Source: an uncultured Candidatus Bathyarchaeia archaeon (GTDB lineage Archaea > Thermoproteota > Bathyarchaeia > RBG-16-48-13 > CAYPFQ01). From it: DNA of 49,475 bases. The DNA is taken from contig CAYPFQ010000001.1 of the NCBI GenBank assembly GCA_964410135.1, forward strand, positions 92,373 through 141,847, written 5' to 3'. Positions 1 to 49,475 of this stretch are shown here, one piece after another (the first letter of the stretch is position 1; every line of letters starts with the position of its first letter). Both the position numbers and the translations under genes were made by a program. The notes under the pieces are model-generated. The model ran no database searches, was not told where the DNA came from, and was given only the letters and a program-made list of their open reading frames with translations.

Positions 1-254
1 GCTTGCTTAGCTCCAACCAAAAACTTCTTCGCATCCTCCACCGCCTCATAGTAAACCCTTCCATCATCACCCTGAGTCTTCAGAAGCAATCCCGCTTTAA
101 GAAGCAGTTTAATGTGCTGATCTACAGCTTGTCTTGAAATCCGTAGCATATGAACTAGCTCATCGGGATTATAGCGCTGATTACAGAGAAATTCGAATAT
201 CCGAAAGCGTATGTCACTCTTGGATACAATCCGCAAAACCGCAGGCAGATTCAA
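1..254 (-). CDS. ArsR-like winged-helix transcriptional regulator (partial, runs off window start)
   Basis: Manual translation from TTG at 254 (GGAGG RBS upstream): MNLPAVLRIVSKSDIRFRIFEFLCNQRYNPDELVHMLRISRQAVDQHIKLLLKAGLL...GRVYYEA. HTH pattern 'SRQAVDQHIKLL..AGL'. Not in ORF track. Confidence 0.75.
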   Translation of the reverse strand, partial: MNLPAVLRIVSKSDIRFRIFEFLCNQRYNPDELVHMLRISRQAVDQHIKLLLKAGLLLKTQGDDGRVYYEAVEDAKKFLVGAKQ

Positions 255-414
255 GACAAACCAGTCCTCCTTGGATAAAATAACTAGTTAAAAGCATTTC
301 TTTAAGTCTTCGTCACAGGCTCTCTAACGCCTCTGATAGTTTCAGATGTTCCGAGCTAAGAAAGTTTTTATAACATGGTTGCACAATCACTTCTGTTTCT
401 CCGAGTGGAACGAC

Positions 415-1671
415 TTGCCAAAAACAGTCCGTGATATCTATGAGCTAATGCCCAAGAAAGATTGTGGCTTATGTGGAAATCCAAGTTGCAGGACTGCTGC
501 TAGGAAAATCGCTACAGGCGACATGACCGTAGATCAATGCGCCAACCTCAAGCTTCACGAATTTAAGGAAAACAAAGAGCGAATCCTGCAGCTACTTAAA
601 GAAGGGGTCGAAGTCGGAGCAAAAGGCACAATCGTAATCGGGGAAGAAGGCATAACGTACATTCACCCCTGCATCAGCGAAGCTGGGCGAGTTGCAGCTG
701 AAGCAAAACTCACATCCGGACCAGAAGGAACCGTCCAAAACCTGAAATACGGCTTCTTTGACCCAATCGTAATGTGTTGGGCTCTTAACACCAGCGGACT
801 GTTTAAAAATGTAAGATGCTCTCCGAGACTAGGCACCGCCATCATCAACCTTAACGGAAAAACCGTAACAGTCTTCCATGATGGCAGAATAACTGTGCGC
901 AGAGCCAAGGACAAGCAAGACGCTATTCAAGCCATCAGGTTAACATCGAGGGCATTGTGGGCGAGCATCATCTGTAGTTGTTGCGGGAATGCTGGAGTAG
1001 ATTGCGCCTCGGGCGGGTGCGAAGATTGTCTCACAAAGATTTGTCCAGTGCTTGCAGGAGGTCCTCCAGATCCTCTATCTGCAAGTACAAGTCCAACTGG
1101 TCAAACTACTGGCTCAACCATATTTGAAAGGGCTAAGACCATTGAAACTGGAAAATATTTTGAGAAAGGGTTCCAAAACCTAGATCAAGCGATGGAAGCA
1201 GTAAATCAATCCGCCCACTGGATTTTGAACGGCAGATTCAGCTCAAAGCAAATGGACTCGATTAAAGTGAAGATTGATGAGGCGAACAATCTTGCAATCC
1301 GATTTGTGGTTGAAACTCCACGGGTACAGGATGCTACAATGGGATTGATTCTGGCTGGTGTGACTCTCGATGTCACCAGAATGCTGGAAGGTTTGGAGGT
1401 TCTTGTCCGTTCGAATAAGCAACCAAGTGAAGAGCTAAAGGAGTTATTGCTGACTGCGGTGGAGATTGCTGGACAGGCTTATCAAGCTCTGAGAGCTGTT
1501 AACCTTGACCAAGCTAAACAAATAACCAGCAAATATGTGGAGTTCAAAAAAGCTTGGGGTGAAGCTTTTAGAAAGAACAAAGAAGAGCAGGATATGCTGG
1601 TGGCTATAGAGAAAATTGCTGCAAACGGCTTCTACATCGCGCGGTTATTGACTAAACCCCTTCCAACTTAG
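415..1671 (+). CDS. Multi-cysteine (Fe-S)-binding protein
   Basis: N-terminal IYELMPKKDCGLCGNPSC...C putative Fe-S domain, plus internal CSCCGNAGVDCASGGCEDC...C cluster. Track starts at 346; TTG 415 is preferred because it sits just before the domain and after GAGTGG. Confidence 0.65.
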   Translation: MPKTVRDIYELMPKKDCGLCGNPSCRTAARKIATGDMTVDQCANLKLHEFKENKERILQLLKEGVEVGAKGTIVIGEEGITYIHPCISEAGRVAAEAKLTSGPEGTVQNLKYGFFDPIVMCWALNTSGLFKNVRCSPRLGTAIINLNGKTVTVFHDGRITVRRAKDKQDAIQAIRLTSRALWASIICSCCGNAGVDCASGGCEDCLTKICPVLAGGPPDPLSASTSPTGQTTGSTIFERAKTIETGKYFEKGFQNLDQAMEAVNQSAHWILNGRFSSKQMDSIKVKIDEANNLAIRFVVETPRVQDATMGLILAGVTLDVTRMLEGLEVLVRSNKQPSEELKELLLTAVEIAGQAYQALRAVNLDQAKQITSKYVEFKKAWGEAFRKNKEEQDMLVAIEKIAANGFYIARLLTKPLPT

Positions 1672-1675
1672 GCAC

Positions 1676-2443
1676 TTATAAGACACTGATTATAAGGCTG
1701 GCTATCCCAGCGATCCAGCAGTAGTAGGCGAATTTATACAGATTTCCATGTTTCACAATTCTCAGCAACGCTTTAAATGACAGAAATCCGACAGTCATTG
1801 AGACGCTCATCCCTACGAGGCCTGCTAATAAATCTATATCCCAAACTAAGCCACCCATCTCCACAACCGTAGCTCCGAGAATCGCTGGAATTGAAATCAG
1901 GAAGGCATATTTTACAGCAACTTCCTTCTTAACGCCTCTTATGAGCCCAGCCCCTATTGTTGCGCCGCTTCTGGAGATGCCTGGGGCGATGGCGATTCCC
2001 TGCGCGATGCCGATTAAGATGCTGTCCCACAGGCTCAGTTCTTTACCCTTCGTTTTCTGTTTCGTTGAGAATAGTATGAATCCCGAAATTACGAACCCGA
2101 TGGCAACGGCGAAAAGGTTGTAGAATAGGGGTTCTATAAAAAACCTAAACCCCAAGCCGATGACTCCGGTTGGTATTATCCCTACTAGAATTAGCAGTCC
2201 TAGCCTACCATCCTGTGATTTAAAATCAAGTTTAACGAAACGCTCTACGATCTTCACGATATCCTTGAAGAAAACTAGAATTGTTACGATGATCGTGCCA
2301 AGATGAAGCATGGCATTAAAGATTAGAGGAGGATTAAGCTTCAGGACTTGCTGAATTAAGACTAGATGACCTGAGCTGGAGATTGGTAACCACTCTGTCA
2401 ACGCCTGCACAATTCCGAGAAAGATAGCTTCTAATAAGTTCAT
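1676..2443 (-). CDS. uppP: Undecaprenyl-diphosphate phosphatase (BacA family)
   Basis: QALTEWLPISSSGH and PGISRSGATI motifs; multi-TM. ATG 2443 follows GGTGG (track start 2452). Confidence 0.9.
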   Translation of the reverse strand: MNLLEAIFLGIVQALTEWLPISSSGHLVLIQQVLKLNPPLIFNAMLHLGTIIVTILVFFKDIVKIVERFVKLDFKSQDGRLGLLILVGIIPTGVIGLGFRFFIEPLFYNLFAVAIGFVISGFILFSTKQKTKGKELSLWDSILIGIAQGIAIAPGISRSGATIGAGLIRGVKKEVAVKYAFLISIPAILGATVVEMGGLVWDIDLLAGLVGMSVSMTVGFLSFKALLRIVKHGNLYKFAYYCWIAGIASLIISVL

Positions 2444-2471
2444 AAAAACCACCGCAAACGAGCTTCACATG

Positions 2472-3155
2472 CTACTCGACTAGAGGAAATATCTCCTCAG
2501 CTACGTATGATACAAAGTCAGGTTCGCTTATTTTGCCGAAAACCGCCACTATCCCATCTCTGGTGAGACCAACTATAGTCCCATATTTTTTGGACGTCAT
2601 TACTATATACCAGATTTTTCCGTGGCTGGTGTAGTCTGCGTATAGTGCCGTGTCAGCCAAGCTCGGGCCGCAGAGGGAGAGCTTGCTTATGTTAGGGATG
2701 TCCACATCATCAAACCATATCAGTTTCGTACCCTCAGGATTTTCTTCGTGGAAGTGTTTCATAACTTCCTGCAGTATCCTCACTTCCACTATCTGACCTG
2801 AGGAAATGAAGAGAATTGCACTAAGCTGATTAGCTATCCTATTCGCTTCAAGCTTTTTCTCGATGATTAAGAGCAAAACTCGATTTTTATACGTCGAAAA
2901 TAGGAATGGAGTTTCTTTTGTCATTAGAGTTGGAACTATCTCATCCCTCTGACGAATTCCTATAACCTTGTCTTGAATGAATGATCCATGGAGCATTCCC
3001 CTCCGCAGTGTTAGGTTCTGGATCTCAGTTACAAGTTCAAAGCGGTGCGGCTCCTGCTCAAACATTTCCTCTTTCCTAAAATCCTTCAGCTTTATAGCGA
3101 TCTTGTCTAACCCCAAACTCTCGCGTAGTTTAAAGATCTTTCCAGCCACAACCAT
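2472..3155 (-). CDS. Hypothetical soluble alpha/beta protein, divergent from the SMC operon
   Basis: 227-aa ORF with an upstream purine-rich RBS-like run and normal composition; no motif recognised. Confidence 0.7.
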   Translation of the reverse strand: MVVAGKIFKLRESLGLDKIAIKLKDFRKEEMFEQEPHRFELVTEIQNLTLRRGMLHGSFIQDKVIGIRQRDEIVPTLMTKETPFLFSTYKNRVLLLIIEKKLEANRIANQLSAILFISSGQIVEVRILQEVMKHFHEENPEGTKLIWFDDVDIPNISKLSLCGPSLADTALYADYTSHGKIWYIVMTSKKYGTIVGLTRDGIVAVFGKISEPDFVSYVAEEIFPLVE

Positions 3156-3271
3156 GCTGTTCTCCCTCTCTGTAGCTATCCTAAAAGCCGCTCATCTAAG
3201 TTTAAATCTATGTTCCTCCACGCTTTTCTCGTTACATTACGCTCTTAATAAGATACTAAGTCGTGCAAACA

Positions 3272-5236
3272 ATGTTGGGTAAAGAGGCCGCTTATGTACC
3301 AAGACGGAAATCACCGCCCATCATAGAGGAAGTTACCCTAGAAAATTTCATGTCCTACGAGTATGCCAAAATTCCATTAAAACCAGGTCTAAACATCATT
3401 TGTGGCCCAAATGGCGCTGGAAAATCCTCGATTCTTCTAGCTATCTCAGTCGCCCTTGGGCAAGCGTATACTGAAAGGGCTAGAAAATTAAGTGACCTGA
3501 TTAGACGGGGAAAAGACATAGCCAGGGTGACGATAACATTCGGCACCGTCCTCAGGGAAGGGGAGAATTCCTCTACCAAACACCGGCCAGACAAATTCGT
3601 AATATCTCGATACATAAAGAAAGACGGCACATATTGGTATGAGGTCAACTTCCATCCCAAGAACAAAGAGGAGGTTTCTAGTCTCCTAACTGGTTTCGGA
3701 ATAGATCCCAACAATCTCCTTATAATTATGCACCAAGGTATGCTGGAAGAGTTTGTTACTACAACCCCTCCGCAGAAGCTAAAAATGGTAGAGGATGCTG
3801 TGGGGTTTCGAGAATATCGAGAAAAAATTTTGGAAGCGCAAACTAAGTTAACCAAACTCTTGAGCGAGGAAGCCTCTATCACAAGCCTCCTTGAAAATGC
3901 TGAGCAAACACTCAATCATTGGAAAGAAGAATATGAACGGTATCTGCGCAAAAAGGAGTTGTTGGAGAAGAGAGACTTCCTCGAACGGGAATTAGCCTGG
4001 TCCCAAGTTATTAGAAAGGAGAAGGTCATGCAATCCTTAGAAGATAAGATTCGAAAAAGGAAATTGAAACTGGAGAATATAAAAAATAGAATCGAAAAAG
4101 CAAGGAAATTGATCGGCAGCCTTCAACAAGCCCTTAGCAACCTTTCTATAGAACAGAAGAAACAGTTCTTCACTCTGCTCAGCCTAGAAAAAGAGAGAAG
4201 CGAGGCGGAGACAGCTAAAAAGATCCTCAGTGAAGTTATCGAACAATTGCAAAATCAAAATCCGCTTGCTGAAAATCTTCAGGCGTATCTACACGAAGCC
4301 AAGTCACAAATAGAACGCACAGAGGAAAATATCGGAGAACTAAAAAAGAAGATCTCTGCCATCCAATCCAGCCTAGACAAAACCGAGAAGACCGTAAATC
4401 CAACTATGGAGAGCTACATCGATGAGCGGGTGGAGGAGGCGGTTCTGCTTTTTAGAAAAGAAATGACTGAAAATGAAATCGCCGAATATGAAAAAGAACT
4501 CAAAGAAGCGCAGAGCGAACTCAGCCAACTCCTTCCCATAGCCGAAAAAATGGGTGAGCGTGTTAAGACAGAGCGTTCTTCAATTGAAGTTTCCGAGGAT
4601 CTTAAAGTCACAAACGCCTACATAACATCAATTGGAGAAGTATCTGAAGACACTGAAAAAATGTACAAGCATTACATGAAACTCTACAGTGAACTAAAGG
4701 AAAAGCTTACAATCGTCTCAGAGAATAGGAAAAGAGTTCTGGAAGAGATTGAAGTAAGGAAAAACACTTGGAAAAACATCCTTCAAAAACTTCTCGACGA
4801 TGTTAATCCCATTTACAACCAGATTCTCTCTAGAATGGACGCTATCGGCAGGGTTAGGCTAACCAATTTGGAGTCGATTGAAACTGCAGGTCTGGAGCTA
4901 TCGGTTGGCTTTAGAGGAGCAGAGCCAGCTGTTTTAGATGCCTACACCCAAAGTGGAGGGGAAAGAAGCGTGGCTGTGATGTCCTTCCTTCTAGCGCTAC
5001 AGCATCGCATAGAATCGCCTTTCCGCGCTGTAGATGAATTTGACATTCACATGGATCCAAGGAACCGGGAAGCCATCTATCAAGTTTTAATTTCAACTGT
5101 CAAGGCGGATAGCGAGGTTCAGAATGTCGTAATAACTCCTGGAACAATCACCTCCGCCGACAAAGATGTGCACATAATAACTGTGCAAAATGTGAGAGGG
5201 GTTTCTGAAGTAAGGACTGTGAATTATAATGCTTAA
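3272..5236 (+). CDS. Short SMC-family ATPase, Smc5/6-like (ClsN/Sph/archaea-specific SMC-related type)
   Basis: Walker A GPNGAGKS, Q-loop MHQG, long coiled coil, signature QSGGERS, Walker B FRAVDEFDIHMD, ITP in place of the ITH switch. ATG 3272 lies about 20 nt after TTAATAAG (track start 3263). Confidence 0.9.
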   Translation: MLGKEAAYVPRRKSPPIIEEVTLENFMSYEYAKIPLKPGLNIICGPNGAGKSSILLAISVALGQAYTERARKLSDLIRRGKDIARVTITFGTVLREGENSSTKHRPDKFVISRYIKKDGTYWYEVNFHPKNKEEVSSLLTGFGIDPNNLLIIMHQGMLEEFVTTTPPQKLKMVEDAVGFREYREKILEAQTKLTKLLSEEASITSLLENAEQTLNHWKEEYERYLRKKELLEKRDFLERELAWSQVIRKEKVMQSLEDKIRKRKLKLENIKNRIEKARKLIGSLQQALSNLSIEQKKQFFTLLSLEKERSEAETAKKILSEVIEQLQNQNPLAENLQAYLHEAKSQIERTEENIGELKKKISAIQSSLDKTEKTVNPTMESYIDERVEEAVLLFRKEMTENEIAEYEKELKEAQSELSQLLPIAEKMGERVKTERSSIEVSEDLKVTNAYITSIGEVSEDTEKMYKHYMKLYSELKEKLTIVSENRKRVLEEIEVRKNTWKNILQKLLDDVNPIYNQILSRMDAIGRVRLTNLESIETAGLELSVGFRGAEPAVLDAYTQSGGERSVAVMSFLLALQHRIESPFRAVDEFDIHMDPRNREAIYQVLISTVKADSEVQNVVITPGTITSADKDVHIITVQNVRGVSEVRTVNYNA

Positions 5237-6059
5237 GCAAAAGAAAAAAGTTGAGCGAGAATATCTCCTCCAAATAATCGATTTATGCCGAATGGTAGAG
5301 CGCAGGGGAATTAACCCCTTTGAAGTAGATGTCAAAGAGATCTTGGAGAAACTAAGAGAATATCTGCCAGCTTGGAAAATGCCAAAGGATTTCTGTCTTG
5401 ACGCCGAGACGCTGTATGAGATCGCTGACTTAGTGAGGCTACAGGGAGAATGGATTAAACATCGTTCTTCATCGCTCTATGTTGATTCTATACTAGTAGC
5501 CTTAAAGATTAGAACCCTTGGAGTTGACGGTCTCGCTCACACTCTTCTAAGAGCTTGGCATCCGATTGTAGCAGTAGAGCAGCTTTCTTCTGAAAGGCTT
5601 AGAGACGCTATTAACTATTGGAATGGGCTTCTTCCGCTTAGCCAGAGGATAGCTGGGCTCCCCTCCCGAACTGGTTTATCAGGCGTTGTTGATGCTGATG
5701 AATTGCTTAGGCTGGGAGTTCTGTCAAAAGAGGAGTTCAATAGCATTTTAACCTCTTACTGGAAGGATTTGCTGAAGAAAACTGAGTATAGTGGAAAAAT
5801 GCCATACTGGGATTTTGTGTATGCTGATGACTTTGAAAGCACTGTAGCAAAGGCTTTATTTGTCAGTTTTATGGTGACCTATGGCTACGCCACCCTAGAG
5901 GCAGACCCCGTAAAAAATGAGCTATTCATAGTCCCATTTAAGGAACCCGTGCTTTCTATACATGGAACGCAGGGTTCCTCAGTACCAGTCTCAATAAGTT
6001 ATGAGGACTGGGAGAAACATAGACAGGTGAGAGGTAAGAACATTGGCAAAGAAAGCTGA
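5229..6059 (+). CDS. Kleisin (ScpA/Nse4-like) subunit
   Basis: N-terminal INPFEVDVKEILEKLREYL resembles the ScpA 'IDPWDIDI' helix region. C-terminal FVSFMVTYGYATLEADPVKNELFI resembles the kleisin winged helix. Start overlaps the SMC stop. Confidence 0.7.
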   Translation: MLKQKKKVEREYLLQIIDLCRMVERRGINPFEVDVKEILEKLREYLPAWKMPKDFCLDAETLYEIADLVRLQGEWIKHRSSSLYVDSILVALKIRTLGVDGLAHTLLRAWHPIVAVEQLSSERLRDAINYWNGLLPLSQRIAGLPSRTGLSGVVDADELLRLGVLSKEEFNSILTSYWKDLLKKTEYSGKMPYWDFVYADDFESTVAKALFVSFMVTYGYATLEADPVKNELFIVPFKEPVLSIHGTQGSSVPVSISYEDWEKHRQVRGKNIGKES

Positions 6060-6624
6060 GGAAGCTGCGAGTTACGCTCGAAAATTGCGTAAGGCTGCCC
6101 AGCTTCTCTTTTTCCAGAGGCATAAAAAGCCAGGTGTCAAAGGATGGGAGTTGAAGAAGGTTCTCGGGAAGGATTACATGAAGGTTATAGGTCTTCTCAG
6201 TATTGAACTAGAAAAACTGGGATTTCAAATCAAGACTTTATCTGAAGAAGCCGAGTCTCCTGAAGGTTCAACTGAAGAGCAAGTGGATAGAGCCAGATTT
6301 TTCGTAACTTTAAAGGAGCCTGTGGCATCACCAGAAGCTATAGCAGGAGGCTGGAGAATCGACGATATTGCAATGCTAGCCGCCGTAGTGGCATACATCA
6401 TCTCAAAGCAGGGGAAAGCTCCAAGGAGAGAGGTGGAACAGATCCTCAGAGATAAGTTTCCTATGTGGCGAATTGAACTCAATCTAGAACGATTCATACG
6501 AAGAGGATATCTAGCCCAAGATGAAGAGGGTGTTCTATACTTGGACTGGAGAGCAAGAGCCGAAATAGACTCAAAAGCGTTGCTCAATCTCATACTTGGA
6601 GGAGTGGAAAAGAGGGAATCCTAA
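6043..6624 (+). CDS. KITE (tandem winged-helix; ScpB/Nse1/Nse3-like) subunit
   Basis: Two wHTH-like halves; C-terminal LERFIRRGYL...LYLDWRARAEID resembles Nse1/MAGE WH-B. Overlaps the kleisin stop. Confidence 0.7.
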   Translation: MAKKAEEAASYARKLRKAAQLLFFQRHKKPGVKGWELKKVLGKDYMKVIGLLSIELEKLGFQIKTLSEEAESPEGSTEEQVDRARFFVTLKEPVASPEAIAGGWRIDDIAMLAAVVAYIISKQGKAPRREVEQILRDKFPMWRIELNLERFIRRGYLAQDEEGVLYLDWRARAEIDSKALLNLILGGVEKRES

Positions 6625-6654
6625 TCCCTCATAGAATCAATTAGGTATGAGAAA

Positions 6655-7407
6655 ATGGCAGGTTTAACAGCTCAAGCCCAAATTCAGGCTCAAAGGGCTA
6701 AAATTCCTCGCATATTGTTGGGCACATCTCCCTTCATTGGAGCTGGACAATTTGGCTCCCGGGCTTTCCAGTACTATTGTCATTTCTATGAGCACCCAGA
6801 AAACATAGTCAAAATCATCGGTAAATCCACTGATTTAGGGGTTCGCGGGATCCATGTGCTTCCATACCCTCCAGTTGTCAAAGCGATTAAACTTGCTGAG
6901 CATGACCTCAAATTAGAACTATCTGTTCTCGGAACAGTACGTTCAGAGGATCCTTACGGGGACATCGAGATTCTACAAGGTTTAAGGGCTGTAGCTATGC
7001 TTATTCACGGTGAGATAACCGACTCACATAACCAAAATAAAATCAATGAGCTCCTCAATCAAATTCGGCAGGTAGGATCCTTAGCTGGCATAGTTACTCA
7101 CGCGCCTTTTTCTACTCTAGAATGGGTGCAGAAAGCCGGCATTGACATCGACATGATCATGATCCCCTTTAATAAGCTCGGGAAATTCATGGACTCCACT
7201 CCTGAGAAAGTGTTAGAGGTAGCATTGAGAACTGGCAGGCTCCTAATTGGAAAAAAGGTATTAGCTGCAGGCGGGCTGGGTCCTCGTGAAGGATTAGAGT
7301 ATGCCTTTAAAAACGGCATTAAAACCGTGGCTGTTGGAATAGCGTCTGAATCAGAGGCTGAGGAAACTTTTTCAGTAGCGACTGAGTTGCTGCGAAAATA
7401 TCAGTAA
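6655..7407 (+). CDS. Aldo/keto-reductase-like TIM-barrel protein
   Basis: IPRILLGTSPF, MIPFNKLG and IGKKVLAAG segments are typical of the AKR-like fold; catalytic residues are not clearly canonical. Confidence 0.5.
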   Translation: MAGLTAQAQIQAQRAKIPRILLGTSPFIGAGQFGSRAFQYYCHFYEHPENIVKIIGKSTDLGVRGIHVLPYPPVVKAIKLAEHDLKLELSVLGTVRSEDPYGDIEILQGLRAVAMLIHGEITDSHNQNKINELLNQIRQVGSLAGIVTHAPFSTLEWVQKAGIDIDMIMIPFNKLGKFMDSTPEKVLEVALRTGRLLIGKKVLAAGGLGPREGLEYAFKNGIKTVAVGIASESEAEETFSVATELLRKYQ

Positions 7408-7427
7408 TTCCACATTTAGTTCAGAGC

Positions 7428-8162
7428 TTACCTAGCAGATACAATCTGACTAAAGTCGAGCAAGGGTCCACCGACAATCTTCAGCCTCGGAACAATCTTG
7501 TCCTTTGTGATTTCGATAATATTGTAGGAGTTCTCGAAGAACCCGCGTAGCCTACTGGTTGAGACTGCTCCAGCGCAAACAAAATCTATGCCATTCAAGT
7601 TCCACATCCACGGTCTGTGGCGGTGTCCGCTCAAAACAAGGTCAGTGTGGAGGTTTGAAACTGCCTTTAGCACATCTCCTGCATCTTCAACGATCGCCTT
7701 CTCTAGTCCGGTGTCCGGAATCGGGATTAGATGGTGGTGCATCACCAGAATGTTTATCTTTTCTCTTGATCCTGTGAATGCTTTTTCGATCAGCTCCATC
7801 TGATCCCTGCTTATGCGTCCCTCATCCCTATCCGGTCTTGCAGTGTTAACGTACACAATAGTGTAACTATCGCCGTCGAAAATTCCTCCAGGCTTTCCGA
7901 ACAGCTCCTCAAAAATTATGAATCCCGTATGTCTTGCATCGTGGTTACCCATTGTGAAAATTTTTGTAGGACATGTAATTTGATCGATGAAGCGTTTTGC
8001 CTCTTCGAACTCACTCTTAATTCCATTCTCGGTTAAATCGCCAGCTAGAATCACGACATCCGGCTTCAATGCATTGATTTCGCTGATGGCTTCTGTCAGC
8101 TTAGTCTTCAGAAATATTTCAGTGGGGCCACAGTGAATGTCTGAAATTTGAACGATTATCAT
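7428..8162 (-). CDS. Calcineurin-like metallophosphoesterase
   Basis: Motifs DIH, GDLT, GNHD, HH, GHRH. Track start 8180. Confidence 0.9.
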   Translation of the reverse strand: MIIVQISDIHCGPTEIFLKTKLTEAISEINALKPDVVILAGDLTENGIKSEFEEAKRFIDQITCPTKIFTMGNHDARHTGFIIFEELFGKPGGIFDGDSYTIVYVNTARPDRDEGRISRDQMELIEKAFTGSREKINILVMHHHLIPIPDTGLEKAIVEDAGDVLKAVSNLHTDLVLSGHRHRPWMWNLNGIDFVCAGAVSTSRLRGFFENSYNIIEITKDKIVPRLKIVGGPLLDFSQIVSAR

Positions 8163-8225
8163 GGGAACCACTTTGTACAAAAACCTAAACTAAACATTCT
8201 GATTAATCTGCTTTTAGGTGATTTA

Positions 8226-8765
8226 ATGGTAAAGAAAGATTCCATAACGTCTTTTTGGAGAATTACGGCACCTCACCCAGCTGTACTGGCTACCGCTGTT
8301 AGCAAAAAAGGAAAGCCAAATATAATTTCTCTAGCTTGGGCTATGCCCGCTTCAATAAAACCTCCGCTCTTCGTCATCAGCGTTGGGAAAACGCGCTACA
8401 CTCACCAACTCCTAGAAGAGACTGGCGAGTACGTGGTAAATGTTCCGACAAAGGAGCTTGCTGATAAAGTTCAGTTCTGCGGGTCGGTTTCGGGTAGAAG
8501 TGTAGATAAAATCGCAAAATCTGGTTTGACATTGAAACCAGCGAAGAAAGTGAAGCCCCCTATCATCGCAGAATGCATTGCCCACATCGAATGCAAAGTA
8601 ATAAATAAAGTCTCAGCTGGCGATCATACGCTTTTCGTCGGGGAAGTGCTAGCCGCTTACGCTGAGGACGCTTTCACAGATAAATGGGACATATCTAAAG
8701 TCAAACTACTGCAACATGTAGGAGTGAATACCTACTCCACGCCGTCCGAGCCGTTCAACGCCTAA
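8226..8765 (+). CDS. Flavin reductase-like (flavoredoxin/DIM6-NTAB) protein
   Basis: NIISLAWAMP, SG..VDK, PPIIAECIAHIEC, GDHTLFVGEV; AGGTGA RBS before ATG 8226. Confidence 0.85.
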   Translation: MVKKDSITSFWRITAPHPAVLATAVSKKGKPNIISLAWAMPASIKPPLFVISVGKTRYTHQLLEETGEYVVNVPTKELADKVQFCGSVSGRSVDKIAKSGLTLKPAKKVKPPIIAECIAHIECKVINKVSAGDHTLFVGEVLAAYAEDAFTDKWDISKVKLLQHVGVNTYSTPSEPFNA

Positions 8766-9862
8766 CCTTTTCCAAAACTTTCTGACAGGTTTTCTAGAGC
8801 TCTACGAATTACCCGTATACTCGTGAGAAACTCGGGGGCTTCAATATACTCGTTGAGCGTGTGTTCCACTATGGGATTTCCTGGACCGTAGGCAACTATC
8901 GGAATCCTGTATTTAGTTCCGAACAGGTTCATGTCGCTGGCTCCAGTTTTCTTAATCAGTTTTGCAGGTCTTTTCGTCTCATCTCTAATTGCCTGCCTAA
9001 ACGCCCTAACTAAAGGCGAGTCAGCGCTTGATTCAAAGGGCTCCATGTGATCTTCAACTATCATAGAAGCCTCCAGACCAGTTCTAGCCTCATAGTTAGT
9101 TAATATCTGTCTAATCTCCTTAAGCACGCTTTTGGTTGTAAGCTGTGGCGGGACCCTGACGTCAATAATCATCTCGCAAATTGTAGGCACCACGTTTCCC
9201 GCCTCTCCTCCCTTGATTCGGGTTAGGCATGTGGAAACTGTGTAGAAGCGTTTGTCTATTCGCTGTCCCTTGAAATGGTGGTGTTTTATGTTCGACCAGA
9301 TTTGGTGGGCTTCTTCAACAGCACTCATATACATCCAAGGCGCTCCAGCATGTCCTCCAGTGCTCCTGCATGTAATCTTAATCTCAGCTCTTCCACGATA
9401 TCCGACTGTAATTTTTCCAGAGCTACTGGGCTCCCCGAAAATTGCATAGTCCGCTCTCACACCAGATCTAAGTAATGCCTTTATTCCTTTGCTGACTCCC
9501 TCCTCCTGTACAACTCCTGCAACTATGACTTTGCCGCTCTTCTTTCTGCGGGCAAACTCGGCTGCGCCCAGAATCATGGCTGCTAAGGGACCTTTAGCAT
9601 CAACTGCGCCTCTCCCAAAAAGCCTGTTGCCGACTCTCCGTACAGGAATCTGGCCTGGCACAGTATCCATGTGCCCACACAACAATGTGACGGGACGACC
9701 CTTTCCTATCTCTCCGATAACATTTCCCGCTCCATCAATTCTGACATTAAATCCCAGCCTCTTCATACTGCTCTGCAGGAAATTGGCTAACTCCTCCTCC
9801 TCACCAGTTGGGCTGTAGATCTTGAGCATCTGAGCTAGAAAATCAACTGCGTATTTTGACAT
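8762..9862 (-). CDS. lysK: [LysW]-lysine/[LysW]-ornithine hydrolase (M20)
   Basis: GHMDTV, GRGAVDAKG, QEE, GEPS, HT motifs; operon context. Start at MSKYAV (9862). Confidence 0.88.
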   Translation of the reverse strand: MSKYAVDFLAQMLKIYSPTGEEEELANFLQSSMKRLGFNVRIDGAGNVIGEIGKGRPVTLLCGHMDTVPGQIPVRRVGNRLFGRGAVDAKGPLAAMILGAAEFARRKKSGKVIVAGVVQEEGVSKGIKALLRSGVRADYAIFGEPSSSGKITVGYRGRAEIKITCRSTGGHAGAPWMYMSAVEEAHQIWSNIKHHHFKGQRIDKRFYTVSTCLTRIKGGEAGNVVPTICEMIIDVRVPPQLTTKSVLKEIRQILTNYEARTGLEASMIVEDHMEPFESSADSPLVRAFRQAIRDETKRPAKLIKKTGASDMNLFGTKYRIPIVAYGPGNPIVEHTLNEYIEAPEFLTSIRVIRRALENLSESFGKG

Positions 9863-11042
9863 GCTCTTCTTCCGCCAACAACTTATCCAACACGCTAACA
9901 ACCTTGTCAACTTGGGGCTTCTCAATAATGAGTGGAGGTAGAAACCTGAGCACATTTCTTCCCGCATCAAGAATGATGACACCATGGTCTAGGGCTTTGA
10001 ACAGTATGTCTCGCACTTCGAATCGTAATTCCATTCCAAGCATTAAGCCTAATCCCCTGACTTCTCTCACGAGCTTGTATTTTCTGCCTAGTGTATCCAG
10101 CTCGTCTTTGAAGTATTTGCCAGTAGCGGCTGCTCTTTCGGGCAGTTTCTCGTTGATTATATAGTCGATTGTGGCTGAGGCAGCTGCGCATGCGAGTGCA
10201 TTCCCGCCGAGCGTGGTTGTATGCTCGCCTATGCCGAGGCATGCCATTATTTCTTCTTTCGTCATCGTTGCACCCATAGGAATACCGCTAGCTATGCCTT
10301 TTGCGAGGCACATCACATCAGGGTTTACATTCCAGTGCTGGCATGCAAACATCTTTCCAGTTCTGCCGAGCCCCGTCTGCACTTCATCAACAATTAGCAA
10401 AACATTTTTCTCTGTGCAAAGTTCTCTCAACGCTGGCAGATAGTCATCGGGTGGAATGTAGACTCCACCCTCACCTTGAACTGGCTCTACAATAACCGCG
10501 GCTGTTTGGTCAGTAATAGCCTCCCTTACTTTTTCGGCTCTGCCATAGGGCACATGCTTAAAGCCTGGTAGAAGCGGCTCGAAGCCCTTCTTGTATTTCT
10601 CGTTCCAAGTGGCTGATAACGCGCCCATCGTCTTGCCGTGGAATCCCCGTACCATCGCGATAATTTCTTTTTTGCCAGTGTATTTCCTTGCCAGTTTTAT
10701 GGCAGCCTCTACAGCCTCTGCTCCGCTGTTGCTGAAGAAAACCCTGTTCAATTCCTCAGGTGCAATTTCGACTATTTTTTTGACCAGCCCTGCTCGTAGA
10801 TCATTGTAGAAGGAACCGTGAAATGTGATTAGCTTCTCAACCTGCTTGTTTATGGCTTCGATCACTTGGGGGTTGCTGTGTCCGACGAGAACAACGCCGT
10901 ACCCGCTCATGCAGTCAATGTATTCCTTGCCATCGATGTCCCAGACGATTGCACCTTTTCCCTTAACAATTATCAGGGGTTTCTTTGCGTAGACGTTCGC
11001 CATATGGCGGTTCTCGATATCGATAATGTCCTCTTTATGCAC
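9843..11042 (-). CDS. lysJ: [LysW]-aminoadipate semialdehyde/glutamate semialdehyde transaminase (class III PLP)
   Basis: NSGAEAVEAAIK, FHGKT, EPVQGEGG, DEVQTG, LAKG. Confidence 0.92.
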   Translation of the reverse strand: MHKEDIIDIENRHMANVYAKKPLIIVKGKGAIVWDIDGKEYIDCMSGYGVVLVGHSNPQVIEAINKQVEKLITFHGSFYNDLRAGLVKKIVEIAPEELNRVFFSNSGAEAVEAAIKLARKYTGKKEIIAMVRGFHGKTMGALSATWNEKYKKGFEPLLPGFKHVPYGRAEKVREAITDQTAAVIVEPVQGEGGVYIPPDDYLPALRELCTEKNVLLIVDEVQTGLGRTGKMFACQHWNVNPDVMCLAKGIASGIPMGATMTKEEIMACLGIGEHTTTLGGNALACAAASATIDYIINEKLPERAAATGKYFKDELDTLGRKYKLVREVRGLGLMLGMELRFEVRDILFKALDHGVIILDAGRNVLRFLPPLIIEKPQVDKVVSVLDKLLAEEEHVKIRS

Positions 11043-11844
11043 TAGTGACCACTGTTCCCGCCTTGTGTGCTAACGCCGTTGTGATCGGCTCTTTTCCAAG
11101 TCCAGAGGTGATTATGACCTCGCCGACACCTAACCTCAACGCCTCAGTCGCAGCATAAATCTTAGTGCTCATTCCATGTCCAATCTTAGACAGTTTGGCT
11201 TCAGCTTCCGCTGCAGTGAGTTTAGGTACAAGCTTCTCACCGATAATTAGGCCTTGCACATCAGTAATGAGAATAAGATGACTTGCTCTAACAGCTCCAG
11301 CCACATATGCAGCCGCCCTATCGCCATCAATGTTTAGATACTCGTTTTCCAGTCCGAGTGCGACCGGAGCGACAACTGGCATGTAGCCCGCCTCTAACAA
11401 AACATCGAGGACTCCAGAATTTACTTTTGCAATCTTTCCAGTATAGCCACCCTCTATGACCTTTTTACGTTTCTGTTCATCAACGATAATCAACTGTTTC
11501 TTTCTCTCCGCCTGTATCATCGCTCCGTCAATCCCAGAAACGCCGACAGCAGGAATGTGGTATTTTATAAGAGTCGCAACAATCTCTTTGTTGATTTTCC
11601 CACTCACCACCATTGTATAGATCCCGACAGTTTCTTTGTCAGTGTACCTACTTCGAAAGCCCTCAGGAGAAACGACGAATTTTTGTTCTTTACCCAGCTT
11701 TGTAGCTATGTCGGTGACTTCCCTTCCTCCGCCGTGCGTCAAGACTACTCTCTGGTTTTCATGGACCTTTTTCAAATCCTCAATAAAATCAGGCGAAATG
11801 CCTGCCTTTAACATGCTTCCTCCAATCTTGATAACCAAGACCAT
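11035..11844 (-). CDS. lysZ: [LysW]-aminoadipate/glutamate kinase
   Basis: KIGGS, HGGG, GFRSRYTD, NIDGDRAA. Confidence 0.92.
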   Translation of the reverse strand: MVLVIKIGGSMLKAGISPDFIEDLKKVHENQRVVLTHGGGREVTDIATKLGKEQKFVVSPEGFRSRYTDKETVGIYTMVVSGKINKEIVATLIKYHIPAVGVSGIDGAMIQAERKKQLIIVDEQKRKKVIEGGYTGKIAKVNSGVLDVLLEAGYMPVVAPVALGLENEYLNIDGDRAAAYVAGAVRASHLILITDVQGLIIGEKLVPKLTAAEAEAKLSKIGHGMSTKIYAATEALRLGVGEVIITSGLGKEPITTALAHKAGTVVTSA

Positions 11845-11858
11845 TCGAATCGCCTCTA

Positions 11859-12911
11859 CTAGACTGGATGATATCCAGGCATCTCCAGTCCAGTTTTTTC
11901 ATCAATTCCTATCATAATATTCAGATCTTGTACCGCTTGTCCCGCTGCGCCTTTCATCAGGTTGTCGATAGCTGAAACTACTACAAGCCGATTCGCATGG
12001 CTGTCAAGTTCAAACCCCAAGTCACAGAAATTAGAGCCGATCACTATCTTAGGATCCGGCAACCGGTATACTCCCTTGATATCCTTCACCAAACGGATGA
12101 AAGGCTCGCTTGCATAGAGTCCTCTAAACGTCTTCCATACATCAGTGGCTGTGAGGGGCTTTGTTAGAAAGAGATGCGCTGTAGAAAGGATCCCTCGAAC
12201 CATGTTAACAGCGTGAGCTGACATTGAGACAATAACCTGTCCACCTGCAAGTGCACTTAGCTCCTGCTCGATTTCAGCGGTATGTCTATGTCCTGCTAAC
12301 TTGTAGGGTCTAACAACGCCAAAGCGCTCTGCGTGATGGGTTGAAAGCGAGGGTTTACCTCCGGCCCCAGTAGAGCCTATCTTCTCGTCAACCACAATCC
12401 TACCTGTATCGACGACCCCTGCCTTAACTAATGGGGCGAGCTCTAAGATGGCGGCGGTTGACATGCAGCCTGGCACAGCTACAAGTTTGGCATTTCGGAT
12501 CTCATTTCTATGAAGTTCAGGCAGTCCGTAGACCGCTTCCTTCAGGAGCTCTGGGGTAGTATGGTCCCAACCATACCATGTCTTGTAGTCAGCGGGACTC
12601 TTAAGCCTAAAATCTGCACCCAAATCTAGCACCTTCAACCCCATCTTTAGAAAATCGGGCACAAGCTTAACTGATGCTCCATGGGGCGTGGCAGTAAACA
12701 CTACATCACATTGCCCTGTGATCTTCGAAACATCCAACGGGCTGAACTTCAGATCAGTGACTCCGCGTAGGTTGGGGTGGACTCTGAAGAGATACTCTCC
12801 AGCATATTCTCGCGAAACAGCTACAGCAACCTCTACCTTAGGGTGGAGCAAAAGAATGCGAAGCAGCTCCCCACCAGTGTAGCCAGATGCGCCAACAATA
12901 CCAATCTTCAT
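11859..12911 (-). CDS. lysY: [LysW]-aminoadipate/glutamate phosphate reductase (ArgC family)
   Basis: GASGYTGGE, VPGCMST, IDNLMKGAAGQAVQ. Confidence 0.92.
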   Translation of the reverse strand: MKIGIVGASGYTGGELLRILLLHPKVEVAVAVSREYAGEYLFRVHPNLRGVTDLKFSPLDVSKITGQCDVVFTATPHGASVKLVPDFLKMGLKVLDLGADFRLKSPADYKTWYGWDHTTPELLKEAVYGLPELHRNEIRNAKLVAVPGCMSTAAILELAPLVKAGVVDTGRIVVDEKIGSTGAGGKPSLSTHHAERFGVVRPYKLAGHRHTAEIEQELSALAGGQVIVSMSAHAVNMVRGILSTAHLFLTKPLTATDVWKTFRGLYASEPFIRLVKDIKGVYRLPDPKIVIGSNFCDLGFELDSHANRLVVVSAIDNLMKGAAGQAVQDLNIMIGIDEKTGLEMPGYHPV

Positions 12912-13790
12912 CTACCTCTTCACCTGCTTCACTGCATAGTCTATGATCATTCCTGGGATATCTTTCCCAGTCGCTGTGTACGTGCCCTTAAACTCAATCG
13001 TATGGTTAACCTCGTGTACCAGCAAGCCCTTAGGGCTCTCCATCATGTCGACGCCGAGTACGCCACCGCCTACGGCTGCTGCTGCCTTTAGGGCTATGTC
13101 TTCAAGCTCCTTGGTGACCTTGCATTGTTCTGCATATCCGCCGCGTGCTAGGTTGGTGCGCCATTCGCCAGGAGGCGAAACCCTGTATATTGCCGCCACT
13201 ACCTCATCTCCTATTACTGTGGCCCTGATGTCTCTGGGCGGCCTTGCGACCATTTGCTGCATATAGTAGACCTGATAGAGAGGGTGCATGAACTCTCTAT
13301 CCTCTATTATGGCTTCAGCTGTCTCTTTGTCTTTCAAAGGAGCTAACAATCGTCCCCAGCTTCCGACCACAGGCTTGAGGATCGCCGGGTATCCAAGCTC
13401 ATCAAGTGCCTCGAATACTGCTTCTGGAGTGAACGCAAGAATCGTCTTAGGAGTAGGAATCTTCGCCTTAGTCAACGCCAAAGTAGAAAGTAGCTTATTT
13501 CCACAAACCTGCATGACCCTGTGAGAGTTAATTACAGTGACACCCTGATTCTCCAAGGCAGCTGCTAAATGAAGCCCTCTAAAATAGCTAACGCAGCGCT
13601 GAAGCGCAACCTTCTCCACATTCAACTGAGGCTTAGAACTAGTGAGATCAATCTTAGCTGTTCTAGCGTCGATCAGATTCATCTGTACACGTTTTTTCTT
13701 AGCGGCTTGAATTAGGATCTTTTCTTCCCAGCGGATCTGGTCAAAAAGCAGACTAATTTTAGTGGTAATTCTACTCCCCCCAGTCCTCAC
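12912..13790 (-). CDS. lysX: LysX/ArgX ATP-grasp ligase
   Basis: DQIRWEEK, KPVVGSWGR, WRTNLARGG, EVNHTIEFKG; directly downstream of lysW. Start codon uncertain. Confidence 0.92.
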   Translation of the reverse strand: MRTGGSRITTKISLLFDQIRWEEKILIQAAKKKRVQMNLIDARTAKIDLTSSKPQLNVEKVALQRCVSYFRGLHLAAALENQGVTVINSHRVMQVCGNKLLSTLALTKAKIPTPKTILAFTPEAVFEALDELGYPAILKPVVGSWGRLLAPLKDKETAEAIIEDREFMHPLYQVYYMQQMVARPPRDIRATVIGDEVVAAIYRVSPPGEWRTNLARGGYAEQCKVTKELEDIALKAAAAVGGGVLGVDMMESPKGLLVHEVNHTIEFKGTYTATGKDIPGMIIDYAVKQVKR

Positions 13791-13944
13791 CCTCGACTTG
13801 GACTATCTTCAATATTGCTTTCCCTGCATTTATTTCAGCTACCTCAAGCTCCAAGCCGCAGTCGGGACAACTGACAATCTCTCCGATAACCACATTGTCG
13901 AGGACATCGAATTCCGCTGCGCACTCAGGACAGGTTGCCTTCAA
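13771..13944 (-). CDS. lysW: Amino-group carrier protein LysW (57 aa)
   Basis: Manual translation: MKATCPECAAEFDVLDNVVIGEIVSCPDCGLELEVAEINAGKAILKIVQVEGEDWGE. Two CPxC motifs, terminal EDWGE, TTG start with GAGGAG RBS. Missed by the ORF track. Confidence 0.97.
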   Translation of the reverse strand: MKATCPECAAEFDVLDNVVIGEIVSCPDCGLELEVAEINAGKAILKIVQVEGEDWGE

Positions 13945-14042
13945 TCTAATCTCCTCATCAGCATCTCCAAATCCAAACCAGCGGGGCGAAGACTATGACG
14001 ATCCCAAAGTCTCCTGGGCTTTCTCTTAGTCTGCATCCGCAT
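13941..14042 (-). CDS. Putative Arg/Lys-rich upstream ORF/leader peptide (33 aa)
   Basis: MRMQTKRKPRRLWDRHSLRPAGLDLEMLMRRLD*; its TGA overlaps the lysW TTG (TTGA). Translation unproven. Confidence 0.35.
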   Translation of the reverse strand: MRMQTKRKPRRLWDRHSLRPAGLDLEMLMRRLD

Positions 14043-14059
14043 CGTTCCCAATCATCTTC

Positions 14060-14072
14060 GAAAAAATTTTTC
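14060..14072. promoter_or_regulatory. Palindrome GAAAAA-A-TTTTTC, candidate operator
   Basis: Perfect 13-bp palindrome in the lysW/aconitase divergent intergenic region; low complexity. Confidence 0.3.
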
Positions 14073-14103
14073 AGGATTGAGGATACGTGTAAAATAAAGG
14101 CTA

Positions 14104-14117
14104 CTTATAACTCTTTC
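14104..14117 (-). promoter_or_regulatory. Candidate BRE-TATA for the lys operon
   Basis: Minus strand GAAAGAG-TTATAAG. TTATAA is palindromic, so it could also serve the plus strand. Confidence 0.4.
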
Positions 14118-14282
14118 GAACATGGAAAATCTCAAGAAACAGCGATAAACAAAAAGTTCGGCAGCCCCCTCAAATAGACTCAGAACTATTAAGCCTTCCA
14201 CGAGATTCTCATAAAAATGTCAGCAGAAACAATAAATTTGGAATCGCGGAATCTAATGTAACTCGAAATTGAAGGGTTCCCA

Positions 14283-15530
14283 ATGAATTTAACAATCGCG
14301 GAAAAAATCCTCAGCCGCACATCTGGGAAAAAAGCTAGTGCAGGCGAACTCGTAGTAGCCAAAATAGACGCTGCCATGACCCACGACGGAAACGCCAAAC
14401 TAACCATCAAAGCATTTCAAGAAATGGGCGGACGCAAAGTTTGGGATCCAAATAGGATTGCAATTGTAATCGACCATGTGGCTCCAAGCGCCTCTGAAAC
14501 AATCTCCGTAGTACATCAGACAATGCGCGAATTTGCAGCTGTACAAAAAATCAGAAACTTTTACGATATAGGCTCAGGAGTCTGCCATCAGCTCATGCCT
14601 GAAATGGGATTCGTCAACACAGGCTCGCTGGTCGTAGGCACAGACTCGCATACATGTACCTATGGGGCCCTAGGCGCATTCGCCACAGGCATAGGCTCAA
14701 CTGAGATGGCGGCCGTATTCATATCAGGCAAACTCTGGTTCAAAGTGCCAGAAACAATCAAACTGAATATAACCGGCAACCTCAAGCCAAGTGTAACTCC
14801 AAAAGACCTCATTCTCCACATTATAGGCAAGATTAAAGCTGACGGCGCAACCTACAAAGCCCTCGAATTCACAGGGCCGACCATAACTGAAATGAGTATA
14901 GACGGCCGCATGACTCTTTGTAATATGGCGGTTGAAATGGGAGCCAAAACCGGTATAATCGCGCCAGATCAGAAAACAACACGCTTTCTGAAAGGAAGAG
15001 TCAAATCTCCCATTAAGCCCCTGAAAAGCGACCCCCACGCCGAATATGAGGAGATAATCGAGTTTGAAGTGGGAGGACTAGAGCCTCAAGTAGCATGCCC
15101 TCACTTTGTTGACAATGTTAAACCAGTATCCGACGTAAAGGGCATCGAAATCGATCAGGTTTTCCTAGGATCCTGCACCAATGGTAGGCTGGAAGATCTG
15201 AGAGCGGCCGCGAAAATCCTTAAACGAAACAAAATCAGCCCCAACGTAAGAATGATAGTTATACCCGCCTCCAAGGAAGTCTATAATGCTGCGTTAAAAG
15301 AGGGATTGATTGAAATATTCATAAAATCAGGCTGCCTTGTCTGTAACCCTGGATGCGGACCATGCGCAGGCGCACATGAAGGCATACTCGCATCAGGTGA
15401 AATAGCGCTCTCAACCTCAAACCGCAACTTTCCAGGTCGGATGGGCTCAACTGAAGCCCAAATCTATCTAGTCTCACCAATGACCGCAGCCGTCTCCGCG
15501 TTGAACGGAAAAATAACAAGCCCGAAGTGA
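14283..15530 (+). CDS. hacA: Homoaconitase/3-isopropylmalate dehydratase family large subunit (probable homoaconitase)
   Basis: VIDHVAP, DSHTCTYGA, GSCTNGR, CNPGCGPC. Adjacent to lys genes; a separate leuC lies in the leu operon. Confidence 0.7.
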   Translation: MNLTIAEKILSRTSGKKASAGELVVAKIDAAMTHDGNAKLTIKAFQEMGGRKVWDPNRIAIVIDHVAPSASETISVVHQTMREFAAVQKIRNFYDIGSGVCHQLMPEMGFVNTGSLVVGTDSHTCTYGALGAFATGIGSTEMAAVFISGKLWFKVPETIKLNITGNLKPSVTPKDLILHIIGKIKADGATYKALEFTGPTITEMSIDGRMTLCNMAVEMGAKTGIIAPDQKTTRFLKGRVKSPIKPLKSDPHAEYEEIIEFEVGGLEPQVACPHFVDNVKPVSDVKGIEIDQVFLGSCTNGRLEDLRAAAKILKRNKISPNVRMIVIPASKEVYNAALKEGLIEIFIKSGCLVCNPGCGPCAGAHEGILASGEIALSTSNRNFPGRMGSTEAQIYLVSPMTAAVSALNGKITSPK

Positions 15531-15541
15531 GGCTGGTGAGT

Positions 15542-16060
15542 ATGACTGAGCTTCGGCTCCAAGGCAAAGCCTGGAAATACGGGGATAATATCAGCACCGA
15601 CCTTATCATACCAGGCAAATACAAATTCAGAATAACAGACATAGCCGAATTAGCCAAACATGCCATGGAAGGCGCGGATCCCACATTACCACAGAAAATA
15701 AAACCAGGCGATGTGCTGGTTGCTGGCAAGAATTTTGGCTGCGGATCTAGCCGGGAGCATGCTCCATTGGTCCTCAAGAGGGCAGGCATAAGCGCAGTCA
15801 TAGCCAAATCCTACGCCCGCATCTTTCAGCGCAACGCCATAAACATCGGGCTTCCAGCTCTCGAAAGCCCAGAGGCTCCGGACAAGATAAATCAAGGCGA
15901 CCAAGTAGAAGTAGACCTAGAAGAAGGCACAATAACCGACCTGACCTCTGGAGCCCGGTTTGAAACTAAGCCCCTTCCCAACTTCTTGTTACAAATCCTC
16001 AGAGACGGCGGACTGGTAGAACACTTTAAGAAGCATAAAGATTTCAAATGGGAAATGTGA
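15542..16060 (+). CDS. hacB: Homoaconitase/IPM dehydratase family small subunit
   Basis: [37 protein letters not shown]. Track start 15527. Confidence 0.7.
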   Translation: MTELRLQGKAWKYGDNISTDLIIPGKYKFRITDIAELAKHAMEGADPTLPQKIKPGDVLVAGKNFGCGSSREHAPLVLKRAGISAVIAKSYARIFQRNAINIGLPALESPEAPDKINQGDQVEVDLEEGTITDLTSGARFETKPLPNFLLQILRDGGLVEHFKKHKDFKWEM

Positions 16061-16073
16061 GGAAAATCAGCCG

Positions 16074-17105
16074 ATGGTAAAAACTGCAGCCCTAATCCGA
16101 GGCGATGGCACAGGACCCGAGCTAGTGGAGGCTATGCTCACTGTACTCAGAGCAAGCGGAACTAAGGTTAAGCTCATTCCTGTAGATGCGGGTCTCGAAT
16201 GGTGGCAAAAACACGGCGGAGACACCTTCATCCCGCCTGAAACGTGGAGCATACTCGAAAAATCAAACGCCTGCTTTAAAGGTCCAACCACCACCATCCC
16301 TGGACCAGGCACCCCGCGCAGTGTCGCCGTAAGCATACGCCAGAAATTCGACCTATATGCCAATGTCCGTCCAATCAAGACCTTTCCAGGAACAAGCAGA
16401 CCACTAGGCGACGTAGACTTTATCTGTGTAAGAGAAGGCACCGAGGGTCTCTACTCCGGTCTCGACTACAACCTCTCCCCAGACATAGCTATTACAATAA
16501 GAAAGATCACCCGCCACTCATCCGAGCGTATAGCCCGCTACGCCTTCAACCTCGCCCAACAGAAAGGCTGGAACAAGGTCGTTGCAATCCACAAAGGCAA
16601 CATCTGCAAAGAAACCGACGGGCTCTTCATAAATGCCGTAAAAACTGTAGCCAAAAACTACCTAAAAATCCAGCTCGAAGAATACTTCATCGACAACCTC
16701 GCCCAGCAACTCGTCAAAAACCCCCAACGCTTCAACCAAAACATACTCCTCAGCACCAATCTCTTCATGGACATAATCTCCGAAGAAGCCGCGGGACTAA
16801 TCGGTAGCATAGGATGCGTATACTCAGCCAACATCGGCGACAACTACGCCATGTTCGAACCCGCACACGGCAGCTCCCCAAAATACAAAGGACAAAACAA
16901 AGTTAACCCCACCGCCACGATCCTCGCCGGAGCTTGGATGCTAGAATACCTAGGCGAGAAAAATAGAGCAGACGCAATCTTCAAGGCCACAGAATCGGTA
17001 ATCGCAGAAGGCAAAACCACAACCTACGACTTGGGCGGAACAGCGAAAACATCCGAGATGGCTGAAACCATCGCACAAAAAACCAAAGAAATACTAAAAA
17101 TGTAA
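16074..17105 (+). CDS. Isocitrate/homoisocitrate dehydrogenase family protein
   Basis: GDGTGPE, FKGPTTT, LYANVRP, HKGNI, FEPAHGSSPKY. Substrate ambiguous. Confidence 0.85.
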   Translation: MVKTAALIRGDGTGPELVEAMLTVLRASGTKVKLIPVDAGLEWWQKHGGDTFIPPETWSILEKSNACFKGPTTTIPGPGTPRSVAVSIRQKFDLYANVRPIKTFPGTSRPLGDVDFICVREGTEGLYSGLDYNLSPDIAITIRKITRHSSERIARYAFNLAQQKGWNKVVAIHKGNICKETDGLFINAVKTVAKNYLKIQLEEYFIDNLAQQLVKNPQRFNQNILLSTNLFMDIISEEAAGLIGSIGCVYSANIGDNYAMFEPAHGSSPKYKGQNKVNPTATILAGAWMLEYLGEKNRADAIFKATESVIAEGKTTTYDLGGTAKTSEMAETIAQKTKEILKM

Positions 17106-17121
17106 TTAAGAGCCAAAACGA

Positions 17122-17526
17122 CTAACTATAGTGCTTTAGCACTATCATCGTGTTTGTATTTGTTACGCCCGATATTTCGCGTATTCTGTCAACGGTTTCA
17201 TTGATTTTTTCGATGGTAGGTGCGGAGAGGACGACGGCGATGTCGTGTTGGCCTGTGATTTCGTAGACTGTTTCTATGTTTTCAAGTCTGGCGATTTGTT
17301 TCGCGACTTCAGGGGTGGGTGCGGCTGAAACAAGAGTGAGAGCTTTTGCACCTTGGGCTGTGCCGAGCTGAATGGTGAATTTGCGTATAATGCCTTCTTT
17401 GACCAAGTTTTGGATCCGCTTTCTTACAGCGCCCTCGGATAGTGCTACCTGTTTGGCGATGGTGGTGTAGGGTTGGCTTGAGTCCTGTTTGAGGATTTCG
17501 ATTATTTTTTTGTCGATTTCGTCCAT
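17122..17526 (-). CDS. Lrp/AsnC family regulator (LysM-like)
   Basis: MDEIDKKIIEIL...LSEGAVRKRIQNL HTH plus C-terminal ligand domain (ITGQHDI). Confidence 0.9.
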   Translation of the reverse strand: MDEIDKKIIEILKQDSSQPYTTIAKQVALSEGAVRKRIQNLVKEGIIRKFTIQLGTAQGAKALTLVSAAPTPEVAKQIARLENIETVYEITGQHDIAVVLSAPTIEKINETVDRIREISGVTNTNTMIVLKHYS

Positions 17527-17563
17527 TTTGGGCGCCTCTTGTTGCTATTTTGGTTGTTCTGAG

Positions 17564-20500
17564 TTAAATTTCTTTATTCCAAGGCGAGTTGGCTATGAGT
17601 TCGTTTAGGGATCGGGCGTGGATGGTGGTGAAGCCGTTTTCTTCGAGGGCGTTGGTAAGTGCGACTGCGGTTTCCATTCTGGTCAAGACTGGTATGAGGA
17701 ATTCAGTAGCAGCTCTGCGTATAATGTAACCGTCGTCTACGGTCTCTCTGCTCGTTACTGAAGGGGTGTTTATGATCATTCCGATTTTGCGGTTGATGAT
17801 GTAATCGACGATGTTGCCTTTGCCTTCTCGGATTTTTTTGAGGACCTTTATGTCTTTTATTTTGGCTTTTTGTAGGATTTGGGCTGTGCCTTTTGTGGCG
17901 TAGATGGGATAGCCTATTTTGCGGAGTTTGCGGGCTACGTCCACCGCGTAGATCTGGTCTTCGTCTCTTACGGTTAGCAGGACTGGCTCTTTGGGGGTTG
18001 GTACGGTTAGTCCAGATGCCATCAGGGCTTTGATGAGCGCACCTGCGAAGCTGTAGTCAATGCATGCCACTTCGCCGGTTGAGGTCATTTCTACGCCTAG
18101 TACTGGGTCAGCGCCTTTCAGTCTTACAAATGAGAACATTGGGGATTTTACTGCCACATGGAGTAGATGGGGCTTTTTGAGGGCGTGGAGTTCGCGTAGG
18201 GTTTTGTTTAGCATAACTTTGGCTGCCAGTCGGATTAGAGGGACGCCAACCCCCTTGCTGGTGTAGGGCATGCTGCGGCTGGCGCGTAGGTTGAGTTCAA
18301 TTATGTAGACTAGGTCGTTTTTGACGAGGAATTGGATGTTGAAGGGGCCCCGGATTGCGAGTGCATGTGCTACCCGTTCTGTGTAGTCTTCAATTGTGGA
18401 GAGGGCTTCTAGGCTTATGGTTTGAGGTGGAATAACCATCGTAGCATCGCCACTGTGGGTGCCAGCTAGTTCCACATGTTCAATGATTGCGCCGATGAGT
18501 ACGTCTCGTCCGTCGCCGACTGCGTCTACTTCTACTTCTTTCGTGTTTTCCATGAATTTGCTGATGACGACCGGGTGTTCTGGCGAGACTTTGGTGGCGA
18601 GTTTGATGTAATCGAGTAGTTCTTGTTCATTGCGGGCGACTCGCATAGCTGCGCCTGACAAAACGTAGGAGGGGCGGACGATGACGGGATAGCCTATCTT
18701 TCCTGCGAAGGCGGTGATGTCTTTGAGTGAGGTTTGTTTGCTCCAGGGCGGTTGTGGAATACCAAGCCTATCCAGTAGGGCGCTGAATTTGGAGCGATCT
18801 TCGGCGCGGTCAATGCTCTCGGCACTTGTGCCCAGCAGTCTTACGCCATACATTGCTAGTGGGAGGGCGAGGTTGTTGGGGGTTTGACCTCCTACACTGA
18901 CCACGACCCCCATCGGTTTCTCCTTGTCCACGATATCGAGTACGCGTTCTAAGGTCATTTCTTCGAAGTAGAGCTTGTCGGACATGTCGTAGTCGGTTGA
19001 GACGGTTTCGGGGTTGTTATTCATGACTATGACTTCATCAATGCCTTCTTCTTTCATTGACCAGGCTGTATTCATTGTGCAGTAGTCAAATTCTACGCTG
19101 CTCCCGATACGGATGCATCCGGCGCCGAGTACCAAGACTTTGCGTTTTCCCTTATTGAAGTCAATGTCATCCTCTTGGTCTCCATATGTCACATAACAGT
19201 AGTTTGTTTTTGAAGCCCACTCTGCAGCCATCGTGTCCACGATCTTGAAGGCTGGTACAATTTGGTTTTTCTTTCTGAAGCCTCTCACAATTTCTTCGTC
19301 TATGCCCATATAGCGGGCGATCTGCTTATCTGAGAAGCCGAGTCTCTTCGCCTCAGTAATAACTTGAACTAATTTCTCTCTCTGGTCGTCTAGTGAAAGT
19401 TTGCTGAGTTTAGCTTCTATGTCTACTATGTTTTTGATCTTGTATAGGAACCATGGATCTATTCCAGAGAGTTTGTAGATTTCTTGAATCGATAATCCTG
19501 CTTTTATTGCCTTAGGAATCTTATACAACCGCTCATCTGTTGGGTTGTGCATTTCTTCTCGCAGTTTTTCTATCGGTTCTGGCTCATCATCTTCGGGATT
19601 CCCTACAAGCCCGATTTTTCCAATTTCAAGTTCCCTAACCGCTTTCTGTAAGCCTTCTTCAAATGAGCGTGAGATTGACATAACTTCCCCGACCGACTTC
19701 ATTTGGGGGCCGACTCTTCTGTCAACCGGACCTGGGAACTTCTGGAAGTCCCATCTCGGAATTTTTGTTACTATATAGTCGAGGGCAGGTTCGAAGCAGG
19801 CGGTGGTGATACCTGTGACCTTGTTGATTAATTCGGGTAGGGTATAGCCGATTGCGAGTTTGGCGGCTATGTAGGCAAGCGGGTAGCCTGTGGCTTTAGA
19901 TGCCAATGCGCTTGATCTTGACATTCTAGCGTTGACTTCAATTGCCACATACTCTTCACTAGATGGATCTAAGCCGAATTGAATGTTGCATTCGCCGATC
20001 ACTTTTAATGCTCTGATTACTCGAATAGAGGCGCTTCTGAGAATTTGATATTCTTTGTTGGTGAGTGTTTGGATTGGGGCGATGACTATGCTGTCGCCTG
20101 TGTGAATGCCCAGTGGGTCTAGGTTTTCCAGTCCGGCTACTGTTATTGTGTTGTCTTGGTAGTCCCGCATGACTTCATATTCGACTTCCTTCCAGTGTTC
20201 GAGGTATTGTTCAACTAACACTTGATGTTCCATGCTGAGGGGTAGAGCTCTGCCAGCTATATCTCTAAGTTGCTCTGGGTTATACGCTACTCCCGAGCCT
20301 CCACCGCCTAGCACATAAGCGGTCCGTACTATTACCGGATACCCGATGTGCTTTCCAATCCGCAATGCTTCCTCAACACTATAAACCGCCTTGCTCTTTG
20401 GAACAGGGACCTGCGCCTCCTCCATGGCCTTCTTAAACAAGTCTCTGTCCTCAGTCTTCATGATTGTGTCAATCGAGGTTCCGAGAACCTGGACTCCTTC

Positions 20501-20830
20501 TTTCTTAAACACACCCATCCTATCGAGCTGGACGCCTACATTCAGGCCAGTTTGTCCACCAAAGCCCAGCAAGATGCCGTCTGGTTTTTCACGTCTAATT
20601 ATCTGGGCTACCACCTCAGGTGTAGCTGGTTCAAGATAGACCTTGTCCGCCATCTTCAGGCTGGTCTGGATGGTTGCGATATTGGGGTTAACTAGTATTG
20701 TCTGGATGCCCTCTTCTCGCATAGCCTTGAGGGCTTGGCTTCCGCTATAGTCGAATTCCGCTGCTTGGCCTATAACGATCCCGCCGCTTCCGATTATCAG
20801 CACCTTTTTAATGTCTTTTAACTTAGGCAT
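17564..20830 (-). CDS. carB: Carbamoyl-phosphate synthase large subunit
   Basis: IGQAAEFDYSG, duplicated ATP-grasp, NNNPETVSTDYD, C-terminal MGS domain. Confidence 0.97.
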   Translation of the reverse strand: MPKLKDIKKVLIIGSGGIVIGQAAEFDYSGSQALKAMREEGIQTILVNPNIATIQTSLKMADKVYLEPATPEVVAQIIRREKPDGILLGFGGQTGLNVGVQLDRMGVFKKEGVQVLGTSIDTIMKTEDRDLFKKAMEEAQVPVPKSKAVYSVEEALRIGKHIGYPVIVRTAYVLGGGGSGVAYNPEQLRDIAGRALPLSMEHQVLVEQYLEHWKEVEYEVMRDYQDNTITVAGLENLDPLGIHTGDSIVIAPIQTLTNKEYQILRSASIRVIRALKVIGECNIQFGLDPSSEEYVAIEVNARMSRSSALASKATGYPLAYIAAKLAIGYTLPELINKVTGITTACFEPALDYIVTKIPRWDFQKFPGPVDRRVGPQMKSVGEVMSISRSFEEGLQKAVRELEIGKIGLVGNPEDDEPEPIEKLREEMHNPTDERLYKIPKAIKAGLSIQEIYKLSGIDPWFLYKIKNIVDIEAKLSKLSLDDQREKLVQVITEAKRLGFSDKQIARYMGIDEEIVRGFRKKNQIVPAFKIVDTMAAEWASKTNYCYVTYGDQEDDIDFNKGKRKVLVLGAGCIRIGSSVEFDYCTMNTAWSMKEEGIDEVIVMNNNPETVSTDYDMSDKLYFEEMTLERVLDIVDKEKPMGVVVSVGGQTPNNLALPLAMYGVRLLGTSAESIDRAEDRSKFSALLDRLGIPQPPWSKQTSLKDITAFAGKIGYPVIVRPSYVLSGAAMRVARNEQELLDYIKLATKVSPEHPVVISKFMENTKEVEVDAVGDGRDVLIGAIIEHVELAGTHSGDATMVIPPQTISLEALSTIEDYTERVAHALAIRGPFNIQFLVKNDLVYIIELNLRASRSMPYTSKGVGVPLIRLAAKVMLNKTLRELHALKKPHLLHVAVKSPMFSFVRLKGADPVLGVEMTSTGEVACIDYSFAGALIKALMASGLTVPTPKEPVLLTVRDEDQIYAVDVARKLRKIGYPIYATKGTAQILQKAKIKDIKVLKKIREGKGNIVDYIINRKIGMIINTPSVTSRETVDDGYIIRRAATEFLIPVLTRMETAVALTNALEENGFTTIHARSLNELIANSPWNKEI

Positions 20831-20835
20831 CTCAC

Positions 20836-21969
20836 TTACCTCTGCGCATATTTTTCCAAGTTCTTGAGGAATAGGTCGAAGAGGAATTCGGTGTCATGGG
20901 GTCCTGGGGAGGCTTCTGGGTGGAATTGGATGGCGAATATTGGCTTCTTGGTGTGGGCGACGCCTTCAACGGTCTTGTCGTTGGCGTTTATGTACGTAAC
21001 TTTCAGTCCAGTTCCTTTTAGCGACTCTTCCTTCACAGCGTATCCGTGATTTTGGCTTGTGATATAGCAACGCCCTGTCTTCAATTCGATAACTGGATGA
21101 TTTTGTCCTCTGTGTCCAAATTTCAGTTTGTAAGTGTCTCCGCCGAACGCCAGCGTAATCATCTGGCCTCCGAAGCAGATTCCCATGATCGGAATGTCTG
21201 TTTGGATAAATTCTTTTACTGTCTTTACAAGGTAGGGTGCCATCTTAGGATCTCCAGGTCCACTTGGTAGAAGAATTCCGCTGGGCTTAATTTCTAATAC
21301 TCTGTCTGCGGGTGTGGTAGGGGGAACCAGTGTAACGTTTATTTTTCTGTTCAGCAGGTTGGTGATGATGGATTTCTTTACTCCAGAATCTAATATGACT
21401 ACGTGGTGGGAGCCTTTCACATCAAATTCTTTAACCATTTTTGTTGCGACTTCGGATACCAGGTCAGTTTTGTTAGGGTCGGGAATTTGTTTTGCTTCTT
21501 TCAGTAGTTTGTTAAAGTCAGGGGCATCTCCGTTCTCATATACCCATAATATTCCTAGCATTGCGCCGTAGGTTCGAATTTTCTTAGTAAGCATCCTAGT
21601 GTCCACGTGTTCTATGCCTGGGACTCCTGAGCCCTCCAACCACTCGTCTAGAGTCATTTTAGAGGACCAGTGGCTTGGCTCTCTACATAGGTCCCGGATT
21701 ATGTAGCCCCGAATTTTGGGGCTGTCTGATTCAAAGTGTTCTGGATAGACGCCATAATTTCCCATAATTGGATAAGTCTGCATCAAAATTTGCCCGTTGT
21801 ACGAGGGATCCGTTATCGCCTCGGGATAACCAGTCATGCCAGTGTTGAAGGCGACTTCGCCAGAAACTTTCTTTACAGCCCCGAACCCAATGCCAGTGAC
21901 TATGGTTCCGTCGGCAAGAGCAAGTACTGCTTTTTTGTCGAATTTATCTGGGGCTTTTCTTTTAGGCAA
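20836..21969 (-). CDS. carA: Carbamoyl-phosphate synthase small subunit
   Basis: FNTGMTGY, GPGDP, GICFG, SQNHGY, QFHPEA. Confidence 0.97.
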   Translation of the reverse strand: MPKRKAPDKFDKKAVLALADGTIVTGIGFGAVKKVSGEVAFNTGMTGYPEAITDPSYNGQILMQTYPIMGNYGVYPEHFESDSPKIRGYIIRDLCREPSHWSSKMTLDEWLEGSGVPGIEHVDTRMLTKKIRTYGAMLGILWVYENGDAPDFNKLLKEAKQIPDPNKTDLVSEVATKMVKEFDVKGSHHVVILDSGVKKSIITNLLNRKINVTLVPPTTPADRVLEIKPSGILLPSGPGDPKMAPYLVKTVKEFIQTDIPIMGICFGGQMITLAFGGDTYKLKFGHRGQNHPVIELKTGRCYITSQNHGYAVKEESLKGTGLKVTYINANDKTVEGVAHTKKPIFAIQFHPEASPGPHDTEFLFDLFLKNLEKYAQR

Positions 21970-22003
21970 CGAACCCTTCGCAAATTAATTTCACAAGTTG
22001 CAT

Positions 22004-23491
22004 TTAAATTTTTCCAGCTTCTCTATAGACTTCTTGTATAGCTTCAGCTAGCTTCTGGTCTGCGTTTCGAATAGCGATTTTCTTTTCCTTGCACCATTTA
22101 TCGTCCCGCAAGGTTTGCGCGGCTCTCTTCTTAACCATTCTTGAGACTTCTGCAGGGGCAGGTCCACCAATCACGTTTCTTGCACTAACACTTTTCAGAG
22201 GATCCGTGATTGCTGCGAGGATTTTTTGGCTTATCGAAACCTTCTTGCCAATATTTTCGTTCACGATTTTAACCAGCATTTCGGGTGTGAGATGCTCTAA
22301 TGCTTTACCCTCTGCTATTAATCTTCTAACCAATCTGCCCACTATCTGATGAGCGATTCTAAAAGGAATATTTAATTCTCTTACAAGAATGTCAGCTAGG
22401 TCAGTAGCTGTAGAAAAATCATTTATTACTAATTCGAGCATGCGGTCTGTTTTGAATTTCACCTTGGATAGGAGGGCGGTCATAATTTTTATCGAGGAAA
22501 GCGTGATCTGGCATGAATTCCATATATGCGGCGTTACCTCTTGCAAGTCTATGTTATAGCTGAGCGGTAACCCTCGTGTCATATTCAAGGCTGTGAACAA
22601 ATCTCCCTGAACCCGCTTAGCCTTTGCGCGCATCAACTCGAGTACAACCGGGTTCTTCTTCTGCGGCATAATGCTACTCGTGGAAGAGAACTCATCAGGA
22701 ATCTCAACTATGTTGAATTCAATGGTGCTCCAGAGGATCAGCTCCTCAGCCATGCGGCTAAGATCGTTCATGGTCAGGGCTAAGTCAGATAATGTCTTAA
22801 CTGCGAAGTCGCGGGCGCTTACAGCGTCCATTGAATGCTCCATTAACCCTTGAAAACCCAGCAAATCTGCTACCCGCTTGCGGTTAATCTTAAAGCTGGT
22901 TGTTGCTAGTGCCACTGCACCCATCGGGCTTATGTTCATATCGCAATACGCGTCCATTAGTCTTAAAATGTCTCGTTCGAATGCGTCATAGTAGGCGAGG
23001 AGATGATGCGCTAGGGTAACTGGCTGTGCGTGTTGAAGGTGGGTGTAGCCAGGCATTATGGTTGTCAAATATTTCTGGGCGCGGGCTAGGATAACTCGTT
23101 GTAGCCGGGTTAGGGCGGTGATAATTTCTATGGTATAGCTCCGTAGAGCCACTCGGATTGCGGCTGAAACTTGGTCATTGCGGCTTTTTCCAGTATGCAG
23201 TTTGCCTCCAACTGCTTCTCCTAGTTCTTCGATCACTTTAGCTTCAATGTTCATGTGCACGTCTTCTAGTTGGGGATCCAGCTTCATTTTTGGGTCGAGT
23301 TTGGCTAGAGCTTTGAGGATTAGGCTACCTTCTTTGGGGTTTATGATGCCCTCTTCAGCAAGCATCACTACATGGGCTTCATTTATTTTTATCACTGGCT
23401 CAACGATGTGCACATCACTTTCGATGGAAGAGGTGTACTCTGCCACATCGGATGGCTGTGGCCCCAGCCTTCCTCTTCTCAAAATAGTCAC
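22004..23491 (-). CDS. argH: Argininosuccinate lyase
   Basis: GKSRNDQ, MPGYTHLQHAQP, SSIMPQKKNP. GTG 23491 with GAGG RBS preferred over track start 23569. Confidence 0.95.
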   Translation of the reverse strand: MTILRRGRLGPQPSDVAEYTSSIESDVHIVEPVIKINEAHVVMLAEEGIINPKEGSLILKALAKLDPKMKLDPQLEDVHMNIEAKVIEELGEAVGGKLHTGKSRNDQVSAAIRVALRSYTIEIITALTRLQRVILARAQKYLTTIMPGYTHLQHAQPVTLAHHLLAYYDAFERDILRLMDAYCDMNISPMGAVALATTSFKINRKRVADLLGFQGLMEHSMDAVSARDFAVKTLSDLALTMNDLSRMAEELILWSTIEFNIVEIPDEFSSTSSIMPQKKNPVVLELMRAKAKRVQGDLFTALNMTRGLPLSYNIDLQEVTPHIWNSCQITLSSIKIMTALLSKVKFKTDRMLELVINDFSTATDLADILVRELNIPFRIAHQIVGRLVRRLIAEGKALEHLTPEMLVKIVNENIGKKVSISQKILAAITDPLKSVSARNVIGGPAPAEVSRMVKKRAAQTLRDDKWCKEKKIAIRNADQKLAEAIQEVYREAGKI

Positions 23492-23505
23492 AGGTGAAGC
23501 CTCGA

Positions 23506-24729
23506 TTATTTTGCCGCTTTCTTTTTCTTCATTTGGAGTTGGCGTGCTACCCTGCTCGGGAGCCCCCATAAATCGACGAAGCCGCTGGAGGACGACTCGT
23601 CGAATGTGGATTTAATGTCGTATCTCGCTAAATTATAATCGTAAAGCGAGTAGGGTGACGACCTGCCGACTACCGTGGCTCTGCCCTTATAGAGTTTCAG
23701 TTTGACTTTTCCCTCGACTCTTTCTTGTGTAGCATTGATGAACGCCTCTAGATCTTCACGTAACGGATCCATCCACAATCCAGTATAGGCTAGGAATGTC
23801 CATTGCTGGTCAACATGAGATTTGAACGTGAGTTCGTGGCGAGTTAGCACAGTTTTCTCAAGATCTTTATGTGCTTCGAGGATGCAAGTAGCTGCGGGGC
23901 ACTCGTAGATTTCTCTTGATTTTATGCCGACAAGCCGGTCTTCCATGTGGTCAATGCGACCGATTCCATGCTTTCCAGCCATCATGTTAAGCGTCTGTAT
24001 GAGCTTTGCGCCGCTCATCAATTTGCCTTCTAATGCAACTGGCACCCCGTCTTTAAATTCGATCGCCACATATTCTGGTTTAGCTGGAGCTTTTTCAGGG
24101 GCAATTGTCCACTCAAAAGCATCTTCTGGCGGCTCTTTTTCTGGAAAGTCTAGAGGACCGCATTCTACCGACCGTCCCCAGAGGTTTTGATCGATGCTGT
24201 AAGGATTGCGTTTAACAGGGATTGGTATCCCGTATTTTTTCGCGTAGGCGATGACCTTGTCTCTTGACCAGCTCCAGTCCCGCATTGGAGCTATGATTTT
24301 GAGGTGGGGAGCCAATGCCCTGATGGTCACCTCGAATCTGACTTGGTCGTTTCCCTTCCCAGTACAACCGTGCGCAACAGTACTCGCGCCCTCCTTTTTT
24401 GCTACTTCAACTAATTTGGAGGCGATAAGCGGTCTCGATAAGGCGCTACTAATCGGATATTTTTCTTCGTAGAGTGCGTTCGCCATAATTGCTGGAAAAA
24501 CATAGTTTTTGACAAACTCATCTCTCAAATCTAGCGAGTAATGTTTTAATACACCCAAATGCTCCGCTTTCTCAGCTATCTTACTCAAATCCTCATTTTG
24601 ACCTAACTCGGCGGTGAGAGTTACCACTCCATACTTTTCCTGAAGTAGTTTGATCGCTACTGTAGTATCTACCCCGCCAGAATAAGCTAGTACAATTTTC
24701 TCCATCTTACTCATCCTTGCTTGAATCAT
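23506..24729 (-). CDS. argG: Argininosuccinate synthase
   Basis: LAYSGGVDT, HGCTGKGNDQVRF, SIDQNLWGRS, KSREIYECP. True start may be a few codons downstream. Confidence 0.97.
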   Translation of the reverse strand: MIQARMSKMEKIVLAYSGGVDTTVAIKLLQEKYGVVTLTAELGQNEDLSKIAEKAEHLGVLKHYSLDLRDEFVKNYVFPAIMANALYEEKYPISSALSRPLIASKLVEVAKKEGASTVAHGCTGKGNDQVRFEVTIRALAPHLKIIAPMRDWSWSRDKVIAYAKKYGIPIPVKRNPYSIDQNLWGRSVECGPLDFPEKEPPEDAFEWTIAPEKAPAKPEYVAIEFKDGVPVALEGKLMSGAKLIQTLNMMAGKHGIGRIDHMEDRLVGIKSREIYECPAATCILEAHKDLEKTVLTRHELTFKSHVDQQWTFLAYTGLWMDPLREDLEAFINATQERVEGKVKLKLYKGRATVVGRSSPYSLYDYNLARYDIKSTFDESSSSGFVDLWGLPSRVARQLQMKKKKAAK

Positions 24730-24862
24730 TAATTTATGCTCATCACATAGTAGGCTCTTCTAATTTTTAAAACCATTTTATTAAGGCATCTGCGACCTAG
24801 TTGAAAAAGAATATTAAGAAATGCCTCAGTTATCCCTTCGTTAGAACATAGGGTGTTCACGT

Positions 24863-25093
24863 TTGGCAAAAGTTGTAGCATTTGTATTGATTGTTGCCGA
24901 CATCGGCAAAGAGCATGACATCATCTCTCAGTTGAAGAAGATCAAGGGTGTAATCGAACCGCGCACGGTTTACGGCGAATTCGATGTAATCGCGAGGATC
25001 GAAACCGATGATATGCACTCCTTAGATGAAGTCGTTACAAAAGTCCGGAAGATCAGCAGCGTAATCCGAACAGTCACACTGATTTCGTCCTAA
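24863..25093 (+). CDS. Stand-alone Lrp/AsnC ligand-binding (RAM) domain protein
   Basis: 76 aa, VYGEFDVIARIE...VIRTVTLI, no HTH. Confidence 0.85.
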   Translation: MAKVVAFVLIVADIGKEHDIISQLKKIKGVIEPRTVYGEFDVIARIETDDMHSLDEVVTKVRKISSVIRTVTLISS

Positions 25094-25170
25094 CCACGCT
25101 AAATTCGGTAAGATTATAAAACACTCTGATACTGTCATTCCGTATTGTTTAGTTCTTTGGTGGGTAAGCC

Positions 25171-25962
25171 ATGACGCTGTTGGAAATAGACGCTCTACAT
25201 GTAAACATCGGAGCTAAGGAGATTCTGAAAGGCATTAACTTAGATGTAGATGCGGGTGAAACCCATGTGTTGCTTGGACCTAACGCCTCAGGCAAAACCA
25301 CCTTAATCATGACCCTAGTGGGGTATCCGCTCTATAAGATAACAAAGGGCTCAATCAGATTCAACGGCACCGAAATCAATAAAAAACCAATCAATGAGCG
25401 AGCGAAACTAGGCATCTCAGTCGCATTTCAAACTCCTCCCGAAATCCGAGGCGTCAAAATGCGTGACATCATCCGACTGTCAGCCGGGCTGGAACCCTGG
25501 AACCCATTCAAAGAACCTAAGGAAACTTTTGCCACTCCGCTTCTCTCAAATATTGGACTTGACCCCGATGTCTTCCGAGATAGAGATGTGAATGTAGGCT
25601 TTTCTGGAGGCGAGAAGAAACGCTCCGAAATCGCCCAAGTATTCGCTATGAAACCTAAGCTAATGATCCTCGACGAACCCGACTCTGGAGTGGACATTGA
25701 CTCGCTAAAGCGGATTGGAACTGCGGTCAGTAAATATGCTAAAGAGAATAATTGCGCGGTCATCGTTGTTACGCATTACCGGCACATTCTGCCCTATATT
25801 AAGCCAGATGTAGCCCATCTAATGTGCGGCGGAATTATAGTCGTAACTGGAGACCCATATGAAATCTTCTCGAAAATCGAGGAGAAAGGCTACTGCGCAT
25901 ACGTGGATGTCTGTCCCCCAGCAGTCAAAGCTCTTCTGGAGAAAACAGGTGATCAGCGCTAA
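25171..25962 (+). CDS. sufC: SufC-like Fe-S assembly ATPase (SmsC type)
   Basis: GPNASGKT, FSGGEKKRSE, LDEPDSGVD; TTATAAAA at 25114-25121 upstream. Confidence 0.92.
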   Translation: MTLLEIDALHVNIGAKEILKGINLDVDAGETHVLLGPNASGKTTLIMTLVGYPLYKITKGSIRFNGTEINKKPINERAKLGISVAFQTPPEIRGVKMRDIIRLSAGLEPWNPFKEPKETFATPLLSNIGLDPDVFRDRDVNVGFSGGEKKRSEIAQVFAMKPKLMILDEPDSGVDIDSLKRIGTAVSKYAKENNCAVIVVTHYRHILPYIKPDVAHLMCGGIIVVTGDPYEIFSKIEEKGYCAYVDVCPPAVKALLEKTGDQR

Positions 25963-27206
25963 TGCCCAAAATCCCTGAATGGCGACGCAAAATAATAGAA
26001 CGCGCCGAGAAGGTTAAAAACCAGCCAGCTAAAATCGGACCAGACATCGACCTAGAAGCATTCAACTCAGAGCTGCCTGAACAGAAATCAGTCTCCAATC
26101 CCGCTGAATTGCCAAGCACCGTCAAAAGCGGTGCTAATGTTGTTGGAATTGAACCCAGCGAGAAACTGAGGTCAGGTACATTCTTCCAGTATGACCATTC
26201 CGTAATGCTTGCACGTGCAATCAAAAGCTTTCCCGGCGTTGAAGTTATGAGCACAAGCGACGCTCTCAAAAAATATGATTGGCTCAAGGAGTATTGGTGG
26301 AAAACTGTTCCAGTCGACCAAGATAAGTATACAGCCATCGCAGAACTAAACCAGACTCACGGATACTTCATCAGAACCAAACCGGACACTCGGTTAACTC
26401 TACCGATTCAGGCATGTCTTTTCATAGGGACGCAAGGCGCTATGCAATGCCCACACAACCTCATCATAGCCGAAGAAAACTCAGAGCTTCATATCATCAC
26501 AGGCTGCACAACCCATCCCTCGGTAACAAGAGGACTACATGTTGGAATTTCAGAGTTCTACGTCAAAAAAGGCGCCACCATCACCTTCACAATGATACAC
26601 GGCTGGGCCCCAAATGTAGAAGTACGGCCAAGAACAGGAGCAATCATAGAGGAAAATGGCACATTCCTCAACAACTACATATGCTTCAAACCAGTCAAAA
26701 CACTCCAAATGTATCCGACCGCCTATTGCGAGGGAGAAAACTCCCGCGCCAGATACCATTCACTGCTTTACGGCTCTGAGGGATCGCTTTTAGATGTTGG
26801 GAATAGGGCGGTTTTAAGGGCGAAGGGCGCGCGATCTGAAGTTACAACCAGAGCCATAGCCAAAGATCATAGCCGTATAATTGCACGAGGCCATCTGGTT
26901 GGAGAGGCTCCAGAAACAAAGGCCCATCTTGACTGTCGGGGGCTACTGTTAAGCCCAAACGCCATAATCCATTCTATACCTGAGCTTGAAGCAAAAGTGG
27001 AGGGAACTGACATGTCACATGAGGCGGCTGTTGGAAAAATCCAAGAAGACCAACTTCTATACCTTATGGCACGCGGCTTAAGTGAGGAGCAGGCAACAGC
27101 CCTAATCGTCCGAGGCTTCTTGGATCCTGAAGTGCCCGGTCTCCCAGACCAGCTGAGGATGGAAGTGCGGAGAATAGTACAGTTAACAACTGAAAAAGCG
27201 CTTTAG
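25962..27206 (+). CDS. sufB: SufB/D-like scaffold (SmsB type)
   Basis: ELHIITGC, DCRGLLL, HEAAVGKI, YLMARGL; two-gene unit with sufC. Confidence 0.9.
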   Translation: MPKIPEWRRKIIERAEKVKNQPAKIGPDIDLEAFNSELPEQKSVSNPAELPSTVKSGANVVGIEPSEKLRSGTFFQYDHSVMLARAIKSFPGVEVMSTSDALKKYDWLKEYWWKTVPVDQDKYTAIAELNQTHGYFIRTKPDTRLTLPIQACLFIGTQGAMQCPHNLIIAEENSELHIITGCTTHPSVTRGLHVGISEFYVKKGATITFTMIHGWAPNVEVRPRTGAIIEENGTFLNNYICFKPVKTLQMYPTAYCEGENSRARYHSLLYGSEGSLLDVGNRAVLRAKGARSEVTTRAIAKDHSRIIARGHLVGEAPETKAHLDCRGLLLSPNAIIHSIPELEAKVEGTDMSHEAAVGKIQEDQLLYLMARGLSEEQATALIVRGFLDPEVPGLPDQLRMEVRRIVQLTTEKAL

Positions 27207-27219
27207 ACAATACGCATGT

Positions 27220-27669
27220 CTATTTCCGCTTTTTCTCAGAGACCCAGTAAGCCCCTTTATCGGTTACCTCTTTCTTCCAGATGGCTACTTCTTTCTTTAA
27301 TCGATCCATTGCTTCTTGGAGCGCCGCAAACACCTCTTTCCTATGCTCAGCCGCAGCCACAAGATAGAGAATATCTTCTCCAACCTCGACACAGCCCGCA
27401 ACATGATAGAACATTAGGTCGACGAGCTTGTACTTCTCTATGAGCTCGTCTCGGATTCTCTCCAATTGCTTAATGGCAACATTACGGTAGGTCTCGTACT
27501 CAAGAAACTTCACCTTCTCGCCTTTAGGACTTGTTCCTCGCACTATCCCAATAAAAGCGCCAATTGCCCCGGCATTCTTAATTTGAGGGTTTTTGCGAAT
27601 TTCTTCAAGTATCTCATCAAGGCACATTTCGCCCTTTTTGAAAATGCCAACCTTCTTCACAGTAGCCAC
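27220..27669 (-). CDS. moaE: Molybdopterin synthase catalytic subunit
   Basis: GAIGAFIGIVR, LEYETY, HRKEVF, IWKKE. Confidence 0.9.
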   Translation of the reverse strand: MATVKKVGIFKKGEMCLDEILEEIRKNPQIKNAGAIGAFIGIVRGTSPKGEKVKFLEYETYRNVAIKQLERIRDELIEKYKLVDLMFYHVAGCVEVGEDILYLVAAAEHRKEVFAALQEAMDRLKKEVAIWKKEVTDKGAYWVSEKKRK

Positions 27670-27758
27670 TCCGAGACCAAGGATAGCCGATAACCTCTTT
27701 CAATCACAGAGGTTAAACATTTACCCTATTACTTACAATAAATTGTGCGGTATAAATC

Positions 27759-28709
27759 TTGAAAAACCTACTGAAGAATAAAAGCCTCTTGATAATACTC
27801 CTGCTGTATTTCCTATGTCTATCTATCGAATGGTATATCATGTTCGTATCTGTGAGATCCTATCCAGGAATCCAAAATCCGAAGCTCTTTATAAATCCAA
27901 GTTTCTTCTTTTTCGGCTTTCAGCGAACACTTGTACTTCTACTTCTTCCAGTAATGGCCGTAGCCTCTTGGCTTGCTTGGCACTTTCTTGGGCGCGTGTT
28001 TGTGTCATATGTCTTCCTTCCATATCATCAGCGTAGCATTGGACCTAAACTTGTCCAAAAACTTGTCAAAGGCCGTGTGACTCGAGGGTATTTCTTAGTG
28101 GGAGAGATGCTGCATGAAAAAAGCTTGGAATCGATATTTAGGGCGTCGGTGCTTCCATTCTCTTTGATGATAAGTATATCCATCTCGATAGTAACAAATC
28201 TCCTACATCAATTTCCAGCACTGGCGAAGACTGTTGTTCCCCCCTTCTCTCCGCCATGGTTTATTCTACTAGGTGATACCGTCTTCATCAACTTCGCACT
28301 TTACCTAGTGCTGCCTCTTTTGGCGTTGATCGTGTCTCCAATTTGGACATTAGAATGCTCTGGCCTGCGATATTATGATCCAGATAAAAAAAGCATAGCA
28401 GGAGTTGAAGAGGAATTCAAAGTTGCCATCAAAAGTATCTCAGGAGTAGGTGCTGTAGGAAGTTTCCTCTACTTGCTGTACGGTATAATGGTCAGGTATG
28501 GGCTTGAGTTTAGCTACGTCTTGAGCTTCTTCTTGTTTACAAGCTTCATGCTCTATCCTCCCACACTACTAGCCACAGCCCTCTTCATACATTTCTCTGA
28601 GTCTAAGTCAATAGAAAAAGTAATCCAGAAAATGAAAAGTACCGGCTTCTCTCTTCCCAAAATATCTTCAGTTGATGTGATCTCAAAGACAAGCCAGAAA
28701 AGCCGTTAA
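27759..28709 (+). CDS. Hypothetical polytopic membrane protein
   Basis: 316 aa, about 6-7 hydrophobic segments; no family recognised. Confidence 0.7.
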   Translation: MKNLLKNKSLLIILLLYFLCLSIEWYIMFVSVRSYPGIQNPKLFINPSFFFFGFQRTLVLLLLPVMAVASWLAWHFLGRVFVSYVFLPYHQRSIGPKLVQKLVKGRVTRGYFLVGEMLHEKSLESIFRASVLPFSLMISISISIVTNLLHQFPALAKTVVPPFSPPWFILLGDTVFINFALYLVLPLLALIVSPIWTLECSGLRYYDPDKKSIAGVEEEFKVAIKSISGVGAVGSFLYLLYGIMVRYGLEFSYVLSFFLFTSFMLYPPTLLATALFIHFSESKSIEKVIQKMKSTGFSLPKISSVDVISKTSQKSR

Positions 28710-28929
28710 GACACCATCAAACAATTATCAAAATTGAGAGAGGAACAACTACGGTTTCGGCGAGAATTCCTCCCTCAAACCTATATTCAGCTGACACTTC
28801 CAACAGGTCGTTCATGTATGTTACTCTAGGCGTTTTAAATGGAACGCCAAACTCTATCTCTTGAACCCGAAACCTTTTTCAAAAGAATCCAATAACTATG
28901 AACTTAAGACTGGGTTTCGGAGGCATAAA

Positions 28930-29445
28930 ATGAAGTTCTTGATCTACGACATGTCTTTTGAGACCCCACCCAATTGGAAATTTCGCATCACAGAGACCTC
29001 CTCATACGAGTCGGGAAAGATGGCTATTATATCGCCGAAAAAGGTGGTCATTGGCGTCCAGTGGCAGCCCTTAGAAAAAATGGGGCGGTCAAATTCAAAA
29101 AAAGTTGAGACTAAGCCGGAAAAAGTATCACTCGATGAGTTTCTCAGCGACCTCTTCTCCTCTATACCAAAGGACAGAAAGTTTCGAGATCTAAAGGTAT
29201 TAGAACGCACTGGTCACGAGAGGGGCGTCCACCAGTATCGGTTCTTTAGACTTTCCTTTACCTACAAAAAACTTTTCGGTAAAGAAAAGCCTCAACACTG
29301 CATAGGTTACCTAATTCTATGCAAAAAAACGAAGCGGACAATAGGTGCTTTCACGAATCTTCCGTTGGGGATGATCGATGAAGACATCAAAAACTTAGAA
29401 GGCCCGATGAAGAGTCTCAGATGCCTCTGTACACCCCCGGTTTAG
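28930..29445 (+). CDS. Hypothetical soluble protein (possible PsbP/Mog1-like fold)
   Basis: GGAGG RBS before ATG 28930; FETPPNWK motif near the N-terminus; C-terminal C...C...CLC. Fold is a guess. Confidence 0.6.
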   Translation: MKFLIYDMSFETPPNWKFRITETSSYESGKMAIISPKKVVIGVQWQPLEKMGRSNSKKVETKPEKVSLDEFLSDLFSSIPKDRKFRDLKVLERTGHERGVHQYRFFRLSFTYKKLFGKEKPQHCIGYLILCKKTKRTIGAFTNLPLGMIDEDIKNLEGPMKSLRCLCTPPV

Positions 29446-29592
29446 ATGCTCATAAGAGGATCGTACTTCTACCTCTTCAGAATGAGAATCGGGAAAATGT
29501 ATGATATCTCCTCAGTCTCAACCCGCTCATAAAACACGCTGATAAATATTATATAAAATTTTGAAAAAGCTTATTAGATTAATTCATTATGA

Positions 29593-31065
29593 ATGGTATA
29601 CCACGGTGTACATATGAAAACCCAAAAAACAGGAAAATATGGTGGACCTCCATTAGAGTTCAAAGTTCTGAACGACCCCGGTCCTGTAAGCATAAGAAAG
29701 ATACTAGGTCCAGGGCTAATCTTGGCTGCTCTTGGCGTCGGCATGGGAGAAACCTTCATGTGGCCCAGGCTCGTCCTCGTATTCGGACCCAATATCAGGT
29801 GGATTGCGACATGTGGACTCATCATACAAGTCTTCGTCACCATGGAGATCGCGAGGTGGACCTACTACACGGGAGAGAGCATATTCCAAGCCGGCGGCCG
29901 AATCAATGTATCAATAATGTGGTACTTCTACATCATGGCTCTGTTGCTTTACATATTCCCTGGTCACGTGGTCACAGGCGCTGGTGCCCTGGGGCTTTAT
30001 CTGAAGATAGATTGGGTACCGATAGCCGTTGCCAGCATACTCGCCATCGCAGCCATACTCATCCTCAGCCCATACCAAGTTTACAAGACTGTGAAGACGC
30101 TGCTCGTTATCGCAATATCAATTATGATCGCGGTTTCATTGATAGTTGCACTGGGCGTAGGCACCCCCAAGATGTGGGCTGATACCCTTGTTGGCACAGT
30201 AGCCTTCGGATGGCAAGATCCGAGGTTCTATACCAAGACTTGGATGCCCCTTATAATAGGCGGCATGGCATTCATGGGACCCTCTGGGATGCAGCAGATG
30301 TGGTATACGCTCTGGGCAAGGGAAGAAGATGCTGGAATGGGCGCCTACATGCCCAAGATCACGGGACTTATATTCGGCAAAGAAGCGACTTGGCTAGAGA
30401 AAGGTTACATCTTCAACGCCGACCTCGATAAAGAGATGGACAAGTGGAAGAGGTGGAGAAAGCTCAATGTCTACGACGCCTGGATAAGTCTAGGGCTACT
30501 CACATTCATCACCACTGTGTTCTTCACCGTGCTCAGCATATATGCGGCAGAGGCGAGTCCGGCAGCTATGAAGGCTATACTGGCAGGGTCGACGCTACCA
30601 GCCATCTCGGCTATAGCAGCAGCGTTCTCAGCAGTAAGTCCGGTGCTATACCCACTTTGGTTCATAGTTATGTTCATAGTGGGATGGAAGATGAGCTTTG
30701 GAATCTTCGATGCTTTTGCCAGAGGACAGGCCGATATGACTTTCCAGCTCTTCAAGGGCGCTAGGAAGCTAGGGATGCGCAAGTGGTACTACATCTGGGT
30801 TGCTATTGTGACTCTGGTGGGTATCACTATGGTTTTAATTGGACAAGCAAAGGGACCTGTGTTCCTCCTAGACCTTCTCGCCTTCCTCTCACCATGGGCT
30901 ATGGGCAGCTACTGTCTACTTTTGCTATACGTTAACAACGTGATGGTGCCGGGTAAACTCAAGATGTCATGGGTCTCAAACCTAATCTTGGCTTTCGGTG
31001 CGGTATTCTATCTAGTGTCGCTTTTCTACAGCATATTCGTCTTCGGAGCTATTCCGGGAGGCTAA
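29593..31065 (+). CDS. Nramp-related (APC superfamily) transporter
   Basis: GPGLILAALGVGMGE TM1 pattern, about 11-12 TMs; lacks the canonical DPGN motif. Alternative start 29614. Confidence 0.75.
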   Translation: MVYHGVHMKTQKTGKYGGPPLEFKVLNDPGPVSIRKILGPGLILAALGVGMGETFMWPRLVLVFGPNIRWIATCGLIIQVFVTMEIARWTYYTGESIFQAGGRINVSIMWYFYIMALLLYIFPGHVVTGAGALGLYLKIDWVPIAVASILAIAAILILSPYQVYKTVKTLLVIAISIMIAVSLIVALGVGTPKMWADTLVGTVAFGWQDPRFYTKTWMPLIIGGMAFMGPSGMQQMWYTLWAREEDAGMGAYMPKITGLIFGKEATWLEKGYIFNADLDKEMDKWKRWRKLNVYDAWISLGLLTFITTVFFTVLSIYAAEASPAAMKAILAGSTLPAISAIAAAFSAVSPVLYPLWFIVMFIVGWKMSFGIFDAFARGQADMTFQLFKGARKLGMRKWYYIWVAIVTLVGITMVLIGQAKGPVFLLDLLAFLSPWAMGSYCLLLLYVNNVMVPGKLKMSWVSNLILAFGAVFYLVSLFYSIFVFGAIPGG

Positions 31066-31075
31066 ACCCTACCCC

Positions 31076-31088
31076 CTTTTTTATTTAA
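31076..31088 (+). terminator. T-tract terminator candidate
   Basis: CCCCCTTTTTTATTT immediately after the transporter stop. Confidence 0.5.
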
Positions 31089-31312
31089 ATAATTTTAAAG
31101 GACGACTGTAAAGTCAAAGCAGTCGATGTGAATGATCCTACTAAGAAGGTCTTAGAGGCTTTATATTTACTTCAGGCTGAACATAATTGGCTTATTTTAG
31201 ACTGGCCATCGTTTCAGTTTGTACGCCATATCCCAGAACGTATATTCATATCGACTGCTATAAAATTAAATATCGCGCTAAATTCTCTTTGAACTGTAAA
31301 TGAGGCGTAATC

Positions 31313-31552
31313 ATGCCTGAGAAGAAGAGAAAAAGTGTTGGAAAGAGCGAGAGGCTGTTCACTGGGCTGGCTCTGACAATCATTGGTCTTCTTGGGCTGG
31401 GATACGGCGGTCCGAGCGGCATGATAGGTATGATGGGTGGAATGATGGGCTACTGGTACGGATATCCTCCACTGTTTCTGGTGATCCTGCTGGTATTTTT
31501 AGGAGTAACAATATTCGGGCTGTACATAATCTACGATTCTTTAAAAGAATGA
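31313..31552 (+). CDS. Small two-TM membrane protein with Met-rich loop
   Basis: 79 aa; TM-GMIGMMGGMMGYWY-TM; GAGG RBS. Confidence 0.7.
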   Translation: MPEKKRKSVGKSERLFTGLALTIIGLLGLGYGGPSGMIGMMGGMMGYWYGYPPLFLVILLVFLGVTIFGLYIIYDSLKE

Positions 31553-31568
31553 TTGTTAGGAGTATGAC

Positions 31569-31748
31569 TTGGAATTGAGTGAGCAGATTAGTGATAACCC
31601 CCGTGAAGAGGAGAAACGAAAACGCGGACAAGCTGCACAAAAGCCAGAGGGTCCCATGTGCGTGATGTGTGGCGGAGGAAATTGGACATGGATTCTCTGG
31701 ATAATAATAGCCATCCTCATAGTCTTGGCTCTGATTCCTAGAGGATAA
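31569..31748 (+). CDS. Small single-TM protein with CxxC (59 aa)
   Basis: Manual translation: MELSEQISDNPREEEKRKRGQAAQKPEGPMCVMCGGGNWTWILWIIIAILIVLALIPRG. TTG with AGGAG RBS; alternative ATG 31656 with GAGG. Not in track. Confidence 0.6.
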   Translation: MELSEQISDNPREEEKRKRGQAAQKPEGPMCVMCGGGNWTWILWIIIAILIVLALIPRG

Positions 31749-31771
31749 TCGAAGCATAATCGGGTGGATTC

Positions 31772-33847
31772 ATGGCGAAGGATCCCGTTTGTGGCATGTA
31801 CGTTGACGAGTCGAAGGCAGCTATCACACGGGTAGTTAGAGGAAGAACCTACTATTTCTGCAGTGAAGCCTGTGCTAACACCTTTACAAAACCTGAAGTC
31901 GAACTTAGGAATCTGAAAATCCTTGCGGTATTCAGCCTAGTTCTCGGTGTTGCCACCTTTACTTTCTCCTTTATCCAAGTCCTCCCTATTCTTCCAAATA
32001 ACCTCTGGCTATTCCTATTCGCCACACCAGTTCAATTCATAGCTGGATTGAGATTTTATCGCGGTACATACGACGCCATCAGAAATAGGACTGCTAATAT
32101 GGACGTGTTGATCGCGGTTGGCACTTCAGCTGCTTGGCTTTACAGCACCCTAGTTACATTTTTTCCAAACACCTTTGTCGGCGAAGTCTACTTCGACACC
32201 GCCGCCCTGATAACCGCCTTCATTCTGCTAGGGAAACTGCTTGAGGATATAGCCAAAGGGAAAGCCTCCGAATCGGTAAGAAAGCTGATGGATCTCCAGC
32301 CCAGAATGGCGAAGGTGATCCGCAATGGGCTGGAAGAAGAGGTTCCTGTGGAACTAGTTCGGCTGGGAGATATAGTTGTAGTCAGACCCGGTGAGAAGAT
32401 ACCGGTAGATGGCATAGTGACCGAGGGCTATTCGGCTGTAGACGAAAAGATGATTACAGGCGAAAGCATACCCGTCGAAAAGAAAGTAGGCGACGAGGTT
32501 ATCGGCGCAACGATTAACAAGACTGGCATGTTAAAGTTTAAAGCCACTAAAGTCGGAGCAGACACCACCCTCTCCCAGATAATCAAGCTCGTGGATGAAG
32601 CGCAGGTTTCGAGAGCGCCCATTCAAAGACTAGCTGACGTGATAGCCTCCTACTTTGTACCACTAGTCATAGCCATCGGAATAGCCTCATACTTGACATG
32701 GTACTTCATAGGAAAATCAAGCTTCATCTTCGCGTTCACAACTTTCATCGCAGTTCTGATAATCGCCTGTCCCTGCGCACTAGGACTCGCCACACCCACC
32801 GCCATATTGGTAGGCACTGGAAAAGGAGCGGAAAACGGTATACTGATTAAAGGCGGCGAGAACCTGGAGAAAGCCTACAAGATCAATACAGTCGTATTTG
32901 ACAAGACAGGGACGCTGACAAAAGGAGAACCTTCAGTCACAGACATCGTCAAGGCCGGGGATCAAAGTGAACGCGAGATAGTCCGATTTGCGGCAATCGC
33001 TGAAAAAGGCTCTGAGCATCCTCTAAGCTTAGCGATCGTTAAAAAGGCTGAACAGGATGGGATAGAGGTTCCAAATCCTAAATCTTTTGAAGCAGTTCCT
33101 GGCCAAGGCGTGAAGGCAACACATGATGACAAAGAAATCCTATTCGGAAACAGGCGGCTGATGAGCGGCAACGGCATCTCCACAGAGACCATTGAGGATA
33201 GGATCCGGGCTCTAGAAGAAGATGGAAAGACCGTGATGATTCTTGCGGTAGATAAGAAGGTTCTAGGCGTAATTGGAGTGGCTGATACGCTGAAAAACTA
33301 TTCCAGCGAAGCTGTAAAGCAGCTCCAGGAAATAGGACTCGAAACAGTCATGCTCACCGGCGATAATCCGAGAACCGCAAATGCGATTGCTAAAAAATTA
33401 GGAATCGAGCGGGTCCTAGCAGAAGTACTGCCAGGGGATAAAGCCAAGGTAATAAAGAGCCTTCAAGACGAAGCCAAAATAGTCGCTATGGTAGGCGACG
33501 GCATAAACGATGCGCCTGCTCTCGCACAGGCAGATATCGGAATCGCTATCGGCAGCGGAACCGATGTGGCGATAGAAACCGGGGGTATAGTCCTAATCAA
33601 AGACGACCTGAGAGACGTAGTAACCGCTATTCAACTCAGCAAACACACAATGCGCAAAATTAAGCAAAACCTGTTCTGGGCTTTCTTCTATAATGTGGCT
33701 TTCATCCCCATCGCCGCTGGCGCACTCTACCCTCTATTCGGAATCCTACTCAACCCGGTCTTCGCGGCAGTGGCAATGGCAGCCAGCTCAGTTTCAGTAG
33801 TTACAAACTCATTGTTGCTAAGGCGTTTCAAGCCAACAGCAAAGTAG
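31772..33847 (+). CDS. copA: Cu(I)-translocating P1B-type ATPase with N-terminal YHS/TRASH domain
   Basis: DPVCGM...[41 protein letters not shown]. Confidence 0.93.
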
Positions 33848-33862
33848 AGGAGGTGAAAAAAT

Positions 33863-34006
33863 ATGGCGACCGACCCAGTATGCGGCATGTACGTAGATGA
33901 AAAGACGGCTCCCCACAGATCAGCCTATAAGGGTCAAACCTTCTATTTCTGCGCTTCCAGCTGTAAAGAGGAATTTGAGAAAAACCCAGAGAACTACCTG
34001 AAATAA
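33863..34006 (+). CDS. YHS/TRASH domain metallochaperone (47 aa)
   Basis: Manual translation: [47 protein letters not shown]; GGAGGTGA RBS. Not in track. Confidence 0.92.
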   Translation: MATDPVCGMYVDEKTAPHRSAYKGQTFYFCASSCKEEFEKNPENYLK

Positions 34007-34022
34007 CTTACAGTAATTTCTT

Positions 34023-34748
34023 TCACTTTGTGTGAAGCAGATCTAGCTCGCCAGTGATTTTTATAGGCTCAGGCACCTTTCCAACAGAACCTACATGCTT
34101 ACCACGTATGATAAAAGCACCTCTCACTCCAGCTATAGTCTTGGCGACATCTAATCCTCTTTGGATCGATGCCCCGACATCTCTTCCTCTCACTGCGTTG
34201 GAAACGGCTGTAGCTGCTGCATCTGCCAAAGCAGCATTCCCAGCAAAAACTGTTACACTATCCGCCTCTCCGAAGTTTATCGCATGCCCGACTGTAGCCG
34301 AACTCGTTCCAATACCGATTGGCGTATCAAAATGCGAAATGCGGAAACCTATCCTACCCGACAGTGGAGAGTGTCCAGCGTAGACTCCCACGGTAATGTC
34401 TTGGTCGGATACGGCTGCAATTTCCCCACCATTCTCTACAACTCTCACCTTAGCCTCAGTCTCTCCCATAGCATTCACTGCCAAGTCAGCTAACGCCCCG
34501 GCAACTGCTGCCATAGGTCCCACTCTAGCGGCTAACGCCGCCTCAGTCATCCGTTTCACTATCTCGGGTGCACTTGCTTCCACTTCTACCGGCTCGAAGG
34601 AAGCGCGGAAAAGCTGGTTACGGTTAATGTAGGTTTCGAGATAGATCCGGTGTATCTGTATAGCTACCAGCGCGGCTCTAGCTGCCTCTAGCCGATCGGT
34701 TTGAATTGATAGATTTGTTTCGCCAATTCGCTCTTGAATTCTAATCAT
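34023..34748 (-). CDS. UPF0280/ApbE-like protein
   Basis: VGPMAAVAG, VENGGEI, GTSSATVGHAINFGEADSV, ADAAATA. Confidence 0.9.
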   Translation of the reverse strand: MIRIQERIGETNLSIQTDRLEAARAALVAIQIHRIYLETYINRNQLFRASFEPVEVEASAPEIVKRMTEAALAARVGPMAAVAGALADLAVNAMGETEAKVRVVENGGEIAAVSDQDITVGVYAGHSPLSGRIGFRISHFDTPIGIGTSSATVGHAINFGEADSVTVFAGNAALADAAATAVSNAVRGRDVGASIQRGLDVAKTIAGVRGAFIIRGKHVGSVGKVPEPIKITGELDLLHTK

Positions 34749-34758
34749 TTTTGACCCT

Positions 34759-35151
34759 CTATGTTACCAGTCTTATGGCGCGAGTGGGGCAAGCAGTCAC
34801 GCAAATCTTGCAGCCGATGCATTTCTCTTCGTCGAAATCAAGGGTCAAGTCTGAATTGAGCTTGAACGCTCCGACTGGGCAGGGCGAAATGCATGCACCG
34901 CAATGCATGCACTTATCACTGTCTATCTCTAGAATTCGGGTAAGCTTGTCGACAGTCACCCCATTGTCCTGGAAGAAACGGATGACCTTGTCCAGCTTTC
35001 CTTTTTCAGCTTCTACTGAGACTATGAGTTCTCCTTTGTTAACGTTGACTGTAGCTTCGAGAATGTTAATTAGGACTCCCAGTTTTAATACGGCTTCGGC
35101 AAGTACTGGTCGCTGTACCTCACTAGGTGGATAGGTAAGTTTTAGTCTCAC
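34759..35151 (-). CDS. NIL-domain 2x[4Fe-4S] ferredoxin (partner of ASA sulfurtransferase)
   Basis: N-terminal NIL domain (VLINILEA); CMHCGACISPC and CIGCKICVTAC. Confidence 0.9.
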   Translation of the reverse strand: MRLKLTYPPSEVQRPVLAEAVLKLGVLINILEATVNVNKGELIVSVEAEKGKLDKVIRFFQDNGVTVDKLTRILEIDSDKCMHCGACISPCPVGAFKLNSDLTLDFDEEKCIGCKICVTACPTRAIRLVT

Positions 35152-36659
35152 CTTGTACCTCCTCCTACAACTTTTTTCGAGATATCATCTGTTGTAATTA
35201 TTCCGATTACATGGTTCTCCCTGTCTACTACTGGAACACCTGAAATGTTATGCCGCGCCATTTTCTGGGCGAGAACATCGACCGCTTCATCTCTATTGGA
35301 GGTAATTACTTTTCGAGTCATTATCTGCTTCAATAATTTCTTCTTTGAGGCTACTGCTTTCGCCAAATCCCAAGAGGTCACTATACCAACAAGTTTGCTG
35401 TTTTTATCTACAATAGGCAGGTGGTCAATTCCGCGCCTTACCAAGAGTTCGGCGACAGCGCTGACGCTGTCTGTTTCTTTTGCCGTAACTACTTCGGGAG
35501 TCATGATATCTCCAACCCTTAGTTCCGCTTTTCTAACCTTGAGAGGCTTGAACTCCCTCTGAGTCGGCAAAGGTTCCACTCGATCAGAGAGGAAGAAGGA
35601 GCCTTCTTGGATCCAGCGTTTGAGTATTCCAGCAATTTCTTTGGCTACTTTCTGGCTTGATAGTGGTGATGTGGGAACGCTTTGATTGTTTATTGTCACT
35701 TTGCCCGACTTTAACTCAGCATAGGAAACTTTCCTCACGAGAGGCCTATCCCTAGAAGGCACACCGTAATCCAGTATGTTTGTTATAATTTCTTCGTCTT
35801 TTAACGCAGCTGTCTCAGCCACTTTCTGGTTAAGTATTGGAATCGGGACTCCAATTCCTACATACAGGGATGTGCCATATCCGGTGAACGTGGCTCCTCT
35901 CAGATACTGGGGCTTCATCTGTTTCAGGTCCCCTCTCACCATTATTGTGCCGAACTGTGTTTGTGGGCTGTGCTGTGTTCCCTCTCCAACCACGTAGCCA
36001 ACCCCGCCGCCGAGAAAGATCCTCGTGCCTATGCCAATCGTCTCAAAGTTCTTGTCCTTGTACAACGGGCTTAACTGCCCGGTTCCCCCATAGTTTACGT
36101 TTCCATATCTAGGAAGCAAAGTGCCCATGTAAGTGTAAAGAGTATCATCGGTGCTGTTGGTTGCAGCATTATAGCGTTCATACGCATTCCTGGGGTTAAG
36201 CAATATGGCTTGATTCAAATCGTCTAATATTATCACCGTCTCTAGGTACTTTCTAGGATAACAATCAGTCCCATACGCATCAGCCCGTAACTGAATCTCT
36301 TTTCCACTTACCAAGTCTTCTATGACATGGCCTCCACCATATTCAAATCCCTTTGTTTCACTCATTGCGGTCGCACCGATATAGACATCAACAGCTGCAA
36401 GCCCACGATAGGCAGGCACATCATTCAACCAGCAATGCCACATTTTAATCGGAGGCTCAGAATGCCCAAAATTTAAGAAAGCACCACTACTACACATGGC
36501 GCCAAAGGTGCCCGTTGTTACGACATCAACTTCTTTTGCTGCGGCTTTTAACCCGCGGCTTTCTACGGTTTCAATGAACTCATCTGCCGTAAGAACAACA
36601 GCGTCTCCCCTCTTGATCTTCGCATTAATCTCATCTACAGTTCTAAATCTGCCACTCAT
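35148..36659 (-). CDS. L-aspartate semialdehyde sulfurtransferase (DUF39 + CBS; homocysteine biosynthesis)
   Basis: VDVVTTGTFGAMCSSG, AYGTDCYPR, NPRNAY; C-terminal CBS pair. Confidence 0.9.
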   Translation of the reverse strand: MSGRFRTVDEINAKIKRGDAVVLTADEFIETVESRGLKAAAKEVDVVTTGTFGAMCSSGAFLNFGHSEPPIKMWHCWLNDVPAYRGLAAVDVYIGATAMSETKGFEYGGGHVIEDLVSGKEIQLRADAYGTDCYPRKYLETVIILDDLNQAILLNPRNAYERYNAATNSTDDTLYTYMGTLLPRYGNVNYGGTGQLSPLYKDKNFETIGIGTRIFLGGGVGYVVGEGTQHSPQTQFGTIMVRGDLKQMKPQYLRGATFTGYGTSLYVGIGVPIPILNQKVAETAALKDEEIITNILDYGVPSRDRPLVRKVSYAELKSGKVTINNQSVPTSPLSSQKVAKEIAGILKRWIQEGSFFLSDRVEPLPTQREFKPLKVRKAELRVGDIMTPEVVTAKETDSVSAVAELLVRRGIDHLPIVDKNSKLVGIVTSWDLAKAVASKKKLLKQIMTRKVITSNRDEAVDVLAQKMARHNISGVPVVDRENHVIGIITTDDISKKVVGGGTR

Positions 36660-36896
36660 TTTGGGTCACAGTTTTCTTTAGCATCCTCTAATTCCCCATA
36701 TATATTATTTTACATTAAGAAATAATGAAAAATTACTGTCAGTAATATAAAGGCTCAAGCTGGCTATGAAATTGCGGTGATCGGGATATAACCAAGATCT
36801 CTCAAGATGAAGATGGAGCCACCTTCTGAGATAAGGTTTATGTCAAATAAAGAAAAATCTAGCTTATTCTTTTAATACAGTGGAAATTGGTCTGTT

Positions 36897-37448
36897 ATGA
36901 CGACACCACCAGAACCTACGCCAAATTCAATGATAATTGGACACATTTATGACAAAGAGCGCCACATGTTGGGGGGCGCCAAAGTAATTTGCAATGATAA
37001 GAGCGCTGTCACTCTTTGTGATGGCTCTTTTAGATTTGAAAATCTTGCCCCTGCAACATATACGATCACCGCTAGCCTAAGAGGATTTCAAAGCCAAAGT
37101 AAAACCGTCTCTATCAAGGAAAATGAAACAATAACATTAGATTTCTCTTTGAATGAAGCAGTTGGAACCGCAAACATCCGTGGTTGTGTCTACGACGCCG
37201 AAACCGGAAAACCCATAGCTCCGGGCGGGACAGTAATCCTGATTTTACCTTCTGCCAACAAATACGCCTCAACCAACAAAGATGGTTGCTACGAATTCAC
37301 GAATCTCGTAGCTGATACGTATGAGGTGTGGGTCACCATAGAAGGGTATCAAGAGGTAAAAGCGACGATCGCTGTGAAGGAAGGTGAAACTAAGATCCAC
37401 GACTTCTACTGCAAAATTAAACGTATTGAAGTACCCCCATGGGGATAG
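36897..37448 (+). CDS. Protein with two carboxypeptidase-regulatory-like beta-sandwich repeats
   Basis: Repeated 'I.G.VYD....P...A.V....DG.Y.F.NL....Y.I.....G(F/Y)Q' pattern. Confidence 0.75.
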   Translation: MTTPPEPTPNSMIIGHIYDKERHMLGGAKVICNDKSAVTLCDGSFRFENLAPATYTITASLRGFQSQSKTVSIKENETITLDFSLNEAVGTANIRGCVYDAETGKPIAPGGTVILILPSANKYASTNKDGCYEFTNLVADTYEVWVTIEGYQEVKATIAVKEGETKIHDFYCKIKRIEVPPWG

Positions 37449-37578
37449 GTACCGTTAAGTTTATTCACTTTCTTTGATCGATTTGAGAGTGTGGAGAAGC
37501 GTTTTTTACTTCAATACGGTAAGGGAAAACTGGGCTTCTAGAGGGCAACATTCTGGGCGTTAGCTTTTTCATGAATCT

Positions 37579-38442
37579 TTACACTCTCATTAGCCCCGCA
37601 TCTTTGGCCATTAAATCTAAGCTAATAGTTAGGATGTCTTCTAAGCCCCTTGGAATTGGTGTTTTTAATCGGCCCTCGTCGATGACTTTCATATAATGTT
37701 TACATTTTTCGCAGAAGTCGACCCGAAACTCCGGGCTCTCTTCAGAACGAAGAAACCCTAGGGTATATGGATCAGCGTTACCACACTTGACGCAGAGAAA
37801 TAGATCAGCTAGATATTCAGCTCCACAAAACATGCATGTCAAATAACGTTTACGTTCCTTAAGTTTAGCGATAATAGGGATTCTGCCACAAACAGGGCAG
37901 AGGGCCTGCCACCACTCTTCAAGGAAAGAGGGATCTACCCTTCGCGCAATTTCCTCTAAACACGGTTGAATTGGTGTGCCAATGATGAAAAATAGTTGAG
38001 ATAGGTCAACCTCTAATGCTTTTCCGATTCTTTCAAGCCATTCCGTATCTCCTTTAATTGCGGCTTTTATGAGAGCATGTAGATCTGTATCCCCTTTCTC
38101 TAGCTTGGCTGAAAACTTCTTTAGCCCAGTCTCATCAATTCCATGCTTAAGAAGAACTTGTATAACCTGTTGACATACTTGAAGAACAAGACTCTCATTA
38201 AATATGGCTGGATCGAGAAAGCGGGTTATAGGCCGCCTAGAGATGCGAGCATGTTGTTCTAACTCTTTAATAAACGATCGATCGCTCCAGTCGACTGTTG
38301 TTCCCTTGGTGGGAGTTTCTTCAATTTTCTCTCTCACTTTTAAAATGGCTTTATGTAAATTCAGATATTTACTGAGGCTTTGATATCTGACAAGCGCCTG
38401 ATTAACGGCGTTTATTTGTTCATGCAAAGGAGGTCTTCCCAA
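37579..38442 (-). CDS. fdhE: Formate dehydrogenase accessory protein FdhE
   Basis: CPVCG, CMFC, CVKCG, CEKCKHYMK; divergent from the fdh operon. Confidence 0.88.
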   Translation of the reverse strand: MGRPPLHEQINAVNQALVRYQSLSKYLNLHKAILKVREKIEETPTKGTTVDWSDRSFIKELEQHARISRRPITRFLDPAIFNESLVLQVCQQVIQVLLKHGIDETGLKKFSAKLEKGDTDLHALIKAAIKGDTEWLERIGKALEVDLSQLFFIIGTPIQPCLEEIARRVDPSFLEEWWQALCPVCGRIPIIAKLKERKRYLTCMFCGAEYLADLFLCVKCGNADPYTLGFLRSEESPEFRVDFCEKCKHYMKVIDEGRLKTPIPRGLEDILTISLDLMAKDAGLMRV

Positions 38443-38664
38443 GCTTACAGCATCTCTTTCATCAGAAGTAGCTTAATCCTCTTAGTATAGGATTTCATGT
38501 ATATTTCAAGCACTCGCGCAAAGTGGTCTCAAGATATAGGCTGTACGAGTCATGACAAAGAATATAAAAAGTTTGAGCAAAACTTATTTAACAATTATAA
38601 CTATCCTCAACATCTATTCGGATAATTATTGGCTCAATGTATCAGGGTTAAGGTGCGCCACTAA

Positions 38665-41568
38665 ATGGAAGCAGCCGGGAAGACGAATGATTTTCAGATG
38701 GATAGAAGAACTTTTCTAAAACTGGGAGTAGGTGCGCCCGCGGTCTTCGCGTTGACAGGGCTCTCTGATGTCATGAGAGATGTGATAACGGAATTACCTC
38801 TAAGCGAGAAAATGCGTCTAAAATACAAGTTGGGACGGCAGACTCCAAGCATTTGTACATACTGTGCTGGAGGCTGTGGTTTAGTCGTAACATCCCTAGA
38901 TGGCAGAGTGGTGGAAATAGAAGGAGACCCCAATCACCCTATAAACGAAGGTGCCCTATGCAGTAAAGCAAGCGCCTACATTCAACTGGTGAATAGTGAT
39001 CGTCGCGTCCTACAACCGATGAAGAGAACTAATCCAAAGAAGGGAATAGACCAGGATCCAAAATGGGTTCCGATAACTTGGGATGAAGCCTTTGCCATTA
39101 TTGTCAGCAAGGTCAAAGGGGCTACGAAGGGCGTTAAATATGAATATGAAGAAGCTGCAGGCAGCGCCGTAGTGAAGAACTATTATCATGTGGGCAAGGA
39201 CTCACCAATAGGTTGGCATGGCTCATCCTACTGGAACAATGAGGAATGCTACCTAGCAAAGAAACTAGTATCCCTTTTAGGGTCGTTAAATATCGAGAAT
39301 CAAGCCAGAAAATGCCACGCCTCAACTGTGGTATCGTTAGCCAACACCTTTGGTTTCGGAGCTATGACAAATCATCTTGCTGACGCAAAGAATTCCAAGT
39401 GCTTCCTTATTATCAGCAATGTGGCTGAAAGCCATAGCTTAGAGTTTCGATGGGTGATGAGAGCAAAGGACAATGGCGCCAAAATTATCGTATTTGATCC
39501 ACGCTACAGTAGAACCGCTTCTAAAGCAGACCTCTACTTCAGATACAGGTCTGGAGCAGAGGCAGCCGTATTCTTGGGCCTAGTCAGGTATTTGCTTTAT
39601 GAGAAACCTGAATACATTGACTGGCAGTTCGTTGAGAAAAGAACAAACGCTCCATACGATCTTGACGGAAACAAACTGGACGATTGGAAAACAAATCCCA
39701 ACTCAATTTTTAGTAAGTTGAAAGCGATGGTTGAGAAATATAAGCCCGCAGAAGTGTACAGAATCTCAGGTTTACCGGAGGATGGACTTAGGAAGGTCGC
39801 TGAGACCTTCATGAAGAATAAACCTGGCAACATCTATTATGCGATGGGTACCACACAACACACGAACGCAACTCAAGCCATAAGGGCACAGGCTATTCTT
39901 CAATTGCTCCTTGGAAACATCGGTGTTCCAGGCGGAGGAATAAACGCCTTGCGGGGCATCAATAACGTGCAGGGGTGCACGGACATGAACCTCTTATCCC
40001 ATGTGATAATGGGTTACAGGGTGCCACCGCGGAATACAGCGGACGTAAGAAGATACCAGAAATGGAAGAACACAGATCCAGCCGCACGCGGAGGAGTTGC
40101 AGAAGGGGCCGCCTACAAACCCGCGGATAAGATTGAGGAGCGTTGGGATGATCGAATGTTTCCCACTTGGAACAATCTTGAGTACAATTGGGGATGTTAC
40201 GTTGGCACCTACCCAGGTGTGAATCCTGACAATGAACCGGTTATATGCGACTTGCCGATCGGTGTTGGGTATCAAACAGTAGAATTCTTTAGAGCTATTA
40301 AAGATGGTAAAATTAAGGTTGCATTTATCGTTGGTGAGAACCCTGCGGTTTCAAACCCTAACGCTAACTTAGTTAGAGACGCCCTCAGCAAAGAAAGCCT
40401 CTTCCTAGTAGTCTGTGAAATCTTTGAAACAGAAACAGCCCATTATGCGGACATACTACTTCCCGGAACTACGGTGGTTGAGAGGGATGGAACTGTCACC
40501 AATACTGGTAGGTGGGTTCAATGGCGCTGGAAAGCGGTCGAGCCGCCGGGTGAGTGCAGGAGTGAACTATGGTTTGTAACCGAGTTGTTTAAGAGATTAC
40601 GAATGGACGCTGGCGTAAAATTACCTTCCGAACTCTCACCCTACACCACAAGTTCCAATCCTGACGCAAAATGGCCCACACCATACAAGGGAGAACTCGG
40701 AGAAACCCCTGAGGCGGTATATAAGGAGATAGGTCACCTCACCAAGTGGGCGAACGCTCTCTACAGGAGTTGCTGGGATGAAACTCTTCGCCCCGACCTT
40801 AAGGGTGTATTAGCCAAGAGACGTGATCGCAGACCTGTTAGCGATCAGGACGAAGCATACGGGTACTTCAAGAACTGGGCTTGGAGTTGGATGCTTAACC
40901 AGAGGATTCTATATAACGTAGATGAATCCCCGCCTGGGTTGAAGACATTCTACGTTTGGTGGGCTCACTCCAGCGACAAATGGTTAGGTCTCGACACCGC
41001 AGCCATCTGGTCTAAACCCCTCGTTGACCCAACTAAACAAGATTGGAATCCACTTAAGCACGGATTTCCCATGCACAATGAACCTCTTGAAAGCCCAGAT
41101 GTGGACTTGGCGAAGGAGTATCCAAGCATGTGGGATGGCAGATTCGATGTGGCGACTGGTAGTTCCAAAGATTATCCATATGTGCTCACAACTTTCCGAG
41201 TCGCAGAGCACATGCAAGGCGGGGCTATGACTAGAAACCTACCATGGCTGGTGGAGTTGCATCCCGAAATGTTCGTGGAGATTAGTCCAGCTTTGGCTTC
41301 TGAGCTGGGTGTGAAAAGTGGCGATTACGTAATCGTTAAGACGGCGAGGAACCCGACAGGTGAGAAGATGAAGGCGATCGTCACAGAGAGAGTCCAACCA
41401 TTAACGATTAACGGTAAGAAATTGCATGAAGTAGCCATGCCATGGCATTGGGGTTTTAAGGGTCTCAGTAAAGGGCCGACTGCAAACACGTTAATGATCG
41501 ATGCTGTAGATGTCTCCGCGGGCATTCCAGAGTATAAAGCGTGTCTGTGTAAGGTGGAGAAAGCATAG
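38665..41568 (+). CDS. fdnG: Formate dehydrogenase alpha subunit (FdnG-like, Mo/W-bis-PGD, Cys ligand, Tat signal)
   Basis: MDRRTFLK Tat motif, CTYCAGGC...C, NQARKCH (TGC at 39313-39315), LRGINNVQG. Confidence 0.9.
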   Translation: MEAAGKTNDFQMDRRTFLKLGVGAPAVFALTGLSDVMRDVITELPLSEKMRLKYKLGRQTPSICTYCAGGCGLVVTSLDGRVVEIEGDPNHPINEGALCSKASAYIQLVNSDRRVLQPMKRTNPKKGIDQDPKWVPITWDEAFAIIVSKVKGATKGVKYEYEEAAGSAVVKNYYHVGKDSPIGWHGSSYWNNEECYLAKKLVSLLGSLNIENQARKCHASTVVSLANTFGFGAMTNHLADAKNSKCFLIISNVAESHSLEFRWVMRAKDNGAKIIVFDPRYSRTASKADLYFRYRSGAEAAVFLGLVRYLLYEKPEYIDWQFVEKRTNAPYDLDGNKLDDWKTNPNSIFSKLKAMVEKYKPAEVYRISGLPEDGLRKVAETFMKNKPGNIYYAMGTTQHTNATQAIRAQAILQLLLGNIGVPGGGINALRGINNVQGCTDMNLLSHVIMGYRVPPRNTADVRRYQKWKNTDPAARGGVAEGAAYKPADKIEERWDDRMFPTWNNLEYNWGCYVGTYPGVNPDNEPVICDLPIGVGYQTVEFFRAIKDGKIKVAFIVGENPAVSNPNANLVRDALSKESLFLVVCEIFETETAHYADILLPGTTVVERDGTVTNTGRWVQWRWKAVEPPGECRSELWFVTELFKRLRMDAGVKLPSELSPYTTSSNPDAKWPTPYKGELGETPEAVYKEIGHLTKWANALYRSCWDETLRPDLKGVLAKRRDRRPVSDQDEAYGYFKNWAWSWMLNQRILYNVDESPPGLKTFYVWWAHSSDKWLGLDTAAIWSKPLVDPTKQDWNPLKHGFPMHNEPLESPDVDLAKEYPSMWDGRFDVATGSSKDYPYVLTTFRVAEHMQGGAMTRNLPWLVELHPEMFVEISPALASELGVKSGDYVIVKTARNPTGEKMKAIVTERVQPLTINGKKLHEVAMPWHWGFKGLSKGPTANTLMIDAVDVSAGIPEYKACLCKVEKA

Positions 41569-41577
41569 GTGTGAAAA

Positions 41578-42336
41578 ATGGTTAAAGCAGTCCTTTATGA
41601 TTTAAGAAGGTGCATTGGTTGCCGAGCATGTCAAGTCGCCTGCAAACGTTGGAATGAGCGGAAGGGAGAATCGACGACGCTAAGTGCAGGTAAGGGCACT
41701 GAGTGGACAAACCCACCTGATCTTTCACCCCAAACTTTCACTTTCGTTAAATTCATTGGAAAAGGCGAGGGCGATAATTTCAGGTGGCACTTTGCGAAGT
41801 GGCAGTGCATGCACTGTGTGGAGCCAGCCTGTGTTTCCGTATGCCCAGCAACAGCCCTATACAAAACGAAGGAGGGGCCTGTCCTTTACGATAAAGAGCT
41901 TTGCGTTGGCTGTAGGTATTGTGGAACAGGCTGCCCCTTCGGTATTCCAAGATTTGATTGGCAAAACAGACTCGTCGAGAAGTGCACATTTTGTGCCGAT
42001 AGAATCGCTTTTGGGCTGGAGCCAGCGTGTGTAGCCACATGTCCAACTGATGCACTAAGCTTCGGAGAAAGGGACGAAATTGTCAGGAAGGTTGAGAAAG
42101 CTGAAAGCGAAGGCGCATATGCCTATGGTAAAAAGGAAGCCGGAGGCACTTCTTGGATCTACATTTTAGATGTGCCTCCTAAGGAGCTAGGATTCCCTGC
42201 ACCTGGAGATCAACCTCAAACAGTGTTTGCTAGGGACTTGTTGTTTGGGTTCGGAGGTGTAGGGATTGTAGTGGGTGCCATGCTTTACGGATTGAAGCTT
42301 TACAATGAAAGACGTAAGAAAGTGGGAGGGAAGTAA
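41578..42336 (+). CDS. fdnH: Formate dehydrogenase iron-sulfur subunit (4 x [4Fe-4S], C-terminal TM)
   Basis: CIGCRACQVAC, CMHCVEPACVSVC, CVGCRYCGTGC, CTFC...PAC...C; C-terminal hydrophobic helix. Confidence 0.88.
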   Translation: MVKAVLYDLRRCIGCRACQVACKRWNERKGESTTLSAGKGTEWTNPPDLSPQTFTFVKFIGKGEGDNFRWHFAKWQCMHCVEPACVSVCPATALYKTKEGPVLYDKELCVGCRYCGTGCPFGIPRFDWQNRLVEKCTFCADRIAFGLEPACVATCPTDALSFGERDEIVRKVEKAESEGAYAYGKKEAGGTSWIYILDVPPKELGFPAPGDQPQTVFARDLLFGFGGVGIVVGAMLYGLKLYNERRKKVGGK

Positions 42337-42339
42337 GAA

Positions 42340-43239
42340 ATGCAGATCGAATGGTCGTGGTACATCGCCACGTATCTGTTCTTAGGAGGCTTGGGTGCTG
42401 GCGCGTACATAACTTCAGCAGTCGCTGACATCTGGGGCAAAGAGAAGTATAGCACCCTCTCAAAGTTTGGTGCCCATGCGAGTTGGCTCGTCATAATCGT
42501 GGGGCTCGTTCTGCTGATCCTCGATCTTGGAAGGCCTGAGCTGGGAAGGCTTGACCACATACTCAATGTACTCAATAATCCCACCTCAATGATGACTATA
42601 GGCGTGTACCTCCTAACAGCCTTCCTTATCGTTGCAGTACTGACCAGCCTATTCTGGATTTCAAAGTGGAGTAGGTCATGGCTACGAACAGTCGTAGAGA
42701 CAGTCGGTTCAGTGCTCGCTGTGGCTGTAGCTCTCTATACAGGTCTCCTCCTCGCCTTAGCTAGGGGGATTCCGCTCTGGCAATCCCCATTCTTGCCGTG
42801 GCTCTTCACGCTCTCCGCGGCATCAACTGGTCTTGTGTTGGTAGGATTATCCTGTTCTCCACTCGCTTCAACGCTCTTCCCACGCTTCTCGACGAGTCCT
42901 AAAGGCGAAACATTACACATCATAGGCAAGGCGGATACTATTCTAATTGAAGCTGAACTAGTAACTGTCGGCCTCTATCTTAGTAGCCTCATCTTCACCG
43001 AAGCTGGTGCAAGGAGTGTAACCCGCTTGTTGGGTGGTGTTATGGGCTTCGTTTTCTGGGGAATAGTAGTCGTTATAGGATTACTTGTGCCACTCTTTAT
43101 CGAAACCTATGGTTTGACCTATTTGAAGAGAACTAGTCGTATAAACGCAATCCCAACGACGCTGATGATCACCTTTATCCTCATACTCATAGGGGGGTTA
43201 TTCCTAAGATACTCGATCCTCTTTGCCGGCCAAATTTGA
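42340..43239 (+). CDS. NrfD/PsrC-family membrane anchor
   Basis: IATYLFLGGLGAG, DLGRP, SMMTIG, YTGLLL, LRYSILFAGQ. Confidence 0.88.
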   Translation: MQIEWSWYIATYLFLGGLGAGAYITSAVADIWGKEKYSTLSKFGAHASWLVIIVGLVLLILDLGRPELGRLDHILNVLNNPTSMMTIGVYLLTAFLIVAVLTSLFWISKWSRSWLRTVVETVGSVLAVAVALYTGLLLALARGIPLWQSPFLPWLFTLSAASTGLVLVGLSCSPLASTLFPRFSTSPKGETLHIIGKADTILIEAELVTVGLYLSSLIFTEAGARSVTRLLGGVMGFVFWGIVVVIGLLVPLFIETYGLTYLKRTSRINAIPTTLMITFILILIGGLFLRYSILFAGQI

Positions 43240-43409
43240 TGACATCATCCGTCGATTTTCTTATTTGCCCATATTCCAAAATCTGCTTTTTAATTAGCGT
43301 GCTTTACAAGCCTTTACATTTTTATAACGCCCTTAATGTAGCTGGTTGCAGGTATACTGCGATGAAATGCTTTCTTAGATTTTAACCCTTAATTATTTCC
43401 AACTCAATC

Positions 43410-43871
43410 TTACATGGTGGTGTTAGGCCTGTCGTAGGGAAGCTTCTCGATTATCGTGTATCTAGGTCCGCAGTCTGTGCAGGTTATGAAATAATATCGG
43501 TGACGGCGATTTGAAGAGTCAAAAAACTCCTTCAAGCATTGGCTGCAGATCGGCATATCAGGCGGAATAATGGAGCCAGCCTCTCCTCTTTCCCTCGTGC
43601 TCTTTAAAATTTTGAATTCTTGGAAGCCACCTTTATCCGCCACGAGTTTTACGTCCAGCCTGCTTATCTGGGCCGCAGTGGGCTTGTCTGTTTCAACACG
43701 TTGAATAAAACTTTTTACAGAGGCTTCATCACCTTCGACAATCATTTCCACTCCAGCGTCACCTCTGTTTCTAACATAGCCTTTAAGCCCTAGCTCCACT
43801 GCAAGCCGATAGATAAAGGGGCGAAAACCTACTCCCTGAACAATTCCGAGAACTCTGACCTCAGCCCTCAA
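43410..43871 (-). pseudogene. hypF: Truncated hypF (acylphosphatase domain + first Zn finger only)
   Basis: VQGVGFRPF, GYVRN, PPD..ICSQC, ITCTDCGPRYTII..LPYDR.NTTM then TAA. No HypF continuation seen downstream. Confidence 0.75.
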
Positions 43872-43999
43872 AACTCTCGCAACCCTACTCGGCTATGAGT
43901 TTGTATCTGGAAGAGGAAACCACCCATTTATCTCTATCGCAAGTCCATAACATCGAAACAGCCGCCACTCCAAAGCAAGAAGACTAACCAGCGCGACAC

Positions 44000-44017
44000 A
44001 AAGAAAAAATGAAGAAA
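44000..44017 (-). terminator. T-rich terminator candidate after leuA
   Basis: Minus strand TTTCTTCATTTTTTCTTT about 20 nt past the leuA stop. Confidence 0.4.
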
Positions 44018-44037
44018 CTGAAAGATGAACAGTGAAC

Positions 44038-45558
44038 TTAGCGCGTTTCACGTTCTTTATAAAGAATCAGCACGCGATTTATCGCGTTAATCATTGCCTC
44101 AACGCTTGCCATCACTATGTCTTCGCGGGCAGCCCTCGCCGATACTATGTTCCCGTCTTTGTCCTCAACTTTGATAACCACTTCAGCTACGGCGTCGGAT
44201 CCTCCGCTCAACGCCTCCAATCTATATTCTTTTAACCTAACATTTGCTAAGCTAGCTGTAAGTTTCTGGATAGCTTTTATCGCAGCGTCCACAGGCCCTA
44301 CTCCTGTTTCAGCAGCCACATACTCTTTCTCATCGAGTATAAGTTTCACTGAGGCTGTTGGAATCACCTTGATTCCGGTCACTACAGCTAGGTCAACTAA
44401 GTCTACAATCCTCTTTTCTGCGGTTGTTTCTCCTAGCACGGTTCTCGCTATTGCCAGCAGATCAGCGTCTGTCACCGTCTTACCCTTGTCGCCTAGCTCT
44501 TTAACTCTGGCCACTATTTCCTTCAACTGCACCTCAGTTGGGTGGAATCCCGCCTCCTCTAGTCCAGCTTTTATCCCATGTACGCCTGCATGTTTTCCAG
44601 CGAGAAGCTTCCTTCTTCTTCCAACTAGCTCTGGAGGGATCGGCTCGTATGTGATTGGCTTGGCTACTATTCCATGGGTATGTATGCCTGCTTCATGGGC
44701 GAATGCATTCTCACCTACAATCGCCTTGTTCGGCTGGACTACGATCCCAGTAAGTCTTGAAACAAGCTGTGAGGTTCCATAAATCAGCTTAGTGTTTATT
44801 CCTGTTTTCTTATTTTGTAGCAGATGAAGCGACATAACGACCTCTTCTAGTGCTGCGTTGCCCGCTCTCTCCCCTAGCCCATTTACGGTTACATGGACCT
44901 GTGAAGCTCCGGCCTCGACACCTGCTAGTGAATTTGCTACGGCCATGCCGAAATCGTTGTGGCAGTGCATGCTGATTGGTTTTTTAATGACTTTTTTGAG
45001 TTCACAGATAAGTTGGTACATCTGGTTCGGCATCATCACGCCGACTGTGTCGGGTACATTAATTCTGTCTGCTCCTGCATCTACCGCCGCCTTATACACT
45101 TGTTTCAGATATTTCAGATCGGTGCGGGTGGCATCTTCTGCTGAAAATTCTACTACGACGCCGTGATCTTTTGCGTATTCAATTCCTTTGACGGCCATTT
45201 GTATGACTTGTTCACGGCTCATTTTCAATTTGTGTTTCAAATGAACATCTGAGGTTGCTATGAAAGTGTGTACGCATCCTACATCGCATTCTAGGGCTGC
45301 ATCTATATCTCCTTGCATAGATCTGGCTAATCCGCAGATTTCAGCTTTCAATCCATCTTTGGCGATCAGCTTGATTGCTTCCTGCTCACCTTTTGAAGTA
45401 ATTGGAAAGCCAGCCTCTATTGTATCTACGCCTAGCCTGTCGAGTTGGCGAGCGATCTCTAATTTCTCATCAGGAGTTAATGAGACGCCTGGGCTCTGTT
45501 CTCCATCTCTTAAGGTTGTATCAAAAATTCTAATATGCCCTGCACTTTTAGATTTCAA
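44038..45558 (-). CDS. leuA: 2-isopropylmalate synthase
   Basis: DTTLRDGEQ, HTFIATS, EFSAEDA, HCHND, GERAGN, C-terminal regulatory domain; in the leu operon. Confidence 0.85.
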   Translation of the reverse strand: MKSKSAGHIRIFDTTLRDGEQSPGVSLTPDEKLEIARQLDRLGVDTIEAGFPITSKGEQEAIKLIAKDGLKAEICGLARSMQGDIDAALECDVGCVHTFIATSDVHLKHKLKMSREQVIQMAVKGIEYAKDHGVVVEFSAEDATRTDLKYLKQVYKAAVDAGADRINVPDTVGVMMPNQMYQLICELKKVIKKPISMHCHNDFGMAVANSLAGVEAGASQVHVTVNGLGERAGNAALEEVVMSLHLLQNKKTGINTKLIYGTSQLVSRLTGIVVQPNKAIVGENAFAHEAGIHTHGIVAKPITYEPIPPELVGRRRKLLAGKHAGVHGIKAGLEEAGFHPTEVQLKEIVARVKELGDKGKTVTDADLLAIARTVLGETTAEKRIVDLVDLAVVTGIKVIPTASVKLILDEKEYVAAETGVGPVDAAIKAIQKLTASLANVRLKEYRLEALSGGSDAVAEVVIKVEDKDGNIVSARAAREDIVMASVEAMINAINRVLILYKERETR

Positions 45559-45564
45559 ACAATC

Positions 45565-46593
45565 TCAACTTCCAGCGATATTTATAGCCACAGCCTCTCC
45601 TACTTCACTGGTCTTCGCTTTTCCGCCAAGGTCAGGAGTTACAACTCCTTGGTTCAAAGTCTTGATTACTGCCTCTTCCATGGCTTTCGCTGCTTTTGTG
45701 CAAGTTGGATCGTTGTACTGATGGTCAATCCAATCTAGCATCATTTTCGAGACAAGAATCATTGAGAATGGATTGGCTTTCTGCTTTCCCGCTATGTCTG
45801 GAGCTGATCCGTGAACTGGCTCAAATAGGGCGGAGTTTTCCCCGATGTTTGCCCCTGGACACATGCCTAAGCCTCCAATGAGCTGTGCAGCCTCATCTGA
45901 GAGTATATCGCCGAACACGTTTGTGGTCACTATGACATCAAATTCCTGAGGCGCTCTAATCAGTTGCATCGCAGCAGTATCTGCGTAAAGCTCATTAAAT
46001 TTTATATCGGGATGCTCTCTAGCAACCTTTCTGCAGACCTCAGCGAACAGTCCATCAGTTACTCTCAGCACATTTGCCTTGTGAACCGCTGTGACTTTCT
46101 TCTTTTTGTTCCGCCTCTTAGCCAACTCAAATGCGTATCTTGCTATTCTCTCAGAGCCCTGCCTCGTTATAATCCTCAAGGCTACAGCGGTATCTGCCGA
46201 TGCAAATTCGATTCCTTTGTAAACATCCTCCGTGTTCTCTCTTGCAAAGACAAAGTCTATATCAGGTCGTATATCTGGGACTCGGGGATATGACTTGATC
46301 GGGCGGATGTTGGCGTATAAATCGAGCATAAGCCTCAGCCTTATAATCACATCCATCGCCGTCTCTCCCACAGGCCCCTTCAAACAGGCTTGAGATTTTC
46401 TTATTACATCGATCGTGTCCTGCGGGAGAGCTGTACCATGCTTTTTAAGGCACGCATCGCCAGCCTCAACTTCAACAAAGTTTAACCTTAATCCGAACTT
46501 TTTTTGAACAGCATCTAAGACCTTCAGTGTGGCCTCCGTCTGTTCGGGGCCGATACCATCCCCCGGGATTAATGCTATCTGATAACTTTTCAT
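45565..46593 (-). CDS. leuB: 3-isopropylmalate dehydrogenase
   Basis: GDGIGPE, RENTEDVY, FGDILSD, HGSAPDIAG (NAD-type). Confidence 0.88.
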   Translation of the reverse strand: MKSYQIALIPGDGIGPEQTEATLKVLDAVQKKFGLRLNFVEVEAGDACLKKHGTALPQDTIDVIRKSQACLKGPVGETAMDVIIRLRLMLDLYANIRPIKSYPRVPDIRPDIDFVFARENTEDVYKGIEFASADTAVALRIITRQGSERIARYAFELAKRRNKKKKVTAVHKANVLRVTDGLFAEVCRKVAREHPDIKFNELYADTAAMQLIRAPQEFDVIVTTNVFGDILSDEAAQLIGGLGMCPGANIGENSALFEPVHGSAPDIAGKQKANPFSMILVSKMMLDWIDHQYNDPTCTKAAKAMEEAVIKTLNQGVVTPDLGGKAKTSEVGEAVAINIAGS

Positions 46594-47087
46594 TCCGCTT
46601 CCCTCCGCTTTCTTAGATGCTCTATAAGTCCCCCTTCGTTGATTAGGCTTAAAATGAATTCTGGTAAGGGCGTTGCTTGCAGGATTAGGTTGCTTGATTG
46701 GTTTTTGATTACCCCACCTTCCAGGTCGACGAGCAACTCGTCATCTTCTCTAGTTTTTCTGTTAATTCCCGGGCACTCGATGATTGGTAAGCCAACGTTT
46801 ATGGCATTTCTGTAGAAGATACGTGCAAACGATTCTGCTACTATGCCTTTTACGCCTGCTGCCTTCAAAGCTATAGGTGCTTGTTCTCGGCTTGAACCAC
46901 AACCAAAATTTTTGCCACCAACAATGATTGCACCATCCCTCACTTTTTGAGGGAACTGCGGGTCAAGTCCTTCCATCGCATGCTTCCCTAAATCCTCAGG
47001 ATCCGTGAAGACCAAAAATTTTCCTGGAAGAATCACGTCGGTATCAACGTTATCTCCAAATTTTACTACCTTGCCAGAAATCCTCAT
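46590..47087 (-). CDS. leuD: 3-isopropylmalate dehydratase small subunit
   Basis: [22 protein letters not shown]. Confidence 0.9.
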
Positions 47088-48359
47088 CTAAGAATCCTCC
47101 AGAGTTCTAGGGTCCGTGATCCTGCCCGTAGTCGCTGAGGCTGCAGCAGTTGCTGGTGAGCTTAGGTACACATATGCTTTCGGGCTTCCCATCCTCCCAA
47201 TGAAATTCCGGTTAGAAGAACTTACACAAACCTCCCCCGGTGCCAGTAGTCCCATGTGTCCACCTAGGCATGGTCCACATGTGGGATTGCAGACAACCGC
47301 ACCAGCCTTCATGAAAGTGTCAATTAAGCCCTCGTTTAACGCCTGCAAGTAGATTTCCTGTGAGGCAGGGATTACTATTACCCGCACGTCACTCTTCACT
47401 CTTCTTTTTTTGAGAATGCTTGCCGCTGTTCTCAAATCCTCTAGGCGACCATTTGTACAGGATCCGATGAATGCTTGGTCGATCTCCACTTTGCCCACCG
47501 CAGAAATTGGCTTCACATTGTCCACTGAATGAGGACACGCAACTTGGGGCTCTAACGTAGATGCATCCAATTCAAAGGTCTTCTCGTATGCTGCATCGGG
47601 ATCGCTTTTAACTGGATTAAAACAATCCTCAGTCCTGGCCTTAACGTACGCCAAGGTTTTCTTGTCAGGCTCAATGATGCCATTTTTTGCACCCATCTCT
47701 ACAACCATGTTACAAAGGGTAAGTCTGCCGTCAACGCTCATGTTGGTGATGGCTTGACCTGTGAATTCTATGCCCCTATAGATAGCGCCATCAACTTTAA
47801 TCTGTCCGATCAGACGCAGAATCAGATCCTTTGCTGACACTAATTTCTGAAATTTTCCTGCAACATTAATTTTGAAGACTTTTGGAACTCTGAACCAAAT
47901 TTTGCCAGTTGTAAAAACCGCAGCCATTTCTGTAGATCCTATTCCAGTTGCGAAGGCACCTAGGGCTCCGTAGGTGCAGGTGTGAGAGTCAGCTCCGACT
48001 ATAGCGTCCCCAGGTTTAACATAGCCCTTCTCAGGCATTATCTGGTGGCATACCCCACCTTGCCCTACATCGTAAAAATTTTTAATTCCCTGCTCTCTGA
48101 CAAATTCTCGCAGCATCTTATGCAGTTCAGCTGACTTAATCGAGTCCGCTGGAACTTGGTGGTCGAAAACTATGACTACCCTACGGGCGTCCCAAACTTT
48201 TCGCGCCCCGATTTTGTGAAATGATTCAACAGTTAATGGTCCGGTTAGGTCATGAATCATCGCAACGTCTATACTAGCGTCTACAATTTCGCCGGGAACA
48301 ACCTCTTTTTTCTCTGAGGCTCGGGCTAGAATCTTCTCAGTTATATTCATGGTAGTCAC
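47088..48359 (-). CDS. leuC: 3-isopropylmalate dehydratase large subunit
   Basis: FDHQVPADS, DSHTCTYG, GSCTNGR, CGPCLGG. Confidence 0.9.
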   Translation of the reverse strand: MTTMNITEKILARASEKKEVVPGEIVDASIDVAMIHDLTGPLTVESFHKIGARKVWDARRVVIVFDHQVPADSIKSAELHKMLREFVREQGIKNFYDVGQGGVCHQIMPEKGYVKPGDAIVGADSHTCTYGALGAFATGIGSTEMAAVFTTGKIWFRVPKVFKINVAGKFQKLVSAKDLILRLIGQIKVDGAIYRGIEFTGQAITNMSVDGRLTLCNMVVEMGAKNGIIEPDKKTLAYVKARTEDCFNPVKSDPDAAYEKTFELDASTLEPQVACPHSVDNVKPISAVGKVEIDQAFIGSCTNGRLEDLRTAASILKKRRVKSDVRVIVIPASQEIYLQALNEGLIDTFMKAGAVVCNPTCGPCLGGHMGLLAPGEVCVSSSNRNFIGRMGSPKAYVYLSSPATAAASATTGRITDPRTLEDS

Positions 48360-48385
48360 ATCGAAACACTGAAACTCGAGAAATG

Positions 48386-49375
48386 CTATTTTTCTATGCC
48401 AGCAGTTTTTCGGATAAACTTCCCAACTTTTTCGATTTGATGTTTCTCAAGTTCTTGCATGAGCTTGTTGAGGACTGGTCTACCCTTCTTGTTCTCTCGG
48501 ATCCACTCTTTGGCAAATTTTCCATTTTGGACCTTCTTAGCTGCTTTTCGCATGTTCTGCTTTACGCATTCATCGATCACTTTTGGTCCTACTGTTAAGC
48601 CACCATATTTGGCGGTGTCCGACACCGCTTTCAGCATCCCACTGAATCCCTTCTGGTAGATCAGGTCCATGATCAGTTTCGCCTCGTTACATGCCTCGAA
48701 GTATGCGAGTTCTGGCGGATAGCCATTCTCAACAAGGACTTCGAATCCTTTTTTGATGAGTTCTATAAGCCCACCCACTAGTACTGCCTGTTCACCGATT
48801 AGATCGCTTTCAGTCTCATCCTTAAAGGTGGTTTCAAGTACGCCTGCTTTTGTGGATCCGATGGCTTTCGCCATTGCCAAGGCCATGTCTTTTCCTTTGC
48901 CAGATGGATTTTGATACACAGCGATTAATGCGGGTACACCAAATCCTTCACGGTATATTTCCCTCATCCTTGCCCCAGGACTTTTCGGGGCAACCATAAC
49001 CACATCAACATCTTTTGGCGGAACTATCTGCTTGAAGTGAATGTTGAAGCCATGTGAAAATCCTAACACCTTACCCTTTTTAAGGTGTGGTTTTACCTCC
49101 TTGTTGTAGACCTCAGGTTGTGAGGGATCTGGAATTAGTATGTGGATTATATCCGCCTTCTTCGCTGCCTCTGAGATTGGATAGACATCGAATCCGTCAG
49201 CCTTAGCCCTGTTCCAAGACTCTCCATTTGGCCTTAGTCCGATAATGACATTCAGTCCCGAGTCACGCATGTTTTGAGCCTGGGCATGTCCCTGGCTGCC
49301 ATAGCCGATTACGGCGATGGTTTTTTCTTTAAGGACGTCTAGGCTTACGTCCGCATCATAATATACTTTTGTCAT
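48386..49375 (-). CDS. ilvC: Ketol-acid reductoisomerase
   Basis: [31 protein letters not shown]. Confidence 0.95.
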
Positions 49376-49377
49376 TT

Positions 49378-49475
49378 TTACGATTCCTCCTCTATCTTAA
49401 CGGCTTTCACTCCTCTGCCGAGGGCTGTGATGCCGGTTCTAGCTATTTCTTTTACACCAAAAGTCTTCATTAAAT
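49378..49475 (-). CDS. ilvH: Acetolactate synthase small subunit, C-terminal end (partial)
   Basis: Manual translation: [31 protein letters not shown], directly upstream of ilvC. Confidence 0.85.

What the first reader, a model, noticed from the sequence alone, without database searches (positions are those of the whole stretch)
3272..6624. Complete archaeal Smc5/6-like SMC-kleisin-KITE operon built on a short, apparently hinge-less SMC
Seen: three overlapping ORFs. The SMC head has QSGGERSV, ESPFRAVDEFDIHMDPRNR and an 'ITP' where most SMC/Rad50 proteins have the 'ITH' switch. As recalled, Smc5 has QSGGERSV, Smc6 has ESPFRCLDEFDVYMD..NR, and both have T-P, so this one protein mixes features of both paralogues. 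At about 655 aa it has no recognisable globular hinge. Next come a ScpA/Nse4-like kleisin and a single tandem-WH protein ending in an Nse1/MAGE-like 'F...GYL...Y...RA..E' motif. No nuclease or effector is adjacent. Inference: a minimal homodimeric pre-duplication Smc5/6-like machine for chromosome organisation or extrachromosomal-DNA surveillance. Related SMCs (ClsN, Sph, Arcadin-4) and TACK/Asgard Smc5/6-like homologues have been proposed bioinformatically (recalled), but I know of no biochemical characterisation of such a tripartite complex.
Basis: partly seen in the sequence, partly recalled or inferred. Interest (0 to 1): 0.8.

Follow-up and report, generated by a model that had tools for sequence, protein, structure and literature searches.

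The report
Hinge-less archaeal Smc5/6-like operon
A Bathyarchaeia genome carries a three-gene operon related to the eukaryotic Smc5/6 DNA-maintenance complex; the gene family is already catalogued, but its SMC protein has lost the hinge that normally joins two SMC arms, which the papers I read do not mention.

Summary
Three overlapping + strand ORFs (3272-5236, 5229-6059, 6043-6624) encode three proteins. The first is a 654-aa SMC ATPase whose best solved-structure matches are Smc5 and Smc6. The second is a 276-aa kleisin whose only solved relatives are Nse4. The third is a 193-aa tandem winged-helix protein whose predicted fold matches Nse3/MAGE and Nse1 ahead of ScpB and MukE. AlphaFold2 predicts the SMC as head, a 149-residue helix, a 5-residue turn, then the return helices: no globular hinge. 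The tip is the least conserved part of the family and holds nearly all of its internal length variation.

The operon type is not new. Yoshinaga & Inagaki (2021) and van Hooff et al. (bioRxiv, v2 2025) described SMC5/6-related SMC, Nse4-like kleisin and Nse1/3-like kite operons in TACK and Asgard archaea. One of their example clusters, in Bathyarchaeota E29_bin60, is an ortholog of this one.

Hinge loss is not mentioned in the papers I read. It looks derived: an 835-aa relative with a real hinge sits in the same kind of operon. The cluster is housekeeping-like: at least 545 species genomes, no nuclease, no defence-system match. Function is inferred, probably an ATP-driven DNA clamp for genome maintenance. 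How two SMCs pair without a hinge is open.

The parts
3272..5236 (+). SMC5/6-related SMC ATPase, 654 aa, hinge-less
   Evidence: Pfam SMC_N, E 1.5e-34. Best solved-structure matches are Smc5/Smc6. AlphaFold2 model has mean pLDDT 82.9. The family is 548-700 aa in Bathyarchaeia and Nitrososphaerales.
3320..3802 (+). N-terminal half of the ATPase head (aa 17-177), with Walker A GPNGAGKS at 3404-3427
   Evidence: Secondary structure of the model. Invariant G45 P46 N47 G48 G50 K51 S52.
3809..4255 (+). Outgoing arm: one continuous helix, aa 180-328 (about 22 nm if a straight coiled coil)
   Evidence: Model, block pLDDT 73-92, about 90 except near the tip. The length in nm is my arithmetic at about 0.15 nm per residue.
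4256..4270 (+). Apex: a 5-residue turn NQNPL (aa 329-333) where other SMCs carry the hinge
   Evidence: Model. Lowest conservation in the protein (0.32-0.38). 32 of the 34 insertion columns within the arms lie at aa 330 (2 at aa 342). No conserved motif or cysteine.
4271..4831 (+). Return arm, aa 334-520: helices 334-427, 437-454 and 461-520, with two breaks (428-436, 455-460) near the head, joint-like
   Evidence: Model. The top Foldseek hit is the Pyrococcus Smc head with coiled coil and joint, 5xei.
4832..5233 (+). C-terminal half of the head (aa 521-654): signature QSGGERS at 4949-4969, Walker B/D-loop FRAVDEFDIHMD at 5021-5056, ITP at 5132-5140
   Evidence: Closest to the Smc5 C-head: 60-66 bits, against 44 for Pyrococcus Smc and 35-45 for Smc6. 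Motif comparison.
5229..6059 (+). Nse4-like kleisin, 276 aa; C-terminal winged-helix domain at about aa 192-264 (nt 5802-6020)
   Evidence: Pfam Nse4_C, E 3.6e-4, below the curated cut-off. 44 of 57 family members match Nse4_C, best E 3.3e-6. A family profile finds only Nse4 chains in the PDB, E 0.003-0.01. The N-terminal domain was not identified.
6043..6624 (+). Nse1/Nse3-like KITE, 193 aa, two winged-helix domains, no RING finger
   Evidence: AlphaFold2 mean pLDDT 80.3. Foldseek against the PDB: MAGE-G1/Nse3 5hvq_D E 3.8e-6; Nse3 7dg2_C E 8.9e-6 with TM 0.58; Nse1 5hvq_C and 7dg2_A. ScpB ranks 9th and MukE 48th.
2472..3155 (-). Divergently transcribed 227-aa protein of unknown fold; a candidate fourth partner or merely a conserved neighbour
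   Evidence: Homologs (41-54% identity) lie upstream of the SMC on the opposite strand in 25 of 48 loci that have more than 1.5 kb upstream, in both Bathyarchaeia and Nitrososphaerales. No Pfam, NCBIfam, PDB or PADLOC match. Unrelated to the kleisin and the KITE.
3156..3271 (.). 116-nt divergent intergenic region with A/T-rich TATA-like boxes (TTTAAAT 3201-3207; TTAATAA 3245-3251, about 24 nt before the ATG at 3272)
   Evidence: Read from the sequence. Promoter function is inferred only; no archaeal promoter tool was available.

Best explanation
This is the Bathyarchaeia version of the archaeal 'SMC5/6-related' complex, a second chromosomally inherited SMC machine found alongside the canonical Smc-ScpAB in this lineage. 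It has one SMC, one Nse4-like kleisin and one Nse1/3-like KITE.

Shown:
- the identities of the three proteins;
- their conserved operon;
- intact ATP-binding and hydrolysis motifs;
- an SMC whose arms, about 150 residues each way, close in a short, variable turn instead of a hinge.

Inferred mechanism:
- Two SMC heads sandwich two ATP.
- The kleisin N-terminus binds the neck of one SMC and its C-terminal winged helix binds the cap of the other.
- A KITE homodimer sits on the middle of the kleisin.
- Together they clamp DNA on top of the engaged heads, as in DNA-bound yeast Smc5/6.

With no hinge, the two SMCs would be held together by heads, kleisin and KITE, and possibly by side-by-side arm contacts. 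The complex would then act as an ATP-gated DNA clamp or bridge in repair or replication-linked genome maintenance, rather than as a large hinge-closed ring. The hinge was lost secondarily in the lineage leading to the Bathyarchaeia and Nitrososphaerales forms.
For: - SMC identity.
- Kleisin identity.
- KITE identity.
- No hinge. 49 of 55 full-length family cluster representatives are 548-685 aa.
- Operon conservation: relatives of the KITE were found in at least 545 species genomes. In the 80 best loci the SMC (635-697 aa), kleisin and KITE are adjacent in about 60.
- Published orthology: L040 (contig SOJC01000029.1, Bathyarchaeota E29_bin60) is the example SMC5/6-related cluster in van Hooff et al. 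Table S3, and that genome also carries a condensin/cohesin-related set (text).
- Phylogenies placing TACK homologs with SMC5+6: PMC8665677.
- Secondary loss: P0473, 835 aa with Pfam SMC_hinge, is followed by proteins matching this kleisin profile (E 2.7e-8) and this KITE profile (E 1.8e-10).
- Housekeeping context: arginine/lysine and carbamoyl-phosphate genes lie in the window. Flanking genes other than the upstream one are not conserved. The kleisin, the KITE and the upstream gene have no PADLOC match.
Against:
- AlphaFold2 on a monomer cannot show a tip-to-tip or arm-to-arm dimer. pLDDT at the tip is only about 70.
- The kleisin N-terminal domain was not matched to any known kleisin.
- The KITE is linked to Nse1/3 by predicted fold only: sequence support is weak, with SMC_Nse1 matched in 5 of 56 members at E>0.01.
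- In a few genomes the kleisin-KITE pair has no adjacent SMC.
- The window does not show whether this particular genome also has a canonical Smc.
Confidence: 0.7

Rival explanations
1. Same complex, but the SMC arms do dimerise at or near their tips (RecN-like tip-to-tip packing or a four-helix bundle) or zip along their whole length. A small closed SMC-kleisin ring would then still form and entrap or extrude DNA with short steps.
For: All characterised SMC-kleisin complexes need a closed ring (established knowledge). The arm half nearest the head is moderately conserved, 0.6-0.7. Arm length is tightly kept, with 49 of 55 clusters at 548-685 aa.
Against: The tip is the least conserved and most length-variable part, with no shared motif, cysteine pair or hydrophobic patch. 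A conserved interface would be expected to leave a trace.
Confidence: 0.25
2. A defence system against plasmids or viruses, analogous to Wadjet or Lamassu or to the restriction of extrachromosomal DNA by human Smc5/6.
For: Eukaryotic Smc5/6 restricts viral episomes (PMC10586767, listed). The SMC gives generic matches to LmuB, AriA and mad3 ATPase models.
Against: - No nuclease or other effector is conserved nearby.
- The kleisin and the KITE have no PADLOC match.
- The cluster is present in at least 545 species genomes with conserved order, in a biosynthetic neighbourhood. That is the pattern of a vertically inherited core function, not of a patchy defence island.
Confidence: 0.08
3. The protein belongs to the hinge-less archaeal SMC-related proteins (ASRP: ClsN/Sph), or to Rad50/arcadin-4, rather than to the Smc5/6 branch. 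The neighbouring genes would then not be a kleisin and a KITE.
For: Similar size to ASRPs (about 600 aa) and no hinge. Three long relatives (1016-1047 aa) carry a central CxxC like the zinc hook reported for ASRPs and Rad50.
Against: - NCBIfam scores are far below the cut-offs: ASRP 68 bits against 300, arcadin-4 42 against 860, Rad50 models 47-71 against 700-1087.
- Rad50 chains score about 35 bits against 158-182 for Smc5/6.
- The window protein has no CxxC at its apex.
- The neighbours match Nse4 and Nse1/3.
Confidence: 0.03

Closest known systems
Archaeal 'SMC5/6-related' SMC + Nse4-related kleisin + Nse1/3-related kite operons (Yoshinaga & Inagaki 2021, PMC8665677; van Hooff, Raas, Tromer & Eme, bioRxiv 10.1101/2024.01.07.573240)
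   Same: Same three gene families, same order and same lineage. The published example cluster SOJC01000029.1_1-3 of Bathyarchaeota E29_bin60 is locus L040 here: SMC 680 aa (44% identical), kleisin 272 aa, KITE 184 aa.
   Different: Nothing at the level of the genes. [quoted passage not shown]
Eukaryotic Smc5/6 core (Smc5-Smc6, Nse4, Nse1-Nse3)
   Same: Head motifs specific to this branch: QSGGERS as in Smc5, DEFDxxMD..NR as in Smc6, and T-P in place of the H-loop. Also an Nse4-type kleisin C-terminal winged helix and a KITE fold closest to Nse3/MAGE and Nse1.
   Different: - One SMC and one KITE gene instead of two paralogues each.
- No hinge, and arms about half as long.
- No RING on the KITE.
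- No Nse2, Nse5 or Nse6 seen in the operon.
Prokaryotic Smc-ScpAB
   Same: Homodimeric SMC, a roughly 270-aa kleisin, a small tandem winged-helix KITE and an operon layout. The SMC model resembles the Pyrococcus Smc head plus joint.
   Different: Smc is about 1170-1200 aa with a Pfam hinge (P0499). The kleisin here matches Nse4_C, not ScpA. The KITE matches Nse3/Nse1 ahead of ScpB.
Hinge-bearing short-armed relative P0473 (835 aa) in GCA_037305845.1
   Same: Heads and arms align at 27-30% identity. It is followed by homologs of this kleisin and this KITE.
   Different: It has a Pfam SMC_hinge (aa 341-452) where the window protein has 29 residues. It is also preceded by an overlapping AAA+ ATPase gene.
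Hinge-less SMC variants of marine Actinobacteria (PMC12153180)
   Same: SMC-type heads and a coiled coil without a hinge or CxxC, found by metagenomics and AlphaFold.
   Different: They are bacterial and branch with canonical actinobacterial Smc. No kleisin/KITE operon is reported in the passages I read.
ASRP (ClsN, Sph1/2), Rad50, RecN
   Same: ABC-type heads on a coiled coil without an SMC hinge.
   Different: ASRPs and Rad50 dimerise through a zinc hook; RecN, from my own knowledge, dimerises through its coiled-coil tips. From my own knowledge none of them uses kleisin and KITE partners. Sequence scores are far below family cut-offs.

Membership tests
SMC proper (SMC-kleisin branch of the SMC superfamily) | Split ABC head with Walker A, Q-loop, signature, Walker B and D-loop | tested here: met
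   Pfam SMC_N, 119.8 bits against a cut-off of 40. Motifs invariant in 57 sequences.
SMC proper (SMC-kleisin branch of the SMC superfamily) | Long intramolecular antiparallel coiled coil | tested here: met
   Model has helices 180-328 and 334-520. At about 150 residues per strand the arm is short; canonical Smc and Smc5/6 proteins are about 1050-1200 aa overall.
SMC proper (SMC-kleisin branch of the SMC superfamily) | Globular hinge dimerisation domain between the arm strands | tested here: not met
   No SMC_hinge match. A 5-residue turn in the model. The tip is variable, with no motif. Pfam misses the Smc6 hinge too (P0493), so the model and residue arithmetic carry this point.
SMC proper (SMC-kleisin branch of the SMC superfamily) | Partnered with a kleisin and KITE (or HAWK) subunits | tested here: met
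   By gene neighbourhood and homology only. Physical binding was not tested.
Smc5/6 branch | Head sequence groups with Smc5/Smc6 rather than Smc1-4, prokaryotic Smc or Rad50 | tested here: met
   Profile against the PDB: the top 10 hits are all Smc6/Smc5. Branch-specific motifs. Ortholog placed there in published trees. I built no tree myself.
Smc5/6 branch | Nse4-type kleisin | tested here: met
   Met for the C-terminal winged helix only: Nse4_C in 44 of 57 members and Nse4 the only PDB hits. The N-terminal domain was not identified.
Smc5/6 branch | Nse1/Nse3-type KITE | tested here: met
   Foldseek top seven hits are Nse3/MAGE or Nse1. By sequence alone the result is inconclusive.
Eukaryotic Smc5/6 holocomplex | Smc5-Smc6 heterodimer and Nse1-Nse3 heterodimer | tested here: not met
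   One SMC gene and one KITE gene in the operon, here and in the related loci.
Eukaryotic Smc5/6 holocomplex | Nse1 RING finger; Nse2 SUMO ligase; Nse5/6 | tested here: not met
   The KITE is 193 aa and its model contains only the two winged-helix domains. None of the nearby genes scanned matches these families. van Hooff et al. state that the RING is absent from archaeal kites.
ASRP (ClsN/Sph) | NCBIfam NF045487 above its cut-off; central zinc-hook CxxC | tested here: not met
   68 bits against 300. No CxxC at the apex.
Rad50 / arcadin-4 | Family model above its cut-off; zinc hook; Mre11 partner | tested here: not met
   47-71 bits against 700-1087, and 42 against 860. The only nearby phosphoesterase (7428-8180) is not conserved in related loci.
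Wadjet / Lamassu defence systems | JetABCD or LmuABC gene set with a nuclease effector | tested here: not met
   Only generic ATPase-level matches for the SMC. The other genes give none.

The most novel reading that the evidence does not exclude
A widespread natural SMC-kleisin-KITE machine works with no hinge and no other tip dimerisation. Its SMC arms would be free hairpins, and DNA would be handled by the head/kleisin/KITE clamp alone. That would show that hinge closure is dispensable for the core activity of the Smc5/6 lineage. It would also offer a small, probably thermostable model of that core, possibly with the conserved upstream 227-aa protein as an undescribed fourth subunit.
Probability: 0.3. 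Interest if true: 0.75.

Novelty: new variant of a known kind. Interest (0 to 1): 0.55.

Why it matters
Hinge dimerisation is treated as a hallmark of SMC-kleisin complexes. The hinge is invoked in DNA entry, ring closure and obstacle bypass. Here a whole clade of Smc5/6 relatives keeps the kleisin and the KITE but has dropped the hinge and halved the arms.

If the complex is active, it is a natural deletion experiment. It asks which SMC activities (DNA clamping, translocation, loop extrusion, entrapment) need a closed arm compartment.

It also refines the evolutionary picture. The TACK members used to root the Smc5/6 lineage are structurally derived, not a simple model of the ancestor. The small size (654 + 276 + 193 aa, one gene each) makes the complex attractive for reconstitution and structure work.

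The limit is that the gene family and operon are already in the literature, and nothing here is biochemical.

Tried and rejected
- **KITE by sequence.** Sequence searches of the KITE against the PDB, as a single sequence and as a profile, found nothing significant. Only the fold search worked.
- **N-terminal head alone.** It does not separate Smc5/6 from Pyrococcus Smc or Smc2 (50-58 bits each). The Smc5/6 signal comes from the C-terminal head and from the profile.
- **Foldseek with the whole SMC model.** It ranks Smc, Smc5/6, condensin and Rad50 heads close together and does not discriminate.
- **Pfam SMC_hinge as a test.** Its absence is not sufficient, because it also misses a eukaryotic Smc6 hinge. 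I relied on the model and the alignment instead.
- **Long relatives as the ancestral form.** The 1016-1047-aa relatives with a central CxxC have no Pfam hinge. One, L081, has about 500 nt of held downstream sequence, and nothing in any frame matches the kleisin or KITE profiles. They look like a separate paralogue, and I could not resolve their tip.
- **Upstream 227-aa gene.** Pfam, NCBIfam, PADLOC and a PDB profile search gave nothing, as did profile-profile comparison with the kleisin and the KITE.
- **Rejected families.** ASRP/ClsN, Rad50, arcadin-4, RecN and RecF were rejected on scores. A defence system was rejected on context.
- **RNA genes.** No tRNA or Rfam feature in the window.
- **Not done.** I built no phylogeny of my own because no named outgroup sequences were available offline. 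I relied on published trees that include the ortholog.


Full report
**What is in the sequence**

Three + strand ORFs overlap head to tail:
- 3263/3272..5236, 654 aa from the ATG at 3272;
- 5229..6059, 276 aa;
- 6043..6624, 193 aa, with a TTG start.

An identical 654-aa protein is already on record from metagenomes (P0001), so 3272 is the start that gene callers use. The window is about 46% G+C and otherwise carries ordinary biosynthetic and redox genes. These include carbamoyl-phosphate synthase, argininosuccinate lyase, a 2-isopropylmalate/homocitrate-synthase-family (LeuA-like) protein, a P-type ATPase and a molybdopterin oxidoreductase. It has no tRNA or Rfam feature. The closest relatives of all three proteins are from Bathyarchaeia, then Nitrososphaerales, so the window is most likely a Bathyarchaeia contig.

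**The SMC**

Pfam gives SMC_N at E 1.5e-34 and no hinge match even at E<=1. NCBIfam scores are far below the cut-offs for Smc, Rad50, ASRP, arcadin-4, RecN and RecF.

Against solved structures, the single sequence is best matched by human SMC5 at E 2.4e-31. A profile of 57 family members puts ten Smc6/Smc5 chains on top:

| Match | Bits |
|---|---|
| Smc6/Smc5 (ten chains) | 158-182 |
| Smc2 | 134 |
| Pyrococcus Smc | 129 |
| Rad50 | about 35 |

The C-terminal head carries most of this signal: Smc5 60-66 bits, Pyrococcus Smc 44, Smc6 35-45. The N-terminal head alone does not discriminate.

- Solved Smc5 chains read QSGGERSV, PFRVVDEINQGMD..NE and ITP.
- An Smc6 from the sponge Sycon reads LSGGERSF, PFRCLDEFDVFMD..NR and LTP.
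- Canonical archaeal SMCs read SGGEKS and PFYxLDEVD and have no T-P.
- The window protein combines QSGGERS with DEFDIHMDPRNR and ITP, all invariant or nearly so in the family.

**No hinge**

The AlphaFold2 model (57-sequence alignment, mean pLDDT 82.9) reads as follows:
- head strands and helices to aa 177;
- one helix, aa 180-328;
- a turn, aa 329-333 (NQNPL);
- helices 334-427, 437-454 and 461-520, with two short breaks near the head;
- the C-terminal head.

All roughly 340 residues between the head halves are therefore arm, about 150 residues (roughly 22 nm) each way.

In the family alignment, aa 321-360 is the least conserved block (0.32-0.38, against about 0.9 in the motifs). 32 of the 34 insertion columns within the arms sit at aa 330, the other two at aa 342. 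Read directly, the tips range from a bare 'EP' turn to about 30 extra residues, with no shared motif and no cysteines.

A search of 1.84 billion cluster representatives shows a discrete family (1007 down to about 225 bits). In it, 49 of 55 full-length representatives are 548-685 aa. Scores then drop to about 217 bits, where proteins of 907-1207 aa begin. These include eukaryotic SMC6 and canonical archaeal SMC.

**The kleisin**

ORF2 matches Pfam Nse4_C at E 3.6e-4, below the curated cut-off. 44 of 57 family members match that model (best E 3.3e-6) and none matches ScpA. A family profile finds only Nse4 chains among all solved structures: yeast at E 0.0033 and human EID3 at E 0.0043, over the C-terminal winged helix. 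I could not identify the N-terminal domain and had no prediction slot left for it.

**The KITE**

ORF3 has no significant sequence match. Its model (mean pLDDT 80.3) is two winged-helix domains.

Foldseek against the PDB ranks MAGE-G1/Nse3, Nse3, Nse1, Nse1, yeast Nse3, yeast Nse1 and MAGE-A4 first, at E 3.8e-6 to 1.9e-3 and TM up to 0.58. ScpB comes ninth and MukE forty-eighth. The protein has no RING finger.

**Conservation of the cluster**

In the 80 best loci the three genes keep the same order and strand and overlap or abut. The SMC is 635-697 aa, the kleisin about 270 aa and the KITE about 190 aa. All three are adjacent in about 60 loci, and most of the rest are cut by contig ends.

Downstream genes are not conserved. 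The kleisin, the KITE and the upstream gene have no defence-system match, and the SMC has only generic ATPase-level ones.

**What is already known**

Yoshinaga & Inagaki (2021) found archaeal SMCs, mostly from TACK metagenomes including Bathyarchaeota. These group with SMC5+SMC6 and were named 'SMC5/6-related aSMC'.

Van Hooff et al. (bioRxiv, v2 May 2025) added Nse4-related kleisins and Nse1/3-related kites. They showed that the genes form operons separate from a condensin/cohesin-related set, and proposed a whole-complex duplication before the TACK-Asgard split.

Their example cluster in Bathyarchaeota E29_bin60, SOJC01000029.1_1 to _3, is my locus L040. Its SMC is 680 aa and 44% identical to the window protein. 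That genome also has the canonical-type set. The operon in the window is therefore a member of a published family.

None of these texts or supplements mentions that the proteins are short or lack a hinge. A full-text search for hinge-less SMCs found only a bacterial case in marine Actinobacteria. I found no biochemical or structural work on the archaeal complex.

**Direction of change**

One family relative, P0473 (835 aa, 292 bits), has a true Pfam hinge at aa 341-452. It lies in a closed 3.58-Mb genome, GCA_037305845.1. There it overlaps a 211-aa gene and is followed by a 167-aa gene. These match the window's kleisin profile (E 2.7e-8) and KITE profile (E 1.8e-10).

Heads and arms align with the window protein. 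Where P0473 has 212 residues, the window protein has 29. Eukaryotic Smc5/6 also have hinges. Hinge loss in the Bathyarchaeia and Nitrososphaerales forms is therefore the simpler reading, and 'minimal' here means reduced, not primitive.

**How it most likely works**

Shown: the parts list, intact catalytic motifs, the arm architecture and the operon.

Inferred from established SMC mechanism and from DNA-bound Smc5/6 structures:
- Two heads engage on ATP.
- The kleisin bridges the neck of one SMC to the cap of the other.
- A KITE homodimer binds the kleisin.
- DNA is clamped on the heads.

Without a hinge, the dimer must be held by heads, kleisin and KITE, or by arm contacts. I rate the free-arm clamp reading as the more likely and tip or arm dimerisation at about 0.25. 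The tip shows no conserved interface, but this cannot be settled without multimer modelling or biochemistry.

A genome-maintenance role is favoured over defence, because the cluster is near-universal in the lineage, syntenic and lacks an effector.

**Verdict**

The operon itself is already in the literature. The hinge-less, short-armed architecture of a kleisin- and KITE-associated SMC appears undescribed and is a real structural variant worth testing.

Noticed in passing
window 2472-3155 (- strand): A 227-aa protein with no recognisable domain is transcribed divergently from the SMC. Homologs sit upstream of the SMC on the opposite strand in 25 of 48 related loci, often within 300 bp, in both Bathyarchaeia and Nitrososphaerales. 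It is a possible accessory factor or co-regulated gene.
   Followed up: partly
P0093, P0106, P0391, P0392, P0395 (loci L081, L082): Close relatives of the SMC (about 52% identity in the heads) are 1016-1047 aa. They carry about 390 extra arm residues and a conserved central 'IKCDxCGSILTPNQW' CxxC motif like a zinc hook, with no Pfam hinge. In L081, nothing in the roughly 500 nt held downstream matches the kleisin or KITE profiles. This is a possible separate paralogue: Smc5/6-type heads on a hook-type arm.
   Followed up: partly
L083 3625-8632 (GCA_037305845.1, CP147778.1): The hinge-bearing 835-aa relative sits in a four-gene overlapping set: an AAA+ ATPase (459 aa), the SMC, the kleisin (211 aa) and the KITE (167 aa). 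ThiF and RING-finger genes lie nearby. The organism was not identified here.
   Followed up: partly
P0402, P0413-P0415, P0426 and similar: Some family members are only 548-600 aa and align to the profile in two pieces. Their arms are about 45 residues shorter per strand than in the window protein, so arm length steps down further within the clade.
   Followed up: no
L024, L067, L016, L002, L003: In a few genomes, including two closed chromosomes, the kleisin-KITE pair has no SMC gene directly upstream. The SMC may be elsewhere in those genomes or lost.
   Followed up: no
window 7428-8180 (- strand): A 250-aa calcineurin-like metallophosphoesterase lies 800 nt downstream of the operon. It belongs to the same broad superfamily as Mre11, but it is not conserved next to the operon in any of the 80 related loci, so it is probably unrelated.
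   Followed up: yes
window 6655-7407 (+ strand): A 250-aa ORF starts 30 nt after the KITE stop and could be co-transcribed. It has only a weak TIM-barrel (ribulose-phosphate epimerase-like) match and is not conserved in related loci.
   Followed up: partly

Follow-up and report, generated by a model that had tools for sequence, protein, structure and literature searches.

The lysW gene of an uncultured Bathyarchaeia archaeon is preceded by a short, conserved open reading frame (uORF), the stop codon of which overlaps the lysW start codon. We consider the odds roughly even (probability, approximately 0.5) that this uORF is a genuine leader cistron, translated and controlling lysW through translational coupling, in one family of Bathyarchaeia. 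The uORF itself, its overlap with lysW, a basic motif near its N terminus, an upstream promoter motif, and a complementarity between the 5' end of the predicted transcript and the lysW start region are all conserved among the aligned sequences of the family. From these features, we infer the transcript start, the translation of the uORF, its coupling to lysW, and any sensing of amino acids. The locus lies in a 49,475-nucleotide stretch of DNA (referred to here as the window) of a Bathyarchaeia metagenome-assembled genome of ~1.0 Mb.

The operon occupies the minus strand in the order lysW-lysX-argC/lysY-lysZ-lysJ. Its first enzyme-pathway gene, lysW (13771 to 13944, minus strand; 57 amino acids; TTG start at 13944 to 13942), was identified by a match to Pfam PF21344 (52.9 bits; cutoff, 27) and LysX by a match to TIGR02144 (328.6 bits); argC/lysY is the next gene downstream, and argD/lysJ is the last gene of the downstream set assigned by profile match. 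The top model for the operon kinase (lysZ) is the bifunctional [LysW]-aminoadipate/[LysW]-glutamate kinase (NF010662; 282 bits), and the genome contains one copy of LysX together with an ATP-grasp paralogue of 31% identity. Since the kinase best fits the bifunctional model and LysX is single, lysine and arginine are plausibly both products of the operon. Homoaconitase genes are transcribed divergently from the lysW operon, starting at 14283 beyond an intergenic spacer of 338 bp, and a gene for an Lrp/AsnC-type regulator (17122 to 17526) is located ~3 kb from the leader. A Shine-Dalgarno-like sequence of lysW (SD; GAGGAG, 13951 to 13956, minus strand) is embedded in the 3' end of the uORF, and an SD of this type (i.e., GAGGAG, GAGGGA, or GGAGGA) is found 6 to 8 nt before the lysW start in all four family sequences. 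The lysW SD is strong, and independent initiation at lysW is conceivable.

In the window, the uORF (13941 to 14042, minus strand) extends from an ATG at 14042 to a TGA at 13943 to 13941 and comprises 33 codons plus the stop. Further in-frame starts are available at 14051 (TTG) and 14036 (ATG). The encoded peptide, MRMQTKRKPRRLWDRHSLRPAGLDLEMLMRRLD, contains 8 Arg and 2 Lys residues. An earlier reading of the DNA from its letters only (the sequence-only reading) had drawn attention to this Arg/Lys-rich ORF, to the run AAG AGA AAG CCC AGG AGA within it, and to the overlap of its stop with the lysW start, and all three are present as described: the run is at 14027 to 14010 and encodes KRKPRR, and the TGA shares two bases with the TTG of lysW as TTGA, an overlap of the NTGA type that recurs in 4/4 family sequences. 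The same reading had noted a small hairpin (CCCAG-GAGACT-TTGGG; 14003 to 14018, minus strand), which does form in the minimum-free-energy (MFE) fold of the window but is absent from the consensus structure of the family. By itself, the window uORF is ordinary; the frame is open in 13% of dinucleotide shuffles (P = 0.13). The NTGA overlap alone is likewise no evidence, because it follows automatically from a lysW protein that begins with M-K (i.e., NTG AAR).

We scanned JGI metagenomes with a LysX alignment and obtained the loci L041, L042/L043, and L044, the last of which is the same as G001, the sole other genome of the family in our genome collection. The family sample consists of four sequences (the window, L041, L042, and L044) and one 30-nt fragment, all of them metagenome derived. 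LysX identity to the window is 80% for L041, 71% for the near-identical L042 and L043, and 69% for L044/G001. Since the LysX sequences of L042 and L044 are 85% identical to each other, the sample represents approximately three independent lineages. The uORF has the same position and frame at all of these loci and ends in an NTGA on the lysW start (TTGA, GTGA, ATGA, and ATGA in the four sequences); in the fragment, from a partial, 80%-like fifth relative, the TGA adjoins a GTG. The peptides begin with MLEQRRRPRRLWDTSS in L041, MIEERKKPRRLWYGTM in L042, and MIDERKRIVKVWHGTM in L044, each encoded by a uORF of 37 codons. Among DNA contigs of close strains, we found no variants inside the uORF.

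Several properties of this alignment suggest that the frame is under selection. Only the uORF frame, of the six possible frames, is free of stops in all four sequences. The tails of the uORFs share only 24 to 40% nucleotide identity between lineages (i.e., a random level), yet they remain open, with a joint shuffle probability of ~0.28 × 0.12 × 0.17 = 0.006 across the three independent lineages. The distances from ATG to TGA are 99, 111, 111, and 111 nt, so that the window departs from the other three by a net 12 nt, a multiple of three. The G+C content of the uORFs is coding-like (0.37 to 0.49) compared with 0.21 to 0.36 in the remaining spacer, and the ATG is conserved together with a GTGA located 9 to 12 nt upstream of it. 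Judged by these sequence comparisons, the uORF is conserved beyond chance and real-looking within the family. The sequence-only reading had staked its proposal on the persistence of the ORF and of the K/R run in relatives, and both are retained within the family.

Searches of other Bathyarchaeia families and of more distant LysX loci did not recover the uORF with its run. In one other Bathyarchaeia family, a TATA-like sequence (CTTAAAAATGGC) occurs ~55 nt upstream of lysW. We set aside two kinds of superficially similar candidates. G032, a class-level relative, has a 35-codon ORF with PRFGKLW before lysW; its ATG immediately follows a TATA-like box, and the ORF has no counterpart in the family mate G037 or in L095, which encodes a very similar LysW. 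In G005 and G018, the residues W-R-D-K before lysW are the SD sequence GGAGGGA read in frame.

The transcript that would carry the uORF has a candidate promoter at 14104 to 14118 (minus strand), where a BRE-like CGAAAGAG is followed by the TATA box TTATAAG, 160 to 167 nt upstream of lysW. All four family sequences share an identical TTATAAG and a conserved A-rich BRE. The promoter motif precedes the uORF ATG by 59 to 67 nt, and TATA-like words peak genome-wide at 40 to 65 nt upstream of ATGs; the spacing of the leader TATA is thus ordinary. Adding ~26 nt to the TATA center, in line with the usual archaeal TATA-to-start spacing, we predict that transcription starts at ~14081. The long 5' leader that had been suggested on the basis of a BRE/TATA lying approximately 160 nt upstream of lysW therefore agrees with a motif that is present and conserved, with the start itself predicted. 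A long leader would in any case be needed in the window because the 100 nt upstream of lysW contain no AT-rich or TATA-like box. An AT-rich box is found 24 to 30 nt upstream of the uORF ATG (spacing counted by hand), and this box could yield a leaderless uORF mRNA that lacks the 5' element described below. The uORF would lie inside the transcript with either start.

The spacer also contains palindromic and semi-palindromic elements (e.g., TTCGAA and GAAAAA-T-TTTTTC), and semi-palindromes abut the BRE. The perfect palindrome GAAAAA-T-TTTTTC (14060 to 14072), read directly from the letters between the 5' box and the uORF, has the shape of archaeal Lrp/FFRP sites (PMC2715240). The palindrome is not preserved in the relatives.

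At the predicted transcription start lies a 5' box, B1 (CTCAATCCT; 14073 to 14081, minus strand), which complements both the lysW start region and a site near the uORF start. The box is conserved as CTCAATCCT in the window, TTCACTCT in L041, and TTCATTCT in L042 and L044. Its partner in the lysW start region, B2 (TAGATTGAAGG; 13938 to 13948, minus strand), holds the TTG start and the uORF TGA. When the whole leader was searched for complements of the 12 nt around the lysW start codon, B1 ranked at the top in 4/4 sequences, and the long-range helix between B1 and the lysW start emerged as the main consensus feature from RNAalifold run without guidance. The sole variable core base of B1 is U, C, or A opposite AUG, GUG, or UUG starts, respectively (i.e., CAU, CAC, or CAA). 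The first base of the start codon accordingly forms a covarying pair (A-U, C-G, and U-A with UUG, GUG, and AUG), in which both sides change in two lineages. In a register test, 80.6% of the cells pair, compared with 17 to 50% when the partner is slid by 1 to 3 columns. The covariation score was reached by 52 of 500 shuffles, which is not significant for four sequences. ViennaRNA assigns the helix a probability of ~0.9 in L042 and L044; the 6-bp version found in the window and L041 receives only 0.01 to 0.12 (0.01 to 0.04 for the window alone). The helix is lost if the start is placed 3 nt further downstream and requires a start at or upstream of 14081.

B1 also has predicted partners near the start of the uORF. 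An NTGATTG element occurs in 4/4 sequences; in the window it corresponds to ATGATTGGG (14047 to 14055, minus strand). In L042 and L044, the uORF begins in frame at this element; in the window (ATG at 14055) and in L041 (GTG), the element does not share the uORF frame, which suggests that the uORF start moved downstream in the latter two. The window element holds GATTGGG (14053 to 14047), with which B1 is predicted to pair best there (−8.3 kcal/mol), and this pairing is part of the MFE fold. The second B1 site corresponds to AAUGAUU of the uORF itself in L042 and L044 and to AAGUGAUUG in L041.

The basic cluster and the residues that follow it (K R K P R R L W; 14004 to 14027, minus strand) form a conserved motif of the peptide. 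The cluster reads KRKPRRLW in the window, RRRPRRLW in L041, RKKPRRLW in L042, and RKRIVKVW in L044. Each of the four sequences has 4 to 6 Arg/Lys codons within codons 5 to 11, so the Arg/Lys enrichment first seen in the window is retained across the family. In the three sequences with PRRLW, the codons of this pentapeptide differ by synonymous changes only (CCC/CCT, AGG/CGT/AGA, and CTT/TTA); in L044 (= G001), IVKVW takes its place. Across the 14 aligned N-terminal codons, pN/pS ranges from 0.44 to 1.2, which makes it a weak test overall. The Arg/Lys codons used in the run are common ones, and the run of L041 (RRRPRR) includes no Lys codon. In the window, 20 residues separate the motif from the stop; the others have 25. 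Searches of Pfam (E values up to 1) and NCBIfam (E values up to 10) assigned none of the four uORF peptides to a family. A peptide profile matched one 2,515-aa protein over 17 residues among 1.84 billion protein representatives, which we treated as spurious, and no small homologue was found in that set. A whole-genome motif scan detected no second ORF with (R/K)3-P-(R/K)2-[LIVM]-W, and the argG promoter has no comparable leader.

These features can be arranged into the following model. Transcription would begin near 14081, ~25 nt downstream of the BRE/TATA, and give a leader of ~135 nt. Ribosomes would translate the 33 to 37 codons of the uORF and terminate at the TGA, two bases of which also belong to the lysW start codon, and lysW would then be translated through termination-reinitiation, through melting of an inhibitory helix, or through both. 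B1 (i.e., the first 6 to 11 nt of the mRNA) would pair with the lysW start region and mask it from free ribosomes; it may instead pair near the uORF start, so that one 5' element could mask either start. The lysW start codon is weak in two lineages (TTG and GTG), and the NTGA overlap, these weak starts, and the putatively maskable start region make an anatomy that fits coupling. Coupling at NTGA overlaps has been documented in archaea (PMC6728339), and in bacteria, coupling by RNA unfolding is an established model (PMC12548453). The basic N terminus, (R/K)3-P-R-R-L-W, would be selected as a peptide, would probably modulate ribosome transit, and may tie the gate to arginine or lysine. We regard Arg/Lys sensing as a tentative, less likely addition to coupling. 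Equally tentative is a fuller version, a ribosome-based sensor of basic amino acids in which the peptide or its codons would make transit dependent on Arg, Lys, or Orn, and in which B1 would toggle between the uORF start and the lysW start and thereby set LysW output.

The role first suggested for the run was bacterial-style attenuation by ribosomes that stall on its Lys/Arg codons. In such a scheme, a scarcity of charged tRNA-Arg or tRNA-Lys would stall ribosomes on the run and raise the expression of lysWXYZJ, either by antitermination or by unmasking of the ribosome-binding site (RBS). The recurrence of the Arg/Lys codons at codons 5 to 11 in all four sequences and the plausible supply of both amino acids by this operon are in its favor, and the leader peptide of the Thermus lysine cluster is reportedly a precedent. 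Codon-run translational attenuation is also known in bacteria (bioRxiv 10.1101/834739). However, the leader did not bear out this part of the sequence-only reading: there is no conserved terminator, hairpin, or pairing between the stall zone and the RBS. The alignment of the four sequences contains no conserved terminator-like T-tract between the run and lysW, and T-runs of at least 5 occur only in single sequences (T6 at 14061 to 14066 in the window and T5 in L041). The family consensus fold offers no alternative structure of the terminator/antiterminator type, and a search of Rfam over 13700 to 14400 returned only three chance-level matches (E values, 1.2 to 8.6; far below gathering scores). 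Duplexes between the stall zone and the lysW RBS are no better than those of shuffles in the window, L042, and L044 (P = 0.37 to 0.74); L041 is the exception, as its P-R-R codons pair with the lysW SD (−16.2 kcal/mol; P = 0.008 versus shuffles), a point in favor of the scheme in that lineage. Moreover, a ribosome stalled at codons 5 to 11 would not cover the B1 helix, the sole conserved helix, so that a stall on the run would let fewer ribosomes reach lysW, and a starvation sensor would need the opposite effect. The common codons of the run and the absence of a Lys codon from that of L041 also count against codon sensing, which in addition leaves the conserved P, L, and W unexplained. We rate this scheme as improbable. 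In a peptide-level alternative, with Arg, Lys, or Orn bound in the exit tunnel, nascent (R/K)3-PRRLW could arrest translation at the uORF stop or close to it and switch the operon off, following the logic of the fungal arginine attenuator peptide with a chemistry akin to that of SpeFL or TnaC. Because the stop overlaps the lysW start, a pause at that point would block both the SD and the start codon of lysW; this regulatory direction is sensible for a biosynthetic operon, PRRLW is kept as a peptide through synonymous codons, and small-molecule-sensing leader peptides that stall at stop codons are established in bacteria (PMC12360218). The C-terminal 20 to 25 residues, which would occupy the peptidyl-transferase center and upper tunnel, are nevertheless unconserved (24 to 40% nucleotide identity), the spacing from motif to stop varies (20 versus 25 residues), and G001 lacks the P and one R. 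Arrest at the stop codon thus seems similarly improbable.

It is unlikely, in our judgment, that the region is an untranslated 5' UTR or DNA control region (e.g., promoter-proximal elements, Lrp/LysM operators, or an A-rich unstructured stretch) that is conserved for its own sake and leaves an open frame as a by-product. A purine-rich stretch would encode K, R, and E in the uORF frame through the genetic code alone, the M-K beginning of LysW dictates the terminal TGA, overall pN/pS is not far below 1, and an Lrp-type regulator gene and the palindromes TTCGAA and GAAAAA-T-TTTTTC are close at hand. Such a region would not be expected to keep one frame open through otherwise unconstrained tails in three independent lineages, to differ in net length between the window and the other three sequences by a multiple of three, to restrict changes in PRRLW to synonymous ones at a coding-like G+C content, or to conserve an ATG with a GTGA 9 to 12 nt upstream. 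If the frame is translated, its product might act in trans as a small basic protein made 1:1 with LysW, which might bind the acidic LysW carrier or its enzymes. Conservation of the N-terminal motif at the peptide level and the charges of the partners (LysW is very acidic and the motif very basic) are compatible with this idea, and NTGA-coupled pairs often encode complex subunits (PMC10666635). We consider it very improbable: more than half of the peptide drifts to random identity and its length varies, which is unusual for a folded or binding protein; neither a Pfam/NCBIfam family nor a small homologue among the 1.84 billion representatives was recovered; and the uORF is confined to one family, whereas LysW is widespread. 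A coupled leader cistron remains the reading that we prefer.

Nearly all that is known of how archaeal amino acid operons are controlled concerns DNA-binding regulators such as LysM. The literature that we searched includes ribosome-profiling reports of archaeal uORFs but no characterized archaeal leader-peptide switch. The present locus offers a compact, testable case, in which a leader ORF, an overlap, and a 5' box that tracks the lysW start codon are found within ~180 nt. If coupling holds, it would show how an uncultured sediment lineage of global abundance drives a carrier-protein gene with a weak start. If dependence on Arg/Lys also holds, ribosome-mediated metabolite sensing would extend to Archaea and would operate without a transcription terminator; in the toggling form outlined above, this would be a cis-acting, purely translational leader-peptide switch in Archaea.

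The alpha-aminoadipate lysine cluster of Thermus thermophilus reportedly has a leader-peptide attenuator, which is said to have been described by Tsubouchi et al. in the Journal of Biological Chemistry in 2005. Like that leader and those of trpL, hisL, and thrL, the uORF is a short leader ORF with a run of end-product codons in front of an amino acid operon, and with the Thermus leader specifically it shares the LysW pathway. Unlike these leaders, it has neither a terminator nor a terminator/antiterminator alternative, it overlaps the first structural gene, its conserved residues include P, L, and W, and its host is an archaeon. To our knowledge, archaea lack hairpin-dependent termination. The fungal arginine attenuator peptide is a ligand-sensing arrest peptide. 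The uORF resembles it, SpeFL, and TnaC (PMC12360218) in its shortness, its peptide-level motif, the arginine/ornithine-related gene downstream, and the siting of its stop codon where a paused ribosome would matter; it differs from them in that the residues near the stop are unconserved and the distance from motif to stop is variable. In Sulfolobus, lysWXJK is controlled by the Lrp-type LysM, which has an upstream activator site at −50 to −65, and lysW has a leader of ~9 nt for which no leader ORF has been described (PMC3597687). The Bathyarchaeia locus shares the target operon with that system and has an Lrp/AsnC gene 3 kb away and semi-palindromes abutting the BRE.

The mycobacterial polycysteine leaderless short ORFs (sORFs) resemble the uORF as unannotated short first cistrons with a cognate codon run, and they are translational attenuators that act through RNA masking the RBS of the next gene (bioRxiv 10.1101/834739). 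There, the stalled ribosome covers the RBS-masking strand, whereas B1 lies upstream of the uORF and would be out of reach. Overlapping NTGA pairs have been shown to be translationally coupled in Haloferax volcanii and Escherichia coli (PMC6728339 and PMC10666635; review, PMC12548453). Unlike the upstream partners in such pairs, the one described here is no normal gene but a leader ORF of 33 to 37 codons with an unconserved tail, and the masking partner, predicted from sequence alone, would be the extreme 5' end of the mRNA, ~110 to 150 nt away. Like these coupled pairs, the uORF and lysW are co-directional and share NTGA; the start of the downstream gene may be masked by the predicted RNA pairing, and its start codon is weak in two lineages.

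The sequence ATGATTG, at positions 14047-14055 of the window (minus strand), is kept in all four of the family sequences. In the window it starts merely a 9-codon out-of-frame ORF (MIGNDADAD*), and the start of the leader ORF that precedes lysW seems to have moved downstream in the window and in the related locus L041. A fifth, partial relative is represented by a contig from run X6 (matching window positions 13830-13943; ~80% alike; short and of low depth), and its lysW starts with GTG. In this short, low-depth contig, the lysW frame is open across the 30 nt upstream, to a TGA directly abutting the GTG (i.e., TGAGTG). The frame with the would-be GTGA overlap is interrupted by stop codons at 5 and 8 codons upstream.

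Another Bathyarchaeia family (loci L026 to L028) has a distinct small ORF 70 to 80 nt upstream of lysW, MKAKLLKMA(K/N)EVEKRSV.... Three genomes of a single genus conserve this ORF, which stops at the lysW start or just beyond it. It may go untranscribed, since it overlaps a conserved, TATA-box-like CTTAAAAATGGC box. The arginine genes in the window are headed by argG, whose promoter region (positions 24729-24800) contains a TATA-like box some 45 nt before the ATG and lacks a leader ORF. Because argG is without such an ORF, the leader design is specific to lysW within this genome. Where lysW meets lysX, the sole canonical start codon for lysX is a GTG at 13790 within the last lysW codons, resulting in a 20-nt overlap (13790/13771); a non-canonical lysX start is possible.

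Conserved GTTTC(T/A)(T/A)GA and TTCGAAA-like elements abut the upstream side of the BRE of the candidate lysW promoter (window positions 14112-14142; about 2620-2665 in the related locus L042), and in L042 they make a 9-bp inverted repeat (TTTCAAGAA...TTCTTGAAA). These elements could act as an operator for the Lrp/AsnC regulator whose gene lies at 17122-17526. Just 3' of the predicted transcript start, the window also carries a perfect 6+1+6 palindrome, GAAAAA-T-TTTTTC (14060-14072), and the palindromy is absent in the three relatives. The window palindrome has the same form as archaeal Lrp/FFRP sites, such as CCGAAA[AAT/ATT]TTTCGG (PMC2715240).
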